NCBI RefSeq assembly: GCF_006345805.1
Contig: NC_043004.1
Coordinates: 105,462,001-105,526,000 of the forward strand
Origin: Octopus sinensis
Lineage: Eukaryota
DNA length: 64,000 nt
Reading direction: 5' to 3'
Shown here: positions 1 through 64,000 of the stretch, piece after piece
How the letters are laid out: every line of letters begins with the position of its first letter
Position numbering within the stretch: the first letter of the stretch is position 1
Notes under the pieces: model-generated
Databases searched by the model: none
Seen by the model: the letters and a program-made list of their open reading frames with translations, nothing else
Told to the model about the DNA's origin: nothing
Program-made: the position numbers and the translations under genes

Positions 1-210
1 TTCAATATGTGGACCGCAGTGTATCGTTGGTGATTTTCTTTCTCCGTCTTCCTTTCTTTGAACTTTTTCTATTTCTGATGAAGAGCTCCACTCGAAACGT
101 AAAATTTTCTTTCTTTTCTTTCTTTTCTTAAGCGTCCAATAACACTGTACTTATTCCACATCCTCGCATTGTTGTTTTTTTTCTTGCTTGTTCATGTTTG
201 GATTGACTAT
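1..210 (+). mobile_element. Penelope-like terminal repeat (pLTR) / retrozyme-like repeat, family H1, with minimal hammerhead ribozyme
   Basis: Contains CTGATGA-A-GAG-CTCCA-CTC-GAAAC-GTA (75-101) followed by the tail gcgtccaataacactgtacttattccacatcctcgcattgttg...tttggattgac. The same repeat occurs at about 640-835, 13015-13224 (minus) and 16982-17055 (tail only). The PLE assignment rests on the known association of minimal type I hammerheads with PLE pLTRs. Confidence 0.7.
71..105 (+). ncRNA. minimal type I hammerhead ribozyme motif
   Basis: Stem I ATTT(71-74)/AAAT(102-105), core CTGATGA (75-81), extra A, stem II GAG/CTC, GAAAC (94-98), self-complementary ACGT stem III, GUA cleavage triplet. 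Confidence 0.7.
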
Positions 211-606
211 ATATATATATATATATATATATGTACCGTCATTTTAACATCCACATTTCCATGGGATGGACAGAATTCGTAGTGACAGAATTTGTTGAGA
301 TGAAAAATTTTCAATGCTACCTTCTGTCACCAACCTTCTCCAGTTTTCAAGTAAAGTAATATTTTTCCATGAGCAGGCATGTCTTGGAAGACTGGAAATG
401 AAGGACATCGCTTGCCTAATGCAACTGAGGCAGAGAATTTGTTTTGCTCTGTGAGCATCACATCACTGTGGCCATGAAGCTGGGGTTGCAAGACAAATTA
501 TCAGCCTCAGCTTCAATAAAAACCATCATGCAAGCAGTGTCCTTTGTTTCAAATCTTTCAAGACATATCAATTGTTCAACATAAAGCAATGTGCATATCT
601 ATCTAC

Positions 607-638
<32 letters not shown>

Positions 639-639
639 G

Positions 640-832
640 TGACCATGTATGTACCGGGGGATTTTTTTTCCTCTGTCTTCCCTCTCTGGATCTTTCCTTC
701 TCCTATGTTTCCGACAAAGAGTCCGCTCGAAACATTAAACCTCCTTCTTTCCTTTTCCTGAGCATCCAATAATACTATATTTGTTCCACGTCCTCGCGTT
801 GTTGTGTTTTTTGTGCTTTCTTGTTGGATTAA

Positions 833-835
<3 letters not shown>
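640..835 (+). mobile_element. H1 pLTR-like repeat, hammerhead core mutated
   Basis: Same repeat as 1-210. The core reads CCGACAAAGAGTCCGCTCGAAACATT, so it is degenerate. Confidence 0.7.
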
Positions 836-874
<39 letters not shown>

Positions 875-1641
875 ATATATATATACACATATACATTTAC
901 CATAAAAACCCATGTAATTTGTGCACCTGTGAATTACACAGGTGATTTTCAGGATAAAAATTTTTAAATAAACTTCTATGTGTAAAATCACACCCAAAAG
1001 TTTACAGAATTGCCGATTATGGCCAGGGGAAAAATGTTTTCAATTTATTTGTGTTTAGCAGAATTTCACTTACTTATGATTAGATTTTATTAAATTTTCA
1101 CTAAATAAAAATAATTCTGTTCAAACAGGTATCACATTGAAAGCTATAAATTACAAAGTGTTTGTTTTCTTTATGATAAACTTTATTTTACATTTCTTAC
1201 CCACAAGAGATTATATCCGATCTTTAGCATATGTTCTTCTCAAATCACGATCGCAGGCAAAGTTGTTATAATTCTTATCAACAAAACCCAAAAAAACTGA
1301 TAAATATGCACAAGTGTTGCAAAATAAGTTTAATTACCAATAAACATCAGTTTGGATGACACTTTACTCAACTGACAGAGGAAAGGTGACTGATGTGAAA
1401 CTGATTATGTGAACAGAATTCTAATTGGTTGAAAGTGCCTTCTTGTCTCAAGCTCTGATTTTGCTTTTCTTGTCAGAACCTTTGATACTGGAGTATCGAA
1501 ATTTCACACTTATAAAATTGTCAAGCAAACTTTAAAATTTGTCATTACTGTTTTAGCCAGGGGACCAAACTGATAGTTTTAACCCCCTAAAATAAACATT
1601 AGAAATCAAAAAGAGAAAATAAACAGCTTCGCAAGTTTAAC

Positions 1642-1702
1642 TCAGTGTTTATTGAACAAGAAGGTGCGAAGTTTAAGAAGCGACTTGTTAGATGTTACAC
1701 GT
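1642..1702 (-). CDS. candidate terminal coding exon (RVTSNKSLLKLRTFLFNKH*); duplicate copy at 2510-2571 carries indels
   Basis: Minus-strand acceptor tttttgctattcttgtttatgtctcctcacag (complete in copy 2). Only the phase-2 frame stays open, ending at TGA, followed by AT-rich sequence with AATAAA motifs. No homology recognised. Confidence 0.35.
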
Positions 1703-1724
1703 CTGTGAGGAGACATAAACAAGA

Positions 1725-1824
1725 NNNNNNNNNNNNNNNNNNNNNNNNNNNNNNNNNNNNNNNNNNNNNNNNNNNNNNNNNNNNNNNNNNNNNNNNNNNN
1801 NNNNNNNNNNNNNNNNNNNNNNNN
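1725..1824. other. assembly gap (100 N)
   Basis: Exactly 100 N, a typical scaffolding placeholder. Confidence 0.99.
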
Positions 1825-3486
1825 AAAATTTTTTAAATAAACTTCTACTTGTGTAAAATTCACACCCAAAGTTTACAGAATTGCCGATATGGCCAGGGGA
1901 AAAATGGTTTTCAATTTATTTGTGTTTAGCAGAATTTCACTTACTTATGATTAGATTTTATTAAATTTTCACTAAATAAAAATAATTTCTGTTCAACAGG
2001 TATCACATTGAAAGCTATTAAATTACAAAGTGTTTGTGTTCTTTATGATAAACTTTATTTTACATTTCTTACCCACAAGAGATTATATCCGATCTTTAGC
2101 ATATGTCTTCTCAAATCACGATCGCAGGAAAAGTTGTTTATAATTCTTATCAACAAAAACAAAACTGATAAATATGCACAAGTGTTGCAAAATAAGTTTA
2201 ATTACCAATAAACATCAGTTTGGATGACACTTTACTCAACTGACAGAGAAAGGTGACTGATGAAACTGATTATGTGAACAGAATTCTAATTGGTTGAAAG
2301 TGCCTTCTTGTCTCAAGCTCTGATTTTCTGCCTTTTCTTGTCAGAACCTTTGATACGGAGTATCGAAATTTCACACTTATAAAATGTCAAGCAAACTTTA
2401 AAATTTGTCATTACTGTTTTAGCCAGGGGACCAAACTGATAGTTTGGTAACCCCCTAAAATAAACATTAGAAATCAAAAAGAGAAAATAAACAGCTTCGC
2501 AAGTTTAACTCAGTGTTTATTGAACAAGAGAGGTGCGAAGTTTAAGAAGCGACTTGTTAGAATGTACACGTCTGTGAGGAGACATAAACAAGAATAGCAA
2601 AAATCTACGATACCAAAAGAACTGATAATACATACATTACAAGTGTTCTATGAAGAGAACATAAGATTGCTGCATAATTCAACATGAATGTGAAATGACA
2701 TTAAACATCGTACAAGGTAAATGAAGGTTTCTGTAGGAATGCTAAGTCATATTCACTTAGTAAGTTTACATGTGCAAGGATGAATTATGATGTTGTTGTC
2801 GGTATCAGATGCAGTAAGAGCAGGTTGTGGCTGGTAGTTAGTGGTGAGGAATTTTATTGTCCAAATGCAGAGAAAGCAAGCAATAGCTTCCTGGAGGCAA
2901 ACGTATGCTAGACTTCCTAAGTAGAGAAAAACTGATCTATTTAAGGAAATTGCTAGGCTCCATTGTGATGGGTAGAAACTCTAAGCAATGTAAAATATGG
3001 CCCGGACTGTGATTACCAGCATAAACCTCAAACTTCAAAAAGTAGTTAACCCTTTAATGGTTTTATTAAATTTATACAGAAAATGTAAGCATTATACTGT
3101 CCAGTATAAATAAATGTCAACTTCATACTATTTTTTCTGTAAAAACCTATTCTGATATTAAATGAGTCAACTTTCAGTACAAATGTTTACATTTATACAT
3201 CATTTTTCAAGAAAAATATTTCTAAAAAAATTCTAGAAATGATCTACTCATGTAATTTTATGCACCCACTAAAATTTATTTTTGTTTTTGCAAAAAAAGT
3301 CTGTAAATTACTTGGGTTTTTATGGTGTGGTGATCTAAACGAATAGGTATGCTGAATAAGTGCTATTGTTGGTTGTCCATCAGGTTCCAAGTTCACAGCT
3401 GAGGCTGGATCTAGGGATCTGTATTAGAGTCCTGTCATAGCAGGTATATATTATATTAGAGGATAAAGCAGAATCAAGGCAGAACA

Positions 3487-3967
3487 AGTACCGCAAATCA
3501 ATTAGAATAATTTTATTAGGGTAAGGTGTATTTGAAATCTTACAACCATTTCTGGGATTACTCAAATGGTAGATTAAAATATCCACGCACAGGGTTTTCC
3601 ATCATTAGAGACAAGGTATGAATATTTTAGACAGATAAAATTGACAGTTTACAAGGAATAAAATATATTCACTGTTTATAAGGAATGAAATAGAAGAATA
3701 AAGGAGTAAATACAAGAATATTCTACCTTTACTCTATTCTTCTATTTACTTCTTTATTTTTGCATTTTATTCCTTATAAACTGTGAATCTATTTAATCAT
3801 TGTAAACTGTAGATTTTCTCTCTCTAAAATATTCATACCTTGTCTCTGATGATGGAATACCCAGTGCATGGAGATGCTAACCTACCACTTGTGTTATCCC
3901 AGAAACGGCTGTAAGACTTCAAATACACCTTACCCTAACTAAATTATTCTAAATGACTTGAAATACT
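3487..3967. repeat. long imperfect palindrome (inverted pLTR-like pair)
   Basis: Left arm ...attagaataattttattagggtaaggtgtatttgaaatcttacaaccatttctggg...ccatcattagagacaaggtatgaatattttag is the reverse complement of the right arm ctaaaatattcataccttgtctctgatgatgg...cccagaaacggctgtaagacttcaaatacaccttaccctaac... Confidence 0.9.
3842..3917 (+). ncRNA. type I hammerhead ribozyme motif in palindrome right arm
   Basis: Stem I GTCT(3842-3845)/AGAC(3914-3917), CTGATGA (3846-3852), stem II TGGAATAC...GTTATCCCA with a large loop, GAAAC (3902-3906), short stem III, GUA triplet (3911-3913). Confidence 0.6.
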
Positions 3968-4066
3968 CATCCTGCCTTGGTTTTACTTTTTCCTCTAATA
4001 TAAATATTATACATACATACAACATACATACATACATACATATATATATATATTATATATATATAT

Positions 4067-4117
<51 letters not shown>

Positions 4118-4163
4118 TAGATAGATAGATAGATAGACAGATATATGTATGTATACATATAAA

Positions 4164-4540
4164 GCACAGGAGTGACTGTGTGGTAAGAAGCTTGGTTCCC
4201 AACTGCATGGTTTTGGGTTCAGTCCCACTGTGTAACACCTTGCGCAAGTGTCTTCTACTACAGCCTCAGGCTTTGTGAGTGGATTTGGTCGATGGAAACT
4301 GAAAGAAGCCTGTTGTATATATATATATGTATGTATGTATGCATGTATGTATGCACCATCACTTGACAACCGATGGTGCATTTATGTCCCTGTAACTTAG
4401 TGGTTCATCAAAAAGAAACCAATAGAATAAGTACTAAGGCTTACAAAGAATAAGTCCTGGGGTTGATTTGTTCGACTAAAGGTGGTGCTCCAGTATGGCT
4501 GCAGTCAAATGACTGAAACAAGTAAAAGAATAAAAGAACA
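4164..4540 (+). mobile_element. tRNA-headed SINE family A (OR-like, CORE-type)
   Basis: Head gcacaggagtgactgtgtggtaagaag...gggttcagtccc, CORE-like accttg(g)gcaagtgtc, internal microsatellite, tail ggtgctccagtatggctgcagtcaaatgactgaaacaagtaaaag. Confidence 0.85.
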
Positions 4541-4789
4541 TACATATGTATATATATGATGGACTTCTTTCAGTTTCCAAATATCAACTCCAGTCACAAG
4601 GCTTTGGTCAGTCCAAGGTTATTGTAAAAGACACTTGCCCTAAGAGCTACACAGTGGGACTGAACCCAGAAACATGTGGTTGGGAAGCAAACTTCTTACC
4701 ACTCAGCCACTTCTGTGCCTATTTATAGTTAGCAAGGCCTTAATAATTTTATTTTCTCTGACCCCCAAATCAAAATAATTTTTTTACAT

Positions 4790-5065
4790 ATTTTTCTATA
4801 AATGGAAATCTCATTTAGATCCCCATGTCTCAGTAATTTTCCTTTCCTTAAAAAATGGTCACAATAGAATGGAATGAGAATCTAAAAAATATAAATTAAA
4901 TCCATGAAGGGAAGAAAGACAAACAAACAATGAATCAAGTAAAAGCATTGAAAACATGAAGAACTGACGTGAGTCTTAATAATATTCCGGTGAGATTTGA
5001 ATATCAAAATTGTAGAATATAGATAGAATAATCACTGCTACTACTGCTACACCAACAATAACGAC
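4790..5065 (+). repeat. local diverged direct repeat, partner at about 7345-7612
   Basis: Shared blocks gagaatctaaaaaa, ccatgaa(g/a)ggaagaaagac, aagaactgacgtgagtcttaataatatt and gatagaataatcactgc. Confidence 0.8.
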
Positions 5066-5129
5066 AACAATAATTGCAAAAAAGAACATTATGAATTGAC
5101 AACATATTTTGTTGTGATGAATAATTTAT

Positions 5130-5545
5130 TTTCACTTGGAGGAAATGTGGTGGTGGTGGTGGTGGTGATGATGATGCTGATGATGAGGATGATGATGATG
5201 GTGGTGATGGTTTTGGTGGTGGTGGTGGTTGCGATGGTACTAATGGTGATGGTAGTGGTGATGGTGATGGTGGTGGAGGTGGTGGTGTTGGTGGTGGTAG
5301 TGGTGATGGTTGCGATGGTGGCAATGGTGATGGTAGTGGTGATGGTGATGGTGGTGGAGGTGGTAGTGGTGGCGGCGGCGGCGGCGGCAGTGGTGGTGGT
5401 AGTGGTGGTCATGGCGATGATTTGGATAGTAATAATAAGAGCAGCAATAAGCATGATGATAGCAATAGTGATGAGTAAAGTGGTAACGATGGTGTTAACC
5501 ATGATGGGGTAGAATGGATGGTGTTGATGTTGTCATTGTTGATGC

Positions 5546-5576
<31 letters not shown>

Positions 5577-5705
5577 AGTGACGAGGATGAGGCAAATGAT
5601 GATGATGATGAGAAGGTGGAAAACGATAAGGGTACCAACAACGACAACAACAACAATATTAATGTGATGCTGGTGGTTGTGGTGGTGGTGGAGATGGCAG
5701 AGGTG
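5130..5705. repeat. compound trinucleotide low-complexity tract (GGT/GAT/GTT/GGC)
   Basis: Direct inspection. It explains the poly-V/M/T/P ORFs in the track. Confidence 0.95.
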
Positions 5706-6374
5706 ATATATAAATAAACAAATAAAGAACGGCAGTGATAGAAATTGGAATTTTCCAAACTGAATAGGAAGAGGAAGAAGAGGAAGCCAAAGATTGTGAG
5801 ATAATACGAAGGTAAACTAACATTGGAATCTATCACTTGAATCATGCAAATCAATAAACATGGCATTATCGGAGCAGATCAAGAGACCAATGCAACAAAA
5901 CATGAAGATCCACTTCCAAATGGTTTTCACTTAATCCATTCTAATGAAATATAACAGAAGCAATAATCTGTTCTAATGAAACAGAACTGAAGTGATCTTC
6001 TCGCCTTCCATCTATGTTAATATTAAAGGACTTGGTAAACTCTATGCCTGTTTTACTGTATTTATTCCTCGCATGAAGTGTCCCTCCCACCACTATACAC
6101 TTCTTTCTCTCTTTTTCATCCTACAGAGCAATATTTTCTGGAGATTCTTCCATTCTATTTTTATTTAACTCATTCAGTTACCATTCTATTTCATTTTACT
6201 TTACTGAACTCCAAAAACTCAAGCCATTATGGGCGACTCTATGTTTTTGACTTAATTAAAAAAAGGCAGCTAAATCTTCCTTAAATCATGAATCAGAATT
6301 TTAAAATTTGCATAAAAACAAAAGAGAGAGAAAGGAAGGATATAGCGTGTAGTGTCATCCTAGATACACTCTGT

Positions 6375-6632
6375 GGTGGTGCATGGTTTAGTGGTTAGAG
6401 GTGTTGGATTCATGATCGTAAGATTGTGGTTTCAATTCCTGGACAGGGCAATGTGTTGTGTTTTTGAGCAAAACACTTCATTTCATGTTGTTCCAGTCCA
6501 CTCAGCTGGCAAAAATGAATAATCCTGTGACGGACTGGCATCCTTTCCAGGTGTGGGAATAAATATGCTATGGAAACTGGGAAACCAGCTCTTATGAGTC
6601 AGGATGACTCAAGAAGGAGATTTACTTTTACT
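6375..6632 (+). mobile_element. tRNA-headed SINE family C
   Basis: A box tggtttagtggttag, B-box-like gtttcaattcc, body gtgtttttgagcaaaacacttcatttcatgttgttccagtccactcagctggcaaaaatg. Related copies lie at about 16370-16640 (-), 29170-29375 (-) and 56670-56910 (+). Confidence 0.75.
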
Positions 6633-6899
6633 TAGACACATTATAATTGTTTGAAAGGTTTTTTTCATCATAAAGTTGATTTCTTGATCAAGGCTACTCT
6701 GGAGCAATACTGCAATGACAACATGAACCACACCAACACAGAGGGGTCCTCTATACAGTTATTCAAGATGCTAGAAACAGGAGCCACGTCTCCCCCAAAT
6801 CACATTCTGCTGTCTTAAAAGGCAGAAAGAAAGACTGAGACTTAAATACACTCACCACCAATACCCCACCACCACCACCACCGCTGCCACCACCATCAC

Positions 6900-7310
6900 C
6901 ATTACCACCACCACCACCATCATCATCACTACTGTTATTTAACAGCCATGTTCCAAGTTAGCATGGGTTGGATAGTTTGACAGCATCCAATGCATCCAAG
7001 GACTGCATTGTGCTCCTGTGACTGTTTTGGCATGGCTTCTATGGCTGGATACCCTTCCTGGCACCAATCGCTTTGCAACATGTACTGGGTGATTTTCTTC
7101 ATGCAACCAATACCAGTGAGAGTACAATTCAGCTTGCAGGACCACAAACCCCAGGGAGGCAACTTCATGCTTGGAAATGAGGAGTAAAGAAAGAAGAAGT
7201 ATGAGAGAAAGGGGCTGAAGCAGAACAGGTTTCTTGCTGTACAGAATGCACATGACTACTCACATCTCAGAGGTTAAGTTGGGAGTGATCATGTGGAGCT
7301 AGAAAGCAAT
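6900..7310 (-). mobile_element. diverged RTE-type 3' tail repeat
   Basis: ccatgttccaagttagcatgggttggatagtttgac...ggctggatacccttcctggcaccaatc, the same tail family as 33850-34582. Confidence 0.65.
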
Positions 7311-7749
7311 AAAACCGAAAAAGTGGTGATGAGATCAGTGTGAACCCTTAAGATACAAAATGGGTAGGAATGATCCCCATAGTTTCTCAATAATTTCTTT
7401 AAAAAATAATCACAAAAAATGGAAAGAGAATCTAAAAAAATAAGATCCATGAAAGGAAGAAAGACAAGCAATGAATTGAATAAAAGCATTTAATATATAA
7501 AGAACTGACGTGAGTCTTAATAATATTTCAGTGAGATTCGAATGTCAAAATTGTCGGAGGAAGATAGAATAATCACTGCCACTATCACTAGACCAATAAT
7601 AACAGAGGGAACAGGAGTGAGTTTGGAGTACGGAGTAGATGTGTAATAGTGCAAAAATGTAGGATGGTCATGGTCGACATACCATTTTAATCATAGGTCT
7701 AAGCACTTGCTTAGGGAATTTAACACCAACCATAAACACAATGAGCTAA

Positions 7750-7960
7750 TCCTTTAGCATTCAGATTTCTTTGTCAAATGTATTTTCTTAATTATTCACA
7801 ATGTCTTGAATTAATCATGCATTATCTCAAAGCATTGAGATTTCAACGATGTGATTGTTTATTCTTAGAATGACATTGTAGGATAGGTGTGAGAGGTTGG
7901 ATCTAAGATAACACTGGTAGAATATTTGGGCTGAATATGGTCAGATTAAATGATAAAGGG
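7750..7960. mobile_element. piggyBac-type MITE
   Basis: Ends cctttagcatt / aatgataaaggg form TIRs, and the right end is followed by TTAA. Confidence 0.6.
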
Positions 7961-8189
7961 TTAAATTAGCTAGAAATGGAAGCCAGATCACATCTTTTAT
8001 TTTGAAAAAGATCAAAAGTATCCCCACTTCAAAGAAAGGACATGTTGCACAATGTAGTCCAAAATAAACAACAACAGCCTTAACAGTGACAACAACAACA
8101 ACAGTGACTCCAAAACCTCCAAAATGTCTTTTACTATGCATCACATGACCCAGATATGGTATCTCTGTAATTACTTCTGTCTGAGGCAT

Positions 8190-9625
8190 CACCTTTCTGT
8201 TGACTATAATGCAGTCATTGTCCCTTTTTGAACAATCAGATTCCCTATATGGGTGACAAGGCCATATCTTATTCTTTCAGATATTTTAAGCATCTTCTCG
8301 GCAATTCCTGATGGGTCAGAAACTTTCCCAGTTTTTATATCCTTAATTGCTTTAACTATCATGCTTCTATCAATTTGGTTAGCTGGTCCCTCTGTTGGGT
8401 CCACATTAGGTTGATTCTCCTTCTCTCATGCATTCTCCACATCTAGCAGCCTTTCATAATGACACTTCCACACCTATTTCTTTGCAGAATTATTAAGTGC
8501 AAGTGTACTGTCATTCATTCAAACACACTTCCCTCCTACAACATCACAATTTTCTCTGTCTTGCAATCTGGAACCCCTCATTCCTCTGGTCCTCACACTA
8601 CAGAACATTGGCAAACTCCTTCCTGTCAGCTTCTTCCCTAGCCAAATATACCTGTTACCCCCCTTCTCTTCTTGCTACTTGTTATAGTTCTCTGCTACCC
8701 TAACTCTTCCTGTCCTTCCAGACCTATTTCTTTGCACTTATGACCCTGCCTACTATATTCTTCCACTACTATGTCACCCTAGGTCTGGCTGGGACTTGGC
8801 ACCATTCACAAATTTGGACTGTGGTTCTCAGTAAATTGTCCTGTGGAAACTTCCAGTTGTCCTCCATGTTACATGTTTACCATTTACTCTCCCTCTCACC
8901 AGATGTATCAATTAGGACATCCCTAAATTTCTGACTATTCAAAAGACTCTTAAGCTTACAAATTCTTCTTTTCTAGGCTGGTCTGCCTCTTTGAATCCTT
9001 CTAACCTGAGGTCTGAAGTCATTAACGACTAATCTGTTGAGCAGTACATTCTTCCCTTGTGAAGGGTCTTTGTGTTTATGAGTAAACAATATTCCATTTC
9101 CTAGTGGAAGCACTCCGTCGGTTACGACGATGAAGGTTCCGGTTGATCCAATCAACGGAACAGCCTGCTCCTGAAATTAACGTGTAAGTGGCTGAGCACT
9201 CCACAGACACGTGTACCCTTAACGTAGTTCTCGGGGATATTCAGTGTGACACAGAGAGTGACAAGGCCGGCCCTTTGAAATACAGGTACAACAGAAACAG
9301 GAATAAGAGTGAGAGAAAGTTGTGGTGAAAGAGTACAGCAGGGATCACCACCATCCCCTGCCGGAGCCTCGTGGAGCTTTAGGTGTTTTTGCTCAATAAA
9401 CACTCACAACGCCTGGTCTGGGAATCGAAACCGCGATCCTATGACCGCGAGTCCGCTGCCCTCCACTGCATTTCTTAGTGAGCATGTAGTCAATCTGGTT
9501 ACCAGATCGATAGGTTATCAAATGACTGGCTGGTTTCCTGAAGCTGGTTTTGCAGATCATTAGGTTATTTGCATCGCAAAACTCCAGCAGCCGTTTCCTC
9601 CTCATTATTGGAACTACCATCATTT
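8190..9625 (-). pseudogene. decayed RTE-clade LINE ORF2 fragment (APE endonuclease end to pre-RT linker), interrupted by a SINE
   Basis: Minus-strand peptides RLLEFCDANNLMICKTSFRKPASHLITYRSGNQIDYMLT, RLVVNDFR, WKCHYERLLDVEN and DPTEGPANQIDRSMIVKAIKDIKTGKVSDPSGI, all typical of RTE ORF2, with stops and frameshifts. Confidence 0.85.
9110..9475 (-). mobile_element. tRNA-headed SINE family D (OK-like), tail type 1
   Basis: Head gcggactcgcggtcataggatcgcggtttcgattcccagacc is shared with 52252-52565. Tail ...ctcagccacttacacgttaatttcaggagcaggctgttccgttg...gtcgtaaccgacggagtg. Confidence 0.8.
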
Positions 9626-9849
9626 ATTTGTGTCACACTTGCTGCATATACCAAAAGAGGGTGTGGTATACAACCATTGTTAATATACAGATGAATGATA
9701 ACTGATTAGTGAATTAGTTAATTATTTGATAGGCACTCTTCAATCACATTTCAGTGCTAAGTGTGCAAACTGTGACATTTGTATTGTAGTAGTATCATTG
9801 AGTGAGCACTGGAATGGATGGAAGGTGGGGTGGACAGAAGGAAGGTTAC

Positions 9850-10065
9850 CAGAAGGGAGGTCTCCAGGAGAGAAGAGAGGTTTCTGATAGAGACAAAAGG
9901 TTTCTGGAAGAGAAGAGAGGGTTTCCTGTAGAGAATAGAGGTCTCTGGTACTGAAAAGGAGTTTCCAGTAGAGACGAACGGTACTGAAAAGGGGTTTCTG
10001 ATAGACAACAACAGTTTCCAGTAGAGAATAGATGTTTCTGGTTTTAGGTAGAGAAGTTTCTGGTA
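9850..10065. repeat. degenerate minisatellite with a unit of about 19-20 bp (gtttctggtagagaagagag-like)
   Basis: Recurrent gtttct(g/c)(g/a)tagaga units. Confidence 0.7.
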
Positions 10066-10192
10066 CAGGTGGTGGGAGCCAAAATGGTTGGATGCATCGT
10101 GAGCGAGAGAGTGAGTGAGTGAAGACTCAAGGCAATATTACAAGGGAATCAAACAGCTTTATGAGAGAGAGAGAAAATACATAAATTGTCAA

Positions 10193-10610
10193 TGCGCAGG
10201 AGTGGCTGTGTGGTAAGTAGCTTGTTTACCAGCCACATGGTTCCAGGTTCAGGCCCACTGCGTGGCATCTTGGGCAAGTGTCTTCTGTTATAGCCCCAGG
10301 CTGACCAATGCCTTGCGAGTGGATTTGGTAGACGGAAACTGAAAGAAGCCTGTCGTATATATGTATATATATATATGTATGTGTATGTGTGTGTGTTTGT
10401 GTGTCTGTGTTTGTCCCCCTAGCATTGCTTGACAACCGATGCTGGTGTGTTTACGTCCCCGTCACTTAGCGGTTCGGCAAAAAGAGACCGATAGAATAAG
10501 TACTGGGCTTACAAAGAATAAGTCCCGGGGTCGATTTGCTCGACTAAAGGCGGTGCTCCAGCATGGCCGCAGTCAAATGACTGAAACAAGTAAAAGAGTA
10601 AAGAGTAAGT
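10193..10610 (+). mobile_element. SINE family A, full length
   Basis: gcgcaggagtggctgtgtggtaag...(TA/TG)n...ggcggtgctccagcatggccgcagtcaaatgactgaaacaagtaaaagag. Confidence 0.9.
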
Positions 10611-10668
10611 CAAAAAGCAACCTACATTGGATGAAATATTATAATTATCACAAAAAAGACAGGATAAC

Positions 10669-10702
<34 letters not shown>

Positions 10703-11038
10703 ATATATATTATTTTTGAACTTATATATTTTTATCTTTTCTCTTCTATTCTAATAAATTATCATTGTTTCTTTTCAACTTTATATGGATTCAAAACTAA
10801 CAATAAATGACCACATGAAAATCATCAAAGTTGTTGTTATGTACATAATGCAGGAAACTTAATAGAAAGATGCTGCTACCAAGTTCAAAGCTAACATCTT
10901 AACAATTTTGTTGAGGTCATCTATCATTAATTTTCAATCCATAGTGAGATGAAGAGGAAAAATAATTAGATTACAAGAGAAAAATATATAGTATATATAT
11001 ATATGTATGTGTTTATATATGTGTGTGTGTGTATGTGC

Positions 11039-11123
<85 letters not shown>

Positions 11124-11275
11124 GTGTGTGTGGGAGAATGCAAAGTAAGCATAGTATTGATATCACAGTGCAGTGCTCAGATATTTGAGAACTTAATTCC
11201 AACTCGTTTATCTTGGGTTAGTGCCTCTGGTGTTGAAAGTTGTCTATAAGAACAATCCTTATCACACTGTTAGGG

Positions 11276-11778
11276 AGGTAGAAAGATAAATACAAGTAGG
11301 CTTAATGTGTATATTTTCATGGAATACAACAGAGTATAAGAAAAAGAAACACAGTAAATGAAAGGAGTTATATAATAGTCTTATCTTAACAGCTGTTTCA
11401 GGAATATCATGGCTTATGCTGTAACTATGTTCATATGCTGTAACTATGGTCATACATAATAATACCCATGATGTCAAAGGTGTGTGTAGCATCACCAGTT
11501 CCAATGGATTTGTTTGGCATTTACTATTTTTCTTCCACTGAGGTTAACCTGTCATTGCCTAACAAATCCATAGGAACTAATATTATCATACACACCCATG
11601 ACATTATGGGTTTTTATTATATATAAATGTGGTTACAGCATAAGACATGGTGAGCTTGAGAAAAGCTATTAAGATAATTCTGTAAATTTACTTTATTTCT
11701 TTTTTCCATACTCTGTATTTTGTATTGTCAAGAAAAAATATATATTCAGCCTATTTGTGTTCATCTGCCTTTCTACCT
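11276..11778. repeat. long imperfect palindrome (about 500 bp)
   Basis: Outer arms aggtagaaagataaatacaagtaggc / gcctatttgtgttcatctgcctttctacct; inner arms gttccaatggatttgtttggca / tgcctaacaaatccataggaac. Confidence 0.85.
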
Positions 11779-11829
11779 ATATATATACATGCAGGGTGCA
11801 GTGAATATGTTATCATCTAAATTATGCAA

Positions 11830-11980
11830 CTAGAAAAGCACTCGGAGAGCGCAGACTTCCACCAAGCAGCTCATTTTCCCCCCATATACACATATGCTGA
11901 AAATCGCCCAATTTTCCAAACCAATGCCGGCAAAAATATAACCTCCTTGGCAGGGTTAAAAAAAAAAACAGACTGGAAGA
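11830..11980 (-). mobile_element. Helitron-like 3' terminus
   Basis: Minus strand reads GCGCTC-TCC-GAGTGC hairpin, TTTT, then CTAG|T, the canonical Helitron 3' end layout. Confidence 0.5.
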
Positions 11981-11984
11981 GATA

Positions 11985-12562
11985 CACAGACATGCAGGAA
12001 ATAAATAGACACCTTTAATTTTCAAAATCTTATATTTGATATTAATTGGTTGAAGGAAAGGTCATCTTCTAGCTGCTCGTCCATAATACCCAAGCTTATG
12101 CAGATATGTAACACATGTTCTTGGACTAACTTCAAGCTGTTTTGCAATGTTAAAAGCCTTCGAATGGGGTTCATTTTCCACAATTCTCTTCAAACAGCAA
12201 AGCTACTTTCTGAGGGCCCAGGTTGGCTGAGATGAGAATCTGTTGATTCTTTTCCTTGGCTCTTGAATTGCACTATAATTCTATTAACAGTAGCAAGAGG
12301 AATTTGAAGATTTTTTGGCAATTTTTCACTGGCTAAGACCAGCCTCAGATTGCCCAGTGATATGACCTCTTTGAAAATCTGACAGTTCTGCTGAATTTTT
12401 TGTGCGTAGCATGGTCACTCTTTGCAAATGTTCAATATAATGGCACCTGGAATGAAAAAGAATAATTACATTGTAAATTCTGCACCGCTGAAAACATATT
12501 AAGACACTTAAATCAGAAATTTTGAAAATTAAAGGTGTCTATTTACTTCCTGCATGTCTGTG
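11985..12562 (-). mobile_element. internally deleted Tc1-like element with TIRs and TA TSD
   Basis: 43-bp TIRs cacagacatgcaggaa(a/g)taaatagacacctttaattttcaaaa with one mismatch, flanked by TA. From 12412 the minus strand reads [49 protein letters not shown], a Tc1 HTH N-terminus. Confidence 0.88.
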
Positions 12563-12822
12563 TATTTCAAAGAATTGGAAAATTCTGCCTATTCTTGACT
12601 AACTTGATATCTTTCCAGCTTATCATATAAGGTCAAAGGAGGATAACTCTTTTACCTTTTTACTTTTTATTTTTTATATTTTAGTTTTTGTTTTCATTTT
12701 CCATTTTTTGTTTTCCATTTTCTGTTTTTTACTTTCTGCATTTTCTATATGCTGCCTTCTCAGTTTTTTTTTTACATTTCTTCTATTATTCAAATTTTTT
12801 AGTTCGTTATGATATGTGGTTT

Positions 12823-12876
12823 GCACCTGAAGAATATGTTTGAGTATTTCTCAACATATGAAACTATTAGTAGTGC
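12823..12876 (+). ncRNA. type I hammerhead ribozyme motif (family H2)
   Basis: GCAC-CTGAAGA-ATATGTTTGAG-TATTT-CTCAACATAT-GAAAC-TATTA-GTA-GTGC: 4-bp stem I, about 10-bp stem II, ACT/AGT stem III and an intact core. Confidence 0.8.
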
Positions 12877-13014
12877 TTAAATACATGTATTGTGCCCTTT
12901 AAATAAATAATATTTATTTCTCACCAGATGGTGTACGTTTTTTGTTGAATTCTCTATCATGGAACAGCAAATTATATATATTATATATTATATATATATA
13001 TATATATGTATGTA

Positions 13015-13224
13015 GTTAATCCAAACATGAAAACACAAAGAGAAAACACAACAACGCGAGGACGTGGAACAAGTATAGTGTTATTGGACGCTCAGGAAAG
13101 GAAAGAAGGAAGGAGGATTTAACGTTTCGAGCGGAGCTCTTCGTCAGAAACATAGGAAAAGGAAAGATCCAAGGCAGGGAAGACGGAGAAAAAAAAATCA
13201 CCAACAATACACACGCGGTCACAT
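13015..13224 (-). mobile_element. H1 pLTR-like repeat with intact hammerhead (13116-13151)
   Basis: Minus strand: GTTT-CTGACGA-A-GAGC-TCC-GCTC-GAAAC-GTT-AAAT. Confidence 0.78.
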
Positions 13225-13245
13225 TTTTGATATATATATATTATA

Positions 13246-13266
13246 TCTATTATATAAAATCCGTTC

Positions 13267-13297
<31 letters not shown>

Positions 13298-13700
13298 CTT
13301 CTGGGATCTTGGGCATCCTCCATCCGATTGCGCTCAGATTTGATATGTAGATACTGATGGTTTCAAGGAATGTATAAGTCTTGGAGAAATTGCAAAAATC
13401 GATTCCAGGAGAGAATGTGATCGATAAAGCTGTTTTTGTCCTGCTTTTCTTCCGTCAACCTGTACATAACTGCACCTTCCATTTTTTGTTGTTTTTGTAC
13501 AGCTTAAAGGCACGTTTCTTTCCTGCCAAGCTTACTGTTTAAACCATGTTTGTGTTCTCCCAGTCAACAGCCTTATCGTTACTGGTACTTTAAACTCTTC
13601 GGTTGCATATTTGTGTGAATAAAATCGTTTTTCTTTAGAATAGAAAAACAGTCTATCTTTATTTCTTCTTTTGCTGGTGTCTCAAATTTAGGTTAAATCA
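13246..13700 (+). mobile_element. probable non-autonomous Helitron-type element, 5' part
   Basis: Starts TCTATTATATAAAATCCGTTCTGTCTG(TG)n, typical of the 5' ends of non-autonomous Helitron-like elements. The 3' end was not located. Confidence 0.4.
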
Positions 13701-13899
13701 GTGTTTCTCAAAGGGGAGGCCTATGGGACGGTCGGACAAGTTGTTTTGAGAAGATTTGGTTTAACTGTTTGACAACTCAGCACCAGCCATTGGACGGGGG
13801 TAGGGGTGGGGGGCATTTTGCTCGTTTTATATATATGCTTACATTTGTGGATGGGTTTCTTTTCCTTGTTAAGTCTTCTCCAGTGTCATGAATTATCAG

Positions 13900-14110
13900 T
13901 GAATATGGCCTTTGTCATATTTTGCTAGAGAAGTAGCATCTTGAGTTCAGTCTTGACCATTTTATACCAAGTCTTTTCTGGTGTTCCTCTTCATATTCTC
14001 CATTCATTTTGAGTGTGTGACTCTTCTGTAAGCAGCTTTCATCTTTCATACGTATCATATGCCCATACCAACATACCAACGTAGACTTCTCTCTTGCACT
14101 CCACATCTAA
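13900..14110 (-). pseudogene. RTE LINE ORF2 C-terminal fragment
   Basis: WYGHMIRMKDESCLQKSHTL motif. Confidence 0.75.
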
Positions 14111-14898
14111 TTCATTTTATATTTAGTTTTTCTCTCAGCTCATTAATATTCCATCATATCTGCACATTATAGAGAACGAGAGAGCAAGAGGTGGGCGAGA
14201 GAGTGAAAGAGCTATGTGTATAAATGTGGATTATATATATATATATATTTATATGTGTGTGTTTACTGCATTGCATTTACGTATACATTTGTACATGTAA
14301 GTTCGTTATCGTCATTATATTATGTGTGTGTGTATACATATATTTAAATACACACGCATAACACACACACAACTATATATATATATGTATATGTGTATAT
14401 ATATACATGTATACACAATTACACTCATATATACATTTCTATAGTTTCCTCTCTTTCTGTTGTGTGTTCCTCTTTCACTGCGTATATGTGTGTGTACATA
14501 CATATATATGTGCACGTCCACATGCACACACACACACACATGCCCACACACATGCACGCATGCTCATACATACATGTACACACACACAAATGCTTATATT
14601 TCAATGCCTTTTATTTCTTTAAACTGTTGCTTACACTTTCTAATTTTCTTCTCCTAAGAGAACGTAATAAACTGTTTATTCAAACGAACATTTTCTCCTT
14701 CTTTTCTTGTTTACTGTCTTCAATCTATAAAGTAGAAAATGAAAATTAACTATAATAATATTTTATACTAACTCTGTTCATATACAGTGGATGTAAATAT
14801 TTTCTAATCGATTTTCAAGTTGATTTGAGAGATTCATGTGGATGAAATAGTAAAGAATAAATAATAGTGGTAGGATTAGAAGAAGAGAGGCAAGAGCT

Positions 14899-14975
<77 letters not shown>

Positions 14976-15811
14976 AAGAGAGGAGACAAACAGAGAGAGA
15001 AAGAGAGAGAGAGAGATGCAGCGTTATGTAGGAATTTTAAATTACAGGATATGAAAGCATAAAACCTTTGATATTGCTGCTTGTGCAAAGTGTATGTATG
15101 TAAGTATATGGGTATATCTTTGTGAGTGTGTGTGTAGTATGTATGCGTATATGCACCGGTTATTTTTCAAATTTCTCACAAATAAAGAACGATCCGGTGT
15201 CTAACTCAAAAACAAGGTACTTACATTGGGATTTAGAAAACATCAACAGGGTAGCCTTACGTACATGTATGTATGTATGTATGCATGTATGCATGTATGT
15301 ATGCATGTATGCATGTATGTATGTATGTATGTATGTATGTATGTATGCCTGTGAGTATCTGTGTATACATGTATATTCCAGTTTATTTTCCAAACTTTTT
15401 GCTGATGGAGATAAACTGTTGGTTTCTTAACCAGAAACAAGGTTCTTTTATTGGGGATTTAGCATCAATGCATGTGTGTGTGTGTGTGTGTGGTGTGTGT
15501 GTGTGTGTGTGAGCATAAAGTTCTTGTATTGATTTAAATAAATGAGGGTCCCATTTGTTTGATCTCTTCCTTATAAATTGTTGAGTTATTTCCATGACAT
15601 TTGCATCCTTAATGTAATTGAAAAGCAGCATCAATTTCATACTGTGTATACAAAACTCATTTCTTGAATCGCAGTATTCTGTCTATAAAATGTCCTTTTG
15701 CAAGGGATAGGTCAATGTAAAACTAATGGCATAAACATCTTCCTGGAAAAAAAAAAATGTGTATGCATGTATGCAAGTATGTGTGTGCCCGTGTGCATAT
15801 GTGTGTATGTA

Positions 15812-16335
15812 TACATCATCATCATCATCATTTAACGTCCATTCTCCATGCTAGCATGGGTTGGACGGTTCGACCGGGGATCTGGGAAGCCAGTGGCTGC
15901 ACCAAGTTCCAATCTGATCTGGCAAAGCTTCTACAGCTGGATGCCCTTCCTAACGCCAACCACTCTGAGAGTGTAGTGGGTGCTTTTACATGCCACCAGC
16001 ACGAGGGCCAGTCAGATGGTACTGGCAATGGCCATGCTCAAATGGTGATTTTTACGTGCCACCAGCACAGGAGCCAGTCCAGCGGCACTGGCTACAACCT
16101 CGCTCAAATGTTTTTTCATGTGTCACTGGCACAAGTGCCAGTAAGGCAGTAACAATCATGCTCAAATGGTGCTTTTTACATGCCACTGGCATGGAAGCTA
16201 GTTAGCTGCTCTGGCAACGATTATGCTTGGATGGTGCTCATAGCACTCCACTAGTACAGATGCCAGTCATTGAATTTGATTTCGATTTCGATTTCACTTG
16301 CCTCAACAGGTCTTCGCAAGCAGAGTTTAGTGTCC
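15812..16335 (-). mobile_element. 5'-truncated RTE 3' UTR with tandem subrepeats and (GAT)n tail
   Basis: Same 3' UTR as the one linked to the ORF2 end at 33850-34582. Confidence 0.8.
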
Positions 16336-17099
16336 AATGAAGAAATGGTATGCATCACATATATATGCATATGGATATATATATAAAGTAAAAAGTTATC
16401 TTCTTGAGTCATACTGACACATAAGGGCCGGTTTCCTGGTTTCCACAACATATAAATTCCCCACCTTGATGGGATGGCAGCCTGCCACAAGATTCCTCAT
16501 TTTTGCCAGCTGAGTGGACCGGAGCAATGCAAAATATAGTGTTTTACTCAAGAACAAAACACATCACCCAGTCCAAGAATCGAAACCATAATCTTATGAT
16601 CATGAGTCTAACACACTAATCACTAAGCCACACACCTCTACAAAAGCAAAATTAAATCCACAGGAATTTGAACTTTGAACATAAAGGTGGACAGAATGTT
16701 GCCAGACACTGGTCGGCATGGTAACGATTCTGCAGCTCACTGCCTCATGGATATATACAGGAACTAAGCAAGCAGGAACTTCCTAAGAGTCAGCTTCATT
16801 CATTTAAATGATGTGTTTAATTCCTGAGAAAGCATGAAAGTCAACTAGATGTTAGCTATTCCCAATGTTCTGCAAAATTAACAGAAAAAATGTATATATA
16901 TACATATACATACATGCATACATACATGCCATACATATACATATATACATACATACATACATACATACATACATACATTGATTGTCAATAATACTATATT
17001 TGTTCCACGTCCTCGCGTTGTTGTTTTTTTTGTGCTTTCTTGTTTGGATAACTATATATATATATATATATATATTATTATATATATATATATATATAT

Positions 17100-17278
17100 G
17101 AAAGCACCCACTACACTCACACAGAGTGGTTGGCATTAGGAAGAGCATCCAGCCGTAGAAACACCCAGCATCAGACTGGCCTGATGCGGCCTTCCAGCTT
17201 CACAAACCCCAGTTGAACCGCCCAACCCATGCTAGCATGGAAAGCGGACGCTAAATGATGATGATGCTGATGATGATA
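17100..17278 (+). mobile_element. RTE 3' tail
   Basis: ggttggcattaggaagagcatccagccgtagaaac...catgctagcatggaaagcggacgctaaatgatgatg. Confidence 0.8.
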
Positions 17279-17514
17279 TACATATCAAACATACATACAA
17301 GATGCAGCAGAAAAACATCCCACGTTTTGCATAGTCTTAAGTGTAGCACTAGTGCAGTTAGGTAAATTACTATGGTGACTTAATATAACTAAGGTTTTAT
17401 GGGTTTTTTTCAATTGAAATCATTGTTTGGACTGGTGCACGCCTGCTGAAATGTTTATGAAGAATAGTGAATGTGATACTATTCACTACATCCTGTTGTG
17501 TGTGTGGTGTGTGT

Positions 17515-17551
<37 letters not shown>

Positions 17552-18058
17552 GTGTGCATGTGTATTTTGTATTTGCCATGAAATAATGCTGCAGTTTTGA
17601 TAAACTGTAACTATTTCGAAAAATAGTATCACCCTAATATGAAATCACCTTACTAATCTCTAACACATACTATATAGTAAGCAATATTGAATTCTCTTCA
17701 TACAACAAACAAATCAAATATGACAGTGACAATGAGCAGAGACGTAACTGAGAGAGCCAAAAATACATTTTATATAACTGATGAATTACCCTCATCAGCT
17801 ACCAATCAGATATCATCATGATTTCAACACCTTAAGGCAGGGTTACTACTTTTGATGGTGTGAAACAATATTAAAAAGTATTGTATCACAATGGAAATAG
17901 TCATGCTCAAAATGCAGAAAAGGAGTAGATATAAACTCTGCTGTTTTGCCTATTGTTAGCTTTGGACATAGAAGAGCTGTAATAGAATCAAAGGCATTGA
18001 GACAATACATGTTAACAGCACAATAGCTATATACTCTCTTAAATGCATAGTTGACTCA

Positions 18059-18295
18059 TTAGAAGTAGTTGATGGTTTGTTACCTAGGTAACATCATTTG
18101 CAGAGGAAGTGATTGTTCTGAAAGAAGAGTATCCAGAATAAAAACTTGGAGAAAGTTTAAGGAGCTGACAAAGATGGCCTTTTCACTCAGGTAGAAGGGC
18201 GAATGGATTGTATGATGCTTGTATCAGACTTGCAATACCCCCATTTAGTGAGACATGGGATTTGAATGCAGAAAACTCATGAAAGCAAGAAAGGA
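18059..18295 (+). pseudogene. RTE RT C-terminal fragment
   Basis: LEVVDGL..LGNIICRGSDCSE..RIKTWRKFKEL..FSETWDLNAE, degenerate. Confidence 0.65.
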
Positions 18296-18438
18296 GTAAG
18301 ACAATCATACTCTTTAAAGTCACAGGTGATAGGAAAGACATTCAGCCAAATAACACATATCAGCACCAATCTGTGGAAGCAATGACTTATCAAACCCCTG
18401 CTATTATAGAAAGCAGAAATGAAATGATGATGAAGATG

Positions 18439-18482
<44 letters not shown>

Positions 18483-18550
18483 ATACATATATACAAGGTG
18501 GTGGGGACTGAAAAGTTCTTGGCTTTGGTGGGTAAAAGAAAATACAGGAG

Positions 18551-18949
18551 TATACTCTTTTACTCTTTTACTCTTTTACTTGTTTCAGTCATTTGACTGC
18601 GGCCATGCTGGAGCACCACCTTTAATCAAGCAACTCGACTCCGGGACTTATGCTTTTGTAAGCCCAGTACTTATTCTATCGGTCTCTTTTGCTGAACCGC
18701 TAAGTAACAGGGACATAAACACACCAGCATCGGTTATCAAGCAATGCTGGGGGGACAAACACAGACACACAAACACACACATGCATATATATATATATAT
18801 ATATATACGACGGGCTTCTTTCAGTTTCCGTCTACCAAATCCACTCACAAGGCTTTGGTTGGCCCGAGGCTATAGTAGAAGACACTTGTCCAAGGTGCCA
18901 TGCAGTGGTTGGTAAACAAGCTACTTACCACACAGCCACTCCTGCGCCT
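18551..18949 (-). mobile_element. SINE family A, full length
   Basis: Reverse complement of 10193-10610 with a (CTCTTTTA)n tail. Confidence 0.9.
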
Positions 18950-19593
18950 ATGATTATGATTTTATTCAACATATTCTCCTCTTAGATTCACACACTTATT
19001 GCATTGGTCTTTCAATTTTTCTAAGCCCTGTAAAAGAACTCAGAAGGTTGGTCCTCCAGCAAGGCTTTTTGTGATGCCCTTTAAGTCAGAAACTTTTCAG
19101 CACCCCCCACCCCCTCATATGTATGTATACAGGAGAAGGAAAACTGATATAACGTCTGTAACTTCATTTGTATGTAATGATGTAGACAAGTTGTTCTTTT
19201 TGGACAAGTGCATACATTGTTTCGAGAGTAGGATTGGCACTCACTTTAAAAAGATTCAGATTCAAGAGCAAGCATCATTTGATTCTTAACATCTCTATTA
19301 TCTGTTGCATGACATAGCTGGCCATAGCGGAGCAAGGCAAAACGATGAATGATTCCCTGATGGAATGAAGGCATGTGTAAACGTAGTTGGCCAGCTCTCC
19401 TAGCACCTGTTACAAAAGGTACCTATTGTTGGCACATCTTTATAAAAGAGTGTTGGTCCCTAGCAGGATTGAAAACTTACATATGTGCTGCTTATGCTTC
19501 AGAGAACAACCAAGCAATTACATTGCTCGAAATCAAGTGCAGCCATCATTATGTGTGTGTGTGTATATATATATGTGTGTGTGTGTATGCGTG

Positions 19594-19664
<71 letters not shown>

Positions 19665-20272
19665 TGTTTTTTATGTATATGTTCTGTGTGTGTGTGTATG
19701 TGTGTGTGTGTGCATGTGTATCTGTGTGTGTATGCATATGCATATACACACATGCATGTGCATACACAGACACAAAGGCATTCAATCACAAATAGTAACA
19801 GCCGTAATAATGTGAATGGATAATTTCTCTCATGATCAGCAATGCTACTTTCTCCTATAATCTTGACCTTGATACCATTTTCATTGATATAGTAAAAAAA
19901 AGAACAAAAAATAAAATCAATCAATATATATGAGGTAGATATCTATTAACTAATGATTATTTCTCCCCAGACTATGCATGCATACAGAGACGCAGACACA
20001 CACACACACTCACACTCAGACATACACACAAATGTATGTATATGCATTCACATATATGTATCTATTTATATATGTGTATATATATATCTCAACTATATAT
20101 ATATATATATTATATATATATTATATATTACACAATATGTTTTTCATGTATGTCAGTCTGTAAATGTCTATACTGTGAATGTGTGATGGTATGCAATGTA
20201 TGTATGTATGTATGTGTGTGTGTGTTATTCTGTGTGTCTGTGTATATATATATATATATATATGTATTATAT

Positions 20273-20339
<67 letters not shown>

Positions 20340-20793
20340 TAATGTCTATGTATACATACGTATGTACATATGATACTACTCATATATTATGTATGTATGT
20401 ATATGTACATACATACATACATGCATATAATCAATAATTATATATCTAATATATACGTTTCTATTCAATGAACCCAAATTTCCAATGAGACTCAGTGAAG
20501 CACTAAGAAGTTCTTTTGTCCTTTCTCTTTTTCTCTTTTTCTCTCAGTGTGTGTGTGTGTGTTTGTGTATACATGTACACACACATACATATTTGTGTAC
20601 TTATGTGTGTATACCTACTTATACAAGAGCAAGGAAATGTACTCAAGAGACATATACACACACGCAACTATATGCATGTGTGTGTGTGTGTGTGTGTGTT
20701 TGTGTGTGTGTGTGAGTAAGTGTATGTGTGTGTTTGCATACCTGCATTGGTGTGTGAGTGCTTGTTTAAAAGAAGCAATCACCAATCTGTTAC

Positions 20794-21044
20794 CTGTGCA
20801 GCTGGTACGTTTATGCAAAGGAATTCTGTCTATGAGACAAGAATAAATATTCTGTTGGAATTTAAGTGTCTGCCTTTGTTTCCTGCTTTTTGAAGCTAAA
20901 ACCTGATTCATTGCATGCTCGAAAGTCATATTATTTTTAATAGCTTTTAATTGGCATTTCAGTATCAGTGATTGGTTGCTAGTCACAGGACAGGAGTTCA
21001 AATTCTGTACAGTTTCTTGCTCTTTTAAATATACTCTACCTACA
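20794..21044 (-). CDS. internal coding exon of an unidentified host gene (251 nt, phase 2 to 1)
   Basis: Acceptor tttgctttttattttcacatatacag, donor CAG|gtaaca, 83 open codons VGRVYLKEQETVQNL...IDRIPLHKRTSCT. Phase matches the upstream 56-nt exon. Confidence 0.7.
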
Positions 21045-21257
21045 CTGTATATGTGAAAATAAAAAGCAAATATGAATAATGCACGAATAATATATGCATG
21101 TATGTATGCATGTATGTATGCATGTATGTATGTATGTATGTATAAATAAAATGGGTGGCTTATTAGCAATTTCAAGGCAAGTTAATAGAGGTCACTTTAG
21201 TGATCTCTGTTAATATATATATATATATGTATTATATATATATATATATATATAATA

Positions 21258-21291
<34 letters not shown>

Positions 21292-21292
21292 G

Positions 21293-21327
<35 letters not shown>

Positions 21328-21380
21328 GGAGAGAGAGAGGTGGGAGAGAGATATGTATAGGTAGATAGATAGATAGATAG

Positions 21381-21420
<40 letters not shown>

Positions 21421-21424
<4 letters not shown>

Positions 21425-22592
21425 GTCATTCAGAAGGAAATGTCCAATTTCCTTGTACACCAAGTTTGACAGTCGTTAACTCTAATGTTTAATCCTGACA
21501 ATTCTTTGTTTTACAACATTGAAGAGTTACATCATCACTTTTTGAAATGCAATTCATGGTGTCTGATGATATTGTGAGTTTTCTCTTGTAAATCAATTTT
21601 TGTGAATCCATGGATAGATAAAGAATTTGTGCTGTTTATAAATATGAGTCCCGTTGTGGAGCCAATGCAGTTTGAAACATCAATGAGGTGTTTGGTGAAG
21701 ATGTGGTGAATGAACACACTGTACATCGATCGTTTGAGAAGTTCCAGTCTGGTGACTTTACTCTTGAGGATCAGCCCCATGGTTGATCTGAGACCAAGGT
21801 GGATAATGATGAGCTGGAAACTGTAGTGGAAGTGGATACATCTCAAACTACGTGTGAGTTATCAGCAAGGTTTGATGTTTCAATTCTAACCGTATTGGAC
21901 TATTTGAAACATTGGCAAGGTAAAGAAACTGGACAAATGGGTCCCATATGAACTGAACGAGCATTAAATGACACATCATCTTCAAACTTGCTGTTGTTTG
22001 CTGTCACAGCATAAAAGCGAAGCATTTTTACAGTGTATCGCTATGTGTGATGAAAAATGGATTCTTTCCAACAATAGCAAGTGTTCTGCACGGTGGCTGG
22101 ATAGAGACAAAATGCCAAAACACAATCCAAGAAAGAATATTCACCAAAAAGAGCTAACAGTGTCTGTTTGGCGGTCCAGTGCTGGTGTCATTCACTACAG
22201 CTTCATGAGACCTGGTAAGTCAATTACAGCAGATGTATACATCAACCAATTGGATGAAATGATGAGTGAACTTGCAATTAAACAACCAAGACTGGTCAAT
22301 AGAGACAGGTCGATTTTTTGCAAGACAATACTTGACCACATGTTGCACAAAGAACACTACTCAAGTTACAGGAACTGAACTTGGAACATACTCTGTCATC
22401 CACCATATTCACCAGACCTTGCACCAACTGACTGTCACATTTTCCAGGCATTAGACATCTTTTTGTAAAGAAAAAAACTTTGAATCTGAAGAAGATGCAA
22501 AAACAGCTTTTGTGATTCATCACCTCTTGCTCTCCAGAATTCATTGCTGCCGGCATAAATAAGCTACCAATAAAATGGCAAGATTGTGTTGA
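21421..22592 (+). mobile_element. decayed mariner transposon (transposase pseudogene about 21610-22590), right TIR missing
   Basis: Motifs WVPYEL, CDEKWIL, HPPYSPDLAPTD (after frameshift) and KLPIKWQDCVDN. Multiple stops and frameshifts. Confidence 0.92.
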
Positions 22593-22640
22593 TAATATAT
22601 ATGTATATATAGAAAACAAAGTTATTTTATTCCACATGGG

Positions 22641-23270
22641 TAGAAAATACACTGAGAATAGTTAAAATATTTTTTATTATTAATATATTTAAAGCTTTAA
22701 CCGGTTTTCACATTTCACACTGATTTTCAAAAAGTTCAAGTGGAAAGACATGGCTTTATGTCACAGCTGTCTAGCTTCTGACTAGTGTTTGTAGCTTGCC
22801 CTGTTTTTATAGGGAGTTCATGGCTCAAATTAGTATATGTTTTGAATAGGATTTGATAGGTAGAAGATAGTCACATGGCTGGTCTTAGAAATTATTGTAG
22901 GCTCCCCGCTATGTCCATGTGTTAGCATCAAGTGACAATGTTTGGCATCGTAAGTTAAGGCTGACACAGTTACGACACCAAACATTGTCACTTTATACTA
23001 ACACATGGACATAGTGGGGAGCCTACAATAATTTCTAAGACCAGTCATGTGACTGTCTTCTACCAATCAAATCCTTTCAAAACGTATACTAATTTGAGCC
23101 ATGACCTCCCTATGAAAATAGGGTAAGTTTCAAACACTAGTCAGAAGCAAAACAGCCAAGCCACATCTTTCTATTTGAACTTTTTGAAAATTAGTGTAAA
23201 CTCTGAAACCAGTTAAAGCTTTAGATATATTAATAAGAATATATTTTATCTATTCTCAATGCATTTTCAA
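22641..23270. repeat. long imperfect palindrome (about 630 bp)
   Basis: Arms such as cttagaaattattgtaggctccccgctatgtccatgtgttag / ctaacacatggacatagtggggagcctacaataatttctaag, with a centre near 22950-22970. Confidence 0.92.
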
Positions 23271-23387
23271 CTTCTATTTTTCCTATGTATGTATGTATAT
23301 ATATATATATATATCATCATCATCATCATCATCGTTTAACATCCGTTTTCTGTGCTAGCACGGGTTACACACACATACACAGATATA

Positions 23388-24242
23388 CAGGGTGCAATGT
23401 ATATTTTTTTAATATTTTTTATTTCATGCATGTGCATTGTTTGCTTTGGATTTTGTTGACTAAACAATAAAGTAGGGTCAGTTGGGCACTGTCTGTGAGA
23501 AAAACACCACCATTGTGCAATTCACTCAGCCAGAATTTTGGAAACAACATGCTGCATTGCTTGACATTCACACTGGAAGCTCCAATACAAACAGGTGATA
23601 AACACACGGAACAACTGTTGACTTGCTGTGTCCCCAAAACATGTACCAAGAGTGATAAAAATCAAACATCCGCTCAACATCATGGTGTTTGGAGTGACCA
23701 CTAGTGATGGCGACGTTATACTTCCATTCATCTTCCCATACAGCCTCACACTCAACATGGAGGCCTATATCAATTGCCTGGAGGAGGTGGTGCTGCTCTG
23801 GGTCACTATGGCAACAGATTCTGCCCCATGCCACACAAGCAAGAGAACCCAGTCGTGGCTGTCAAACAATCTCTACGACCACACCATTCCTAACATCTGG
23901 CCACCTAATTCCCCAGACTGCAACCCCCTTGATTATTATGTGTGGGGCACAGTTGAGCGAGAGACCAACAAAACTTCTTGTAATACCAAAGATGAACTGC
24001 AGGCAAAAATTATGGCAGCGTTCATCATCTTAAACAAGGAGACCGTCCAGAAAAGTTGCAGGAGATTCCAAAGTCCTCTGGAGGCCATGGTTGAAGCCAA
24101 TGGCGATTTTATTAAACAAATTTACTCTTTAGTATTTCAAGATACTTCTATGTAATTTTGGTAAATATATCTGCTAAAAGGAGATGTCGGAGTTATTTTC
24201 ATTTTTGCCTAATTTAGATGACAATACATTCACCGCACCCTG
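23388..24242 (+). mobile_element. internally deleted maT-family (DD37D) Tc1/mariner element
   Basis: Ends CAGGGTGC.../...GCACCCTG flanked by TA. ORF 23628-24155 contains DSAPCH...WPPNSPDCNPLDYYVWG with 37 residues between the two Asp. Confidence 0.9.
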
Positions 24243-24315
24243 TATACACACACACATATACATACATACATACATACATACATACATACATACATACATA
24301 CATACATACATACAT

Positions 24316-24370
<55 letters not shown>

Positions 24371-24911
24371 AAATATGAGTGAGCAAATAATAGTAAATAA
24401 CACTATACTTTTGATAGGTGTTTTATATATTTTGCATAAATTGTTTGAATAATAGTTTGACTCAGCTGCACATGACTTAAAGCCCTGTGGGTGTGTAGGA
24501 CAATGTCCATCTCATCAGATGCTGGGAGCTGCTCCTAGAATTTGATGAGATGGATATGTCCTACACTACACACCCATAAAATTGTAAGTCATGTGTTGCT
24601 GAATCAAACTGTTATTACACACACACATGCACACACACATGCATGCACACATGCACACAAATGCACACACACATGCACACACATGCACACACACAAATGA
24701 CGGACTCTCCTGTCGAAGATGATGCATGAGTGTTCAACAAGGAGAAGAATCCAACCAAATAGACAATCAACAGCACACCCACATTACCATTAATGCTAGT
24801 CACCAATATTTGCAATTCATTCACTTCACCTGGTAACTCCTCATGTGATTCCTTAAGCCACCAAAAGCAGTATGGATATGAGCATGAGTATGACTTATCA
24901 AACCAGCATGT

Positions 24912-24912
24912 G

Positions 24913-24947
<35 letters not shown>

Positions 24948-25112
24948 TTAGCGTCCGCTTTCCATGCTGGCATGGGTTGGACGGTTCAACTGGGGTCTGT
25001 GAAGCCGGAAGGCTGCATCAGGCCCAGTCTGATCTGGCAGTGTTTCTACGGCTGGATGCCCTTCCTAACGCCAACCACTCCGTGAGTGTAGTGGGTGCTT
25101 TTTACGTGCCTT
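24912..25112 (-). mobile_element. RTE 3' tail with (GAT)n
   Basis: (cat)n ttagcgtccgctttccatgctggcatgggttggacgg...cccttcctaacgccaacc. Confidence 0.8.
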
Positions 25113-26265
25113 AGCTGAGAAATCACAATGCAGACAGTAGTGGTTTGCAGGTTCTGTTGGTTTCTTTTCCAATTTCCTTGTAACTGTTCTTGATGAAGTA
25201 TCCCTAAAGTTTCAAAAATTTGGAGCTGGAAAAAGCATTCTCTCCTCCAATCTGTACAGATTTTCACAAGTTACTTAAATTTTGCTTTCCTAATGCTCAA
25301 GTGTTTCAATTTATTTTTTAATTTGTCTTTATACTGTAGAAGTGGCTGGCTTACATTGTGTCATGAGTTTACAAACTGACCATAAAAGATTTGGTTTGGT
25401 ATTCAACTTGTATTTGTGCGAATGATATGTCCACACCATAGCATCTGAAACTTAATCAAGAAAGCCTCTTTACCAGATATTTCACACATTTCCTGGATAT
25501 GAGTTCCTTTCTGTAAGTAGATGGTATGTTTTAGCTGGCCAGTTCCTTTACTTGTAGTTACTATTATTGAAATGCCCTAAACAACATAGGCACAATATCA
25601 CAAATTTAGGGAGAGGGGTCAATTGATTAAATTGAATCCAGTATTTGGTTGATATTGTATCTTAGTCTCCCTCCCTCTCATTATATATATCTTCCCCTTT
25701 CTCTCTATCTCTCTATCTACCTATCTCATCATTATCATCATCATCATCATCATCATCATCAATTTATGTCCATGTTCCATGCTGGTATGAGTTGGATGGT
25801 TTGACAGTGGGTTCAAGGACTACCTTGTGCTCTGGTGTCTACTTTGGTATGGTTTCTTTGATTAGATGCCCTTCATAATGTCAACCATTTTACGGCATGT
25901 ACTGAGGGCTTTTTCATGCTACCAGCACTATTAAGGTTGCCACATAACTTACTGGACTACAAACCCTGGGGGAAGTGTGTGTGTGTGCGCACGTGTGTGT
26001 GTGTGTTTGTGGGATCAGCTTCAAGCTAGGGGACAGGGGAGTAAACTATGAGAAAAGGGAGGTTAGAACAGCTTCTTGAAAAGGATCTACCTGGCTACTC
26101 ATATATAGTCAGAAAAAGGGGGACGGGGAAAAGAGACATGATTTGTAAAGGATGCAAAGAGATAGATAATGGTACTCAGGTAATGAGATGGTCCTACACA
26201 CACATCATCATCATCATCATCGTTTAACGTCCGTTTTCTGCGCTAGCACGGGTTGGACGGCAATA

Positions 26266-26316
<51 letters not shown>

Positions 26317-26509
26317 AAACTGTCTAAGAGTCCATAAATCAGGAAGAAATACACTCATATATCTGTCAATAGAGTGGATGTATTATCTCAAGTGTACAGT
26401 ATTATATATCCATTATGGCGGCATGAAACTGATTAGTAAGATTAGCCATACTGATATATAATACAATACACTTTGGATGATATGTACATATATATATATA
26501 TATATATAT

Positions 26510-26594
<85 letters not shown>

Positions 26595-26720
26595 ATATAT
26601 ATAATTGTTCGTTTGTTTTCCACCTGCCTTCGTCTTTTGTCTATTTTCATAAAGCTTCCCGTTATATATATATATATAATATATATATGTATATATATAT
26701 ATATATATATGTGTATATAG

Positions 26721-26777
<57 letters not shown>

Positions 26778-26909
26778 AATGTATATATATACATATATAT
26801 GTATGCATGTATTATGAATTTAGAAACTTTTAGAGACATGAAATAAGTTAATTTTAATAGAACTTGAAGTAGATATACCTGTGAATAATAGCATGCAAAT
26901 ATTCTTTTC

Positions 26910-27115
26910 TACTGTAGGCACAAGGCCCAAAATTTTGGGGAAGGAGGCCAGTGAATTAGATTGACCCCAATATGCAACTGGTACTTAATATATCGAGCCC
27001 GAAAGGATGAAAGGCAAAGTCAACCTTGGTGGAATTTGAACTCACAACGTAAAGACACAAAATACCACTAAGCATTTCACCTGGTGTGCTTAGGTTTCTG
27101 CCAGCTTGCTACCTT
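26910..27115 (-). mobile_element. tRNA-headed SINE family B (Meta-domain-like body)
   Basis: gaaaggatgaaaggcaaagtcaaccttggtggaatttgaactcacaacg. Other copies at about 28030-28240, 43857-44279, 55045-55300, 57050-57210, 59345-59560, 62225-62465 and 63655-63893. Confidence 0.8.
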
Positions 27116-27172
27116 TATAGAATGTAAATATTGGGTTAAGAAACCCCTTGGGTGGAAAAAGTTGAATGTTAC

Positions 27173-27228
27173 CTGTAGAACTTGTACCCACATCTTCTGT
27201 AAACATGACAAGCATACTGCTGTTGTAC
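27173..27228 (-). CDS. internal coding exon (56 nt, phase 0 to 2), VQQQYACHVYRRCGYKFY
   Basis: Acceptor gcttag|GTA, donor CAG|gtaaca. Joins the 138-nt and 251-nt exons in frame. Confidence 0.65.
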
Positions 27229-27441
27229 CTAAGCAATCTTATTTTGTTGTGCTCAAATAACAGTTAACAGTTAAGTAAATACTTTACAGCTTGACCCTAG
27301 AAATATAAAGCTACCTAATGTTGGAATAACCCTTTAGTGTTCTGATATCTCTGTGAAATATAATGCTTATTTATTCACATTGACAAAAATTAGCCATGTA
27401 GCTTTGAGATTACAATGTTCTTTATCACAGTTTAAATTTAC

Positions 27442-27579
27442 CTGGAAGAACAGGGCCAAGAAAGGATACCAACACATTATAATTAAGGTTATTGACAGAA
27501 TAACTCCATATTTTAATGGTTCATGTGACAGGATTCTTTGTCTGAAAAGTTCCAGATACTGAAACAGCCTGCAATATTC
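27442..27579 (-). CDS. internal coding exon (138 nt, phase 0 to 0) with a hydrophobic, TM-like segment
   Basis: Acceptor ctttttattcag|GAA with an in-frame stop upstream, donor CAG|gtaaat. Peptide EYCRLFQYLELFRQRILSHEPLKYGVILSITLIIMCWYPFLALFFQ. Confidence 0.72.
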
Positions 27580-30469
27580 CTGAATAAAAAGTTTATGGTG
27601 TTATCTATCACCACAAATGGACCATTCTCCTTTGAGATTTTTCAGCCAGTTGTACATTTTGAGCAGGGGAACACAAATTCAAGTAATTGCTGGCTACAAG
27701 CCATGCTGAGTAGCCTCCTTTGTCAATGAAAATACACTTTTACTGCATAGTTTCCCTCATAATTTGGTGGTCCAGACTTAGGGCCAGTAGCATTTTTGAC
27801 CATGGGGCCTCCTTTGAATAATAAGAGCTGGTTTTATTTGAAACCAAAAAGGAGTGACTTTACTGGTGACTTGCAGTGCGTCTCCCTTCATGAACTGTAA
27901 CTGAAAGGTCATACAGAATGTGAAACTGTAAGCAGTGCAGTAAAACAGGGTCCAGTATAGTCCAACTATTCTCTTGCCACAAAATGTTTGGCCTTCTACC
28001 TATGTTGAATAGAACTATTGTTGTTGTTGTTATTAGGGCAGCGAGCTGGCAGAATTGTTAGCAGGCAAAATTCTCAGTGGTATATTTTCCGTTTTTATGT
28101 TTTGAGTTCAATTTCTGCCAAAGTTGACTTTGCTTTTCATCTTTACAGGGTTGATAAATAAGTACCAGTTAAGTACTGTGGCCAATGTAATTAACTTGCT
28201 CCCTCATCCAAAATTTCAGGCCTTGTGCCTATAGTAAAAAGGATTATTATTGTTATTGACAAATTCATTAGAGAGTGAAACAATATACCTTGTGACATTT
28301 AGTTGTAGCCCTTTACATTCTCAGCTAAAATCTTACTGAAGGTGACTATCTTTCAATCCTCCAGGGTTGATAAAATAAAGTACCAGTTAAGTTCTGGGTT
28401 TCATATAATCAACTATTCCCTATCCCAAAATTTTGGGCTTTGTACCTATATTTGAAATAACTGTTGTTGTTGGGTGGAATGGAAACTTGGTAGAGCATCA
28501 GACAAATTGACCTGTAGGATTTAGTCAAGTTCCTTTACATCATCATCATCATCATCCTCATCCCCATTTACCGTCCATTTTCCATGCTGGCATGGGTTAG
28601 GTGGTTTGGCAGGAGCTGCCAAGCCTGAGGGCTGCACCAGGCTCAAATTGTCTGTTTTGGCAAAGTGTCTATGGCTGGATGCCCTGCCTAATGCCAACCA
28701 CTTTATAGAGTGCACTGGGTTCTTTTTATGTGGTACCAGCATGAGAGCTTTTTGTGTGATACCAGCATGGGTGCTTTTCACATGGTGCCAGCATGGGTGC
28801 TTTGTATGTGGCATTGGCACAGGTGCTTTTTATATGGCATCAGCACCTCCAGGGTTACCAAGCAACTTGCAAGATGAAGACTTCTCAGGTGGGAGGTTGG
28901 AGTATGATAGAGGGACAGAGATAGCTATCATACTATAGAGACAAAGAAGGACAGGAAAGTGGGAAAGAGAGGGAGAGAAAGATAACAACAGACAAAATGA
29001 GAGAGAGAAAGGGCCTACCCACAGGGAACTGTGTGTGGAGGAGGAGGAGTAGTAGTAGTAGAGAATGGATAGAGGAGATGTTCTATAAGAGTGTGAGGGG
29101 AGATATTTAGAGATAGCAAGTGATGGTGAGAGAAGCTGGAGGGGTCTGTAACGGTAAAAGGTAAAAGGTAAAAGGTAGAGTTATGTTCTTGAGTCACATG
29201 ACTCATAAGGACTGGTTTCCAGGTTTTGTGGTGTATATGTTCCCACCTGGATGGGATGCCAGTCTGTTACAGGATTACTCTCTTTTGCCAGCTGAGTGGA
29301 CTGGAGCAATGTGAAACGAAGTGTTTTGCTCAAGAGCACAACACATTGTCCGGTCCAGGAACTGAAGCCACAATTTGTGCCTCCACAGGGTCTGTAGTGA
29401 GTGGTAGGGTTGTTGGGGGATGGGTTGTGGGTTCTGAGTTCAAATCCTGCCAGGGTTAGGTTTACCTTTTATCCTCCCAGAAGTCAATACAGTTAAGTAC
29501 CAGTCAAGTGCTGGGTCCAGTGTAACCAACTATACATTTCTTCTAAATTTGAGTCCTTATGTCTATGTTAGAAATTATCATTTCTGTTAAGGGCAGATGA
29601 TAGCTGAATCATTGGATTGTTAGATAAAATTCCTTGTGGTATTTAGTGATAATTTTCTACATCCTGAATTCCAATCCATCCAGGGTCAACTTAGTTTTTC
29701 ATCTTCAGGGATTGATAAAATAAATAGCAGTCAAATATTGAGTGTCAATTTAATCAATAATTCCCTCCCACTGAAATTTTTGGTTTTCAAGCCTATGTCA
29801 GAAAGTTTCATCGTCATCATCATTCTCATCATCATCGTTGTTGTTGTTGTTGATGTTGCTGTTGTTTTTATTATCTTTTTTTCCCTTTTCTATTATTGAT
29901 CATCAACTTTCTCCATCAGTCTGTCGATGTTTATTGATGGGATAACAAGCGATGCCAATAATGGCAATATAGCTATTGATTATTATTAGCAACACATTAC
30001 TCTCTATTCAATGAAGTTAATTAGAATGTTTTATGAATCAAAAACTTAATCTCATCAAACATCCACCCACAACAACATCTCTGAGATACATACACACAAA
30101 GACATTGTTCTCCGGGAGCTGTCTAACATGTCACAGATAACACCAACATTTTTTATTGCTTAAACTTATTTTTGCTCTGCTGTTTTCTTGTTTTGTATTA
30201 TGTTTTGTTAGTCTTTTATTCACTTATTGGTTTCAACCAATGAATTGTGACCATGCTGGAGTACCGTCTTGGAGTACCAAGAATCCTTAGTAGATGATAT
30301 CAGTCCCAGGACTTTGGCTTTATTGATGTTTATTAAAAGACCCAGGTTCTCACTTTACCTTTGGGGCAGCAACTCAACGCTGATGAAAAACATGGGGTTT
30401 TCTTTTGACACATTGAGTTATATTAGTATACAGACATGCACCAACACCTCCCAACTCCCACTCACCCCA

Positions 30470-30703
30470 GCCCGATCACCTACCCCACTCACCCCACTAA
30501 CCCACCCACTCATTCCACCCACCCACTCACCCCACCCACTCACCCCACCCACCCACTCATCCCACCCACTCATCCCACCCACTCATCCCATCCACTCACC
30601 CACTCATCCCACCCACTCACTCCACCCACTCATCCCATCCACTCACCCCACCCACTCATCCCACCCACTCATCCCACCCACTCATCCCACCCACTCACTC
30701 CAC
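30470..30703. repeat. minisatellite of CCCACCCACTCAT-like units
   Basis: Direct inspection. Confidence 0.9.
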
Positions 30704-31190
30704 CTATTGTTCTCCTTCAGTTGCACCAGGCTCTCTGGTTTGTTGACGTAAACCCTCTCTTTCAGGTATTCCTACAAGAAAAAATCTGGTCTAGCCAAGT
30801 CTGGGCAATGTGAAGGTCAGTTGATATTGCCGTAGCAAGGAGATTATTCTCTCTCCAAAACACTGCCAAAGCAACTGCATTGTTTCTCTTGTGGTAGAAG
30901 CAGTTGCCCCATCTTGCTGGAATCATGAGTGAGGTCTACTTTAAATGGCTTTCACGTTCCCCAGACTTGACTAGCCTGGATTTTTTTCTTGCGAGGATGC
31001 CTGAAAGAGAGTGGTTACATCAACAAATCAGAGACCCTGGTGCAAGTGAAGGAGAACATCAATAGAGAAATCAAAGAAGTTGGGTCTGAAACCCTTGAGG
31101 GTGTTATGGTGCAAGTTTTGGAAAGAGCACAGGTGTGCAAAGCTGAAAATGGCTGCCATTTAAGCGATGTCCTTTTTCATATGTGATGTA
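30704..31190. mobile_element. back-to-back inverted Tc1/mariner transposase C-terminal fragments
   Basis: Minus 30921-30704: FQQDGATASTTRETMQLL..FGERIIS..PDFFL*EYLKERVYVNKPE. Plus 30945-31186: SRSPDLTSLDFF..CLKESGYINKSETLVQVKENINREI...GCHLSDVLFHM*. Confidence 0.8.
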
Positions 31191-31574
31191 GTGGTGTTGA
31201 AAAATTTGACTTGTGCATATTAATTATATATATATATATATATACCATGATATATGGAATTAAATAATCCGTTAGCATTCATGAAAAGCTCTTTAATTTT
31301 TCATAGCATAAACCATATAGAACATATGGTAATATACATGAGAAAAGAATAAGGAGAATAAAAAGATATAAATGATAGAGAAATATGATGATGAACTTTA
31401 TTTAACACTTTAAAATGATGAATTTTTATTTAACATCATTTTTCTCCATCGTTTATATTTATATATTTGTGTGTATATATATTCTTTTACTTGTTTTAGT
31501 CATTTCATTGTGGCCATGATAGAGCACCACCTTTAGTTGAACAAGTCAACCCCACAACATTCTTTGTAAGCTTG

Positions 31575-32080
31575 TTTGAGGGTCATGCTTTACCACCTCA
31601 TCCCATGTCTTCCCCAGATTCCTTCAACTGTTTGGAAGTGGCACTTCTTCACACAGCTCTCCTCATCTATCCGTATTACATGACCATACCAATGCAAACG
31701 TCTCTCTTACACGCCACATCTGATGCTTCTCATATCCAACATTTCTCTCAGAGTGCTTACACTCTGTTGTGTGTGCACACTGACATTACACATCCAGCAG
31801 ATCATGCTACCTTCATTTCTTTCGAACCTACACATATCTTCAGAGGTCATAGCCCATGATTCACTGCCGTGAAGCATGGCAGTTCACACACATGGCAGTT
31901 CACTCTGAGTGAGAGGCCCTTTGTCACCAGTATAAGTAGAAGCTTTCTGAACTTAGCCCAGGCTATTCTTATTCTAGTGGTAACACTCTCTGAGCATCCA
32001 CCCCCACTACAGACTTGGTCACCTAGATAGCGGAAGCTATCAACTACTTCTAGTTTCTCCCATGGCATGTGACGGAATCT
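31575..32080 (-). pseudogene. RTE LINE ORF2 C-terminal fragment
   Basis: LEVVDSFRYLGDQVCSGGGCSESVTTRIRIAWAKFRKLL..KGLSLRV, then WYGHVIRMDEESCVKKC. Confidence 0.85.
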
Positions 32081-32881
32081 ATTTTCTGAGTATCTGTGGT
32101 GTTTATTGCCCCTGTTGCCCATGTATCTGCTGCATACGAAAGCTTATATATATATATATATAATATATATATGCATACATATATATGACAGGCTTCTTTC
32201 AGTTTCTGTCTACCAAATCCACTCACAAGGCTTTGGTCAGCCCAAGTCTATAATAGAAGACACTTGCCCAAGGTGCTATGCAGTGGGACCGAAACTAGAA
32301 CCTTGTGGTTGGGAAGCAAGCTTCTTACCCAATGCTGCTCTTGCACCTGTACGTATGTATATATGTATGATGAAGGGCCACCAGTGCAGTGATAAGAAAC
32401 AAATGGAAAATTAAATGGATGAGAACTGTGATCATTGTTTTCAATTCATCATATGCTTATTGCTAAAAGTTTGAATCAGAAATGAATATCCAATAAGGAA
32501 TTGCTGGAAAGGTCATGGAAAGTTCCTGTTATACAATGATTTGGTTGTGGACAGGTTCTGAGAGAACTCTGAATATGAGAGAGAGAGTCCTAGTGTAGCC
32601 CTTTTACTAGTAGGAGTTGGGTCATCTGTGTTGCAGACTCTTCATATTTGGATGTTCTGGCTGTCAAACATGACCTGATATGGAATAGCACCTGATGTGA
32701 ATGCAACAGGGTACACTATTCTTACTGTTCAGTATCTCAGAGACCTTCTAGCTAAGTTAGCTTATTTTAAGCTTGACGGATTTGCAATCAACAGCATTGA
32801 TTTGTTAGGCAGTGAATTTATATACAGCATAAGCACACACACACATTTATATATATGCATGTACATACACACATATATGTA

Positions 32882-32981
<100 letters not shown>

Positions 32982-33317
32982 ATATGTTACACTACTCGAT
33001 AGTCAAGATAAAACTCTGAGTTTCAGATGCCGAAGTGGGAATCCACTTGTTATCTTACCGTTTTACCAATATATATATATGTATACACACACACATATAT
33101 ATACATACATTCATACACACACATACATATATATATGTATATATGTATGTATGTATATATGCATGTGTGTATGTAAATAATGAGGTCATTGTATACAGTT
33201 CTCAGGTGCACTACAACTTGTTGGAAAAGGTTAAAAGAGGGGACTGAGAGCAGACAGGTAAGTCAAATAAAGACAACAATGAAAGACAGCAGGAGTACAT
33301 TCATGATCATGATCATG

Positions 33318-33595
33318 ATCATCATCGTTTAACATCCGTTTTCCATGCTAGCATGGGTTGGACAGTTCGACCGGGGTCTGGGAAACAAGGAGGCTGCTCC
33401 AGGCTCCACTCTGATCTGGCAGTGTTTCTACAGCTGGATGCCCTTCCTAATGCCAACCACTCCGTCAAGGCAGTGCTGGCATTGGGTACATTCGGATGGT
33501 GCTTTTTACGTGCCACCAGCACAGGTATCACAACTACAATTTCCATTTGATTCCCATTTTGATGTTGATGTACTTGACTCAATAGGTCTCCTTGA
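33318..33595 (-). mobile_element. RTE 3' UTR tail copy
   Basis: Same family as 33850-34582. Confidence 0.8.
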
Positions 33596-33849
33596 GAGTG
33601 GATTAGGTAGATGGAAACTGAAAAAAGCCATTTTTATATGCATGTTTGTATTTGTGTTTGTCCTCCCATTTGACAACCAATATTGGTGTGCTTACATCCC
33701 CTGCAACGTAGCAGTTCAGCAAAAGGAACCTTTAGAACAAGTACCAGGCTTACAAAAGACAAGTCCTGGAGTCGATTTATTCGACTAATGGTGGGGCACA
33801 GCATAGTCGCGATCAAATGACCGAAACTATATATATATATTTATATATC

Positions 33850-34579
33850 ATCATCATCATCATCGTTTAACGTCCGCTTTCCATGCTAACATGGGTTGGA
33901 TGGTTCAACTGGGGTCTGGGGAGCCCGAAGGTTGCACCAGGCCAGTCAGATCTGGCAGTGTTTCTACAGCTGAATGCCCTTCCTAACGCCAGCCACTCCG
34001 AGAGTGTAGTGGATGATTTTATGTGCCACTGACTCAGGTGCCAGACGAGGCTGGCAAACGGCCATGCTCGGATGGTGTTTTTTATGTGCCACCGACACAA
34101 GTGCCAGATGAGGCTGGCAGACGGCCACGCTCAGATGGTGTTTTTTATGTGCCACCGACACAGGGGCCAGACGAGGCTGGCGAACGGCCACGATCGGATG
34201 GTGTTTGTTACGTGCCCACAGCACGGAGGCCAGTCGATGCGGTACTGGCTACGGCCACGTTCAGATGGTTTTCTTATGTGCCACCGGCACTGGTACCACA
34301 AAGATACAAATTCCATTGATGTTCATCTATTTTGATTTGGTTTGATTTTGGCTTGATTTTCACTTGCCTCAACAGGTCTTCACAAGTGTCACAAGAAGGA
34401 AGGTATGCACAGGTGGACTGACTACGTCCCAGATAGGGGCCACGGGTTATGGCCTCACTAGTTTTGCCGGGTCTTCTCACGCACAGCATACTTCCATAGA
34501 TCTCGGTCTCTAGTCATTTCCTTGGTGAGACCTAAAGTTCGAAGGTTGTGCTTCACCACCTCGTCCCAGGTTTTCCTGG

Positions 34580-34582
<3 letters not shown>
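33850..34582 (-). mobile_element. 5'-truncated RTE LINE: ORF2 end plus complete 3' UTR with about 59-bp tandem repeats and (GAT)n tail
   Basis: RPRKTWDEVVKHNLRTLGLTKEMTRDRDLWKYAVREKTRQ, then a UTR with repeated ggtggcacataaaaaacaccatcc units, ending ggacgttaaacgatgatg. Confidence 0.88.
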
Positions 34583-34635
<53 letters not shown>

Positions 34636-34636
<1 letters not shown>

Positions 34637-35048
34637 GGCGCAGGAGTGGCTGTGTGGTAAGTAGCTTGCTAACCAGCCACATGGTTCCGGGTTCAGTCCC
34701 ACTGCGTGGCACCTTGGGCAAGTGTCTTCTGCTATAGCCCTGGGCCAATCAATGCCTTGTGAGTGGATTTGGTAGATGGAAACTGAAAGAAGCCCGTCGT
34801 ATATATGTATATGTATATGTGTGTGTGCGTGTATGTTTGTATGTCTGTGTTTGTCCCCCTAGCATTGCTTGACAACCGATGCTGGTGTGTTTACGTCCCC
34901 GTTACTTAGCGGTTCGGCAAAAGAGACTGATAGAATAAGTACTGGGCTTACAAAAGAATAAGTACCGGGGTCGAGTTGCTCGATTAGAGGCGGTGCTCCA
35001 GCATGGCCGCAGTCAAATGACTGAAACAAGTAAAAGAGTAAAAGAGTA
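34636..35048 (+). mobile_element. SINE family A, full length
   Basis: Nearly identical to 10193-10610. Confidence 0.9.
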
Positions 35049-35600
35049 TATATACACACACACACATTCTTATTCCTGTTTCAGTCGTTTTGACTGCACC
35101 CATGCTGGAGCATTATTTTAAAAGGTTGTACTCAATCAAATCAACGCCAGGACTCATTCTTTGAGCCCAGTACTTATTCTATCAGTTTCCTTTGCCAAAC
35201 TGTTATGCTACATGGATCTTACAAAAAAACAAGTCCTTGAGTTGACTTGATTGACTAATGGTGGGGCACAGCATAACTGATTCAAGTACACAAAATGAAA
35301 CACAAAATTAAGGGAAAGTGAACATTAAAAGCCATAAAGAATAAGGGTGCATTGGTACATGAGGAGTTGTTTTGGAGGATTTCAAAACGTATGGAATTTT
35401 TTTTAAGGAAGCTGTGTCCTGTTCTGATAGTGAACAAATGTGTGTAGTTTATTCCATTCTTCAACAATTCCAAGTAATAAATTTTTCTAACTGTTGAGCA
35501 TCCTTGGTTAGTTTTTTTTCTCTGATATTAGCACACAGTTTAAGGGTTTATGGAAACTTTCCTAATAAAAATTAAAAAGCCCCAGTTTCAAAGCAGAGAC

Positions 35601-35631
<31 letters not shown>

Positions 35632-36398
35632 GGGGGGGTGGGGGGTGTATGTGTGTGTGTGTCTTTATGTCTTGACATCATATGCTAATTGTAAACAAAA
35701 TGTCACCATCATACAAGTGGCTGTGTTTGTTTACAATTTTCCATGAAAATATGTCCAGCCATTGTGCAGTTCATGCTTTCATGTTTGGAAGCACTCAGTG
35801 GGGAAATATTACCAAGTTTGGGAACAGGTGAAGGTTGGTGACTGGAAGATCATCAAGCCACAGAAAATCTACTGCAACATATTTCTTCTGATTCATGCAA
35901 GCATGCAAAAGTGGATATTTAAATGACGACAATGATAATGATAATGACAGAGATGATGGTGGCGGTAGTGCTACTGACAGTGGTGGTGATGATGATGACA
36001 ACAGCAATGATGATTTATAAAGAATAACAATTAACAAGCACATACTGCTTGAAACCCATTCTGGAATCGTGATAAAACTGACAGTTTTACCATTATTCAA
36101 GGCCTCTTATGTGTCTATTATCTTTTTTTAAAGAGAGTAAGCTGTGATTTAAAGATGATTTGGCTGCTATTTCTGGCAAGTCAAGCAACCACTGGTTTAT
36201 GCTTTTCCTATAGGTGTTGACTTGCAACTTTTCTACAGTATCAGCATTACCAACATGTAAAGTTCAAGAGCTTTCTTCCTGAAAAATCCATGGAAAGAAA
36301 GAAGAGAAAAAAATTAAAGAAAAAAAGCAAACAAATATAACTACAGGCTTAACCTGCACTTTCTCATAAAGCACCCACCTTTCAGCCCCTTTCCTTAC

Positions 36399-36452
36399 AC
36401 ATCCACAGCCTAACTCAGATTCTTCTTCATATAAGTGATATAAAAGATGGAT
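36399..36452 (-). CDS. candidate 54-nt symmetric exon (IHLLYHLYEEESELGCGC)
   Basis: Acceptor tctcttttatag|ATC, donor TGT|gtaagg. Phase 0 to 0 is compatible with the 27579 exon. Unsupported by homology. Confidence 0.35.
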
Positions 36453-38105
36453 CTATAAAAGAGATATATGGATCCAGAATATCATGAATGCATAGAAATG
36501 CATTATTTAGATCTATAAAAAAAAATGAAACCAAACAAAAAAAACAACAATGATTTTGGTATCCTGGTTTTCAATGTTACAGACCACTGGCTCCTAAACA
36601 TTTTCATTTGCTATTGCTTATTTGGTTTCCATAATCTTAACCCCCATGGTAGTCTTAATCCTATAAAGAAAAATCATTATTCTGCATGACAATGTATATG
36701 ACCCATTAAAAAGATAACGTAATAAGAAAATTTCCCCAAAATAGTTACATTCAATTGGAAATTTATTTACAATTGAATTATAACATTGTTTTCAATCATT
36801 TAAGACCATACCATTTTTTTTTCATTACTCTTTTAGAAAGGGTAATATAGTTTGGAACATTTTAACACTGGGAAACTTGCTTCCTACAACTAACCATTCA
36901 AATATAGTGTAGAGCCTGTTTTGTCTGTGAAGCACATAGTGGAAAGTAGAATTAAATGTTAGGCTTAAGGGCATAATCTATTGATCACTGGAACTTCAAG
37001 AAGGGAAACTTCTGTACAGTCATTGCTACAAGAAGCAGCAAATCACCGTCTTAGAAAATGTAAGGACACATTAGATATACGTCTTAAAAGAAAAGTGTAC
37101 AGGGCATGGCTGTGTAGTTAAGAGACTCACTTTGAAACCATATGGTTTTGGGTTCAATCTCATTGTGCAGTACCTTGGGCAAGGTATCTACAACTATAGC
37201 CCTGTGCTTATCCAATGTCTTGTGTGTGGATTTGGTACACAGAAACTGTGAGGAAAGCCCATCTTGTGTGAGTGTGTATGTGTGTGTGTGTAATGTGTCC
37301 TTCCACTTCTTAAGACAGTAAGGGGTGTGATTTACAGAGGATGGATTTTGCTACGATTTATAGTAGTTGCAGTGATTGCATAGAGGTTTCCCTTATAGAA
37401 GCTCCGGTGATCAATAGATTATACCCTTAAGCAAACTACTTGACTCTACTTATGCACATATTTGTATATGTGTGTGTCTTTGTGTTTGTGTTAGCACCTT
37501 CCTTCAGTTTGGCAACCGGTGTTGGCTCACGTATGTTCTCATAACTTAGTGTTTCAGTAAAAGACATCAACCGATAAAATAAGTACCAGAAGTACTGGGT
37601 TTGATTTGTTTAACTAAACCCTTCAATGTGGTGCTCCAGCCTGGCCATAGTTCGATGACAGAAAGGAGTAAACAGGAGGGAAAAATTGGATGGCCATGGT
37701 TGGAACAACTTAGATAATAAAACTGCTTCATTATGGACAGCCTGCTGTTTAGTAACAAACAATCTATTGATTATTTGTTTGTTGTTTTTATCTTATTTTA
37801 TATCTCATTTCATCAACAATAACATCAGTGGTTACAGGTTTTACATTGAGTTGATCAGTGGTTCACTGCATTGCCATTGTTTGTGTAATTCTTGTGAAAC
37901 AAATACTACACAGGGTATTTTTATTTAGAAACATTGGTTTTTGTTTTTTGGGGGATTTTTTTTTTATTGTTGATGTTTATATCTTTCTTTTGTATTGACT
38001 GACAAAAGATGTACACATGTACACCACATGCACCACACACACACATAGATCTGTGTGTGTGTTTCTATATATATATTTATATAAGATATATATATATATA
38101 CACAC

Positions 38106-38158
<53 letters not shown>

Positions 38159-41119
38159 TATACATACATACATATGCATACATACATATATACACATATT
38201 AATCAAAGTGTACAATATTTATATATCCATCATGGCCGAAATTGCCAATCGATTTCACACTAGGAGATGTGTTAGGTAACAATATGATTATGTAACCTTG
38301 CATTCATCAGAGGTAGCCATTATATATACATATATATATATATATATGTAATCAAAATAATCAACAAGGATATCCAGAAGTAATGCAGAGTGAATGGGGT
38401 TCTTTTACATGCCACCAGCATGGGTGCCAGTTGTGTGACTCCAAGGATGTGGATAAATACTACAAAGATACTTTGTTCATCATTATACTGGTTCTGCCAT
38501 TCATTGCCCTTTAGGTTTTGATAACGAGAGGCTGAACCACTTCTACAGAAGCATGAGTTTTTGACTTACTTGGCACTGATCCAAAATGTGGAGTATAGTT
38601 TCTGTTGGATACATTTCGCATCTTTCAACTAATTTTGCTCTATTCTTGCACTTACTCTTTTATTCTGTTCACTTGTTTCAATCATTGGACTATAGCCTGC
38701 GTATATATTTGTAATTCATTTATAATTTGCTTTGTATGTTTATGTAACAAGTTTGTCCAGTCAATAGAGTTAATCACTCATTCATGGATTTTTATCACAT
38801 TGATAATTAATTAATTTCTATCATAATATAATTATGATACCATTATATAATGGTCTCACTTGCTTCTTCCCATTTTTTTTTTGTGTTTTTCTCTTTTGCA
38901 TTCTCTTTCTCTCAGTATTTATCTACCTCTTTGTCTGTCTGTCTGTCTGTGTGTCCACCCACCTGTGTCTATGTGTGTGTGTGTGCGCACGCGCATTCAT
39001 GTGTGTGTATGTCTGTGTGTATGGGTGTGCCTGTGTGCATGCCTCTGTGTATGTGTGTGTGTAATTGGCAGAACTGTTCAAGCATCAGACAGAATCTTTA
39101 TTCGTTTGTTTGACACCCATTTTTCCATGCTAGCATGAAATGGGTGGAGATTTATTTGGGGCAGCATTATTTTATAACCTGGAGGTCCTTCTTGTTGCCA
39201 ACTTTTACCTCTTTTATTCCAGTGGCCAAAGAAAACAACTGGTTGTAATGTCAACAAAGAATGGAAGCATCATATTACCATTATACTCAGATGGTGGCAA
39301 GCAACTCTGAAGAATGTCAACCCTTGTGAACTTAGGTGCAAGTGTGGCTGTGTGGTAAAAAGCTTGCTTCCCTAACCACATAATTCTGGGTTCAGTTCCA
39401 CTGTGTGTCACCTTGAGAAAGTGTCTTCTGCTATACCCCCGGGCTGACTAAAGCCTTGTGAAACTGAAAGAAGCCTGTCTTATATATATATCTGATCAAT
39501 GAAACAGCCAGCTCGTGAACTTATCATGCAAGTGGCTGAATACTCTACAAACATGTATACCCTTAATATAGTTCTCTTGAATTCAGTTTGACACAGAATG
39601 AAACAAGGTAGGTCTTCTGAACTATATAAATGAAGTGTCTTAAGGATACAACATGCAGCCATTGAACTCACGACCTTACAACTGTGAGTTGAATACCATA
39701 ACCACTAAGCCATGCACCTTCACAACATAAAAATACACCACACACACACACACACACATGCGTGCGCACACACGCACACACGTACTTACATAAGGACTTC
39801 CATGTTGTTTTCACCTACCAATTCCTCTCACAAGGCATTGGTGGACCCAGCGCTATTGTAGAAGATACTTGCTCAAGGTGCCACGTAGGAGGATTAAACA
39901 CAAAATCACATGATAGCAAAGTGAACTTGAGAAGCACTCACCCCTGCCTGAGCTGAGTATTTGTCCTGCCGCTTTGAAATCTGAGTTCAAATCTCACCAA
40001 GGTCTACTTCACCTTTTATCCTTATGGAGTCGATAAATAAAATATCAGTGTCAGGCAATGGACTGGCAAAGCATTAGCATCAGACAGAATTCTTTGCAAT
40101 ATTATCTGAGTTAAAAATCTGGCCATGCTCTTCTTGGATGTTGGACTTTAATCTATTATATTATATGGTTTAATATCATTATCCAGCACTTTTGGTGCTT
40201 TTAGTAGAATCCACTTTGTTGTGAGCTTTCAGACCAGCTCTGTAGTTTGAGCGAACCTTCTTTCCTCCATCCAACCAGTTTGAGAGAACCTTGTAAAAAG
40301 TCGTGGGTGCTGCCTTCTCTTTTGATGTAAAGAAATATCATTATATAAAATATATTGGAATCTCAGACTTCACAGAACATTACTCTAAGTTTCTTGTTGT
40401 TCTCTTGCCACAGTAATGTTTGTGTATGTTTGTTTGATCATCCATTTTTACATCTATATTTTCATGCTAGCATTGGTTAAGAAGTGGGGAATGGGGGTGG
40501 GAGAAACAGAGAGAGAGAGAGGGGATGGAGAAAGAGGGAAATAAAAAGAGTGAGAAGAGAAATAATGAAATAAAATGCTACATAATCATCTGAAGGTTGG
40601 TAACAAAATCTTGGATAAAGGTTTCTGAAGCTTCAGCTTCCAATAAATAATAACTATATTTATATGTACATGGAAGTACAAACTGCTTCTCATGATAACA
40701 TCATATGAAATGATATGCAATATCGTCCATACCTTTCATAATGCTACAGATGGCCATATTAAATTCAATATTGAACATCAAACAGAATCAGGATTTCTAT
40801 CTCTTCTGCTGAATTTCCAGTTGAAAGTCAGTGACATAGGTAACGGGTTCTGCCAATTCTATATGAAATTTCCTCATTTCAAATCAGTTTAACCCTCTTG
40901 TGTTCAATCTGAACACAGTAGCAATGACTTTAATCACATGATGTGAAAAAAAGAAAAACAAAAACGTATACGTAGAAATATTTATTTAATAACAAGAATG
41001 CTTGTGCCTAAGAGGTGACATAATACAGCATAATATATCATAATTTACCAGAATGGTCACTCAGAACTTTATGTTGAGGTAAGATTGAAAGAGAATAAGA
41101 GTACTTTTCAGAACAACTG

Positions 41120-41133
41120 CTACTGCATATCTC

Positions 41134-41194
<61 letters not shown>

Positions 41195-41254
41195 GTTGTT
41201 GTTGTTGTTGTTGTGTTGTTGTTGTTGTTGTTGTTGCTGTTATTATTATTATTA

Positions 41255-41295
<41 letters not shown>

Positions 41296-41318
41296 TATTA
41301 TTATTATCATCATTATCA

Positions 41319-41356
<38 letters not shown>

Positions 41357-41369
41357 GTTATTATTTTTC

Positions 41370-41414
<45 letters not shown>

Positions 41415-41450
41415 TTGTTGTTGTTTTTGTTGTTGTTATTATTATTATTG
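41120..41450. repeat. (TTA/TTG/TCA)n microsatellite, partly the tail of the adjacent element
   Basis: Direct inspection. Confidence 0.95.
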
Positions 41451-41920
41451 AGTGAGAGAGCAGTGCATGCCATCAAAGTGACACTGGAGTAAAATATACG
41501 AAGCCCAGTATACCCATCATGACTACCCGTCTGATAAGGGTACACCAGGCACATGCATCACAACCAAATGTGCGCGACATGGTGATCTCATATCAAGATA
41601 AACAGCACATGACCTTGCTGGTGGGACCCAGTTAGAATTTTCTTCTGGCCGAGTAGCCCACCCCGCTCAAATGGTCCCTGAATAAGGATTGTTTAAGGAT
41701 GTTGAATGAACCACCCATGTTTCCAAAGGTGAATTATCCAAACCTCTAAGAATTCCTTTCAATACATGGCTATGATGCTCTCCCACTACTTCTGCTCATG
41801 ATCAGAGATGCACATATCGTCAGTCACCAAGGGACATGCTCAACTGGTTAAGGTCAAACAACTGACAAGCAAATCTGTAGTATTGAGTAGAATATTTGCT
41901 GTAGCCCATCTTTTATACTA
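41440..41920 (-). mobile_element. 3' end of a retroelement with (AAT)n tail; second copy at about 58960-59345
   Basis: Shared gagagcagtgcatgccatcaaagtgacac...gggtacaccaggcacatgcatcacaacc...ctcatatcaagataaacagcacatg...gtagcccatcttttatac. Clade not identified. Confidence 0.7.
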
Positions 41921-42321
41921 TTATTGTTGTTGTTGTTGTTATTATTATTATTCACTTAACTGATTTATCTATGTCTATGTCACATCTGTGGTCCATCCTG
42001 CAGCTTAGAGACACGACACATTCCTCAACACATGAGTTGTTCCAAAGTATTGCTGCCATTTGAATATTTCCAAAGAAGTTTGGTATTTGTAGCTTTTGGT
42101 GCCAGTTACTACTACTACTACTACTACTACTATCATTATTTATCTATTTTTATTTTATCAATGGCTTAGTCAGAAGAGAAACGACTATTTTCAGGGCCTC
42201 CAAGAATGGTGGAAACAAAGGAGGAAGTTGTCTTCAGATAGGAAACCTGGTCTTAATGCTTGCAAAAGAGTGGATTCTGCTGAAGACACCTGAAAGTTTT
42301 GTGGGAGAAGGATTAAGTCTA

Positions 42322-43194
42322 TGTTGTCTGATCAATAAGTATCCGGACTGTTGCCATAGTAATGAAGTTAAAGTATGCAGAGTAAAACCACTTGGCACAG
42401 ATTGACCTTCAACTCTGTTGTGCATGCACACTAAGCTTTAATGTTCTAGCTCACTTCTGCTGTTTACAGCAGTGCTTGGAAGGAAGGTGTGTAGCCTATG
42501 ATCGTTGCATTGACCATGACAGAAAAAGTTGTGCAGAGAATTTGCATCAAATTTTGCCAAAAACTTGGTGATACCTGTTTAGAGGCCTATGCAAAATTTT
42601 CAAAAAGTTTTCATTATTTTCGACACAATCAAGATCTTGTGCAACTGAAACCCAAGTGTTCTTTTGGTCAGCTGAAAGCAGTTTTGGCACAAACTTGGCA
42701 GACACGTGTCTCATACCAAAATCTTCAGTGATAATGGACTAAATTGAACCATAACTAATCTGCGCATCCTCTGATAAATCATCGTTGATGATTCAATGAT
42801 TTCCTGTCTCAGCTGCATGCACATCTGTGATGTTTTTCCCATTTCTGCTGGTTCATCATTATCAACATTTATTTGACCATCTTGGAAACATCTGAACCAC
42901 TTGTACACTTGTGTGCAGCACAAACACTCCTCTCCATACACTTCCTGCAAATCTGCATAGGCCTCTGTGCAGGTATCGCCATGACAACTTTGTCTGTCAT
43001 GGTCAATGTGACGATCACACTCTACACACCTTCCTTCCAAACACTGCTGTGAACAGTGGAAGTGAGCTAGAATGTTAAAACGTAATGCACATGCACAACA
43101 AAGCTGAAGGTCAATCTGTGTCAAACAGCAAGGCACTGTGTGCTTTAGCTTCGTTACTATGGCAACAGTCCTGATACTTATTGATCAGACCTCA
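42322..43194. mobile_element. foldback mariner derivative built from two left ends
   Basis: TA-flanked ends tg(tt/ag)gtctgatcaataagtatc(c/a)ggactgttgccatagtaa. The plus arm encodes MTEKVVQRICIKFCQKLGDTC. The minus arm encodes a longer N-terminus including QVYKWFRCFQDG and SAKFVPKLL. Confidence 0.85.
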
Positions 43195-43856
43195 TATGCT
43201 GGAGAATAGGAATGATCTTTCATATGTGCTTCCACACAAATTTTCATCCAGCAAAATTTACTTACAGTGTGTGGGTAGATCCAAAACTGTAATAGAAGTC
43301 AGGGTTCATGCCAAAGAGGTCAACTATTGATAGGATCCTGAATCTCTGTGTACTCATTGGATGCAAGTGGAGTTTCCAGCAGGGGATGCTGGCAGCCTAT
43401 GTTGATCTCTGCAAGGCATTTGACTTGGTGGACAAGTATGTGCTTTGGAGGACTCTGGAGCTGTGAGGTGTACCTCCTCAACTGATCTAGCTGACAATGG
43501 CCTTTTACACTAGAATAGTTAGTTTGGTTCGGATTGGGTAGGTGGGGGGTCTCAACATCAGACTTTTCCTCAGTTAGATCTGGGGTCCATCAGGGTTGTG
43601 TCATGGCTCCAAATCTGATCAATGCCTGCATGGATTAGAAACTTAAACTGAATGGTGGCCCATTTCAGTTGAGGTGCACTCATTGTTGAGATTTTGCTGA
43701 TGACATAGTTATTCTTGCTGAGTCTCTGGATGTCTTAAAAATCATTCTGCTTTCACTGATTGAGGCAACAGAACCACTTGGCCTTAGAGTCTCTTGGGTC
43801 AAGACAGGGATCCAGTAGTCCTTCACTGGCTTCTTGGAGGACTCCACATCATCTGT

Positions 43857-44279
43857 TTCTTATTTCTTTATTGCCCACAAGGGGCTACACATAGAGGGGA
43901 CAAACAAGGACAGATAAATGGATTAAGTTGATTATATCAACCCCAGTGCATAACTGGTACTTATTTAATCGACCCTGAAAGGATGAAAGGCAAAGTCGCC
44001 CTCGACAGAATTTGGACTCAGAACGCAGAGGCAGACGAAATACCTATTTTTTACTATCCACAAGGGACTAAACACAGAGAGGACAAACAAGGACAGACAT
44101 ACGGATTAAGTTAGTTATATCGACCCCAGTGCATAACTGGTACATATTTAATTGACCCCGAAAGGATGAAAGGCAAAGTCGACCTTGGCGGAATTTGAAC
44201 TCAGAACGTAGCGGCAGACGAAATACCGTTAAGCATTTCACCTGGCATGCTAACGTTTCTGCCAGCTCGCTGCCTTCAT
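43857..44279 (-). mobile_element. family B SINE with duplicated body and tail, 12-bp TSD
   Basis: TSD cacatcatctgt at 43845-43856 and 44280-44291. One tRNA head is followed by two tandem body-tail units. Confidence 0.88.
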
Positions 44280-44694
44280 CACATCATCTGTCTCTGTTGC
44301 AGGTGGGAATGTTGAAGTTGTTGACCTCTTCACTTATCTCAGCAGTGAGATTTATACTGGCATTAACTGCAAGCCTGAAATCCTAAAAAGACTTGGACGA
44401 GCTGGTGCAGTTGTTAAATCATTGGACGAGAGTGTCTCACACTACCAATATCTGAGCAGGAGGACAAAGTTTCGGGCCTTTAGATATCTGGTCTTCCTTA
44501 TCTTGCTCTATAGGTGTGAGACTTGGACACTGTCCAGGGCCCTTAGGAGTCACCTGAATTCCTTTGGTACCAGAGTACTTTGTAGGATTATGGGTTACTA
44601 TTGGTTGTTTTTGTATCCAACCAACGACTCTACTCAGAAACTGGGATGCATCCAGTTACTTGTATGATTCAGGAGCACCAGCTCAAACTGTTTG

Positions 44695-45030
44695 ACTCTT
44701 TTACTTGTTTCAGTCATTTGACTGCAGCCATGCTGGAACACCACCTTTAGTCGAGCAAATCGACCCCAAGACTTATTCTTTGTAAGCCTAGTACTTATTC
44801 TAGCAGTCACTTTTGCCGAACCGATAAGTTACGGCGATGTAAACACACCAGCATTGGTTGTCAAGCGATGTTGGGTATATATACAATGGGCTTCTTTCAG
44901 TATTCGTGTACCAAATCCACTCACAAGGCTTTAGTCGGCTTGAGACACTTGCCCAAGGTGCCATGCAGTGGGAATGAACCCAGAACCATGTGGTTGGTAA
45001 GCAAGCTACTTACCACACAGCCACTCCTGT
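44695..45030 (-). mobile_element. SINE family A, internally deleted
   Basis: Tail and head present, central microsatellite region shortened. Confidence 0.85.
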
Positions 45031-45519
45031 CGCTCAATTTTCTGAGTCTGACCTTACTGTGTTTCCTTCACTGAGGATCCAGCTGGGTTGAGGGTTCATG
45101 TTAGTCGACCAATGGTCATGGCAGATAAGGAGGTGTCTCATGGAGATGGGGACTGACAGGGACTCTGCTTAACGAGTTGCCTGGAAATGATCTGGAAATG
45201 TACTGACAAATGGTAAATGCAGCAACATACTGCAATGGTGCACGTCCCTTACTCTTGTCCTCACTACTCAGAGTTTTATATTCCCAATCCTCAGGCAACT
45301 ATTTATAAGTTTGAAGTTGTTTATGTACACTGGCCCAAATGGCCTAGTTTCATCTGAAAACAAATTTGAAGGTTTAAATACAGGTTTCATAGATGAACAT
45401 GTAAAAATCATCTCCACTGCTGCTGACACCACCACCTTCACCACTGCCACCGCCACCGCCACCACCGCTGTCGCTACTTCCACCACCACCACCACCACCA
45501 CCACTACCGTCGTCATCAA

Positions 45520-45557
<38 letters not shown>

Positions 45558-46729
45558 CCATCACCATCAATCACCACTTTCTTCTCAGTATTAAAGAGGG
45601 ATAAGTGATGTGATATTCCATCAACGTTTTCTCCACAAAGATGTCATTATTCGCACTGTCATACAGCTTTGCAATCTGGAACAAATCATGCTTCTGATCA
45701 TCTGATTTTCAGATATTGGTTAAAACCTCTTCTGTTTTTCTCTTTGTCATATATTTCTTCTCTTGTAATTACATAGTATTATTCCTAGCACCCCGACTTT
45801 CAAAGCCTGTCTCTTGCACCTCCATTTTCTAGCCCTATCACTTTCTAGACCTATTTCCTTTTAGCTCTGTCTTTTTCTAGGCCTGTCTCTAGGCTTTTAT
45901 GGCTCTACCTACTCTGCTGTTTTGCTATGCAAACACACATGGTAACACATGCTATGTATGATAGCATTTTCAATTAAGTTCAGTGAAACATAATGATTGC
46001 TAATTCTTGATGATATAAAGGATATTTCAGTTGTCAAGCAGAAGTAGTTGTTATGCTGCAGTGTTTGGGAACTTCACATCTTTCCTTATCACTTTTCCTA
46101 TCTTTTCTTTTCTCTTTCCATCTTTTTCTGTTTTCTGTTTTTCCCTGATGTCCTGGACAATTAATGTTAAACTTACTCAGCATGATTTTTATAATATAAA
46201 CTCACACACATACACACAAAAACATGAAATAGCCTCTTTAGAAAACTGTTGTCTACATGAAAATAATTGAAGGTAGGTAACTTTTCTACAGATGCAGGAG
46301 AGTTATAGTTCTTGACTAGTTAAGCCACATCTAGTTAAGTATTTTACACCTGAAACACCCGTTTTAGAGCTTTTAATTAGGCTATCACCTAACCAAAAAC
46401 CCTACTACTTCTCAAAGGATTCTGCATGTAAACTTTTAGCTGAAGAATTTAAGAAATTATGTTATTAAAAGAAAACAAACAAACATCCATTTAAAGATAT
46501 GCATTATATAAGATACAGAAAGCTACCTGGGTTAATAAAATGTACAGAAAAATGTCTGTATGTACATGTGATTATTTTTCCTGTCACCCATCCAGTTTTC
46601 CAAACTGCTGTGGGTTCCTGGGAGTGAGGCGGGTGTTTGGAGCATCTGCTGTTGCAGCTGTTCTTTCTCCTACCTGCAGTTAATCAGTGAGGCTTATATA
46701 GGTGTGGTTCAAATATATATATATATATA

Positions 46730-46761
<32 letters not shown>

Positions 46762-47005
46762 GATGCTTATATCTACATAGAATTACAATAGTTACATACA
46801 AATCTCATATATTTATGCAAGCTGAAATACATACACACGCATGTGTGTACATACACACAAATGTGTTTATGTGTGTATGCATGTGTGTGAATGTGTGTGT
46901 GTGTGTGTGTGTGTGTGTGAGTGTGTGTGTGTGTGTGTATCTGCACATGCATGCTTTTGTTATATTTACATGTATAAGTAATTATATAAATATATTTGTG
47001 TAGGC

Positions 47006-47047
<42 letters not shown>

Positions 47048-47347
47048 GTGTATATCCACACACATACATATATGGTTAGCTAGTTGTCGATGATGACCAA
47101 GGATATCACGGAGGGGGGGGGGAGGACGTGACATGCTGTGTCTGGCTGTGGCCATTCAGTCCAATGCATGCTTGGAAGGCTCTGATGCAGAGCAGGTATG
47201 AGTGGTCATCTGGGACTGAAGGTCTTATACATGTGAATATAACACATACTGACACACACACGCATACAATTGTTCGTTTGTTTTCCACCTGCCTTCGTCT
47301 TTTGTCTATTTTCATAAAGCTTCCCGCATATATATATATATGTATGT

Positions 47348-47753
47348 GCGTCCCCAAAGTCCATCCCCTACTCACTGTGGTGGGGACACTGGCAACGGGT
47401 AGTGTCAGAGCTATGCCATCGGGAACTTCGGTTCCTGGTAGGGTCACCCAAGGCGGATTGGTCTGCCACCGAGTGGTATTAGGGCCACAACCCGGCAAAC
47501 AGGACTCTGGTGAAAATCCTCGGAGTATCTGTATCGGCAACTGGCGGCTCCTCGGCCGTTCTGCCTCTGCGTCTGCGGACAATCTGCAGCAAACAGGATG
47601 TCTCTACATGCGGGTTTGTTGGGGACCGCTTGTCAAATCCACACATTCCCACGAAACTTCTTCCATGAATTCTCAATGGCGAATACAATGCCTCGAGGGT
47701 GGTGGAAGAAGCCGACTCAACCCGGCCAGGGTGAATGTCGCCACAAGTACAAG
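47348..47753 (+). mobile_element. compact GC-richer, hairpin-rich element; putative bipartite (5'UTR + 3'end) RTE derivative
   Basis: Flanked by a 13-bp low-complexity direct repeat tatatatgtatgt (47335-47347, 47754-47766). Ends ...RVVEEADSTRPG* then CAAGTACAAG. Contains several hairpins. Confidence 0.5.
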
Positions 47754-47824
47754 TATATATGTATGTACACATGTGCCTACATACATAGGCTTGCATGTGC
47801 AGACACACGCATATACATACAGTT

Positions 47825-48212
47825 GGCTTTGGACTTGAACAGTTTGCATTTTCTTTGTGCTCTTGCATTCCTGTTCTGTTGGTGCAGATTCACCAGGTTG
47901 GGGTGGTCTTGCACTTACATTTCCCAGATGCCTCGGTTAATCTCAAAGCTCTTCAGTAAGGCTTCAAGTGTATCTTTGAAGCATGTTTTTCTGACCCTCT
48001 TCTGTGTATTTGCCTTCCACCTCTTCTCTGCAAAACAGTCTCTTCAGGAGGTGTGCCGGGCATTTCAACAAGGTGGTCTGCCCACCTGATTTGTACTCTC
48101 CTCAATGGTGTGTAAATGCTTGGTAGATCAGCTCATGAGAGGATTTCCATGTCTGGGTCCTTGTCTTGCCAAGTGATTTTCAACAGCTTTCTCAGGCAGA
48201 TTAAGTGGAAGT
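47825..48212 (-). pseudogene. RTE (BovB-like) ORF2 C-terminal fragment
   Basis: FHLICLRKLLKITWQDKDPDMEILS*ADLPSIYTPLRRVQIRWADHLVEMP. Confidence 0.82.
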
Positions 48213-48279
48213 GGTTTATATATTCACACACATATACACTCACATCAATATACAAACATTCACACTCATGTATATTTAT

Positions 48280-48673
48280 TTATTCTTTTACTTGTTTCAG
48301 TCATTTGACTGTGGCCATGCTGGAGCACCACCTTCTTTAGTTGAGCAAATCAACCCCAGGACTTATTCTTTGTAAGCATAGTACTTATTCTATCGGTTTC
48401 TTTTGGCGAACCGATAAATTATAGGGATGTAAATACACCAGCATCAGTTGATGTTGAGGGGACAAACACAGACACACAAACATATACACACACATACATA
48501 TATATACATATATACGACGGACTTCTTTCAGTTTCTGTCAACCAAATCCACTCACAAGGCTTTGGTTGGCCCGAGGCTATAGTAGAAGATACTTGCCCAA
48601 GGTGCCATGCAGTGGGAATGAACCCGGAACTGTGTAGTTGGTAAGCAAGCTACTTACCACACAGCCACTCCTG
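48280..48673 (-). mobile_element. SINE family A
   Basis: Full head-to-tail match to family A. Confidence 0.88.
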
Positions 48674-49226
48674 TTAAATAGATAATATAGTTGAAAACTA
48701 GTTGAAAGGTTGGCAGTTCACATTTTGTCACCAGCACTACAATGTAATCATAATTAAAAGAAATTTCACTCAAAATTGGCTCAGTCTACGTAGCTGAAAA
48801 TAGTACCACAGAAAAAACAAAACACTATCAAATTGTTCAGAGGATATTTTGCATATATCATTGAATGCTAATAATAGTCTTGAATGATATAATATTATAA
48901 AAACAAAAATATTCCAGCTTCTTAGATTTGGCTGCTATTTCTAGCAAGTCAAGTACCTATATAGTGCATCACTTCCTGACTTGTTCAAAGCAGGTGTCGC
49001 CGTTTTGTGTTGTAAAATCATAAAGAATTTATTATTTACTGAAACACTTCAAGTCAATAAATGTACCTCCTGTAAGAACAGTTCTCTAAGTTGGTCAGAA
49101 GAAGTCATTAATAATGTAAATTGTCAACAAAAAGCCTTATCACTTATCAGACAATATGTAAAAATATTTTCAGAAAAGAAGCACTATTTCGAATATACAC
49201 ACGTATGTGCACATGTTACACATGTG

Positions 49227-49283
<57 letters not shown>

Positions 49284-49424
49284 TGTGTGCGTGTGTTTGT
49301 GTGTGTGTGTGGTGTGTGCAAGTTCAAACAGTACTCAATACCCAAGAGCATGAGTTGTTTATAGTTTTTGCAGCTACACACACACAAGTATATGTATGTA
49401 TGTGTGTATATATATATTTATATG

Positions 49425-49748
49425 TCGGTGGCACGTAAAAAGCACCATCCGAATCGTGGCCGAAGCCAGTGCCACCTCGACTGGCTTCCGTGCAGGTGGC
49501 ACGTAAAATGCACCAATCCGACCGTGGCCGATGCCATCCTCGCCTGGCTCCAGTGCAGGTGGCACGTAAAAAGCACCCACTACACTCACGAGTGGTTTCG
49601 TTAGGAAGGCATCAAGCTGTAGAAACATTGCCAGATAAGACCGGAGCCTGGTGCAGCCTCCTGGCTTCCCAGATCCCCGGTCGAACCGTCCACCCATGCT
49701 AACATGGAGAACGGACGTTAAACAATGATGATGATGATGATGATGATG
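49425..49748 (+). mobile_element. RTE 3' UTR copy with subrepeats and (GAT)n tail
   Basis: Three ggtggcacgtaaaa..cacc units, then ggacgttaaacaatgatg. Confidence 0.82.
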
Positions 49749-49758
49749 TATATGTATG

Positions 49759-49828
<70 letters not shown>

Positions 49829-50124
49829 TATACATATCATATATATATATCATCATCATCTTCGTCATTTAATGTCCGCTTTCCATGCTGACATGGGTTG
49901 GATGGTTTGACTGAAGGCTGGCAAGCCAGAAGGCTGCATCAGGCTCCAGTCTGATCTGGCAGTGTTTCTACAGCTGGATGCCCTTCCTACCACCAACCAC
50001 TCCGTGAGATAGTGGGTGCTTTTTACGTGCTACACAGTGGGACTGAACCTAGAACCACATGGCTGGGAAGCAAGCTTCTTACCACACAGCCACTCCTGCA
50101 CCTATATATGTATATCGCCATGAC

Positions 50125-50305
50125 AAATTGCTAGCCACTAAACCTTTTTTATTTTGTCTCCCTATTTATTTCTGTGCCCCTTTCTGCCGAAGTGCATAGG
50201 CTCGAAACGTAAAAGACTTTCACACTTCCTGAGTGTTAAACTAATACATCTGTTTGTTGTTTACACACCTGTCTTCGCGTTTTGTTTTTTTGTAAATTCT
50301 TGCTA
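50125..50305 (+). mobile_element. pLTR-like repeat family H3 with mutated hammerhead
   Basis: CTTT-CTGCCGA-AGTGCATAGGCTC-GAAAC-GTA-AAAG (50180-50215). Core A6 is replaced by C. Confidence 0.6.
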
Positions 50306-50311
50306 TATATA

Positions 50312-50728
50312 GGCACCGGAGTGGCTGTGTGCTAAGTAGCTTGCTTACCAACCACATGATTTTGAGTTCATTCACTCTGTGTGGCACCTTGGGCCGCGTC
50401 TTCTGCTATAGACTCGGGCTGACCAAAGCCTTGTGAGTGGATTTGGTTGACGGAAACTGAAAGAAGCCTGTTGTATATATGTGTATATATATATATATAC
50501 ACACATATGTATATGTGTGTATGTGTGTATGTTTGTCCACCCAACATCGCTTGACAACTGATGGTAGCGTGTTTATGTCGCCATAACTTAGTGGTTCAGC
50601 AAAATAGACCGATAGAATAAGTATTAGGCTTCCAAAGAATAAGTCCTTTGGTCGATTTGCTCAACTAAAGGCAGTGCCTCCAGCATGGCTGTAGTTAAAT
50701 GACTGAAACAAGTAAAAGAGTAAAAGAG

Positions 50729-50730
<2 letters not shown>
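50312..50730 (+). mobile_element. SINE family A
   Basis: Full head-to-tail match. Confidence 0.88.
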
Positions 50731-50771
<41 letters not shown>

Positions 50772-50781
50772 ATATATATAT

Positions 50782-51290
50782 ACTAGTAGTATCGCCCGGC
50801 GTTGCTCGGATTTGTAAGGGAAATAACTATATAAGCATTTTTAGAGAGTTACTACTTCCCTTATAGATGCCAATTCGGGCTTCTTAGCCATTTCTGTTTT
50901 GGTGTCTTCAAGCCATGAAGTCGTTGTTCTAAAAGAACGCTGGTCTCCTTGACAACGCCTTACGACGTTGATTTCCTTACACTCCCTTCCCCACAGCTTC
51001 ACGAGGGAGGGAAGAAGGGGGAGAAGCAACAGGTGCAGGTGTGACCATGGACGCCAACTCCGCCGCCATCAACACACGAAAATTATGCATTAAAATGGAA
51101 TAAAAAATGATGTTAAATTATTTTTAAAATCGTAGACTCATCGTAGACGCGCGCTAATAGCCAGATGGGCTCGATATGAATCACGACTATAATATACCCG
51201 AATTTGTTAACTGAAACAAACTGCACCGAAATGTGGAGTGGTTAGGAATCTAATCGTAGGAGACAGACACTCACACAACTACAGTTTTAT
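50782..51290 (-). mobile_element. non-autonomous Helitron-type element
   Basis: Minus-strand 5' end (TA)nAAAACTGTAGTTGTGTGAGTGTCTGTCT; 3' end CCGAGCAACGCCGGG hairpin followed by CTAG|T. Confidence 0.65.
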
Positions 51291-52071
51291 ATATATATAT
51301 ATATATATTCGAAACGTAGAGTAGATGAAACCTTAGCGACTGAAAAGGGGTTTTTTCGTTGTGCTAATTGTCCTGTACTCCTTTTTTTCTTGTTCCTGTT
51401 CCTTGGTTTGTGTCCAGTTTTTTCGTCTCTCTATGTGTTCGACGTCTTTTTGGTGTCCTGTAACATATATGGCGTGTATATGTACATTATAGGTAGGTAC
51501 GTACATATGTTTATATATATGCATATTTCTATTCTTTTATTAATATATATACATACATACATACATGTATGTGTGTATATATATATACATACATACATAC
51601 ATGTATGTGTATATATATATACATACATACATACATATATATATATATATGTATATACATATATATATATTTGTATGCGTGGGTGAATGTATACGTGTAT
51701 GTTTCCCTATTTCCTATTTCCTGATAGTTGTTATACAAGTAGTGTCACTCATTTCCAGTATTCTGCAAAAACATGGAATAACATCCCCTTCCTAGGAAAC
51801 CACAAGTGATGGTTGGTGACAGAAAGGGCATCAGACTGCAGAAAAGATGCTTCAACTGGTTCTGTTTGACCCATGCAAGCATGTGAAAGAGGTTGTTTAA
51901 CAGTGATGACGACGAGGACGCACACTCACAACCACACACACACACATATATTCTTATATATATATAATATATATAATATATTATTTTCCAATTGAGGGCA
52001 AAATTAATTATTATTAATCATTTCACCAAGTGTTCAGTATGCAAAGGGACCATTCAAGGCGAATTCAAATT

Positions 52072-52230
52072 ATTACATTATATAAAAGGGCTTAGTAAAA
52101 TAATTACTTTGCCGCATACTGAACTCATTAAAATAGCAGCTAAAAACTTCTGGCTATTTTAGCTGCTATTTCTAATGAGTTCAGTATGCGGCAAAGTAAT
52201 TTATTTTACTAAGCCTTTTATAAATGTAAT
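52072..52230. repeat. near-perfect 160-bp hairpin
   Basis: cttagtaaaataattactttgccgcatactgaactcatta.aaatagcagctaaaa / ttttagctgctatttctaatgagttcagtatgcggcaaagtaatttattttactaag. Confidence 0.9.
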
Positions 52231-52251
52231 ATATATATATATAGATATATG

Positions 52252-52565
52252 TGGAGGCGCAATGGCTCAGTGGTTAGAGCAGCCGACTCGCGGTCGTAGG
52301 ATCAAGGTTTCGATTCCCAGACCGGGCGTTGTGAGTGTTTATTGAGCAAAAACACCTAAAGCTCCACGGTGCTCCTGCAGGGGGTGGTGGTGATCCCTGC
52401 TGTACTCTTTCGCCACAGCTTTCTCTCACCCTTGTCTTCTGTTGGCCTGCTCGCTTAGCCAGCAGGGTGGCCTCATTTGAAGGCTAAAACAATGTGAAGC
52501 GCATTGTGACCAGCGATGTATAACAACATCTGATAACCTGGTCGGTCACGGTGATCACGGTGATA
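52252..52565 (+). mobile_element. SINE family D (OK-like), tail type 2
   Basis: A box tggctcagtggttag, B box gtttcgattcc, tail ...ctggtcggtcacggtgatcacggtgat. Confidence 0.8.
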
Positions 52566-52739
52566 TACATATATATTTGTGGCATATGTAGATTTATGCC
52601 ATATACTTATTTTCATTTTTCTAGTTGACATTTCAAGAACTTTCCTTCACAAGTTCACTTCACATTGTGTAACGTCCACCTTTGATATTTGGGAATACAA
52701 GATTATGACTTTGCTAAACAAGCAGATACTCTTATATCA

Positions 52740-54365
52740 TTACCTTCCCCTTCCCTCTCCTCTTCTTGTCTTTCCTTTGTTGTTATCATCATCGTCCTCC
52801 TCCTCTCTGTTCCTCGCCTCCACCCCATCCCCTCTCTCCTCACCTCCTCCAGCCTCTCCTCTTCCTTGCTCCACCTCAATCTTCTTTCTCTTCCTCCAAT
52901 TGCTCTTCCTTTCTCTTCTTCCTCCTGCTCCTCCTCATTTCCTCTTTTGCTCCTCCTCTCTTTTCCTCTTCCCCTCTCCTTCTCTTCCTTCCCAACCTCT
53001 TCTTTTCCCCTTCCTCATTGCCTTCCTCCTTGCCCTTCATCCCCCACTCCCTCCTTCCCTCTCCCCCTCCCTTTGTCCTCTTCCTCACCATTATGCCCTT
53101 CCTCTACCTCCTCATCTCTCCCTTCCTCTTACCTTTCCCCTCTTTCCTCTCACTTTTTCTCCCCTTCTTTTCTTCTTAATTCTCATCATTTTTTAATAAC
53201 ACAATTGAAAATATTCACTCCAAATTGTTTTCATAATTTGCATCTTCTCAAACAAATCCTTATTTTGTCTTCACACCAAAATGCTAAGGGTAATGGCTGT
53301 TCAGTTTTTTCTTTCACTTCTTACAAATTCTTTCACAAACCGTTCTGTTCTCATTAGGGTTTCTAATCTATTTTACTATAATTTTGTTCCCCCTTTCATT
53401 ATTTTTCTTTCTTCTTACAACCCCTACCCCTCAAAAAACAAACATTTCTTGCATTGATTTCCTTCCATCAACACATTTCTTATTTTCTCTGATTCATTCT
53501 CCAAGATCTCCTTTTACCATTTTCTTTGCCTCTACTTTTTTGGTTTATGTCTGTTTATCTCTTCCACCTCCACTTCCTCTTCTGCCACCTGTTCTTCCTC
53601 CACCTCTTCTTCCATCTCTTCATCCACCTCTTCTTCTTTCACCACCTCTTCTTCCTCCTCTCCCCTTCCTTTTCCTTTTCATCCACCTCTTCTTCCTCTT
53701 CCTCCTCCCATTCCCCTTCCTCTTCATTCTCCACTTCCACTTCCTTCTCCACTTCCACTTCCTCCTCCCATTCCCCTTCCTCTTCCTTCTCCCCTTCCTT
53801 TTCCTCCTCCATTCCCCTTCCTCTCCTCTTCCTTCTCCCCTTCCGCTTCCTCCTCCCATTCCCCTTCCTCTCCTCTTTCCCCCTTCCTCTTCCTCCTCCC
53901 TTCCTTTTCCTCTTCTTCACTGCCTCTTCCTTTCTTTTTCCTCTTCAGCCACCCCCTTCCCTTCCCCTTCTTTCCCTCCCCTCTTCCCCAAAACCTCTTC
54001 CTCACATTCGCCTCCCCCATATCCTCTTCTCCTTCTTTTTCTTTCCCCTCTCCTCACATCCTCCTCTCCCTCTTCATCATACTCTTTCTTCCCTTCCTTT
54101 TCCTTTTCCTCCTTTGCCTTCTCTTCCTCATTACTCCTCTGCCCCATCCCTGCCTCATCTCTTCTTTACTCCTCATCTTTCACCTTCATCCTCCGCTCTC
54201 CCTCCTCCTTCTTCTCCTTCCTCCTCCGCCTTTCTCCCTTCCTCCCTCCTCCCCTCCTCCTTTTCTTCCACCACCTTTTCTTCCTCTTTCCCTACCTCCT
54301 CTTCCCCCCACCTTTTCTTTTTCTTTCCCTACCTCCTATTCTTCTTCCTCTCCCTCCTCTTCCTC
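52740..54365. repeat. very long polypyrimidine/polypurine low-complexity tracts (52740-53190 and 53530-54365)
   Basis: Almost exclusively C/T on the plus strand. Source of the spurious 137-353 aa ORFs. Confidence 0.95.
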
Positions 54366-54624
54366 TGCGTCAGGTGTCCATGCTTTCAAGGTGTTCCAAT
54401 AACCAAGTGAACTCAACAGAACAAAGTCAACTCAAGTGTGTTTAATAGCTGAGTCACTTCAGCAGGATCTGTGATAGCCTCAACACGTATAAGTTAACAA
54501 AATCAAGATGAGTCAAAAAACACTCTAAACCTTCGACTAACCACTCTATAATTTCTCTTAGTGTTGACTACTCTAGTGCTTCACAAACTGAAAAATATTA
54601 TAATGTTGGGGTAATAATCTACCT

Positions 54625-55035
54625 ACTCTTTACTCTTTACTCTTTTACTTGTTTCAGTCATTTTGACTGCGGCCATGCTGGAGCACCGCCTTTAGTCGAG
54701 CAAATCGACCCCGGGACTTATTCTTTGTAAGCCCAGTACTTATTCTATCGGTCTCTTTTGCCGAACCGCTAAGTGACGGGGACGTAAACACACCAGCATC
54801 GGTTGTGAAGCAATGCTAGCGGGACAAACACAGACACACACACATATATATATATATATATACATATATACGACGGGCTTCTTTCAGTTTCTGTCTACCA
54901 AATCCACTCACAAGGCATTGGTCGGCCCAGGGCTATAGCAGAAGACACTTGCCCAAGATGCCACGCAGTGGGACTGAACCCGGAACCATGTGGTTGGTAA
55001 GCAAGCCACTTACCACACAGCCACTCCTGCGCCTA
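54625..55035 (-). mobile_element. SINE family A, full length
   Basis: Close match to 10193-10610. More diverged copies at about 55505-55915 and 56190-56520 (both minus). Confidence 0.9.
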
Positions 55036-55044
55036 CTGCCACCT

Positions 55045-55300
55045 TTTTATTAATTAATCGTTTCTTATTTCTTTACTGCCCACAAGGGGCTACACACAGA
55101 GGGGACAAACAAAGACCACAAAGGGATTAAGTCGATTACATCGATCCCAGTGCGTAACTGGTACTTAATTTATTGATCCCGAGAGGATGAAAGGCAAAGT
55201 CGACCTCGGCTGAATTTGAACTCAGAACGTAAAGACAGACAAAATACCACTAAGTATTTCGCCCAGCGTGCTAACGTTTCTGCCAGCTTGCCACCTTATA
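55045..55300 (-). mobile_element. SINE family B, full length
   Basis: Head to tttctttactgcccacaaggggctac tail. Confidence 0.85.
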
Positions 55301-55933
55301 TTAATTAATTGTTTCTAGCATAAGGGTAGCTGTGTGGTTAAGAAGCTCACTTTACAGCCACATGGTTTCAGGTTCATTCCCACTGTGCAGCACCTTTAGC
55401 ACTACTTTAGCCCTGAGCAGATCAATGCTTTGTGAGTGGATTAGTGGATTTATTGGACAGAAACTGTACAGAATCCATTGTATAATTTTTATATATATCC
55501 TTTTATTTTTTTTATTCTTTTATTCTTTTACATGTTTCATCCATTTGACTGTGGCCATGATGGAGCACTGCCTTAAAGAGTTTTAGTCAAAAAGAATCAA
55601 CTCTCTGGACTTACTCTTTGTAAGCCTAGTACTTATTCTATCAATCTCTTCTGCTGGGGACATAAACACACCAATATCAGTTATCAAACAATGGTGGAGG
55701 GACAAAGACACACACATAAATATATCTATACACACACACACACATATATACGATGGGCTTCTTTCAGTTTCCGTCTACCAAATCCACCCACAAGGCTTTG
55801 GTCAGCCTGGGGCTATAGCAGAAGACACTTGCTCAAGGTGCTATGCAGTTGGACTGAACCTTGAACCATGTGGTTGGGAAGCAAGCTTCTTACCGCATAG
55901 CGATGCCTGCACTGATATGTGTGTGTGTGTGTA

Positions 55934-56037
55934 TAAGAAAATGAGACGGCAATGGAATGAATGATTATCTTATGAATTTCATTAATTAATGAAGTTCATA
56001 AGATAATCATTCATTCCTTTATCATCTCATTTTCTTA
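55934..56037. repeat. 104-bp palindrome (possible tiny MITE)
   Basis: taagaaaatgaga..ggaatgaatgattatcttatgaa.ttcattaattaatgaa.ttcataagataatcattcattcc..tctcattttctta. Confidence 0.9.
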
Positions 56038-56122
56038 TTACTGTTCTGTATTTGTCAAAAGACTTTGTTCTGAAACATACGCATATTGAGTTCTACATCA
56101 AATAGAAGTGAAATATATATAT

Positions 56123-56156
<34 letters not shown>

Positions 56157-57928
56157 ATATAATATATATAAATATATATATATATAATTTTTTTATTCTT
56201 TTCTTTTATTCTTTTACTTGTTTCAGTCATCTGACTGTGGCCATGCTGGAGCACCACCTTTAGTAGAACAAATTGACCCTAGGACTTATTCTATGTAAGC
56301 CTAGTAATTATTCTATAGGCCTCTTTTGCTGAACTGCTAAGTTACGGGGTCATAAACACACCAACATCGGTTGTCAAGTGATGGTTGGGAGACAAACACA
56401 GACACACAAATACACCCCCCCCCACACATACAATGGGCTTCTTTCAGTTTCTGTCTATCAAATCCACTCATAAGGCTTTGGTTGGCCTGAGGCTATAGTA
56501 GAAGACACTTGTCCAAGGGAATTGAACTCATGAACTTACAGTTGTGAGCCGACCACCTCAACCACTAAGCCATACATTGTCACTCATGAGAAACACCAAA
56601 CTGATATACTTTAGATAAACTTATAGACTATTAAATAAATCTTGCGGATTTTCCCTCCTTGTCACCTAAGCATGTAGGTGAGTGGCGTTGTGGTTAGGGT
56701 GTTGCACTCACAATACCAAGGTCGTGGTTTTGATTCCCATGCTGAGCAGTGAATTGCATTCTTGAGAAAAATACTTCATTTCATGTGGCACCAATTCACT
56801 CAGCTGAAATGCGTAACCCTGTGATGGACTAGTGTTTTGATCAGGGTCAATGTGATCTTAGTCACCAATACACCATGGAAACCAAGTAAGTGGCCCCATG
56901 AGTCATAGGATTGTAGGTAATAAGTACCAAACTTAAAACAAAAGTATTGGGGACAGTTTGTTTCACTAATCACTTCAAGACAGTGTCCCTGCATGGCCAC
57001 AATCCAATGACTGAAACAAGTGAGAGCCTGAAACTTTGGGGGCTGAGTGTTAGTCAATTAAATCTATTGCAGTATTTCATTAGTACTTTACTTTACTGTC
57101 CCTAAAGGGATGAGTTGACTTCAGTAGGATTTGAACTCAGAATGTAAAGAGCAAGAACAAATGCAGTAAAGCAATTTTTCCAACCCAATATCAATTCTGC
57201 CAATCTATCACTCTTCACCTCTTTATTTATGAGAAGGCAAAAATTGAGTCTACATCCAAAGCAGACAACGAAGACCAATACAGCCCTTAGGGGTGTCAGA
57301 TCTTGTTGAGCCATCCAAAATGTGCCAATATAGAATGCAACCCCAAATACACTTCGGATAGTGCTCCTGATTTACATGGTACCCACAGCAAGTTAAAATT
57401 CTGACCACATATGTACACACATGTAAATACAACCATCAACGCATGCATAAATACAACATATACATGCACACTCACACATGCACACATACATTCTAGGCAC
57501 ATGCACATATATGCACCCACACTTTTTATCCTCTTACAATACCACGCCATCAGCATTGCACAAAGAACTAAAACATTTTCAAGAAAAGAGAATATTATTT
57601 CTAGCTCTTTCCTCCTTCCTCCTTCCCTCACACAAGTAACACCTCTACCATTTCAATACCACCGTCACCAGCACACATCTGGACAAATGTAGAAAGTAGC
57701 TTACGTCTTGTATCTCATCTTCTCTCATATCGCAATATTTTTCTGCTAGAAAAATCTCATAATTTAATTTGGACAAATTTTGATTTAATCAAAATATCAA
57801 ACAAAGCCCCGTTTGAAGTGGAAAACTTATTAGTGTGTTCAGTAATTCTAGTCCTGAAATACACAGGCAAAGCAGTCTTCAAATATGACAGACAAAATTA
57901 TATAAATATATAATATATATAATATATA

Positions 57929-57965
<37 letters not shown>

Positions 57966-57967
57966 AC

Positions 57968-57999
<32 letters not shown>

Positions 58000-58010
58000 A
58001 TATACATCTG

Positions 58011-58069
<59 letters not shown>

Positions 58070-59672
58070 ATATATAATATATATATTTAAATATATATCT
58101 AATAATATTAAACTTTGTTAAAAAATAAGAATTCTCCTCCAAAAATGGAGATTTTTAAGAAACTGTGTTGGGAGCTTGAAACTTAAAGAAAATATATAAA
58201 ATATACAAAAGAAATACCATATTTGATGGCGCAAAAGACATACAGGCATATTAAACACATTCCAATTTCAACTACGTATATTCAGGTAAAAAAAGTTTTG
58301 AATTCATTAACGCATGTAATAGAGGTTCAACTTCACATATAGGACCCAGAGATGATTTTTTTTGAGACATTTTTTTGGAGATAGCAAAAAATGAGCTGAT
58401 TTAGGATAAAGACATGCCAAAAGTAGGTGTGGTGGTTTACATTCATTGTCTTCTTAGTATGGATGTCATTGACATTAAGCTGATCTGATTATGTCTTTTT
58501 TCATTCTACCTAGTCTTGTTATGAAGATGAAATTGTCCTGTCCAGTAGTTGTTGTTTGGTCTATCCCCCGTCATATCATCATTGTTTTAATATCCACTTT
58601 TCAATACCTGTTGAGATGGATTTTCTACAATTGGATGTCCTTCCTGTAGCCAATCCCCACATGCTTCCAGTTAAGATAATATTTCCCCATGACCAGGTAT
58701 GTTTCCATGGCAGATTGGAAACAAAGGACACACCTGTGCATGATGGTGACACTCATTTACAGCTATCACATGATGTCAAGGCAAGGAGATGGTAATACAT
58801 ATTCTCTCTCTCTCACACACACATGATAGGTTTTCTTCAGTTTCCATCTACCAAATTCACTCACAAGACTTCGGTCAACCCAGGGCAATAGTAGAAAACA
58901 TTCGCCCAGGTACCACAGAGAAGGAAAGAACTACCACCACCACCACCACCACTACTATTACTACTAATGAGTGGGAGAGTAGCGCATGCCATCAAAGTGA
59001 CTCTACAGTATGAAAATGTGAAACCCAATATACTCATCATGACTACCTGCCTCGTAAGGGTACACCAGGCACATGCATCACAACCATATGTGCATGACAT
59101 GGTGATCTCATATCAAGATAAACAGCACATGGCCTTGCAGGTGGGGCCCAGTTAGAATTTTCTTCTGATCAAGTAGCTCATCCCGCTCAAAAGGTCCCAG
59201 AATAATGATTGTTATGGATGTAGCCCATCTTTTATACCAAGACAAAACATGTACATGATAATACTTCCAATCAGTTAAGATTTGCAGCCATGAGAGCCAC
59301 TGTCTGGTACTGCATCAGGGCAATTATTATTATTATTATTATTATTAAGGTGGCAAGCTAGCAGAAACATTAGCATACAGGGTGAAATGCTTAGTGGTAT
59401 TTTGTCTGTCTTTTGGGCTGTGAGTTAAAATTCTGTTGCGGCTTTATTTACCTTTCATCCTTTTTTGGTTGATAAAGTAAACACAAGCAAAACACTGGGG
59501 TCAATGTAATCAACTGGTTCCTTCCCTCCAAATTTCTGGCCTTGTGCCTTCGGTAGAAAGGATTATTATTATCATTACGGTGGCAAGCTAAGGCAACCAC
59601 CTGGCAGTATCGTTAGCACACTTAGTGGCATTTCATCCATCACTATGTTCTGGGTTCAAATCTCACTGAGGT

Positions 59673-60204
59673 TGAACATTGCAAAGCTGTGACATGAGGA
59701 GATATTGATAAATCGGGTATAGGTGATCATGTATGGAAAAATGGAGACCAACTCCCCCTGTGGGATGAAGTTAAAATAATAGACAGAGAACACCACTGGA
59801 AAATACAGAAACTAAAAGAAGCAGCACACATGCTAGGACACAACAACCTCCTAAGCAGACTGAGTGCAGATATGAGTAGCATATGGGAACCAGTATTAAG
59901 GAAGGATTGGAAAATATTAGATTTATAAGCCCTGAAATTCACTCCATAATTGCTCAAGGGCATATGGCGTAGTGGTTAAGAGCACAGGCTACTAACCTCA
60001 AGATTCCGAGTTTGATACCAAGCAGTGACCTGAACACTAATAATAATAAGAAGAAGAAGAACATCAAAAAATACCTTAGGAATGAGAACCCAGATTCGAA
60101 ATTTCCACAATGCACCTGAAGAAGGTAAACAAGATGAGGACAAATATCCGTCGAATGTAAATAATGTAAATAATGCACAGAATTCCTCATCTCTTAAATA
60201 TAGA
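59673..60204 (+). mobile_element. 5'-truncated Penelope-like element: GIY-YIG endonuclease C-terminus plus pLTR, 8-bp TSD, nested in a family B SINE
   Basis: 59674-59928 reads EHCKAVT*GDIDKSGIGDHVWKNGDQLPLWDEVKIIDREHHWKIQKLKEAAHML...IWEPVLRKDWKILDL*. TSD actgaggt at 59665-59672 and 60205-60212. Confidence 0.8.
59958..60030 (+). promoter_or_regulatory. tRNA-like Pol III A/B-box cassette inside the PLE terminal repeat
   Basis: A box TGGCGTAGTGG, anticodon-like loop CTACTAA, B-box-like GAGTTTGATACC. Not a foldable intact tRNA. Confidence 0.6.
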
Positions 60205-60607
60205 ACTGAGGTCGACTTTGTTTTTCATCCTTTTGGGGATCAATAAATAAAGTACCAGCTGAGCACTGGGGTTGACGTAATCAAGAAGCCCTTTTCCCCA
60301 TAATTTCAGGCCTTGTGCCTATAGTAGAAAGGATTATTAAGATGACATGCTGGGAAAAACTTTAGCATGCCAGACATAATGCTTAGAGCCATTTCATATG
60401 TCTTTCTGTTCGAAGCTGAAATTCTACTGAGGTCAGCTTTGCTTTTCATTTCATCCTTTCAGGGTTGATTAAATAAATACCAGTACTGGGGGCTAATGTA
60501 ATTAAATTTCCTGTCCCTCAAAATTGCCAGTATTGTGCCAAAATTAGAAAGTATTGTTATTATGGCTGTTGTTCTTGTTAATGATAATGATAATAATTAG
60601 AATTATT

Positions 60608-61000
60608 AGGCGCAGGAGTGGCTGTGTGGTAAGAAGCATGCTTACCAACCACATGGTCCTGGGTTCAGTCCCACTGCATAGCACCTTGGGCAAGTGTCTT
60701 TTACTATAGCCTCGGGCCAACCAAAGCCTTGTGAGTGGATTTGGTAGACAGAAACTGGAAGAAGCCTGTCGGATATGTATATATATATATATATGTTTGT
60801 GTGTTTGTTTGTCCCCAACCATCGCTTGACAACCGATGCTGGTGTGTTTACGTCCCCGTCACTTAGCGGTTCAGCAAAAGACACAGATAGAATAAGTACT
60901 AGGCTTACAAAGAATAAGCTCCGGGATCGATTTGTTCAGCTATAAAGGTGGGGCTCCAGCATGGCCACAGTCAAAATGACTGAAACAAGTAAAAGAGTAG
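60608..61000 (+). mobile_element. SINE family A
   Basis: Full head-to-tail match. Confidence 0.88.
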
Positions 61001-61321
61001 AATAATAATAATGATATTTGCTTTAAATGTTCTATTACTGTTTTTATACGCACACATATATATTTGTTAATATACATTACTTTCTCATATAAAATAATAT
61101 GATGAAATACATATGTGTATGTATATGTGTTGCGTGTGTGTGTTTGTGTGTGCATGTGTGTGTGTGGGGCAGGAATGTATGTATGCTTGTATGAGCATGT
61201 ATGTGTTTTTTTTTGTAATATTAATAAGAATAAGAAGATGTGTTTTCTTGGTTGAAATTTTATAAATATGCCGTCAGTCATGACAGTATATATTTAGACA
61301 TGGCCACACCTCTACAACCAT

Positions 61322-61485
61322 CAAAACCACCACCACCACCACCACCACCACCACCACCACCGCCACCAATACCACCACCACCACCACCCACCACCACCAC
61401 CACCACCACCACCACCACCACCACCACCAACCACCACCACCACCACCACCACCACCATCACCACAACCACCACCACCACATCACA
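61322..61485. repeat. (CCA)n microsatellite
   Basis: Direct inspection. Confidence 0.95.
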
Positions 61486-63077
61486 ATATAGCTGTAAAAC
61501 ATGAAAACCAATTAAAACAGATTGGATTTGAATTGAGAAACAATTAGTCACTCTTCTTGATTTATCATGATTGAAATTGTCATCATTGTGACCATTACCA
61601 TTATCAACATCAGTGGCATCACCATTATCATCAATATTAGCATTGGCATGATTTCATCAAGGTTGTCATTGCCATTGTCATTATAATCATCACCATGACT
61701 TTCTTCGTGTCCTTCTCCTTCCCACCTCCCCTCCTCCCCTTCCTCTTTCCCCATTCTTTCTTTTTCCTCCTCTTCCTCTTCTGCTTATAAATTTGCTTTT
61801 TATTGTTGTTGGTTATGAAACAGCAATTTCACCTCATAATTCCACATCTTGTGGAACATGCTGCCATTTTGCAAGAGTGTGCCAGTGAGACTATGGAGTT
61901 AACGGGTCGTCCAGGTGCCAAGTGAACTAATTAACCACATTTAGAGTCTCTAAACGATCATCAACAGATGTAGGCATAGCCACGTGCATAAGAATTTTGC
62001 TTCATTAACACATGATTCCAAATATAATCCTACAGAAAAACACGTTCGACAAATGTCTTCAACTGTAGTCTTGGATTGCCCAATACTATACAAGTAGAAA
62101 TTACTAAATGGAAACTGTGTGAAGCCTTTAATATATCATCATCATCATCATTTAACATTTATTTTCTATGCTGGCATGTGTTGGACAGTTTGACGGGGGC
62201 TGGAAGCTGTACCAGTATCCATTCTGTGTTTTGACATGGTTTCATCTTTCTTTATTGCCCACACTGTGCTGAATATAGAGGGGATAAACAAGGACAGACA
62301 AACGGATTAAGTCGATTATATCGACCCCAGTGTGTAACTGGTACTTAATTTATCGACCTCGAAAGGATGAAAGGCAAAGTTGATCTCAGCGGAATTTGAA
62401 CTCAGAATGTAACGGCAGATGAAATACCGCTAAGCATTTTGCCCGGCATGCTAACATCTCTGCCATCTCACCTGGTTTCTACAGCTAGATGCCCTTTCTA
62501 ATGCCACCCGCTTTATAGAGTGTACTGGGTGTTTTGTTTTTTATAATGTACCAGCACCAGTGCTTTTGACATGGCACTAGCACCGGTGCATTTAAAGTAG
62601 CACCATCACTGACAAGGACACCAAGCATCTTGCAAGACAAAATGGGAAAAACCCTTCAGCTGGGAAGAGGAACTAGTATTGAGGTGCAGCGGCTTTGTGT
62701 CAGTTGAGGGATTAAAGGGATTATAGAGGGGATAGAGATAAAATAATAAACATTGACTGAGTAAAAGGCTGAATACAAATCCAGTTTATATCATGCATGT
62801 ATGTATGTATGTATGAGTGTGAGCATGCATATGTGTGCATGTGTGTGTGCATGCATGCATGTGTGTGTGCATGCATGCATGTGTGTGTGCATGCATGCAT
62901 GTGTGTATGTATATATGGATGTGTATGTATGCATGTATGTGTGTATGTTAATGTATGTATGTGTGTATGTATGTGTGTGTGTGCATGTGTTCATGCATGC
63001 ATGTATGTGTGCATGCGTGGTGGTTGTGTGTGTCTACGTATATATGTATGTATGTATGGATGTGTGTGTGTGTGTAT

Positions 63078-63145
63078 AAATCCTTAAAATCCTTAAAAAT
63101 GTTTTAGCCCGAAGGCCGCAGCCATGCTGGGGCACCACCGCTGTC
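63078..63145 (-). mobile_element. SINE/LINE-type 3' tail directly fused to the 7SL copy
   Basis: GCGGTGGTGCCCCAGCATGGCTGCGGCCTTCGGGCTAAAACA followed by TTTTAAGGA repeats, homologous to the family A tail GGCGGTGCTCCAGCATGGCCGCAGTCAAATGACTGAAACA. Confidence 0.75.
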
Positions 63146-63148
63146 TTT

Positions 63149-63450
63149 AAAATTAGATTGGTGTTCAGTTGTATCGAACAGGCTGCTAACTGACAACTAT
63201 TCACAGGCGCGATCCCACTACTGCTCGACACGGGGCCTTTTGCCTGCTGCGTTTCCGCCCTGGGCTGAAGCGACCCTCCTTAGACAACCTGGTCCTGATA
63301 AGCTCCCTCTCCAGCACCATATTGATGCCGAGCTTAGCACGGACACCCGATCGCCATAGAAGACCGACTACCAGGACTCCCATCCTCAAACCGGCCAACC
63401 AACCAAGCCTCTGAGTAGCTAGATTACAGGAGCACACCACAACTCCCAGC
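63149..63450 (-). ncRNA. RN7SL: full-length 7SL (SRP) RNA sequence, gene or retrocopy
   Basis: Minus strand GCTGGGAGTTGTGGTGTGCTCCTGTAATCTAGCTACTCAGAGGC...GATCGGGTGTCCGTGCTAAGCTCGGCATCAATATGGTG...GGAG...ACCAGGTTGTCTAAGGAGGG...CCCAGGGCGGAAACGCAGCAGG...CAGTAGTGGGATCGCGCCTGTGAATAG... ends in TTTT. About 302 nt and colinear with metazoan SRP RNA (Alu domain, helix 6, helix 8 SRP54 motif). Confidence 0.93.
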
Positions 63451-63654
63451 ATGTATGTATATGTTGTGTGATTGTGTGTGTGTATGTATGTATGAATGTA
63501 TGTATGTATATGCAGGTGTGACTGTATGGTTAGAAGTTTGCTTTCCAGCCACATGGTTCTGCATTCAGTCCCACTGTGTGGCATCTTGGACAGGTGTCTT
63601 CTTCCATGACCTCAGGCCCCAAAGCTTTGTGAGTGCATTTGCTAGACAGAAACT

Positions 63655-63893
63655 AAGGCGGTGAGCTGGCGGAAACGTTAGCACTCAGGGCGAAATGCTT
63701 AACGGTATTTCGTCTGCCACTACATTCTGAGTTTAAATTCTGCCGAGGTCGACTTTGCCTTTCATCCTTTCAGGGTCGATTAAATAAGTACCAGTTACGC
63801 ACTGGGGTCGATATAATCGACTTAATCCGTTTGTCTGTCCTTGTTTGTCCCCACTGTGTGTAGCCCCTTGTGGGCAGTAAAGAAATAAGAAAC
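63655..63893 (+). mobile_element. SINE family B, full length
   Basis: ggcggtgagctggcggaaacgttagc...gccgaggtcgactttgcctttcatcctttcagggtcgattaaataagtacc...gggcagtaaagaaataag. Confidence 0.88.
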
Positions 63894-64000
63894 TAGAAAA
63901 CACTTACTATGTGTGTGTGTGTGCATGCATGTTTGTTTCCCCCCCACCATTTAATAACTGGTGTAGGTGTGTTTACATCCTTGTAACAGAGTGTTCCGTT

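What the first reader, a model, noticed from the sequence alone, without database searches (positions are those of the whole stretch)
63078..63450. Full-length 7SL RNA fused to a SINE-type 3' stem-loop tail: candidate 7SL-headed SINE or template-switch chimera in a cephalopod
Seen: a complete 7SL of about 302 nt on the minus strand, with no recognisable upstream flank (it abuts a TGTA microsatellite). About 7 nt after its TTTT comes a tail homologous to the family A SINE tail. The tail hairpin is preserved by substitution: family A has CAGTC-AAAT-GACTG, this copy has GGCC-TTCG-GGCT, and a short tandem repeat (TTTTAAGGA) ends it. Known: SINEs borrow LINE 3' tails for retrotransposition, 7SL-derived SINEs (Alu, B1) are taxonomically rare, and U6-L1-type chimeras arise by template switching. 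Inference: this is either a member of a 7SL-headed SINE family or a LINE-made 7SL/tail chimera. I am not aware of either in octopus, but I cannot confirm novelty.
Basis: partly seen in the sequence, partly recalled or inferred. Interest (0 to 1): 0.8.

Follow-up and report, generated by a model that had tools for sequence, protein, structure and literature searches.

The report
7SL RNA copy fused to LINE tail
This is a dead retrocopy of the octopus signal-recognition-particle RNA (7SL) that a LINE reverse transcriptase made by copying its own 3' tail and then continuing on a 7SL RNA; it is one of about a hundred such accidents with 7SL and U6 RNAs in this genome, not a new 7SL-headed SINE family.

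Summary
Window 63450-63153 (-) is a full-length 7SL RNA (Rfam RF00017, 230.6 bits). It is followed by TTTT, a 5-nt linker and a 66-nt tail of two hairpins and a short tandem repeat.

The tail is the true 3' end of a LINE with a reverse-transcriptase ORF. Its core occurs 3,219 times in the genome. In a sample of 30 copies, 12 are cut off exactly where the 7SL is joined.

All 29 dispersed 7SL copies examined carry LINE or SINE sequence right after their T-run, and none of 11 gene-cluster copies does. They carry at least four tail types, full-length or truncated SINEs and different linkers. Tail type does not follow the 7SL tree, and no two 7SL copies share an exact junction.

U6 snRNA shows the same pattern: 49 U6-tail and 26 U6-full-SINE fusions, against 0 in controls.

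The window element is therefore a single LINE-made chimeric retrocopy, most likely by template switching. It lacks the gene's upstream flank. A TTTT terminator also lies between head and tail, so it is probably not mobile.

This kind is known from U6 chimeras with L1, L2 and RTE elements in vertebrates. I found no paper describing it in cephalopods. Verdict: new member of a known kind, moderate interest.

The parts
63153..63450 (-). Full-length 7SL (SRP) RNA copy. It starts at RNA nucleotide 1 and belongs to the variant of the putative gene at G000:C5:125284460 (L008).
   Evidence: Rfam RF00017, 230.6 bits, model 1-299 of 299. It sits in a 97%-supported clade with L008. It has about 7 private substitutions in 300 nt (end branch 0.023).
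63149..63152 (-). TTTT: the U-run at the 3' end of the Pol III transcript. In the DNA it is a Pol III terminator lying between head and tail.
   Evidence: Read directly. In all examined copies, genes and retrocopies alike, the 7SL part ends in a run of 2-14 T.
63144..63148 (-). Linker AAAGA, present in neither the 7SL genes nor the LINE. It is probably untemplated nucleotides or a short oligo(A) on the 7SL RNA.
   Evidence: LINE copies read ...GCTCATT before CAGCGG. Gene copies continue with T-rich flank. Linkers differ in every chimera.
63118..63143 (-). Start of the LINE tail (CAGCGG...) and hairpin 1. Its 5' base is the hot spot where the reverse transcriptase leaves the LINE RNA.
   Evidence: 12 of 30 sampled copies of this tail are truncated here. 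All 4 7SL fusions and about 7 U6 fusions with this tail type join here. Fold, pair counts. Contigs of four sequencing runs stop at 63143/63144.
63106..63117 (-). Hairpin 2: GGCC-TTCG-GGCT (UUCG loop). It is the type-specific stem-loop of this LINE family.
   Evidence: Fold. Compensatory changes between tail types in 3 of 5 pairs. The core pattern occurs 3,219 times in the genome, control 0.
63078..63105 (-). Spacer AAAACA and terminal tandem repeat (TTTTAAGGA, 2.3 copies). The LINE copies carry the 8-nt unit TTTAAGGA.
   Evidence: A hairpin plus an 8-bp terminal microsatellite is the CR1-type tail architecture described in PMC5729268.
63451..63512 (.). 5' flank: TACA/CA microsatellite, part of the insertion target. 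No 7SL promoter-like flank.
   Evidence: Gene copies share a conserved AT-rich upstream flank that is absent here.
62795..63077 (.). 3' flank: CA/TACA/TGCA microsatellite, the same kind of target as the LINE's own copies.
   Evidence: 22 of 30 copies of this LINE tail are followed by an alternating purine/pyrimidine microsatellite, and 5 of 12 tail-only copies have one on both sides.

Best explanation
The element is a bipartite chimeric retrocopy made by the reverse transcriptase of a CR1-like 'stringent' LINE. Shown: the LINE exists, has an RT ORF, and ends in the same two-hairpin tail plus 8-nt repeat. Inferred: the enzyme nicked a TA/CA-type microsatellite and primed on the terminal repeat of a LINE RNA. 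Shown: it copied only the last ~66 nt, the repeat and both hairpins, and left that template at the 5' base of hairpin 1, a hot spot where about 40% of this LINE's own copies also end. Inferred: it added a few untemplated bases (AAAGA in the sense strand) and jumped to the 3' U-run of a 7SL RNA transcribed from an L008-type gene. Shown: it copied the 7SL RNA to its first nucleotide. The product has no upstream promoter flank. A TTTT terminator stands before the tail, so a Pol III transcript from it would lack the tail that the LINE needs. It is therefore a dead-on-arrival pseudogene, roughly 2% diverged. The same reaction produced all other dispersed 7SL copies examined and at least 75 U6 fusions in this genome.
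For: The 7SL part is full-length with RNA-defined ends. The tail core occurs 3,219 times, control 0. In 18 of 30 sampled loci it continues upstream into an ORF with YADD and Pfam RVT_1 (E 2.1e-10); 12 of 30 are tail-only copies cut at CAGCGG. 29 of 29 dispersed 7SL copies carry LINE or SINE sequence directly after the T-run, against 0 of 11 gene-cluster copies. These include three hairpin tail types, a fourth unrelated tail, full-length SINEs joined at their 5' end and 5'-truncated SINEs. Both 7SL gene variants combine with several tails and linkers differ. Tail type needs as many changes on the 7SL tree as it has rows (4/4, 7/7, 6/6), and the window copy's 97% clade holds all three tail types plus gene L008. 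No substitutions are shared by tail type. For U6, which has no internal promoter and cannot be a SINE head, there are 49 U6-tail and 26 U6-full-SINE fusions with the same junction places, controls 0; several coincide with full-length Rfam U6 hits. The insertion context matches the LINE's own. Published precedent: stringent LINEs (L2, RTE) and their SINEs form U6 chimeras only by template switching, with short or no TSDs (PMC4476161).
Against: No clear target-site duplication can be read for the window copy, because both flanks are microsatellite. Across 16 chimeras the flank match is only weakly above shuffled pairings (mean longest match 6.2 versus 5.2 nt, permutation p 0.015). The near-constant junction in the tail is unlike the variable L1 parts of mammalian U6-L1 chimeras. 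It could also come from a pre-cut tail RNA that is ligated to the small RNA. Sequence alone cannot separate template jumping from RNA ligation. The LINE's clade (CR1) rests on tail architecture and a recalled C-terminal motif, not on a phylogeny.
Confidence: 0.8

Rival explanations
1. RNA ligation before reverse transcription. A tail fragment of LINE or SINE RNA, cut at the base of hairpin 1, or a whole SINE RNA, is ligated to the 3' end of 7SL or U6 RNA. The LINE then retrotransposes the hybrid RNA as one template. RtcB ligation has been proposed for U6/L1; that proposal is recalled from the literature, and the abstract mentions RNA ligation as a known mechanism.
For: The junction in the tail is nearly constant. 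Tail-only insertions are common (12 of 30), which would fit a pool of free tail RNA. U6 is the commonest head.
Against: Most junctions carry 1-30 extra, often A-rich, bases that belong to neither partner. This is typical of polymerase jumps and not expected from direct ligation. 7SL is not known to carry the cyclic-phosphate end that U6 has (own knowledge). Fusions to internally truncated SINEs also occur (L017, L026).
Confidence: 0.1
2. Member of a low-copy or nascent 7SL-headed SINE family (SINE1) that re-transposes using the LINE tail.
For: Head plus LINE tail is the SINE architecture. 7SL has internal promoter elements in other animals (own knowledge). A few copies have a broken T-run, for example L002 with TT only. 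Three type-3 copies (L004-L006) have similar junctions.
Against: No two 7SL copies share an exact junction, and the strict pattern finds only 10 fusions genome-wide and the relaxed one 14 true ones. Tails, linkers and head variants are mixed. There is no clustering by tail on the tree and no shared diagnostic change or internal deletion. TTTT lies before the tail in the window copy. The same preferred junctions appear on U6, which cannot drive its own transcription. The structure is not uniform, and uniformity is the published criterion for a SINE family (PMC7245038; PMC4494074).
Confidence: 0.05
3. Two unrelated events: a 7SL gene or plain retrocopy, with a tail-only LINE fragment later inserted beside its T-run.
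For: Tail-only LINE fragments are abundant and insert on their own. The locus is a microsatellite that attracts this LINE.
Against: There is no gene-type upstream flank. 29 of 29 dispersed 7SL copies have LINE or SINE sequence within a few bases of the T-run and in the same orientation, and 0 of 11 genes do. The same holds for 75 U6 copies against 0 reversed-pattern controls. No 'naked' dispersed 7SL retrocopy was seen that could serve as the first step.
Confidence: 0.04

Closest known systems
U6 chimeras with stringent LINEs and their SINEs in vertebrates (U6-L2 and U6-Mon-1 in platypus; U6-L2, U6-RTE and U6-AnolisSINE2 in lizard); Doucet et al. 2015, PMC4476161
   Same: A small Pol III RNA is joined at its 3' end to a short 3' part of a LINE or SINE that needs a specific tail. 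There are no poly(A) forms, only chimeras. TSDs are short or unclear. The LINE ends in a simple repeat.
   Different: The host is a mollusc. 7SL as well as U6 serves as the head. The heads are mostly full-length, whereas platypus U6 parts are mostly 5'-truncated. The junction sits at a discrete hot spot at the base of a two-hairpin module, which is also where about 40% of the LINE's own copies end.
U6/L1 and 7SL/L1 bipartite chimeric retrogenes of mammals (Buzdin 2002; cited in PMC4494074 and PMC2104539)
   Same: A full-length small RNA at the 5' side and the 3' end of a LINE at the 3' side in one orientation, ascribed to template switching during target-primed reverse transcription.
   Different: L1 is a 'relaxed' poly(A)-dependent LINE, its parts in chimeras vary widely in length, and TSDs are clear. 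Here the partner has a structured tail with an 8-nt repeat and the tail part is nearly constant.
7SL-derived SINEs (SINE1): Alu and B1, and SINE1-1_EBu of hagfish (Kojima 2020, PMC7245038)
   Same: 7SL-derived sequence is joined to a retrotransposon-derived 3' part. The hagfish family also uses a non-L1 partner and arose by chimera formation.
   Different: SINE1 families have an internal deletion of the S domain, a uniform structure and many copies. The octopus copies keep the whole 298-nt RNA, are few, and each has its own junction. That paper separates 'chimeric retrocopies of 7SL RNA' from SINEs on exactly these grounds.
CR1-mobilised SINEs born by template switching (TguSINE1 and PittSINE; PMC5729268)
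   Same: The tail has an RT-binding hairpin and an 8-bp terminal microsatellite. Exchange of heads is ascribed to template switching.
   Different: Those products acquired active promoters and amplified. The window element shows no sign of either.

Membership tests
Template-switch chimeric retrocopy (small RNA / LINE 3' end) | The 5' part is a copy of the mature small RNA with RNA-defined ends: it starts at nucleotide 1-3, ends in the U-run and has no gene flanks. | tested here: met
   Rfam 1-299 of 299. Most dispersed copies start at 7SL nucleotides 1-3, a minority are 5'-truncated, and all lack the conserved upstream flank of the gene cluster.
Template-switch chimeric retrocopy (small RNA / LINE 3' end) | The 3' part is the 3' terminus of a LINE or SINE in the same orientation, and many ordinary LINE copies share that terminus. 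| tested here: met
   3,219 copies of the tail core, control 0. 18 of 30 continue into an RT ORF.
Template-switch chimeric retrocopy (small RNA / LINE 3' end) | Independent events: junctions, partners and head variants differ between copies. | tested here: met
   At least four tail types, full and truncated SINEs, variable linkers and two or three 7SL variants. Tail type is scattered on the tree.
Template-switch chimeric retrocopy (small RNA / LINE 3' end) | Other abundant small RNAs form the same fusions. | tested here: met
   49 U6-tail and 26 U6-SINE fusions, controls 0. 5S and other RNAs were not tested.
Template-switch chimeric retrocopy (small RNA / LINE 3' end) | One target-site duplication flanks the whole chimera. 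| tested here: inconclusive
   The window copy lies in a microsatellite. Across 16 copies the signal is weak (6.2 versus 5.2 nt, p 0.015).
SINE1 (7SL-derived SINE family) | Uniform chimeric structure shared by many copies, with a shared junction, internal deletion or diagnostic changes. | tested here: not met
   No two 7SL copies share an exact junction; 10 strict and 14 relaxed pattern matches genome-wide. No shared derived states. Full-length 7SL.
SINE1 (7SL-derived SINE family) | The Pol III transcript includes the tail, so no terminator lies between head and tail. | tested here: not met
   TTTT at 63149-63152 lies between head and tail. Transcription itself could not be tested; no RNA run held the stretch.
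SINE1 (7SL-derived SINE family) | The 3' tail is shared with an autonomous LINE partner. | tested here: met
Functional 7SL (SRP RNA) gene | Full-length, well-folding SRP RNA sequence. | tested here: met
   230.6 bits against a gathering score of 70.
Functional 7SL (SRP RNA) gene | Conserved upstream flank as in the gene cluster on G000 contig C5 (117.01-117.04 Mb) and in L008, L020 and L023. | tested here: not met
   The window has a TACA/CA microsatellite instead of the shared AT-rich flank.
CR1-clade LINE (the partner element) | Reverse transcriptase ORF. | tested here: met
   Pfam RVT_1, E 2.1e-10, on L031:425-799.
CR1-clade LINE (the partner element) | 3' UTR with an RT-binding hairpin and an 8-bp terminal microsatellite. 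| tested here: met
   Two hairpins with covariation. (TTTAAGGA)n in LINE copies. Feature as described in PMC5729268.
CR1-clade LINE (the partner element) | Phylogenetic placement of the RT within the CR1 clade. | not tested
   Only the C-terminal 350 aa were in hand, and I ran no reference LINE comparison (no LINE reference library among the tools; the capped protein-homology search was not spent on this). The resemblance of the C-terminal motif to CR1 is recalled, not computed.

The most novel reading that the evidence does not exclude
One or more of these fusions is a nascent 7SL-headed SINE in a mollusc. The candidates are those whose T-run was shortened below a working terminator, for example the type-1 copy at G000:C24:16959797-16960165. 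Such a copy would be transcribed through the tail and could re-transpose. This would be a third independent birth of SINE1, after Euarchontoglires and hagfish, caught at the one-copy stage.
Probability: 0.05. Interest if true: 0.7.

Novelty: new member of a known kind. Interest (0 to 1): 0.35.

Why it matters
Stringent LINEs can only move RNAs that carry their tail, so fusion of a Pol III RNA to a LINE tail is the presumed first step in the birth of every SINE. The octopus genome is about 12% SINE (PMC13282606). It turns out to hold about a hundred such first-step products with 7SL and U6, all joined at one structurally defined point, the base of a two-hairpin module of about 60 nt. This marks out the minimal tail that this reverse transcriptase copies before leaving its template. 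It also gives a natural series for asking why some fusions (tRNA-like heads) became huge families while 7SL and U6 fusions did not. For annotation, dispersed 7SL and U6 hits in cephalopod genomes should be read as chimeric pseudogenes, not as genes or new SINE classes.

Tried and rejected
1. 7SL-headed SINE family: rejected on copy number, unique junctions, mixed tails and the tree.
2. Real gene with a neighbouring SINE remnant: rejected by the missing upstream flank and the 29/29 versus 0/11 association.
3. TSD search: only a weak signal, uninformative for the window copy.
4. ARAGORN on the window found no tRNA, so I do not call the family A SINE head tRNA-derived.
I did not try another tool for them. 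The U6 fusions were read only from the matched strings that the pattern search prints, so their 5' ends and flanks are unchecked, except where they coincide with full-length Rfam U6 hits.
6. Sequencing runs. No listed holder is on record as RNA. Laid contigs of four runs cover the tail hundreds of times and stop at 63143/63144. Only run X6 (organism D, possibly the source of the assembly) has contigs over the junction bins and the 7SL 3' part. This proves no absence elsewhere, so the age and species range of the insertion stay open.
8. The large protein searches were not used; the LINE clade is left as 'CR1-like'.
9. Paper searches for 7SL or U6 chimeras in cephalopods found none. The O. vulgaris repeat paper lists small 'SINE/U' and 'SINE/5S' classes that may include such fusions.

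Full report
**The observation**

The Rfam scan of the whole window gives one hit above threshold. It is Metazoa_SRP (RF00017), covering model positions 1-299 of 299 at 63450..63153 on the minus strand, 230.6 bits against a gathering score of 70.

Read on the minus strand, the 7SL is followed by:
- TTTT (63152-63149);
- the five bases AAAGA (63148-63144);
- a 66-nt tail (63143-63078), which begins CAGCGGTGGTGCC and ends in 2.3 copies of TTTTAAGGA.

Both flanks are TACA/CA microsatellite. The 16-mer at the start of the tail matches 15 further places in the window with up to 3 mismatches, against 0.21 expected by chance. Most of these are the 3' ends of the abundant 'family A' SINE.

**The tail structure**

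The tail folds into two adjacent hairpins. I aligned 17 tails of different types and counted pairs:
- 91.7% of cells form standard pairs, against 21-47% when the partners are slid by 1-3 columns.
- Three of the five pairs of the second hairpin change on both sides (CAGTC/GACTG, CAGCT/AGCTG, GGCC/GGCT).

The 'hairpin preserved by substitution' is real.

**What the tail is**

The core of this tail type, the end of hairpin 1 plus the GGCC-TTCG-GGCT hairpin, occurs 3,219 times in the source genome with at most one mismatch. The reversed control pattern occurs 0 times. I sampled 30 loci in positional order on contig C1:
- In 18, the tail continues upstream into a long ORF with a YADD motif. Pfam calls it RVT_1 (E 2.1e-10), and the ORF stops about 45 nt before the tail.
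- The other 12 are 'tail-only' copies whose 5' end lies at (C)AGCGGTGG, the very place where the 7SL is attached in the window.

So the tail is the true 3' end of a LINE family, not a diverged SINE tail. The window's tail differs by one base in the 51 aligned bases from LINE copy L031. The LINE copies end in (TTTAAGGA)n. A hairpin plus an 8-bp terminal microsatellite is the tail architecture described for CR1 elements (PMC5729268). I call the LINE CR1-like on that basis, but I did not place its RT in a phylogeny.

Of the 30 tail copies, 22 are followed by an alternating purine/pyrimidine microsatellite. Five of the 12 tail-only copies have one on both sides. This matches the insertion context in the window.

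**The other 7SL copies**

The genome (2.7 Gb; the window is G000:C8:105462001-105526000) holds at least 40 7SL copies. They fall into two sharply separated classes.

*Gene copies.* Eleven copies share a conserved AT-rich upstream flank and end in a T-run followed by unrelated sequence. Most are clustered at C5:117.01-117.04 Mb; the others (L008, L020, L023) also lie on C5. These are the genes.

*Dispersed copies.* All 29 copies elsewhere lack that flank. Most start at 7SL nucleotides 1-3; a minority are 5'-truncated. Every one carries LINE- or SINE-derived sequence within a few bases of its T-run:
- four have the window's tail type;
- seven have the family A tail;
- six have a third tail type (CAGCTCATGAGCTG hairpin);
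- three have an unrelated tail with an (ATG)n repeat;
- seven have a full-length SINE (six family A, one of another SINE family) joined at its own 5' end. Ordinary family A copies start at about the same bases;
- two have a 5'-truncated SINE.

Both main 7SL gene variants occur with several tail types, and the linker between T-run and tail differs from copy to copy. The exact junction of the window occurs once in the genome. A strict 7SL-end/tail pattern finds 10 loci, and a relaxed one finds 14 true loci; both controls are 0.

On a tree of the 7SL parts, tail type is fully scattered: 4 changes for 4 rows, 7 for 7, and 6 for 6. The window copy sits in a 97%-supported clade that holds the putative gene L008 and copies with all three tail types. 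No substitution is shared by copies of one tail type.

**Generality**

U6 snRNA depends on an external promoter and so cannot head a SINE. It shows the same pattern:
- 49 loci where the U6 3' end and T-run are followed by a short linker and one of the same tails, joined at the same place (about 28 of the third type, 9 family A, 7 of the window's type);
- 26 loci where U6 is followed by a full-length family A SINE.

Both controls are 0. Several of these coincide with full-length (1-105) Rfam U6 hits.

**Mechanism**

This pattern matches the bipartite chimeric retrocopies known from mammals (U6/L1). It is closer still to the U6 chimeras formed by stringent LINEs and their SINEs in platypus and lizard. 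Those are ascribed to template switching and have short or no TSDs (PMC4476161).

The most likely course has these steps:
1. The LINE enzyme primes on the terminal repeat of a LINE RNA at a nicked microsatellite.
2. It copies the repeat and the two hairpins.
3. It leaves the template at the base of hairpin 1.
4. It adds a few bases.
5. It continues on the U-run of a 7SL RNA to that RNA's 5' end.

Shown here are the partner LINE, the hot spot, the RNA-defined ends of the head and the independence of the events. Priming, untemplated addition and the jump itself are inferred.

A rival that sequence alone cannot exclude is ligation of a pre-cut tail RNA to the small RNA before reverse transcription. 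The frequent extra bases at junctions argue against it.

TSDs are not decisive. The window copy sits in a microsatellite, and over 16 copies the flank match is only slightly above shuffled pairings.

**Is it a SINE?**

Published criteria separate SINE families from sums of independent chimeric retrocopies. A SINE family has a uniform structure, a shared internal deletion or evidence of master copies. Independent chimeras are expected when many LINE copies share the same terminus (PMC7245038; PMC4494074). Here every criterion points to independent retrocopies. The window copy also has TTTT between head and tail, so a Pol III transcript would stop before the tail. It has no gene-type upstream flank.

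**Age and distribution**

The 7SL part has about 2.3% private change. With the rate used for O. vulgaris repeats (JC 0.065 is about 18 My; PMC13282606), this is on the order of 6 My. That figure is a rough inference.

Contigs of four public runs from four organism labels cover the tail hundreds of times and mostly stop at 63143/63144. Only one run, possibly the source of the assembly, has contigs over the junction bins. No run is on record as RNA. These data settle neither age nor expression.

**Novelty**

I found no paper on 7SL or U6 chimeras in cephalopods. The kind is well known in vertebrates and fungi, so this is a new member of a known kind. Two features go beyond the published cases: the use of 7SL beside U6, and the discrete hot spot at the base of a two-hairpin module, which also accounts for about 40% of the LINE's own copies.

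**Limits**

- The LINE clade is not established.

Noticed in passing
L031-L060 (G000 contig C1, sampled loci of the type-1 tail): About 40% (12 of 30) of this LINE's copies are only the last ~60 nt, cut at the base of the first tail hairpin. Several of these lie inside TA microsatellites, including the internal microsatellite of a family A SINE (L035). This is an unusually sharp 5'-truncation hot spot for a LINE.
   Followed up: partly
G000:C1:141834633-141953129: A tandem array of at least 25 identical-scoring full-length U6 genes, spaced about 1.1-2.5 kb apart. It is probably the main U6 gene cluster.
   Followed up: no
G000:C5:117012983-117040831 (L010-L015, L021, L022, L076): A cluster of at least 9 7SL genes in both orientations with a shared upstream and downstream flank, plus one 5'-truncated fragment (L076). 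L008, L020 and L023 are further single genes on the same contig.
   Followed up: partly
L013, L077, L079 (G000:C17:6063363; C15:36307907 and 36309057): 7SL copies joined to a fourth, unrelated tail (a hairpin around CCATGCTAGCATGG followed by an (ATG)n repeat). This implies that a second LINE lineage also makes 7SL chimeras. The two C15 copies are near-identical and 1.15 kb apart, so they are a local duplication.
   Followed up: no
G000:C6:47004478 and 47005194; C14:7253078 and 7253165: Pairs of U6-tail fusions with identical junctions 87-716 bp apart. They are local tandem duplications of chimeras rather than separate insertions, so the count of 49 slightly overstates independent events.
   Followed up: no
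window 63540-63900 (minus strand upstream of the 7SL): Two further SINE-like repeats lie next to the 7SL copy. One is of the family that begins GGCGGCGAGCTGGCAGAA, here in the opposite orientation to the 7SL copy; the same family is fused to 7SL in L078.
   Followed up: no
window, 15 sites listed: The window carries about a dozen family A SINE copies, each with an internal TA/TG microsatellite, and several other SINE families that share the same two-hairpin tail module with different second-hairpin sequences. ARAGORN recognises no tRNA in any of them.
   Followed up: partly
7SL and U6 junctions: Linkers of 7SL chimeras are mostly A-rich (AAAG, AAAAT, up to 30 nt of A/G-rich sequence in L018), and the SINE and type-3 tails begin with AAAGG or AAATGG. 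This may reflect pairing of the cDNA's terminal T's with a short oligo(A) on the acceptor RNA. The idea is untested.
   Followed up: no
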